In this document: in pieces, positions 1 to 6,990 of the stretch
How positions within the stretch are numbered: the stretch's first letter is position 1
How the letters are laid out: every line of letters begins with the position of its first letter
Virus record (IMG/VR): IMGVR_UViG_2744054964_000003
DNA length: 6,990 nt
Direction: 5' to 3' (one strand)
Source of the DNA: a virus
Taxonomy: Duplodnaviria > Heunggongvirae > Uroviricota > Caudoviricetes
Made by a program: the position numbers and the translations under genes
The notes under the pieces: generated by a model
What the model saw: only the letters and a program-made list of their open reading frames with translations
Told to the model about the DNA's origin: nothing
Database searches by the model: none

Positions 1-111
1 CAGCCAGAAAACACCCGACTTAACGCTGTGCTGGATTATATTGACGCGGTGACGGCAACAGATACCAGCACAGCGCCGGATGTTATCTGGCCTGAACTGC
101 CGGAGGCGTAG
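1..111 (+). CDS. Tail fiber assembly protein, C-terminal fragment (5' end lies outside the window)
   Basis: Frame 1 is open from position 1 to TAG at 109-111 and translates to QPENTRLNAVLDYIDAVTATDTSTAPDVIWPELPEA. The ...DTSTAPD..WP..P... ending closely resembles the lambda Tfa C-terminus as I recall it (...VDTSTAPDIEWPAVPVME), and the position directly upstream of FI is where P2 has gene G. Confidence 0.7.
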   Translation, partial: QPENTRLNAVLDYIDAVTATDTSTAPDVIWPELPEA

Positions 112-120
112 GCCATTCAA

Positions 121-165
121 TATCTGGAGCACTGGAAATTTCGACAAGTTCCAGTGCTCCAGATA
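121..165. repeat. Perfect 17-bp inverted repeat (arms 121-137 and 149-165, 11-nt spacer); putative RNA stem-loop or protein-binding palindrome
   Basis: TATCTGGAGCACTGGAA at 121-137 is the exact reverse complement of TTCCAGTGCTCCAGATA at 149-165. It lies 10 nt after the upstream stop codon. No U-tract follows on either strand, so it is not a canonical intrinsic terminator. Confidence 0.8.
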
Positions 166-296
166 ATCGACTGTGTGGGAACAGGCAGGACGATTGCTGG
201 CTGCGAGGGAATCACGTCAACGTGTGGCGCTGATTTTTGATATTGACCTGTCCACGCTCTATAAAAAATTCGCCTCATCAGCGACAAAGAATAAAT

Positions 297-355
297 TGTG
301 CCATCCCTCAGCCAACCGGGACAAATAGCCTGACATCTCCGGCACACATGAAAAT
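297..355 (+). promoter_or_regulatory. Candidate Ogr-dependent late promoter for the FI operon (imperfect activator dyad plus weak -10)
   Basis: P2 late promoters carry a TGT-N12-ACA dyad centred near -55. The only near match upstream of FI is TGT(297-299)-N12-CCA(312-314), one mismatch. A weak -10-like GAAAAT at 350-355 is spaced consistently with it. Assignment is tentative. Confidence 0.25.
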
Positions 356-387
356 ACCACTCACCCATTAACCACGGAGTTAAACGG

Positions 388-1578
388 ATGAGTGACTATC
401 ATCACGGCGTGCAGGTGCTGGAGATTAACGACGGCACCCGCGTCATTTCCACCGTATCCACTGCCATTGTCGGCATGGTCTGCACGGCCAGCGATGCGGA
501 TGCGGAAACCTTCCCCCTCAATAAACCGGTGCTGATTACCAATGTGCAAAGCGCAATTGCAAAGGCCGGTAAAAAAGGCACGCTGGCGGCGTCGTTGCAG
601 GCTATCGCTGACCAGTCAAAACCGGTCACCGTTGTTGTGCGTGTGGAAGACGGCAGCGGCGACGACGAGGAAACGAAACTCGCGCAGACCGTTTCCAATA
701 TCATCGGCACCACCGACGAAAACGGTCAGTACACCGGACTGAAAGCCCTGCTGGCGGCGGAGTCGGTAACCGGTGTTAAACCGCGTATTCTCGGCGTGCC
801 GGGACTGGACACCAAAGAGGTGGCAGTTGCACTGGCATCAGTTTGTCAGAAGCTGCGTGCTTTCGGGTATATCAGCGCATGGGGCTGTAAAACCATTTCC
901 GAGGTGAAAGCCTATCGCCAGAATTTCAGCCAGCGTGAGCTGATGGTCATCTGGCCGGATTTCCTCGCATGGGATACGGTCACCAGTACCACCGCCACCG
1001 CGTATGCTACCGCCCGTGCGCTGGGTCTGCGTGCCAAAATCGACCAGGAGCAGGGCTGGCATAAAACGCTGTCCAACGTTGGGGTGAACGGTGTTACCGG
1101 CATCAGCGCATCTGTATTCTGGGATTTGCAGGAGTCCGGCACCGATGCTGACCTGCTTAACGAGTCAGGCGTCACAACACTGATTCGCCGTGACGGTTTC
1201 CGCTTCTGGGGTAACCGTACCTGCTCTGATGACCCGCTGTTCCTCTTTGAAAACTACACCCGCACCGCACAGGTACTGGCCGACACGATGGCTGAGGCAC
1301 ACATGTGGGCGGTGGACAAGCCCATCACCGCAACGCTGATTCGTGACATCGTTGACGGCATCAATGCCAAATTCCGTGAGCTGAAAACAAACGGCTATAT
1401 CGTGGATGCGACCTGCTGGTTTAGCGAAGAATCCAACGATGCGGAAACCCTCAAGGCCGGAAAACTGTATATCGACTACGACTATACACCGGTGCCCCCT
1501 CTCGAAAACCTGACCCTGCGCCAGCGCATTACCGATAAATACCTGGCAAATCTGGTCACCTCGGTTAACAGCAATTAA
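388..1578 (+). CDS. FI: Contractile tail sheath protein (P2 gpFI)
   Basis: 396-aa ORF with ATG start and GGAG Shine-Dalgarno at 376-379. Length and N-terminus (MSDYHHGVQVLEINDGTR...) match P2 FI as I recall it; position is immediately upstream of the tube gene. Confidence 0.93.
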   Translation: MSDYHHGVQVLEINDGTRVISTVSTAIVGMVCTASDADAETFPLNKPVLITNVQSAIAKAGKKGTLAASLQAIADQSKPVTVVVRVEDGSGDDEETKLAQTVSNIIGTTDENGQYTGLKALLAAESVTGVKPRILGVPGLDTKEVAVALASVCQKLRAFGYISAWGCKTISEVKAYRQNFSQRELMVIWPDFLAWDTVTSTTATAYATARALGLRAKIDQEQGWHKTLSNVGVNGVTGISASVFWDLQESGTDADLLNESGVTTLIRRDGFRFWGNRTCSDDPLFLFENYTRTAQVLADTMAEAHMWAVDKPITATLIRDIVDGINAKFRELKTNGYIVDATCWFSEESNDAETLKAGKLYIDYDYTPVPPLENLTLRQRITDKYLANLVTSVNSN

Positions 1579-1590
1579 GGAGCCTGACCG

Positions 1591-2109
1591 ATGGCAATGC
1601 CGCGCAAACTCAAGTTAATGAACGTCTTTCTGAACGGCTACAGCTATCAGGGCGTTGCAAAGTCCGTCACGCTGCCAAAACTGACCCGTAAGCTCGAAAA
1701 CTATCGCGGTGCGGGGATGAACGGCAGCGCACCGGTAGACCTCGGCCTTGATGACGATGCGCTGTCAATGGAGTGGTCGCTCGGGGGCTTCCCGGATTCG
1801 GTTATCTGGGAGCTTTACGCCGCAACCGGCGTGGATGCCGTGCCGATTCGTTTTGCAGGCTCTTACCAGCGCGACGATACCGGCGAAACGGTGGCCGTCG
1901 AAGTGGTCATGCGTGGACGTCAGAAAGAAATCGACACCGGCGAGGGTAAACAGGGAGAAGACACCGAGTCGAAAATCTCCGTGGTCTGCACCTATTTCCG
2001 GCTGACGATGGACGGTAAGGAGCTGGTCGAAATCGACACCATCAACATGATTGAGAAGGTGAACGGCGTCGACCGTCTGGAGCAACACCGCCGCAATATC
2101 GGCCTGTGA
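1591..2109 (+). CDS. FII: Tail tube protein (P2 gpFII)
   Basis: 172-aa ORF. AAGGAG Shine-Dalgarno at 1577-1582 overlaps the FI stop codon and sits 8 nt before the ATG. Size and position match the myophage tube protein downstream of the sheath gene. Confidence 0.93.
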   Translation: MAMPRKLKLMNVFLNGYSYQGVAKSVTLPKLTRKLENYRGAGMNGSAPVDLGLDDDALSMEWSLGGFPDSVIWELYAATGVDAVPIRFAGSYQRDDTGETVAVEVVMRGRQKEIDTGEGKQGEDTESKISVVCTYFRLTMDGKELVEIDTINMIEKVNGVDRLEQHRRNIGL

Positions 2110-2116
2110 TTTTCAT

Positions 2117-2137
2117 CCGGTCAGCCGGGCTGACCGG
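2117..2137 (+). promoter_or_regulatory. GC-rich hairpin (9-bp stem CCGGTCAGC/GCTGACCGG, 3-nt loop) between FII and E; putative attenuator or mRNA processing structure
   Basis: Perfect inverted repeat at 2117-2125 and 2129-2137, starting 8 nt after the FII stop. No clear U-tract follows, so at most a partial terminator or RNA-stability element. Confidence 0.4.
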
Positions 2138-2165
2138 TTAACCCTGATTAAGAAGTGAGAAAACC

Positions 2166-2441
2166 ATGAACAAAGAAAATGTGATTACCCTGGACAATCC
2201 GGTCAAGCGTGGTGAGCAGGTTATCGAACAGGTCACGCTGATGAAACCCAGTGCGGGGACGCTGCGCGGTGTCAGTCTGGCAGCGGTCGCGAACTCCGAA
2301 GTCGATGCACTGATTAAGGTGCTGCCGCGCATGACGGCACCGATGCTGACCGAGCAGGAAGTCGCCGCGCTGGAACTGCCTGACCTTGTGGCGCTGGCCG
2401 GTAAGGTGGTCGGTTTTTTGTCGCCGAACTCGGTGCAGTGA
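2166..2441 (+). CDS. E: Tail assembly chaperone (P2 gpE), zero-frame product
   Basis: 91-aa ORF with ATG start, located between the tube and tape measure genes; contains a T_TTT_TTG slippery heptamer near its 3' end. Confidence 0.9.
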   Translation: MNKENVITLDNPVKRGEQVIEQVTLMKPSAGTLRGVSLAAVANSEVDALIKVLPRMTAPMLTEQEVAALELPDLVALAGKVVGFLSPNSVQ

Positions 2442-2593
2442 CGTTTCCAAAAAATCTCTCGGTCGATGACCTGATGGCGGATGTGGCAGTGATATTTCAC
2501 TGGCCGCCATCAGAACTGTATCCCATGAGCCTGACCGAACTCATCACATGGCGCGAAAAGGCGCTCCGGCGAAGCGGAAACACGAATGAGTAA
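2166..2593 (+). CDS. E+E': Tail assembly chaperone frameshift fusion (P2 gpE+E'); -1 frameshift at 2414-2420
   Basis: 85 codons in the E frame plus 57 codons in the -1 frame (VAELGAVTFPKNLSVDDLMADVAVIFHWPPSELYPMSLTELITWREKALRRSGNTNE) give 142 aa, the size of P2 E+E' as I recall it. The arrangement parallels lambda G/GT. Its stop overlaps the T start. Confidence 0.8.
2414..2420 (+). other. Programmed -1 ribosomal frameshift slippery heptamer T_TTT_TTG
   Basis: Heptamer is in X_XXY_YYZ register relative to the E frame (codons GGT 2412-2414, TTT 2415-2417, TTG 2418-2420). The -1 frame is open from 2420 to TAA at 2591-2593. Confidence 0.8.
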
Positions 2594-5033
2594 CAATGTA
2601 AAATTACAGGTATTGCTCAGGGCTGTTGACCAGGCATCCCGCCCGTTTAAATCCATCCGCACAGCGAGTAAGTCGCTGTCGGGGGATATCCGGGAAACAC
2701 AAAAATCACTGCGCGAGCTGAACGGTCACGCATCCCGTATTGAGGGATTCCGCAAGACCAGTGCACAGCTCGCTGTGACTGGTCATGCACTTGAAAAGGC
2801 TCGGCAGGAAGCCGAAGCCCTTGCCACACAGTTTAAAAATACCGAACGTCCGACCCGTGCTCAGGCGAAAGTGCTGGAATCCGCAAAGCGTGCGGCGGAG
2901 GACTTACAGGCGAAATATAACCGCCTGACGGATTCCGTTAAACGCCAGCAGCGGGAACTGGCCACTGTGGGAATTAATACCCGCAACCTTGCACATGATG
3001 AGCAGGGACTGAAAAACCGTATCAGTGAAACCACCGCACAACTTAACCGTCAGCGTGACGCGCTGGCGCGTGTCAGTGCGCAACAGGCAAAACTTAACGC
3101 AGTAAAACAGCGTTATCAGGCCGGAAAGGAACTGGCCGGAAATATGGCCTCGGTGGGCGCTGCCGGTGTGGGGATTGCGGCGGCGGGAACGATGGCCGGA
3201 GTTAAGTTGCTGATGCCCGGTTATGAGTTTGCGCAGAAAAACTCAGAATTGCAGGCCGTGCTCGGAGTGGCAAAAGACTCCGCCGAAATGGCCGCACTCC
3301 GCAGGCAGGCGCGCCAGCTCGGTGACAATACTGCCGCCTCGGCGGATGATGCAGCCGGTGCACAGATTATCATTGCGAAAGCCGGTGGAGATGCTGCGGC
3401 TATTCAGGCGGCAACGCCGGTCACGCTGAATATGGCACTGGCGAATCAGCGGTCGATGGAAGAAAACGCGCAACTGTTGCTGGGGACTAAGGCATCCTTT
3501 CAACTGTCAAATGATGATGTCAGTCATGTGGGCGACGTGTTGTCGGCAACGATGAATAAGTCGGCGGCTGATTTTCAGGGACTCAGTGATGCACTGACTT
3601 ATCTCGGCCCGGTTGCGAAGACGGCAGGTGTAAGTCTTGAGCAGGCAGCAGCCATGACAGGTGTGCTGCATGACAATAACATCAGGGGGTCAATGGCGGG
3701 TACGGGTAGCAGTGCCGTTGTCACCCGATTACAGGCTCCGACAGGGAAAGCATGGGATGCACTCAAAGAGCTTGGCGTTAAAACCTCGGACAAAAAGGGA
3801 AATATGCGCCCGTTGTTCACCATTCTGAAAGAGATTCAGGCCAGCTTTGATAAACACAAGCTGGGAACGTCTCAGAAGGGGGAATACCTTAAAACCATTT
3901 TTGGTGAGGAAGCCCTGAAATCAGCGAACGTTTTACTGGCAGCGGCAGCAAGCGGAAAACTGGATACGCTGACCGCCACGCTGAAAGCCTCGGACGGTAA
4001 AACGGAAGAGCTGGTTAAAATCATGCAGGATAACCTCGGCGGTGACTTTAAGGAGTTTCAGTCCGCTTATGAGGCGGTGGGGACTGACCTGTTTGACCAG
4101 CAGGAAGGCGCACTGCGTAAGCTCACACAGACGGCCACAAAGTATGTGTTAAAACTCGACGGCTGGATCCAGAAAAACAAATCACTGGCGTCAACCATCG
4201 GCCTCATTGTCGGTGGCGCGCTGGCGCTGATTGGCATCATCGGTGCAATTGGTCTTGTAGCCTGGCCGGTTATCACCGGCATCAATGCCATTATCGCGGC
4301 AGCAGGCGCAATGGGGGCAATCTTCACGACGGTTGGCAGTGCTGTTATGACGGCCATCGGGGCGATTAGCTGGCCGGTTGTGGCCGTGGTGGCCGCCATT
4401 GTCGCCGGGGCGTTGCTTATCCGTAAATACTGGGAGCCTGTCAGCGCATTCTTTGGCGGTGTGGTGGAAGGGCTGAAAGCGGCATTTGCGCCGGTGGGGG
4501 AACTGTTCACGCCACTTAAACCGGTGTTTGACTGGCTGGGTGAAAAGTTACAGGCCGCGTGGCAGTGGTTTAAAAACCTGATTGCCCCGGTCAAAGCCAC
4601 CCAGGACACCCTGAACCGTTGCCGTGACACGGGCGTCATGTTCGGGCAGGCACTGGCTGACGCGCTGATGCTGCCGCTTAATGCGTTCAACAAACTGCGC
4701 AGTGGTATTGACTGGGTACTGGAAAAACTCGGTGTTATCAACAAAGAGTCAGACACACTTGACCAGACCGCCGCCAGAACTCAAGCCGCCACGTATGGCA
4801 GCGGTGGTTATATTCCGGCGACCAGCTCTTATGCAGGTTATCAGGCTTATCAGCCGGTCACGGCACCGGCTGGCCGCTCTTATGTAGACCAGAGTAAAAA
4901 CGAATATCACATCAGCCTGACGGGTGGTACTGCGCCGGGGACACAGCTCGACCGCCAGTTACAGGATGCGCTCGAAAAATACGAGCGGGATAAACGTGCG
5001 CGCGCCCGTGCCAGCATGATGCATGACGGTTAA
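2586..5033 (+). CDS. T: Tail tape measure protein (P2 gpT)
   Basis: 815-aa ORF directly after the chaperone pair. N-terminal region is rich in Q/R/A/L/E (coiled-coil-like); a long Gly/Ala/Ile-rich hydrophobic segment lies at about 4185-4423; both are typical of tape measure proteins. Confidence 0.93.
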   Translation: MSNNVKLQVLLRAVDQASRPFKSIRTASKSLSGDIRETQKSLRELNGHASRIEGFRKTSAQLAVTGHALEKARQEAEALATQFKNTERPTRAQAKVLESAKRAAEDLQAKYNRLTDSVKRQQRELATVGINTRNLAHDEQGLKNRISETTAQLNRQRDALARVSAQQAKLNAVKQRYQAGKELAGNMASVGAAGVGIAAAGTMAGVKLLMPGYEFAQKNSELQAVLGVAKDSAEMAALRRQARQLGDNTAASADDAAGAQIIIAKAGGDAAAIQAATPVTLNMALANQRSMEENAQLLLGTKASFQLSNDDVSHVGDVLSATMNKSAADFQGLSDALTYLGPVAKTAGVSLEQAAAMTGVLHDNNIRGSMAGTGSSAVVTRLQAPTGKAWDALKELGVKTSDKKGNMRPLFTILKEIQASFDKHKLGTSQKGEYLKTIFGEEALKSANVLLAAAASGKLDTLTATLKASDGKTEELVKIMQDNLGGDFKEFQSAYEAVGTDLFDQQEGALRKLTQTATKYVLKLDGWIQKNKSLASTIGLIVGGALALIGIIGAIGLVAWPVITGINAIIAAAGAMGAIFTTVGSAVMTAIGAISWPVVAVVAAIVAGALLIRKYWEPVSAFFGGVVEGLKAAFAPVGELFTPLKPVFDWLGEKLQAAWQWFKNLIAPVKATQDTLNRCRDTGVMFGQALADALMLPLNAFNKLRSGIDWVLEKLGVINKESDTLDQTAARTQAATYGSGGYIPATSSYAGYQAYQPVTAPAGRSYVDQSKNEYHISLTGGTAPGTQLDRQLQDALEKYERDKRARARASMMHDG

Positions 5034-5047
5034 GGAGGTGACGAAAA

Positions 5048-5527
5048 ATGATGCTCGCGTTAGGTATGTTTGTTTTTATGCGCCAGACGCTGCCACACCA
5101 GACCATGCAGCATGAATCAGATTATCGCTGGCCGTCAAATTCCCGTATCGGTAAACGGGACGCTTTTCAGTTTCTCGGTGTGGGTGAGGAAAACATCACG
5201 CTTGCCGGTGTGCTTTATCCAGAGCTGACCGGCGGCAAGCTGACGATGACCACGCTCAGGCTGATGGCTGAGGAAGGCCGGGCGTGGCCGTTGCTGGATG
5301 GCACCGGCATGATTTACGGCATGTATGTCATCAGCAGGGTGAGTGAAACAGGGAGTATTTTCTTTGCAGACGGCACACCCCGGAAAATTGATTTTACGCT
5401 GTCGCTCACCCGCGTTGATGAATCACTGGCCGCGCTTTATGGCGATATCGGTAAACAGGCGGAATCGCTCATCGGTAAGGCTGGCAGTATGGCGACTAAA
5501 TTCACGGATATGACGGGGGCGGGATAA
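5048..5527 (+). CDS. U: Tail protein gpU (P2 GpU family)
   Basis: 159-aa ORF. Strong AGGAGG Shine-Dalgarno at 5033-5038 immediately after the T stop. Size and position match P2 U. Confidence 0.88.
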   Translation: MMLALGMFVFMRQTLPHQTMQHESDYRWPSNSRIGKRDAFQFLGVGEENITLAGVLYPELTGGKLTMTTLRLMAEEGRAWPLLDGTGMIYGMYVISRVSETGSIFFADGTPRKIDFTLSLTRVDESLAALYGDIGKQAESLIGKAGSMATKFTDMTGAG

Positions 5528-6690
5528 TGCTGGATGCACTGACATTTGATGCAGGCAGTACGCTGACGCCGGATTACATGCTGATGCTCGACAGCAGGGA
5601 TATTACCGGCAATATCAGCGACCGTCTGATGAGTATGACCCTGACGGATAACCGGGGCTTTGAGGCTGACCAGCTTGATATTGAACTGAACGATGCCGAC
5701 GGGCAGGTCGGGCTGCCGGTTCGTGGCGCTGTCCTGACGGTGTATATCGGCTGGAAAGGTTTTGCCCTGGTATGCAAAGGGAAATTTACCGTTGATGAGG
5801 TTGAACACCGGGGCGCACCGGATGTGGTCACCATCCGCGCCCGGAGTGCAGATTTTCGCGGGACGCTCAATTCCCGCCGTGAAGGCTCCTGGCATGACAC
5901 CACGCTCGGTGCGATTGTTGAGGCAATAGCCTCCCGTAACAAGCTGGAAGCCAGTGTCGCTCCGCCACTGGCCGGAATTAAAATCCCGCACATCGACCAG
6001 TCGCAGGAGTCCGATGCGAAATTCCTGACCCGTCTTGCTGAACGCAACGGCGGTGAGGTGTCGGTAAAAATGGGAAAACTGTTGTTTCTCAAAGCGGGGC
6101 AGGGGGTGACGGCCAGCGGTAAGAAAATCCCGCAGATTACCATCACCCGCAGCGACGGCGACCGTCATCATTTTGCGATTGCTGACCGTGGAGCCTACAC
6201 CGGCGTAACGGCAAAGTGGTTACACACCAAAGACCCGAAACCACAAAAGCAGAAGGTAAAACTGAAACGCAAAAAGAAAGAAAAACACCTGCGCGCACTG
6301 GAGCACCCGAAAGCAAAACCGGTCACGCAGAAGAAAGCGCCAAAAGTACCGGAAGCGCGCGAAGGTGAATACATGGCCGGTGAAGCTGACAACGTTTTTG
6401 CCCTGACTACGGTATATGCCACAAAAGCGCAGGCCATGCGCGCCGCTCAGGCAAAGTGGGATAAGCTGCAACGGGGCGTTGCGGAGTTCTCCATCAGTCT
6501 GGCTACTGGTCGGGCAGATATTTACACGGAAACGCCGGTCAAAGTGTCAGGCTTTAAGCGCGTCATAGACGAGCAGGACTGGACAATCACTAAGGTGACA
6601 CATTTTCTGAATAATAGCGGTTTCACGACGTCCTTAGAGCTTGAGGTCAGGCTTTCTGATGTGGAGTACGAAACAGAAGATGATGAGTGA
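5527..6690 (+). CDS. D: Tail/baseplate hub protein gpD (P2 late control gene D family)
   Basis: 387-aa ORF whose ATG (5527-5529) overlaps the U stop TAA (5525-5527). Size and position after U match P2 D; contains an internal lysine-rich linker. Confidence 0.9.
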   Translation: MLDALTFDAGSTLTPDYMLMLDSRDITGNISDRLMSMTLTDNRGFEADQLDIELNDADGQVGLPVRGAVLTVYIGWKGFALVCKGKFTVDEVEHRGAPDVVTIRARSADFRGTLNSRREGSWHDTTLGAIVEAIASRNKLEASVAPPLAGIKIPHIDQSQESDAKFLTRLAERNGGEVSVKMGKLLFLKAGQGVTASGKKIPQITITRSDGDRHHFAIADRGAYTGVTAKWLHTKDPKPQKQKVKLKRKKKEKHLRALEHPKAKPVTQKKAPKVPEAREGEYMAGEADNVFALTTVYATKAQAMRAAQAKWDKLQRGVAEFSISLATGRADIYTETPVKVSGFKRVIDEQDWTITKVTHFLNNSGFTTSLELEVRLSDVEYETEDDE

Positions 6691-6708
6691 TGTTTTTATT
6701 TTATCTGT

Positions 6709-6737
6709 TTGTTTTATAAGGATAAATTAACTAAAAT
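6709..6737 (+). promoter_or_regulatory. Candidate sigma70-type promoter for ogr (-35 TTGTTT 6709-6714, 17-nt spacer, -10 TAAAAT 6732-6737)
   Basis: AT-rich 81-bp intergenic region between D and ogr; hexamers found by eye with consensus-like spacing. Not verified. Confidence 0.3.
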
Positions 6738-6771
6738 GGCACCATCAACAAAACCGGAAGAGGTGCTCGCG

Positions 6772-6990
6772 ATGTTTCATTGTCCTTTATGCCAGCATGC
6801 CGCACATGCGCGTACAAGCCGCTATATCACTGACACGACAAAAGAGCGTTATCACCAGTGTCAGAACGTGAATTGCAGCGCCACGTTCATCACTTATGAG
6901 TCGGTACAGCGATATATCGTGAAGCCGGGAGAAGTCCACGCCGTAAGGCCGCACCCGTTGCCATCAGGGCAGCAAATTATGTGGATGTAA
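6772..6990 (+). CDS. ogr: Ogr, zinc-finger late gene transcriptional activator
   Basis: 72-aa ORF starting MFHCPLCQHAAHARTSRYITDTTKERYHQCQNVNCSATF..., with a C-x2-C-x22-C-x4-C motif; matches P2 Ogr as I recall it. GAGGTG Shine-Dalgarno at 6760-6765, 6 nt before the ATG. Stop TAA at 6988-6990 is the last codon of the window. Confidence 0.9.
   Translation: MFHCPLCQHAAHARTSRYITDTTKERYHQCQNVNCSATFITYESVQRYIVKPGEVHAVRPHPLPSGQQIMWM

Follow-up and report, generated by a model that had tools for sequence, protein, structure and literature searches.

The described systems closest to this locus are the invertible segments of the Gin type, represented by the G segment of phage Mu with its invertase Gin, and also by the C segment of P1 (Cin), the P segment of e14 (Pin) and Hin of Salmonella. 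In the Mu/Gin arrangement, the fibre gene is split by a 26-bp crossover site and is followed by two convergent sets of fibre tip and assembly genes; beyond these come the second site, in inverted orientation, and next to it a serine invertase. The genes for Gin, Hin and Cin contain a Fis-dependent recombinational enhancer in their 5' part. Inversion of this kind has been shown experimentally in P2-like prophages of EPEC (PMC4272514). The place concerned, known in P2 as the Z/fun position, is a hotspot of variable content, and DNA invertases with inverted neighbouring genes are frequent there (bioRxiv 10.1101/2024.10.15.618418). Most pseudogenes of P2-like prophages are very small intergenic remnants, often located in hotspots and rarely related to defence, and truly empty P2/P4 hotspots are rare (PMC13586616).

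The stretch of DNA analysed here (the window, 6,990 nt) covers the tail and late genes of a P2-like prophage; positions 1-700, the part compared, are 100% identical to E. coli 19SZHZ869Rt (NZ_CP080085.1, L003). It opens with the 3' end of tfa, a G-like tail-fibre assembly gene present as the expressed-orientation copy (1-111, plus strand, TAG stop at 109-111). The last 36 codons of tfa match Pfam Caudo_TAP with 37.8 bits, and RefSeq annotates the gene as a tail-fibre assembly protein (L003 5509-6111). Further downstream, ORF calls, Pfam and RefSeq place the intact tail sheath gene FI (388-1578, plus strand, ATG at 388), FII (1591-2109), E (2166-2441), T (2586-5033), U (5048-5527) and D (5527-6690). 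The window closes with ogr (6772-6990, plus strand; Pfam Ogr_Delta, 76.9 bits), which encodes a zinc-finger activator acting on the promoter pF. The E ORF and a second one overlapping it (2438-2593) mirror the E/E+E' arrangement of P2, which is read through a programmed -1 frameshift.

Exactly 276 nt (112-387) separate the tfa stop from the ATG of FI, and this interval has the same position as the P2 Z/fun hotspot between G and FI. The original prediction had seen it as an unoccupied cargo position without a convincing ORF, holding only a 17-bp palindrome and late-promoter signals. Its dimensions were given correctly, and so was the lack of a convincing ORF: three ORFs of at least 40 aa overlap the interval, one of 83 aa on the minus strand (117-368) and two on the plus strand, of 51 aa with a GTG start (173-328) and of 44 aa (237-371), and neither the ORF scan nor the RefSeq annotation places an intact gene in 112-387. 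None of the three gave a match in PADLOC, and the 83-aa and 44-aa ORFs had none in Pfam or PHROGs either. An Rfam search over 1-700 (E <= 1) returned only a chance match to mir-87, with 17.4 bits against a gathering score of 49. No promoter was found by the sigma-70 scan, as expected for an activator-dependent late promoter, and the terminator scan gave 3 weak sites against 1.0 +/- 1.2 expected, the palindrome not being among them. The position is thus unoccupied in the sense that it carries no intact accessory gene. It is not vacant: by homology, 112-295 (184 of the 276 nt) consists of residues of former cargo, joined at 168/169, and only 296-387 (92 nt) is backbone. We consider it very probable that the interval is what remains after a single old, non-homologous deletion, which destroyed a tail-fibre inversion switch of the Mu Gin type.

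The evidence for a deletion comes from comparison with intact relatives. When window 1-700 was searched by megablast against 50,697 phage records, none of these covered the whole region; the best phage matches (KC618326, pro483, S164 and MET_P1_103_31) start only at 168, and the feature under them is a DNA invertase. In pairwise BLAST, window 1-168 aligns with KC618326 (L001) 3569-3737 at 91% identity and window 168-700 with 5001-5533 of the same phage at 95%. The sequence is collinear with intact relatives on either side of a single point, which places the deletion junction at 168/169. The segment missing relative to KC618326 is 1,263 bp (3738-5000), and relative to an IMG/VR relative (L089) it is about 1,192 bp; a single nucleotide at the junction (C) is common to both parental sequences. 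Both this microhomology and the size range of 1,192-1,263 bp are read from proxies, the parental allele being unsampled, and even the nearest intact invertase 3' ends match the remnant at no more than about 94.5% identity. All carriers examined (L003, L006-L010, L136 and L019) have one identical junction.

The intact relatives indicate what the missing segment contained. In KC618326, the region between tfa and FI holds a minus-strand tail-fibre assembly gene convergent with tfa (hereafter tfa'), a short minus-strand gp53-like fibre-tip gene, and a plus-strand DNA invertase. The block absent from the window, in KC618326 coordinates, holds tfa', the gp53-like tip, which falls wholly inside it, and the 5' part of the invertase. 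A 31-nt sequence also occurs twice in KC618326, at 2610-2640 and 4474-4504, as a perfect inverted repeat; it contains the 26-bp sequence TTCTCGCATACCTTGGTTTGGGAGAA, which we take to be a crossover site of the Gin/Hin/Cin/Pin type. The left copy of the repeat lies inside H and the right one about 65-70 nt upstream of the invertase start, so placed that they flank about 1.86 kb with two convergent tip and tfa sets. The architecture is the same as that of the Mu G segment. The source genome of the window has one exact copy of the crossover site, inside H (L003 5025-5050) and about 1 kb upstream of the window. No copy was found in the window with up to 3 mismatches allowed, and no second crossover site or invertase was found in the source genome.

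Directly right of the junction lies a fragment of a Gin-type serine DNA invertase (176-328, plus strand). It corresponds to the C-terminal helix-turn-helix, residues about 148-197 of 197, and is annotated in RefSeq as a helix-turn-helix pseudogene without its N-terminus. Homology to the invertase starts at 169, and the remnant ends at a TAG stop (326-328). It matches Pfam HTH_7 with 27.8 bits against a cut-off of 23.8, over profile positions 11-44 of 45, and PHROG_125 ("DNA invertase") at 9.3e-9, and it agrees in 45 of 50 residues (90%) with positions 148-197 of the intact invertase encoded by strain Ec-RL2-1X (L005). This 197-aa protein contains both Resolvase (175.6 bits) and HTH_7 domains by Pfam and matches the structure of Mu Gin (3UJ3) at E = 1.5e-93. 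The Resolvase catalytic domain with the serine nucleophile is absent from the window ORF, where Pfam finds HTH_7 only, and the 5' 433 nt of the invertase gene are absent from the window. GenBank gives the invertase of KC618326 as 495 nt (4572-5066), whereas the L005 equivalent starts at 4568, has 594 nt and reads on to a stop inside pF; with this 4-nt offset of the start, the KC618326 invertase may be frameshifted or mis-annotated.

We compared window 169-387 with 11 intact alleles and found 10 positions at which the window base occurs in none of them; at nine of these the intact alleles are unanimous, and at the tenth, 193, they are split between two states. Six of the 10 derived positions fall within 176-328, where they produce four amino-acid changes (G->R, G->D, P->A and L->S) and two synonymous ones, a 4:2 ratio of replacement to synonymous changes that is as expected without constraint. 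The G->D change sits in the turn between the helices. Two carriers of the same junction, strain 3908 (L010) and PEC422 (L136), keep the ancestral base at most of the 10 positions, which argues that the changes accumulated stepwise after one deletion. In strain 3908 the invertase remnant is also frameshifted.

On the left side of the junction are the last 25 codons of tfa', the inverted second tail-fibre assembly gene (83-157, minus strand), annotated in RefSeq as a tail-fibre assembly pseudogene "missing N-terminus". Nucleotide homology to tfa' extends past 157, up to 168. The frame of the remnant ends in SSAPDIEWPTPPAVQAR followed by the stop codon, the same as in intact tfa' genes, and the intact tfa' of KC618326 has 147 aa and matches Caudo_TAP at 3e-30. 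Of an alternative, oppositely oriented set of fibre tip and assembly gene, the window keeps no more than these 25 codons. In the scar lineage, the tfa' frame is further broken by a 1-nt deletion of a bulged G. Judging from their sequences, the tfa' and invertase remnants are both decaying and non-functional.

Could the invertase itself have removed the segment? An invertase-mediated deletion was considered and rejected. Since neither breakpoint resembles a crossover site and the overlap at the junction is only 1 nt, the deletion appears to be a product of illegitimate recombination and not of a site-specific reaction. The ancestor would have carried the constant part of H, the crossover site, and the plus-strand fibre tip and tfa, and next the minus-strand tfa' and alternative tip, the second crossover site, the Gin-type invertase, pF and FI. 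The deletion would have run from codon 25-28 of tfa' (counted from the stop) to about codon 145 of the invertase. With it would have gone most of tfa', the alternative tip together with the right crossover site, and the invertase's catalytic domain. Judging by Gin, Hin and Cin, the enhancer in the 5' part of the invertase gene would have been lost as well. What it left would be non-functional wreckage (112-295), followed by an intact Ogr-dependent pF (296-387) driving FI-FII-E-T-U-D. The fragments would have decayed neutrally since then, the palindrome being a passenger from the tfa' coding sequence. With no invertase and a single orphan crossover site inside H, the fibre gene is presumably locked in one orientation and its receptor specificity fixed.

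Set against systems of the Mu/Gin type, the window keeps only the C-terminal helix-turn-helix domain of the invertase; the deletion has stripped it of the catalytic domain and the right crossover site, as well as of the alternative tip and almost the whole of tfa', and it cannot work as an inversion system. The helix-turn-helix domain is the only one of the tested Gin/Hin/Cin/Pin features that it retains, and we regard it as a pseudogenised remnant, not as a member of this group. Unlike the segments of Mu or P1, it belongs to a tail module of the P2 type, with pF immediately downstream. The loci most similar to it are those of EPEC E2348/69 (PMC4272514), KC618326, pro483 and S164, which are P2-like, occupy the same place between the fibre-assembly genes and FI, and show 95% nucleotide identity; they are complete, whereas the window is a deletion derivative.

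Other origins of the interval can be imagined. It could be a pristine slot that was never occupied, part of a minimal P2-like backbone with nothing but a terminator palindrome and a late promoter, as its shortness, its lack of an intact gene and the variability of this position among relatives might suggest. This is extremely improbable: the 184 of 276 nt discussed above align at 91-95% identity with the 3' ends of two genes of which relatives keep intact copies, the HTH_7 score exceeds the Pfam cut-off, and the GC-rich hairpin with T-run that precedes the Ogr site in the non-invertase types is absent here. Hardly more credible is that the 83-aa minus-strand ORF is a real small gene filling the slot. 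It is the longest ORF of the interval and is open in L006-L009, but it crosses the junction and so cannot predate the deletion, it runs antisense to both pseudogene fragments, its ATG lies inside the pF 5' UTR, and neither Pfam, PHROGs nor PADLOC matches it. In strain 3908, which has the same junction, a stop codon interrupts the frame. We regard this ORF, from its sequence context, as a spurious product of chance. The original prediction would have been overturned by a conserved and expressed ORF here, or by relatives that never carry cargo at this junction; the ORF is not conserved and relatives do carry cargo, and neither objection applies. We also considered that the 51-codon ORF (173-328) is retained as a functional protein consisting of the helix-turn-helix only, for example a decoy occupying the crossover sites of related invertases. 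No stop codon interrupts its frame between the junction and the native stop, HTH_7 is still recognisable, and it is conserved in 27 near-identical carriers; that conservation, however, reflects the near-identity of the carriers and not selection. The four amino-acid changes, including G->D between the helices, fall at sites invariant in the 11 intact alleles, and the frame is shifted in strain 3908. Upstream of 173 we see no Shine-Dalgarno-like sequence, the sigma-70 scan shows no promoter-like site, and RefSeq already treats the region as a pseudogene. A retained function is accordingly very unlikely, and we favour the reading of the interval as a deletion scar.

The palindrome was correctly recognised in the original prediction. 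It spans 121-165, with 17 perfect pairs (121-137/149-165) and an 11-nt loop, and its 20-nt arms (121-140 and 146-165) are 95% complementary. The RNA of 105-180 folds with -34.5 kcal/mol (z = -5.47), and none of 200 shuffles was as stable. No T-run follows the hairpin, and by the scan it does not resemble an intrinsic (Rho-independent) terminator. A check had been suggested of whether the palindrome coincides with cargo boundaries. It marks neither a cargo boundary nor an insertion signal: we found that it lies within the coding sequence of tfa' (YLDALE.../...SGAPDI), at the 3' coding end of this gene, and that a quasi-palindrome is present there in about 100 intact alleles. The palindrome is the code for the C-terminal tfa' motif YLDALELVDTSGAPDI, the two halves of which are nearly complementary by chance. 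Among 120 IMG/VR loci, defined by containing the tfa stop context, all but a handful have the quasi-palindrome with one bulged base, and the tfa' frame is open over at least 139 codons in about 97. Over 39 distinct intact alleles, 93.8% of cells are paired, and covariation does not exceed that of shuffles, of which 115-201 in 500 score at least as high as the real data; the demands of the coding sequence suffice to account for this conservation.

Once the bulged G is lost by the 1-nt deletion in the scar lineage, the stem is perfect, and the RNA energy falls from about -24.7 kcal/mol in strain 3908 to -28.5 kcal/mol. Polarised against the 39 intact alleles and the intermediate carriers L010 and L009, the changes that followed the deletion comprise this 1-nt deletion only, and perhaps two changes close to the loop. 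An apparent "directional perfection" of the palindrome by 7 coordinated changes relative to KC618326 was dropped, as most of these states are already found in intact genes. It is possible, if doubtful, that the palindrome is kept by selection as an RNA or DNA element, either as a 3' stabilising or terminating hairpin of the V-W-J-I-H-tfa late transcript or as an insulator before pF; such a role would be compatible with the deletion scar. The palindrome begins 10 nt past the tfa stop and is very stable, tfa contains its mirror image (24-75), which on the other strand comes just after the tfa' stop, and the scar lineage has a single indel, which takes away the bulge and makes the fold more stable. 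Against this, there is no T-run, so that the terminator scan missed it, the covariation is no greater than that of shuffles in the 39 intact alleles with coding constraint alone able to explain the pairing, and the bulge loss is one mutation and as such statistically untestable. We thus prefer to see the palindrome as a remnant of tfa' coding sequence.

The hairpin in the 3' end of tfa has arms at 24-46 and 53-75, and the minus-strand RNA of 15-90 folds with -30.9 kcal/mol (z = -5.39). Each of the two hairpins (24-75 and 121-165) lies just downstream of the stop codon of its convergent partner, so that either could act as the 3' hairpin of the gene that is expressed after inversion.

The junction lies close to the palindrome, and the 120 IMG/VR loci contain 7 independent classes of collinearity loss inside tfa'. 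Four of these break at positions equivalent to window 136-168, in the palindrome or at most 3 nt from it, the scar described here included (breakpoint loci L052/L054/L103, L086, L068/L083/L088/L128 and L019). With breakpoints spread evenly along tfa' (roughly 420 nt), such clustering would have a binomial probability of roughly 0.5%, an estimate made on an anchor-ascertained sample. The count is confounded by this ascertainment bias of the search anchor and by the edge of the conserved C-terminal block, which is a natural mosaic boundary, and several of the breakpoints are prophage ends beside an integrase. We consider it unlikely, on this basis, that the quasi-palindrome near the tfa' 3' end is a structure-prone breakpoint hotspot that repeatedly truncates or freezes fibre-inversion modules. 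On that reading, the 1-nt bulge deletion could be a natural template-switch correction of the quasi-palindrome.

The late-promoter signals, which had been noted as putative, are borne out by homology to the annotated pF of P2. The binding site of the Ogr activator maps by alignment to 291-319 (plus strand; from P2 17555-17583), with half-sites TGT (297-299) and CCA (312-314) separated by a 12-nt spacer, and it overlaps the last codons of the invertase remnant. Both half-sites, 12 nt apart, are conserved in all eight aligned relatives. The exact TGT-N12-ACA motif does not occur in the window and is missing from P2 pF too, both having the imperfect TGT-N12-CCA. The transcription start of the F operon is placed, by homology with P2 17626-17628, at 362-364 (plus strand), and window 350-387 is identical to P2. 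By this homology, the activator site of the locus has partial dyad symmetry and precedes the start by about 55 nt, and the gene for the cognate Ogr/Delta activator lies at the opposite end of the window. Between the Ogr site and the pF -10 region, an AC->CA change at 347-348 is derived in most scar carriers; it is seen in none of the 11 intact alleles and not in P2.

The interval shares with the P2 Z/fun hotspot a right boundary at the pF activator site and contents that vary among relatives. The description of this locus as variable was well founded, since six relatives have six different contents between the fibre-assembly gene and FI. In an alignment of the 150 nt that precede FI in eight relatives of six content types (P2 Z/fun, L-413C, fiAA91-ss, P24A7b, D8 and the invertase type, plus the decayed OW968011, L011), homology is universal from about window position 296 (TTGTG...), at the left edge of the Ogr site. 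By this alignment, the only hotspot boundary that can be transferred to relatives is the right one, at about 296, about 92 nt upstream of FI. In the five non-invertase cargo types and in the decayed OW968011, a hairpin with a T-run (GGCGGGC-N5-GCCCGCC-TTTT) is found immediately upstream of the pF Ogr site (L002 2965-3000 and the equivalents in L012-L015 and L011), and it probably serves as a terminator that shields pF from transcription of the cargo. The element is absent in invertase-type phages, the window included, where the 3' end of the invertase takes its place. The window further differs from the Z/fun-type loci in having no intact cargo gene and no defence-family match in PADLOC.

The last 11 codons of the invertase frame and its stop (296-328) are encoded by the conserved upstream region of pF and overlap the Ogr binding site. 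The sequence GACAAATAG, which includes the invertase stop codon, is conserved in P2 and P24A7b, both free of an invertase, and L-413C, fiAA91-ss and D8, which likewise have no invertase, carry TCAAATAG in its place.

The value of these results is mainly corrective: what had been described as a cargo-free reference backbone becomes the deletion scar of a tail-fibre inversion switch. The proposal that this is a minimal backbone is not sustained, two thirds of the interval being the residues of tfa' and the invertase, and the locus makes a poor reference for defining insertion boundaries, as its left edge is cargo residue and only the right edge, at about 296, is transferable. Using this prophage as a Z/fun "empty-site" reference would misplace the left boundary and take about 184 nt of wreckage for backbone. 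Two points can be reused: the right boundary of the hotspot at the Ogr site, and the lack of the terminator-like hairpin in invertase-type phages. The scar fits the description of the pseudogene remnants in P2/P4 hotspots (PMC13586616), with the difference that its former function can be identified and was an inversion switch, not a defence system. It represents ordinary gene decay of an already known kind, and both fragments are pseudogenes in RefSeq.

Two other forms of decay were found. In E. coli MNCRE44 (L004 4928-5035), about 411 bp are deleted inside the invertase, and tfa' and the alternative tip are kept. In OW968011 (L011 283-462), 180 nt of tfa' are left, interrupted by a stop codon; invertase sequence is lacking altogether, and the remnant adjoins a pF upstream region of the terminator type. 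Because these forms are independent, loss of the switch in P2-like prophages appears, from the three decay forms seen, to be recurrent, and each loss would fix the fibre in one orientation.

Some part of window 1-700 is matched in 3,216 of 5,426 complete E. coli genomes. The invertase-pF-FI arrangement, counted where at least 80% of an 833-nt probe was matched, occurs in 547 of them. The scar was found in none of the 50,697 phage records, and its junction in none of the GTDB species representatives. It is present in 29 of the 5,426 complete E. coli genomes, and the junction was detected in five IMG/VR prophage contigs.

Follow-up and report, generated by a model that had tools for sequence, protein, structure and literature searches.

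The perfect palindrome at positions 121-165 is very probably the last piece of a convergent, opposite-strand tail-fibre-assembly gene (tfa'), now a pseudogene, and an ordinary relic left by deletion. In the alignments, tfa' homology spans the palindrome and ends at 168; from 169 on, the sequence is homologous instead to a serine DNA invertase gene, at its 3' end. Both flanking fragments are already known as pseudogenes in RefSeq, and the kind of system from which they derive is a familiar one. The palindrome is a caution that a statistically striking repeat at an operon boundary may be what is left of a gene on the other strand, here in a tail-fibre inversion switch that has decayed. The window, that is, the whole stretch of 6,990 nt that was analysed, represents the F operon of a P2-like prophage, in which the lengths of FI, FII, E/E', T, U, and D are identical to those in P2, and an intact ogr late-activator gene, starting MFHCPLCQHAAHARTSRYITDTTKERYHQC, occupies 6772-6990 at the window end.

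Each arm of the palindrome, 121-137 (TATCTGGAGCACTGGAA) and 149-165 (TTCCAGTGCTCCAGATA), is the exact reverse complement of the other, and an 11-nt spacer (138-148) separates them. T139-A147 and T140-A146 can pair within this spacer, extending the arms to 20 nt (121-140 and 146-165) with one mismatch and a 5-nt loop. The initial annotation judged such a repeat unlikely by chance, and rightly so, as a perfect 17-bp inverted repeat with up to 20 nt between its arms is expected about 8.5e-6 times in 6990 bp. The folding-energy calculation that it proposed gave −38.6 kcal/mol (z −6.7) for the plus-strand RNA, −37.1 kcal/mol (z −8.0) for the minus-strand RNA, and −20.3 kcal/mol (z −9.6) for DNA, and none of the shuffled sequences was as stable in any of the three. 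The half-site has no further copy elsewhere in the 6990-nt window at up to three mismatches. With regard to the features of an intrinsic terminator, a GC-rich stem-loop is present (17-20 bp stem), and the U-tract is absent 3' of the palindrome on both strands, as had been noted; the plus strand reads AUCGACUGUGUGGG and the minus strand UUGAAUGGCC. The terminator scan left the site uncalled, and the sigma-70 promoter scan found no promoter there. An Rfam search of 1-450 returned no relevant family and no match on 100-200; its sole sub-threshold match was a chance miRNA at 336-417.

The palindrome begins 10 nt past the stop codon of the 3' end of tfa, which occupies 1-111 on the plus strand (stop TAG at 109-111) at the position of P2 gene G. 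This gene end is tfaE-like. It matched Pfam Caudo_TAP (PF02413) over profile positions 99-131 of 131 with an E-value of 2.5e-9 and 37.8 bits, against a cut-off of 22.1; the intact tfa' of relatives scored 105.5 bits. Window 1-111 is alignable with tfaE of the K-12 e14 element, and PGAP names it tfaE or tail fiber assembly protein in identical RefSeq loci. The earlier placement of the palindrome directly after a tail-fibre-assembly gene was thus accurate.

On the minus strand, 83-157 is the tfaP-like stub of tfa', consisting of 24 codons and a stop TAA (85-83), and it shares 29 bp with tfa, an overlap also present in intact cassettes. It is followed by an out-of-frame remainder of 11 nt (158-168) that ends at the deletion junction 168/169. 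The translation of 83-157(−), ALELVEISSAPDIEWPTPPAVQAR followed by the stop, corresponds to LDYLDALELVDTSGAPDIEWPTPPAVQAR and stop, the C-terminus of the intact tfa' of P2 strain T22; the identity of this 24-residue stub was judged by alignment only, not by a Pfam score. The left arm of the palindrome (121-137) comprises the minus-strand codons for (I)SSAPDI within the conserved C-terminal motif of Caudo_TAP, and the right arm (149-165) derives from the codons for YLDALE, without one G between 157 and 158. For CFSAN061761 and other genomes, the PGAP annotation of exactly the coordinates 83-157 reads 'tail fiber assembly protein, incomplete, missing N-terminus'. The initial annotation regarded the palindrome as lying between two operons. 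Its position agrees with this, but by origin it is C-terminal coding sequence of tfa' on the minus strand and not intergenic DNA.

To the right of the junction, 169-328 on the plus strand is the remnant of a serine DNA invertase, of which only the C-terminal helix-turn-helix (HTH) is left. Its open reading frame spans 173-328 and starts VWEQAGRLLAARESRQRVALIFDIDLSTLYKKF. Residues encoded by 170-328 (52 residues) matched Pfam HTH_7, the resolvase HTH, with an E-value of 3.2e-6, and the catalytic domain is absent. In P2 strain T22 and pro483, the matching sequence is the 3' end of the gene annotated as DNA invertase, and PGAP calls the remnant a pseudogene, 'helix-turn-helix domain-containing protein, missing N-terminus'. 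A minus-strand open reading frame at 117-368 (83 aa), which spans the palindrome, was rejected as a gene; it is antisense to the invertase remnant, its sequence is nonsense-like, and it has no PGAP annotation.

The late promoter pF of the FI operon was placed at 292-363 (+) by homology, that is, by transferring its coordinates from the annotated P2 reference through alignment of the conserved region. In that reference, the activator site is at 17555-17583, the transcription start at 17626-17628, and FI at 17652. The transfer puts the activator (Ogr) site of the window at about 292-320 (TTGTGCCATCCCTCAGCCAACCGGGAC), the transcription start at about 363, roughly 25 nt upstream of the FI ATG, and that ATG at 388. 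The promoter region overlaps the final codons of the invertase remnant. About 125 bp separate the palindrome from the activator site, which lies downstream of it; the palindrome is outside the promoter.

In a megablast search of 1-420 against phage genomes, the matches split cleanly at 168. Positions 1-168 matched tail-to-tail pairs of annotated tail-fibre-assembly genes, and 168-420 matched the 'DNA invertase / tail sheath FI' region of P2-like phages, such as P2 strain T22 (KC618326) and pro483. Both ends of an intact cassette have homologous sequence in the window, with the breakpoint at 168/169. The junction reads ...CCAGATAATC/GACTGTG..., with the break at the slash and a microhomology of at most 1 nt. 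Compared with P2 strain T22, the window lacks about 1.26 kb; tfa' is mostly gone, as are the alternative fibre end, the second crossover site, and the catalytic domain of the invertase. Intact cassettes without homology to 112-168 were not seen, nor did the palindrome occur outside tfa' contexts, for example as a mobile repeat, in the E. coli genomes and IMG/VR loci surveyed.

Of 5426 complete E. coli genomes, 29 have the deletion junction, as do six IMG/VR contigs. The perfect palindrome was present in 28-29 of these 5426 genomes, all but one of which carry the deletion. Both fragments are PGAP pseudogenes in the RefSeq genomes with the identical junction, two of which are 100% identical to window 60-260. 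To the right of this junction, the invertase remnant (169-260) exists as at least three haplotypes, those of the window, P2-T22, and strain 3908 types, which are up to about 10% apart (compared with loci L004 and L088). This diversity beside one identical junction suggests that the deletion is old or that recombination has occurred very near the junction. The earlier suggestion of a recombination scar comes close, in that a deletion junction lies 3 bp past the right arm; the palindrome itself is the coding end of tfa'.

The intact relatives of the P2-T22 and pro483 type have the gene order H, tfa(+), tfa'(−) with a 29-bp overlap with tfa, an alternative fibre end (−), an invertase (+), and FI, and P2 strain T22 and pro483 carry this whole cassette with its invertase at the exact position of the window. 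The same layout is found in the e14 P segment of K-12 (stfP-tfaP / tfaE-stfE, pinE), a system classed with the Mu G segment and Gin, the P1 C segment and Cin, and p15B Min. The tail-to-tail junction of tfaE and tfaP in e14 is about 93% identical to window 1-168, and both share the 29-bp overlap and a quasi-palindrome in the 3' end of tfaP. Between its tail-fibre genes and FI, the ancestral prophage presumably had an invertible tail-fibre cassette of the Pin/Gin/Cin type, in the order constant part of H, crossover site, variable H end with tfa, convergent tfa' with the alternative H end, second crossover site, and serine invertase. About 1.26 kb would then have been lost by illegitimate deletion, fusing tfa', at about the 28th codon from its end, to the C-terminal HTH of the invertase.

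In contrast to e14, the cassette here is dead: of tfa' only 24 in-frame codons are left and of the invertase only the HTH, and deletion has also taken the second crossover site. The crossover sites of P2-T22 form a perfect 31-bp inverted repeat (TTCTCCCAAACCAAGG...), whose core is identical to the published core of the e14 P-segment inversion repeat (PMC12529663). No match to this site was detected in the window at up to three mismatches; the window starts downstream of H. Prophages with the same junction have a single orphan crossover site, in H. None of the parts of a functional cassette, namely an intact invertase, paired inverted crossover sites, and a second set of fibre end and assembly gene, was found. 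Since the parts of the switch have been deleted, the fibre would be frozen in one orientation, and the lineage of P2-like prophages in about 0.5% of complete E. coli genomes would represent a frozen host-range switch. The orphan site in H, the crossover-like sequence TTCTCCCAAACCAAGATAATCAAGAA, is located about 1.1 kb upstream of the junction (locus L003 2457-2482, locus L089 6585-6610, and equivalents). H of CFSAN061761 is annotated as broken into fragments.

The initial annotation also recognized this as a position of variable cargo in P2-type phages, and it corresponds to the Z/fun (G-FI) hotspot, which lies between the tail-fibre-assembly gene and pF/FI and for which tail-fibre swaps and DNA invertases have been reported (bioRxiv 10.1101/2024.10.15.618418). 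Here, the hotspot contains two pseudogene stubs and no cargo gene, whereas P2 has fun(Z) and a canonical terminator. The alignment of this junction across relatives, which had been recommended as a check, revealed an imperfect palindrome in intact tfa' alleles and, in the window, a deletion boundary beside the palindrome; P2 itself lacks the palindrome.

We compared the palindrome with its counterparts in intact tfa' alleles, which have an imperfect palindrome at the same place with 15-17 of 17 pairs and one bulged base. This arises in the coding sequence itself, where the codons for YLDALE (TAT CTG GAC GCA CTG GAA) are nearly complementary to those for S(G/S)APDI. The imperfect form with the extra G was found in all intact alleles among the 80 IMG/VR loci surveyed and in K-12 e14; an imperfect palindrome is also present in phage 606R2, P2-T22, and HK97. 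The closest bulged version is that of strain 3908, which has the identical deletion junction and in which only the bulge is left. Three differences separate the window from strain 3908: loss of the bulged G (157/158), A140T, and C146A, and positions 140 and 146 differ from intact alleles. The loss of the G makes the 17-bp arms perfect and shifts the reading frame of tfa', and A140T and C146A jointly add a T-A pair beside the loop. Locus L091 is an intermediate that has T140 with C146 and lacks A146.

The palindrome is perfect only in the decayed lineage and in one frameshifted full-length allele, unlike in e14. This allele is that of Z1323CEC0012, the sole genome with the perfect palindrome (of 28-29) that is without the large deletion; its full-length tfa', in an e14-like prophage, has the same 1-nt loss, is annotated as 'frameshifted', and shares an identical 57-nt segment with the window. 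Strain 3908, conversely, has the deletion without the 1-nt loss. Together, these two genomes indicate that some recombination or recurrence is needed. The tfa' gene of Z1323CEC0012 is located at L005 3524-3957, in a prophage that adjoins dusA and has an intact invertase, and it contains the exact perfect palindrome of the window.

The imperfect palindrome would thus have become a perfect 17-bp and near-perfect 20-bp one by loss of the bulged G and gain of the loop-proximal T140-A146 pair. As judged from the end states, this gain of symmetry may reflect quasi-palindrome correction by intramolecular template switching, a well-documented process in E. coli, through which RNA hairpins are also proposed to arise and to be preserved (PMC7202029, PMC8794818). 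The sister alleles hold the imperfect repeat, and the derived bases are the complement of the opposite arm. The case resembles the Ripley model and the E. coli hotspots of the Lovett lab in its imperfect ancestor and arm-matching derived changes, but it differs in that the changes were sequential rather than one event, and a template-switch mechanism here is deduced. The intermediates in strain 3908 and L091 point to stepwise change, which is equally open to ordinary point mutation or 1-nt deletion. By either route, the locus would be a natural example of an imperfect coding palindrome made perfect once the coding constraint was lost.

Any present-day activity of the palindrome would plausibly be limited to an incidental one, as a possible 3' hairpin of mRNA. 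The palindrome would be transcribed as the 3' tail of the late message of the tail-fibre operon (V-W-J-I-H-G type) and would form a very stable hairpin without a U-tract, which could incidentally impede 3' exonucleases or pause the polymerase. Efficient intrinsic termination is not expected from a hairpin without a U-tract. Like intrinsic terminators and REP-like 3' stem-loops, this is a very stable, GC-containing hairpin directly 3' of a stop codon at an operon boundary; unlike them, it has no U-tract and no Rfam family, is single-copy, and is of coding origin.

A stronger proposal, which we consider unlikely though the best of the alternatives, is that the hairpin was selected as a 3'-end structure of the tail-fibre operon, acting as an exonuclease barrier, a pause or termination site, or an RNase III site. 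Under this proposal, it would have been embedded in the coding end of tfa', kept when tfa' was deleted, and improved once the coding constraint was lifted. Its position and stability are in favour, with −38.6 kcal/mol at 10 nt past the tfa stop, as is the lack of a canonical terminator between tfa and pF, compared with the annotated one after G in P2. The absence of a U-tract counts against it. The terminator scan of the region called weak terminator-like sites only, at 215-229(+), 284-270(−), and 79-65(−), and the first of these is the sole plus-strand candidate between tfa and pF. This site, at 215-238 in the invertase remnant, has a 5-bp stem (CGTCA/TGGCG) followed by CTGATTTTTG. The K-12 Term-seq tables of PMC7815308 have no entries for tfaE, tfaP, stfE, or pinE.

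Sequence comparison within the deletion lineage lends the selection proposal some support. Among nine distinct haplotypes with the deletion, identified by a junction-specific anchor, no substitution was found at the 34 arm positions, whereas variable sites amounted to 12.6% in tfa and 14.4% in the invertase remnant, although this sample is small and mosaic. The stem was never weakened by the three differences from strain 3908; the G loss and C146A add pairing, and A140T alone is neutral. In intact alleles, about 99% of synonymous recodings gave hairpins less stable than the native one (p 0.002-0.012, with an ascertainment bias that inflates these values, as the site had been selected as a palindrome). 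The recoding tests used a codon-usage table, and uniform-codon controls gave the same or stronger results. The substitution-free arms and the stability relative to recodings are a hint of constraint on the stem beyond that of a neutral relic.

Comparison with other tfa' genes was less favourable. Four other tfa' families had no excess structure at the same position (p 0.25-0.8), so a rule that every convergent tfa' embeds a hairpin past the stop of its partner is unsupported. The hairpin was retained in two independent truncations, the P2 type (cut at 168) and the HK97 type (cut at 162, retaining most of the hairpin), but it was removed in two other truncation types (loci L134 and L154). Hence only two of the four types keep it, and the idea that selection keeps the hairpin in every truncation was also rejected. 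Moreover, the HK97 remnant has not been perfected. Proof that the tail-fibre message ends at this hairpin would make the locus a modest case of a regulatory structure exapted from coding sequence.

A second, imperfect palindrome with a 13-bp stem (GCGCTGTGCTGGT / ATCCAGCACAGCG region) lies at 23-76, inside the 3' coding end of tfa. Its folding energy on the minus strand, −30.4 kcal/mol, places it above 99.6% of synonymous recodings in stability (p 0.004). As it starts 8 nt beyond the tfa' stop, it is the mirror image of 121-165, and this also favours selection on an RNA structure. In pairs of tfa and tfa' of the YLDAL type, the last 25 or so codons of each gene may hold a 3'-end or processing hairpin without a U-tract for the transcript of the opposite strand; 121-165 and 23-76 would be the two halves of such an arrangement, the former having survived gene deletion and then been perfected. 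We hold this extension to be improbable, and more so than selection on the 121-165 hairpin by itself.

Slightly less probable still is that the quasi-palindrome or palindrome was a fragile DNA structure that fixed the ends of deletions, the illegitimate joins being promoted by a hairpin or cruciform, by SbcCD cleavage, or by stalled replication at its base. For SbcCD-type instability, 17-bp arms set 11 nt apart are on the short side. In favour of this reading, two independent tfa' truncations have their end points no more than 3 bp from the base of the right arm (P2 type, 168; HK97 type, 162), and the DNA hairpin of −20.3 kcal/mol and the junction microhomology of 1 nt or less fit as well. However, two coincident end points make weak statistics, and other truncations end elsewhere, at about 128 and 133. 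The HK97-type truncation is found in lambdoid phages (locus L096 1612-1665), where a stub of about 50 bp of the same tfa' follows tfa and is cut at the window-equivalent of 162. From its sequence, this looks like independent decay of an inversion cassette.

The proposal of the initial annotation that the palindrome is an operator for a dimeric DNA-binding protein, or else a site for a site-specific recombinase, has the perfect dyad symmetry, the adjoining HTH-coding remnant, and the recombination-prone hotspot in its favour, but we regard it as highly implausible because the half-site is single-copy in the window with no partner, the sequence is accounted for by its coding ancestry, the palindrome is absent from P2, the sole adjacent DNA-binding module is the pseudogene HTH to which the invertase is reduced, pF with its activator site is about 125 bp away, and the true crossover site of the cassette is unrelated and itself absent from the window. 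The marks of a palindromic operator, a cognate DNA-binding protein and/or repeated sites near a promoter, were not found. The preferred reading, that of a tfa' relic left by deletion, accounts for the palindrome by the coding sequence of the lost gene.

The P2 reference has a palindrome of its own in the corresponding interval (locus L216 510-550). It is an unrelated, perfect 11-bp palindrome, TGGCACAGAGT ... ACTCTGTGCCA, 35 nt past the stop of G and without a U-tract, and it lies well upstream of the annotated terminator of the V operon.

Follow-up and report, generated by a model that had tools for sequence, protein, structure and literature searches.

The tail genes E and E' of phage P2 are joined in translation by a -1 frameshift whose efficiency is said, in the abstract of the original study, to be about 10%. 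That the fusion is made by frameshifting and that E' is essential are reported both in the literature and in the GenBank annotation. The P2 record (AF063097) places E at 19430-19705 and a joined coding sequence, E+E', at 19430-19857, with the note 'shares amino terminus with gpE; -1 frameshift; essential tail protein'; it also carries a feature 'site of -1 translational frameshift' at 19685 and begins T at 19850, within the end of E'. The Wphi GenBank record annotates the E/E+E' -1 frameshift in the same way. The experimental demonstration in P2 is credited to Christie et al. 2002 (J Bacteriol 184:6522). According to PMC3091744, the shift takes place at TTTTTTG and yields a 91-aa E and a 142-aa E+E', and that paper describes P2 and its relatives as having no downstream hairpin. 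PMC3931495 describes an E' that overlaps both E, by 37 nt, and the T start, and that is without its own ribosome binding site, and P2-type frameshifting is put at 2- to 3-fold more efficient than lambda's, which is roughly 1 in 30, in PMC5009743.

The G/GT pair of lambda (Levin, Hendrix and Casjens 1993; Xu, Hendrix and Duda 2004, 2013, 2014) occupies the same slot, from the tail tube or major tail gene to the tape measure gene. There, too, ribosomes shift by -1 shortly before the first ORF ends and make a longer product in a fixed minority ratio, and the stop/start overlap with the tape measure gene is the same 8 nt, ATGGCTGA in lambda and ATGAGTAA in the DNA described here. Lambda gpG/gpT have no detectable sequence similarity to the E/E' of this DNA, in which Pfam finds only Phage_TAC_7 and Phage_P2_GpE, and PMC3931495 reports no amino acid similarity between the P2 and lambda chaperones. 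By analogy, the pair described here appears to work like lambda G/GT, but it is not a member of that family at the sequence level.

The late tail operon and the E/E' slip site

The window analyzed, by which we mean the whole stretch of 6,990 nucleotides, contains six large ORFs on the plus strand, followed by the start of a zinc-finger regulator. The order of the ORFs, their Pfam domains and the megablast matches identify it, by homology, as the FI-FII-E-E'-T-U-D-ogr late tail operon of a P2-like phage or prophage. The 25 listed matches, out of 165 megablast phage records, were P2-like phages (Peduovirus) with 94.7-97.6% identity over 95-100% of the window, and the overall identity of about 95-97% to P2-group phages indicates a different isolate or prophage. 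The context of tube, E, E' and tape measure is the same as in the P2 type, with Phage_tube and PhageMin_Tail flanking Phage_TAC_7 and Phage_P2_GpE, and the Pfam scan also assigned Phage_P2_GpU within the window. No relative was detected by sequence among solved structures. The coding features and the slip site are as follows.

388-1578, plus strand: tail sheath ORF (from the ORF list)
1591-2109, plus strand: FII, tail tube, the upstream neighbour of E (Pfam Phage_tube, E = 2.3e-60; annotated FII in P2 and Wphi)
2166-2441, plus strand: gene E, the zero-frame tail assembly chaperone of 91 aa (Pfam Phage_TAC_7 at aa 7-85, E = 1.5e-12)
2414-2420, plus strand: slippery heptamer T_TTT_TTG, predicted -1 shift site (register verified; the P2 frameshift site is at the equivalent position)
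2420-2593, plus strand: E', the -1 frame extension of 57 codons and TAA (base 2420 read twice)
2586-5033, plus strand: gene T, tape measure, 815 aa (Pfam PhageMin_Tail, E = 1.8e-44; start ATG overlapping the end of E')
plus strand: two further ORFs of 159 and 387 aa (from the ORF list)

The product of gene E matches PHROG 103 (tail), and its counterpart is annotated gpE in P2 and Wphi. Positions 1-387 of the window lie upstream of FI, and there the phage alignments start variously at 168, 296, 302 or 362; in the P2 record the Z/fun gene and the pF promoter are found just upstream of FI. These match start points suggest a variable slot upstream of FI in P2-like phages.

The preliminary description of this DNA had placed a T_TTT_TTG heptamer in register six codons before the E stop, and both its position at 2414-2420 and its register were confirmed. 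The zero frame at the heptamer reads GGT TTT TTG, which is the X_XXY_YYZ register, and beyond it the E frame continues for six sense codons (S P N S V Q) to the TGA at 2439-2441. TAA codons at 2402-2404 and 2591-2593 bound the open stretch of the -1 frame (2405-2590), which overlaps E by 37 nt. The earlier counts of 57 codons past the heptamer in this frame and of 142 aa for the fusion also held, as did the location of the T start inside the last E' codons, its ATG at 2586-2588 falling within ATGAGTAA (2586-2593).

Heptamers of the form XXXYYYZ occur in register four times in the window's genes, compared with 7.5 +/- 2.9 under codon shuffling, and since such heptamers are not enriched in the window, the heptamer by itself is an insufficient argument for frameshifting. 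A -1 frame open for at least 57 codons is found at only 2.6% of the codon positions of the same genes. The -1 frame encodes a Phage_P2_GpE domain (fusion aa 104-139, Pfam E = 1.2e-21), and E' matches PHROGs 1756 and 6416. In sequence terms, it is this recognised domain in the -1 frame, together with the conserved arrangement, that is decisive for the reality of the site.

Across 2380-2600 the window differs from P2 at one base in 221, a G to A change at 2449 that is synonymous in E'. The gene order, the register of the heptamer, the 91-aa E and the 142-aa E+E' are all the same as in P2 (Christie, Temple, Bartlett and Goodwin 2002; AF063097), and the 37-nt overlap of E and E' and the T start inside ATGAGTAA are likewise shared. 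The window also agrees with the description in PMC3931495, having the 37-nt overlap, the overlap with T, and, as the sole in-frame start, a GTG at 2438 with no SD nearby. We conclude that the site is very probably (with a probability of about 0.95) the known E/E+E' programmed -1 ribosomal frameshift of P2-like phage. The earlier reading of this site as a programmed -1 frameshift making an E+E' tail chaperone fusion is thus in agreement with the annotation of P2 (AF063097) and Wphi and with later papers; the E/E+E' frameshift, including the overlap with T, is already published and is not new here.

The G to A change at 2449 creates a second heptamer, A_AAA_AAT (2449-2455), in the register of E' and within a run of six A, where P2 has CCGAAAAAT. 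It is a potential minor secondary slip site in E' and is probably inconsequential.

Conservation of the slip site among relatives

A tblastn search with the fusion protein recovered 418 phage records, nearly all of them as two pieces in two frames, at identities down to about 29%. Among 17 loci from many Peduoviridae genera, a slip site in register near the end of E was present in every one, the heptamer being T_TTT_TTG in 13, T_TTT_TTT in two, T_TTT_TTC in one and G_GGA_AAG in one, a Mannheimia phage. The scan was extended to enterobacterial prophages, for which genome contigs were searched with a 6-sequence alignment, giving 78 loci from distinct Enterobacterales species. The slip site was in register in 77 of the 78 (68 with T6G, 7 with T6A and 2 with T6C), and one had its two frames fused by a deletion. 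The codons that make up the site were also constrained in these enterobacterial loci: the Gly codon at the heptamer was GGT in 74 of 74, compared with 30% elsewhere, and the Phe codon was TTT in 76 of 76. In a set of 67 unique non-enteric loci there were 60 with T6G, 3 with T7, 2 with T6A and 2 with T6C, while 3 other loci were without an in-register slip site. Taken together, about 160 diverged relatives carry the heptamer in register. Conservation of the -1 frame protein begins at the heptamer (FLxAE, alignment A2), and the match to PHROG 1756 spans the junction, covering fusion residues 82-142.

Several individual loci depart from this pattern. In Mannheimia phage 1127AP1 (L095, locus 782-788) the lambda-type G_GGA_AAG lies at the homologous position of the T run of the others, which shows a slip site replaced with its function kept. 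At a locus from Candidatus Symbiopectobacterium (L100), E and E' have come to share one frame through a deletion directly upstream of the T run; the fusion is either hard-wired or a sign of prophage decay. Two further loci (L200 and L201) have an upstream G run that is one G shorter, which takes the heptamer out of register and reflects either a pseudogene or a sequencing error. In phage records H40, H50, H56, H57, H64 and others, E' either appears as a small 'GpE family' gene of its own or is missing.

Sequences on either side of the slip site

Three further elements lie close to the heptamer or within E'.

2404-2411, plus strand: SD-like element AGGUGGUC, a candidate 5' stimulator ending 2 nt upstream of the heptamer (role suggested by conservation)
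2423-2434, plus strand: small 4-bp hairpin, GCCG/CGGU, with a 4-nt loop, beginning 2 nt past the heptamer (fold prediction)
2471-2513, plus strand: strong hairpin in E', with a 10-bp outer stem and a 6-bp inner stem, -24.8 kcal/mol

No strong hairpin had been noticed downstream of the heptamer in the preliminary description, apart from a short CCGA/TCGG pairing at 2424-2433. The latter would enclose a loop of 2 nt and cannot form; the feasible fold is the GCCG/CGGU hairpin at 2423-2434. The absence of a strong hairpin holds at stimulatory distance, and at 5-9 nt 3' of the heptamer, where the dnaX type has its stem-loop or pseudoknot, the window fold contained neither, but it does not hold further off, where the hairpin at 2471-2513 forms 50 nt downstream of the slip site. 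Neither fold was retained as a stimulator. The small hairpin is too close and too weak, and probably does not act in this way, since with a 2-nt spacer it would lie inside the mRNA channel of the ribosome while the heptamer is being decoded. The hairpin at 2471-2513, in turn, lies at too great a downstream distance for a classical stimulator.

The outer stem of this second hairpin is formed by CUGAUGGCGG and CCGCCAUCAG. Over 67 enterobacterial sequences, 93.3% of its pair cells are paired, and double-sided changes occur at only one pair, in three sequences; where third positions vary, they are for the most part in loops or the change is compatible. The hairpin is not kept in register among distant relatives. 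It overlaps LMADxAVIFHWPPSE, the most conserved motif of the protein. Because covariation is thin and the register is lost in distant relatives, we make no functional claim for it. The hairpin would be crossed only by frameshifted ribosomes, so that roles in mRNA stability or anti-polarity are conceivable, and one may speculate that it contributes to mRNA stability or prevents polarity in the sparsely translated 145 nt from the E stop to the T start.

Upstream of the heptamer, AGGUGGUC can form eight pairs with the 3' tail of 16S rRNA, in a duplex of -13.8 kcal/mol that is stronger than all of the start-site SDs of the operon except that of U. AGGTG, at -10 to -6 from the heptamer, is nearly invariant across the 77 unique loci of the enterobacterial set. 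The entropies of the two third-codon positions that it includes are 0.10 and 0.51 bits, compared with 1.0-1.9 at neighbouring third positions, and the first base of its leading codon varies, the residue being Lys, Gln or Glu. That leading codon ends in G in 75 of 76 enterobacterial loci, as against 53% elsewhere (Fisher 2e-19, phylogeny ignored), and the next codon is GTG in 70 of 75, as against 36% elsewhere (Fisher 2e-24, again with phylogeny ignored). The mean anti-SD pairing at the element in these loci is -11.2 kcal/mol, and the regional background is -2.2 +/- 1.9. Dual coding is ruled out as a source of this constraint, since the -1 frame opens only at 2405 and is untranslated before the heptamer.

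A different element occupies the equivalent region in the non-enteric branch, also described as the beta-proteobacterial relatives. Here GGGGG or GGAGG is found at -17 to -13, with a 12-nt spacer, in place of the AGGUG with a 5-nt spacer of the enterics. Its mean pairing in the non-enteric loci is -9.6, compared with a background of -1.95 +/- 1.7, and it is built from the Gly codons GGG and GGA, used in 59 of 67 cases and 21% elsewhere (Fisher 4e-30, with phylogeny left out of account). Among the 17 diverse loci, the SD-like element is absent in Smp131 and in Zymomonas, two relatives of the T7 type.

A sequence complementary to the anti-SD lies likewise 5' of an X_XXY_YYZ heptamer in E. coli dnaX and in the IS911/IS3 type (Larsen et al. 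1994). Stimulation of a -1 shift by an SD is reported at 9-14 nt in PMC5009743. The spacer in the window and in the enterics is 5 nt measured from AGGUG; with the partner base of 16S C1536 as the reference it is 8 nt, compared with 10 in dnaX. By either measure it is shorter than 9-14 nt, whereas the 12-nt spacer of the non-enteric P2-like element falls within this range, as in the dnaX/IS911 type. The dnaX type further differs in having a 3' stem-loop at stimulatory distance, which the window does not have, and in the window the stimulatory role is inferred from conservation.

The heptamer itself is a weak one. The supplement of Sharma et al. 2014 gives, for UUUUUUG in E. coli reporters, 0.118% frameshifting for the heptamer alone, 0.247% with the IS911 stimulators and 0.765% with the IS3 pseudoknot. 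Since UUUUUUG is a poor shifter in these reporters, sequence context must contribute. On the evidence of its conservation, the SD-like element likely stimulates frameshifting at P2-type sites, and it may explain how a weak heptamer reaches the reported efficiency, although the short enteric spacer and the absence of the element in Smp131 and Zymomonas speak against such a role. Lambda shows the opposite combination, with an efficient G_GGA_AAG, no upstream SD-like element (-2.5 kcal/mol) and a strong SD on H (-10.8), whereas the P2 type combines a weak U_UUU_UUG and a strong upstream SD-like element with a T that is almost without an SD.

Slippage mechanism and the start of T

Tandem slippage of the ribosome on the heptamer would give a junction peptide ...VVGFLVAELGAV... 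in the fusion. A variant of this mechanism, in which the peptidyl-tRNA-Phe on UUU slips alone while the A site stands empty at the rare UUG, would still be programmed -1 ribosomal frameshifting at the same site; the new A-site codon would be UUU, read by tRNA-Phe, which would place Phe at residue 85. The Leu codons UUG and UUA are both rare and depend on minor tRNAs, and the seventh base of the heptamer is G or A in 75 of the 77 enterobacterial loci, which fits a pause at a rare codon, as does the poor tandem slippage on UUUUUUG in reporters. It is a point against this variant that the reporter yielding only 0.12% contained this rare codon too. The conserved first T of the heptamer (GGT in 74 of 74) does not discriminate between the two forms of slippage, since a P-site slip also re-pairs with that T. 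We regard slippage in the P site alone as improbable, though it is the best placed of the alternatives.

Slippage could also take place during transcription, with the polymerase adding a U on the run of six T; the product would then read ...GFFVAEL... and not ...GFLVAEL..., and P-site-only slippage and transcriptional slippage alike predict the junction ...VVGFFVAELGAV... The run is homopolymeric, it extends to seven T in Smp131, Zymomonas and L235, and an inserted U would give a protein of the same 142-aa length. However, bacterial RNA polymerase slips efficiently on runs of about 8-9 or more, so that six T is too short for a level of several percent, and in 77 of 77 enterobacterial loci the run is exactly six and never longer. 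The G_GGA_AAG of the Mannheimia phage cannot support polymerase slippage, and the conserved upstream element complementary to the anti-SD points to a mechanism at the level of the ribosome. The Mannheimia heptamer and the invariant six-T run therefore argue for ribosomal rather than polymerase slippage, and the transcriptional explanation is very unlikely and was rejected.

Least likely of all, to the point of being dismissed here, is an independent start of E' at GTG 2438 with the upstream AGGUGG as its ribosome binding site and no frameshift. In its favour, a GTG-initiated ORF of 51 aa does exist at 2438-2593, and relatives that were annotated automatically are often given a small 'GpE family' gene of their own. 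Against it, the 26 nt from the end of the SD-like element to GTG 2438 are far too many, conservation of the -1 frame protein begins at the heptamer with the PHROG 1756 match crossing the junction, and an in-register heptamer would not need to be conserved. In PMC3091744 and PMC3931495, too, E' has no RBS and its frame is translated by prolonging E.

Programmed -1 ribosomal frameshifting at 2414-2420 thus stands as the preferred reading, with no evidence speaking against the shift itself, and the mechanism we propose is as follows. Ribosomes translating E (2166-2441) would reach GGU UUU UUG, and most would read the six remaining codons and terminate to give the 91-aa gpE. A minority would slip by -1 on U_UUU_UUG (2414-2420) and read 57 codons to the UAA at 2591-2593, giving the 142-aa gpE+E', with the conserved GpE domain as its C-terminal part. 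If the analogy to lambda gpG/gpGT holds, gpE and gpE+E' would be chaperones of gpT, the tape measure protein encoded immediately downstream, and neither would be expected in the virion. The SD-like sequence 5' of the heptamer may pair with the 16S tail of the elongating ribosome and so raise slippage on a weak heptamer. Finally, T, with almost no SD and an AUG 5 nt before the E' stop, may be initiated at least partly by ribosomes that are ending E'.

The start of T is the weakest in the operon by its pairing with the anti-SD. Its best pairing (searched in 2566-2588) is -3.7 kcal/mol and lies 12 nt from the ATG, a poor spacing, compared with -6.1 for FI, -5.1 for E, -9.5 for D, -9.7 for FII and -17.8 for U, and ribosomes that stay in the zero frame stop 145 nt upstream of it. 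T starts in relatives are mostly weak too. In the enterobacterial loci the E' stop and the T start overlap by 8 nt in 57 of 75 and by 11 nt in 16 of 75, for a total of 73 of 75. The geometry in the non-enteric loci is more varied, with values of -2 (18 loci), -15 (14), +4 (12), +8 (8) and 0/+1 (7), and gaps of -38 and -172 nt are found in Ahp2 and Smp131. As judged from these alignments, the proximity of E' and T is conserved, and overlap is common but not universal. In the MFE fold, AUGAGU (2586-2591) pairs with ACUCAU (2540-2545); sequestration of the T start by this pairing was considered and rejected as evidence of coupling, as it is weak and is broken in many relatives.

Coupling of T initiation to the frameshifted ribosomes, which had been suggested from the overlap, is plausible given a T almost without an SD and the conserved tight geometry of stop and start, although we would rate its chances at slightly below even. 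Three points speak against its being obligatory: the geometry is variable, lambda H has a strong SD and the T start is not consistently sequestered. More tentative still, and on balance doubtful, is the joint proposal of a three-part device, in which a weak heptamer would be raised by the SD-like element to a level of several percent and T would be translated largely by ribosomes that finish E'. Neither the SD stimulator nor the coupling of T was found in the accessible literature, a body of work that did not include Christie et al. 2002.

For the relatives of this phage, these results point to a systematic annotation gap, in that their E+E' should be a joined, frameshifted CDS, and the same applies to the element in the window. 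The side observations could be of modest, specialist value, with the SD-like element offering a testable explanation for the difference between 0.1-0.8% in reporters and several percent in P2. Coupling of T to E', if true, would be a simple way to fix the ratio of tape measure protein to frameshifted chaperone. If the three-part device is true, the clades would have retained the SD-like element or evolved it anew at differing distances, and the output of tape measure protein would be tied to that of E+E'.
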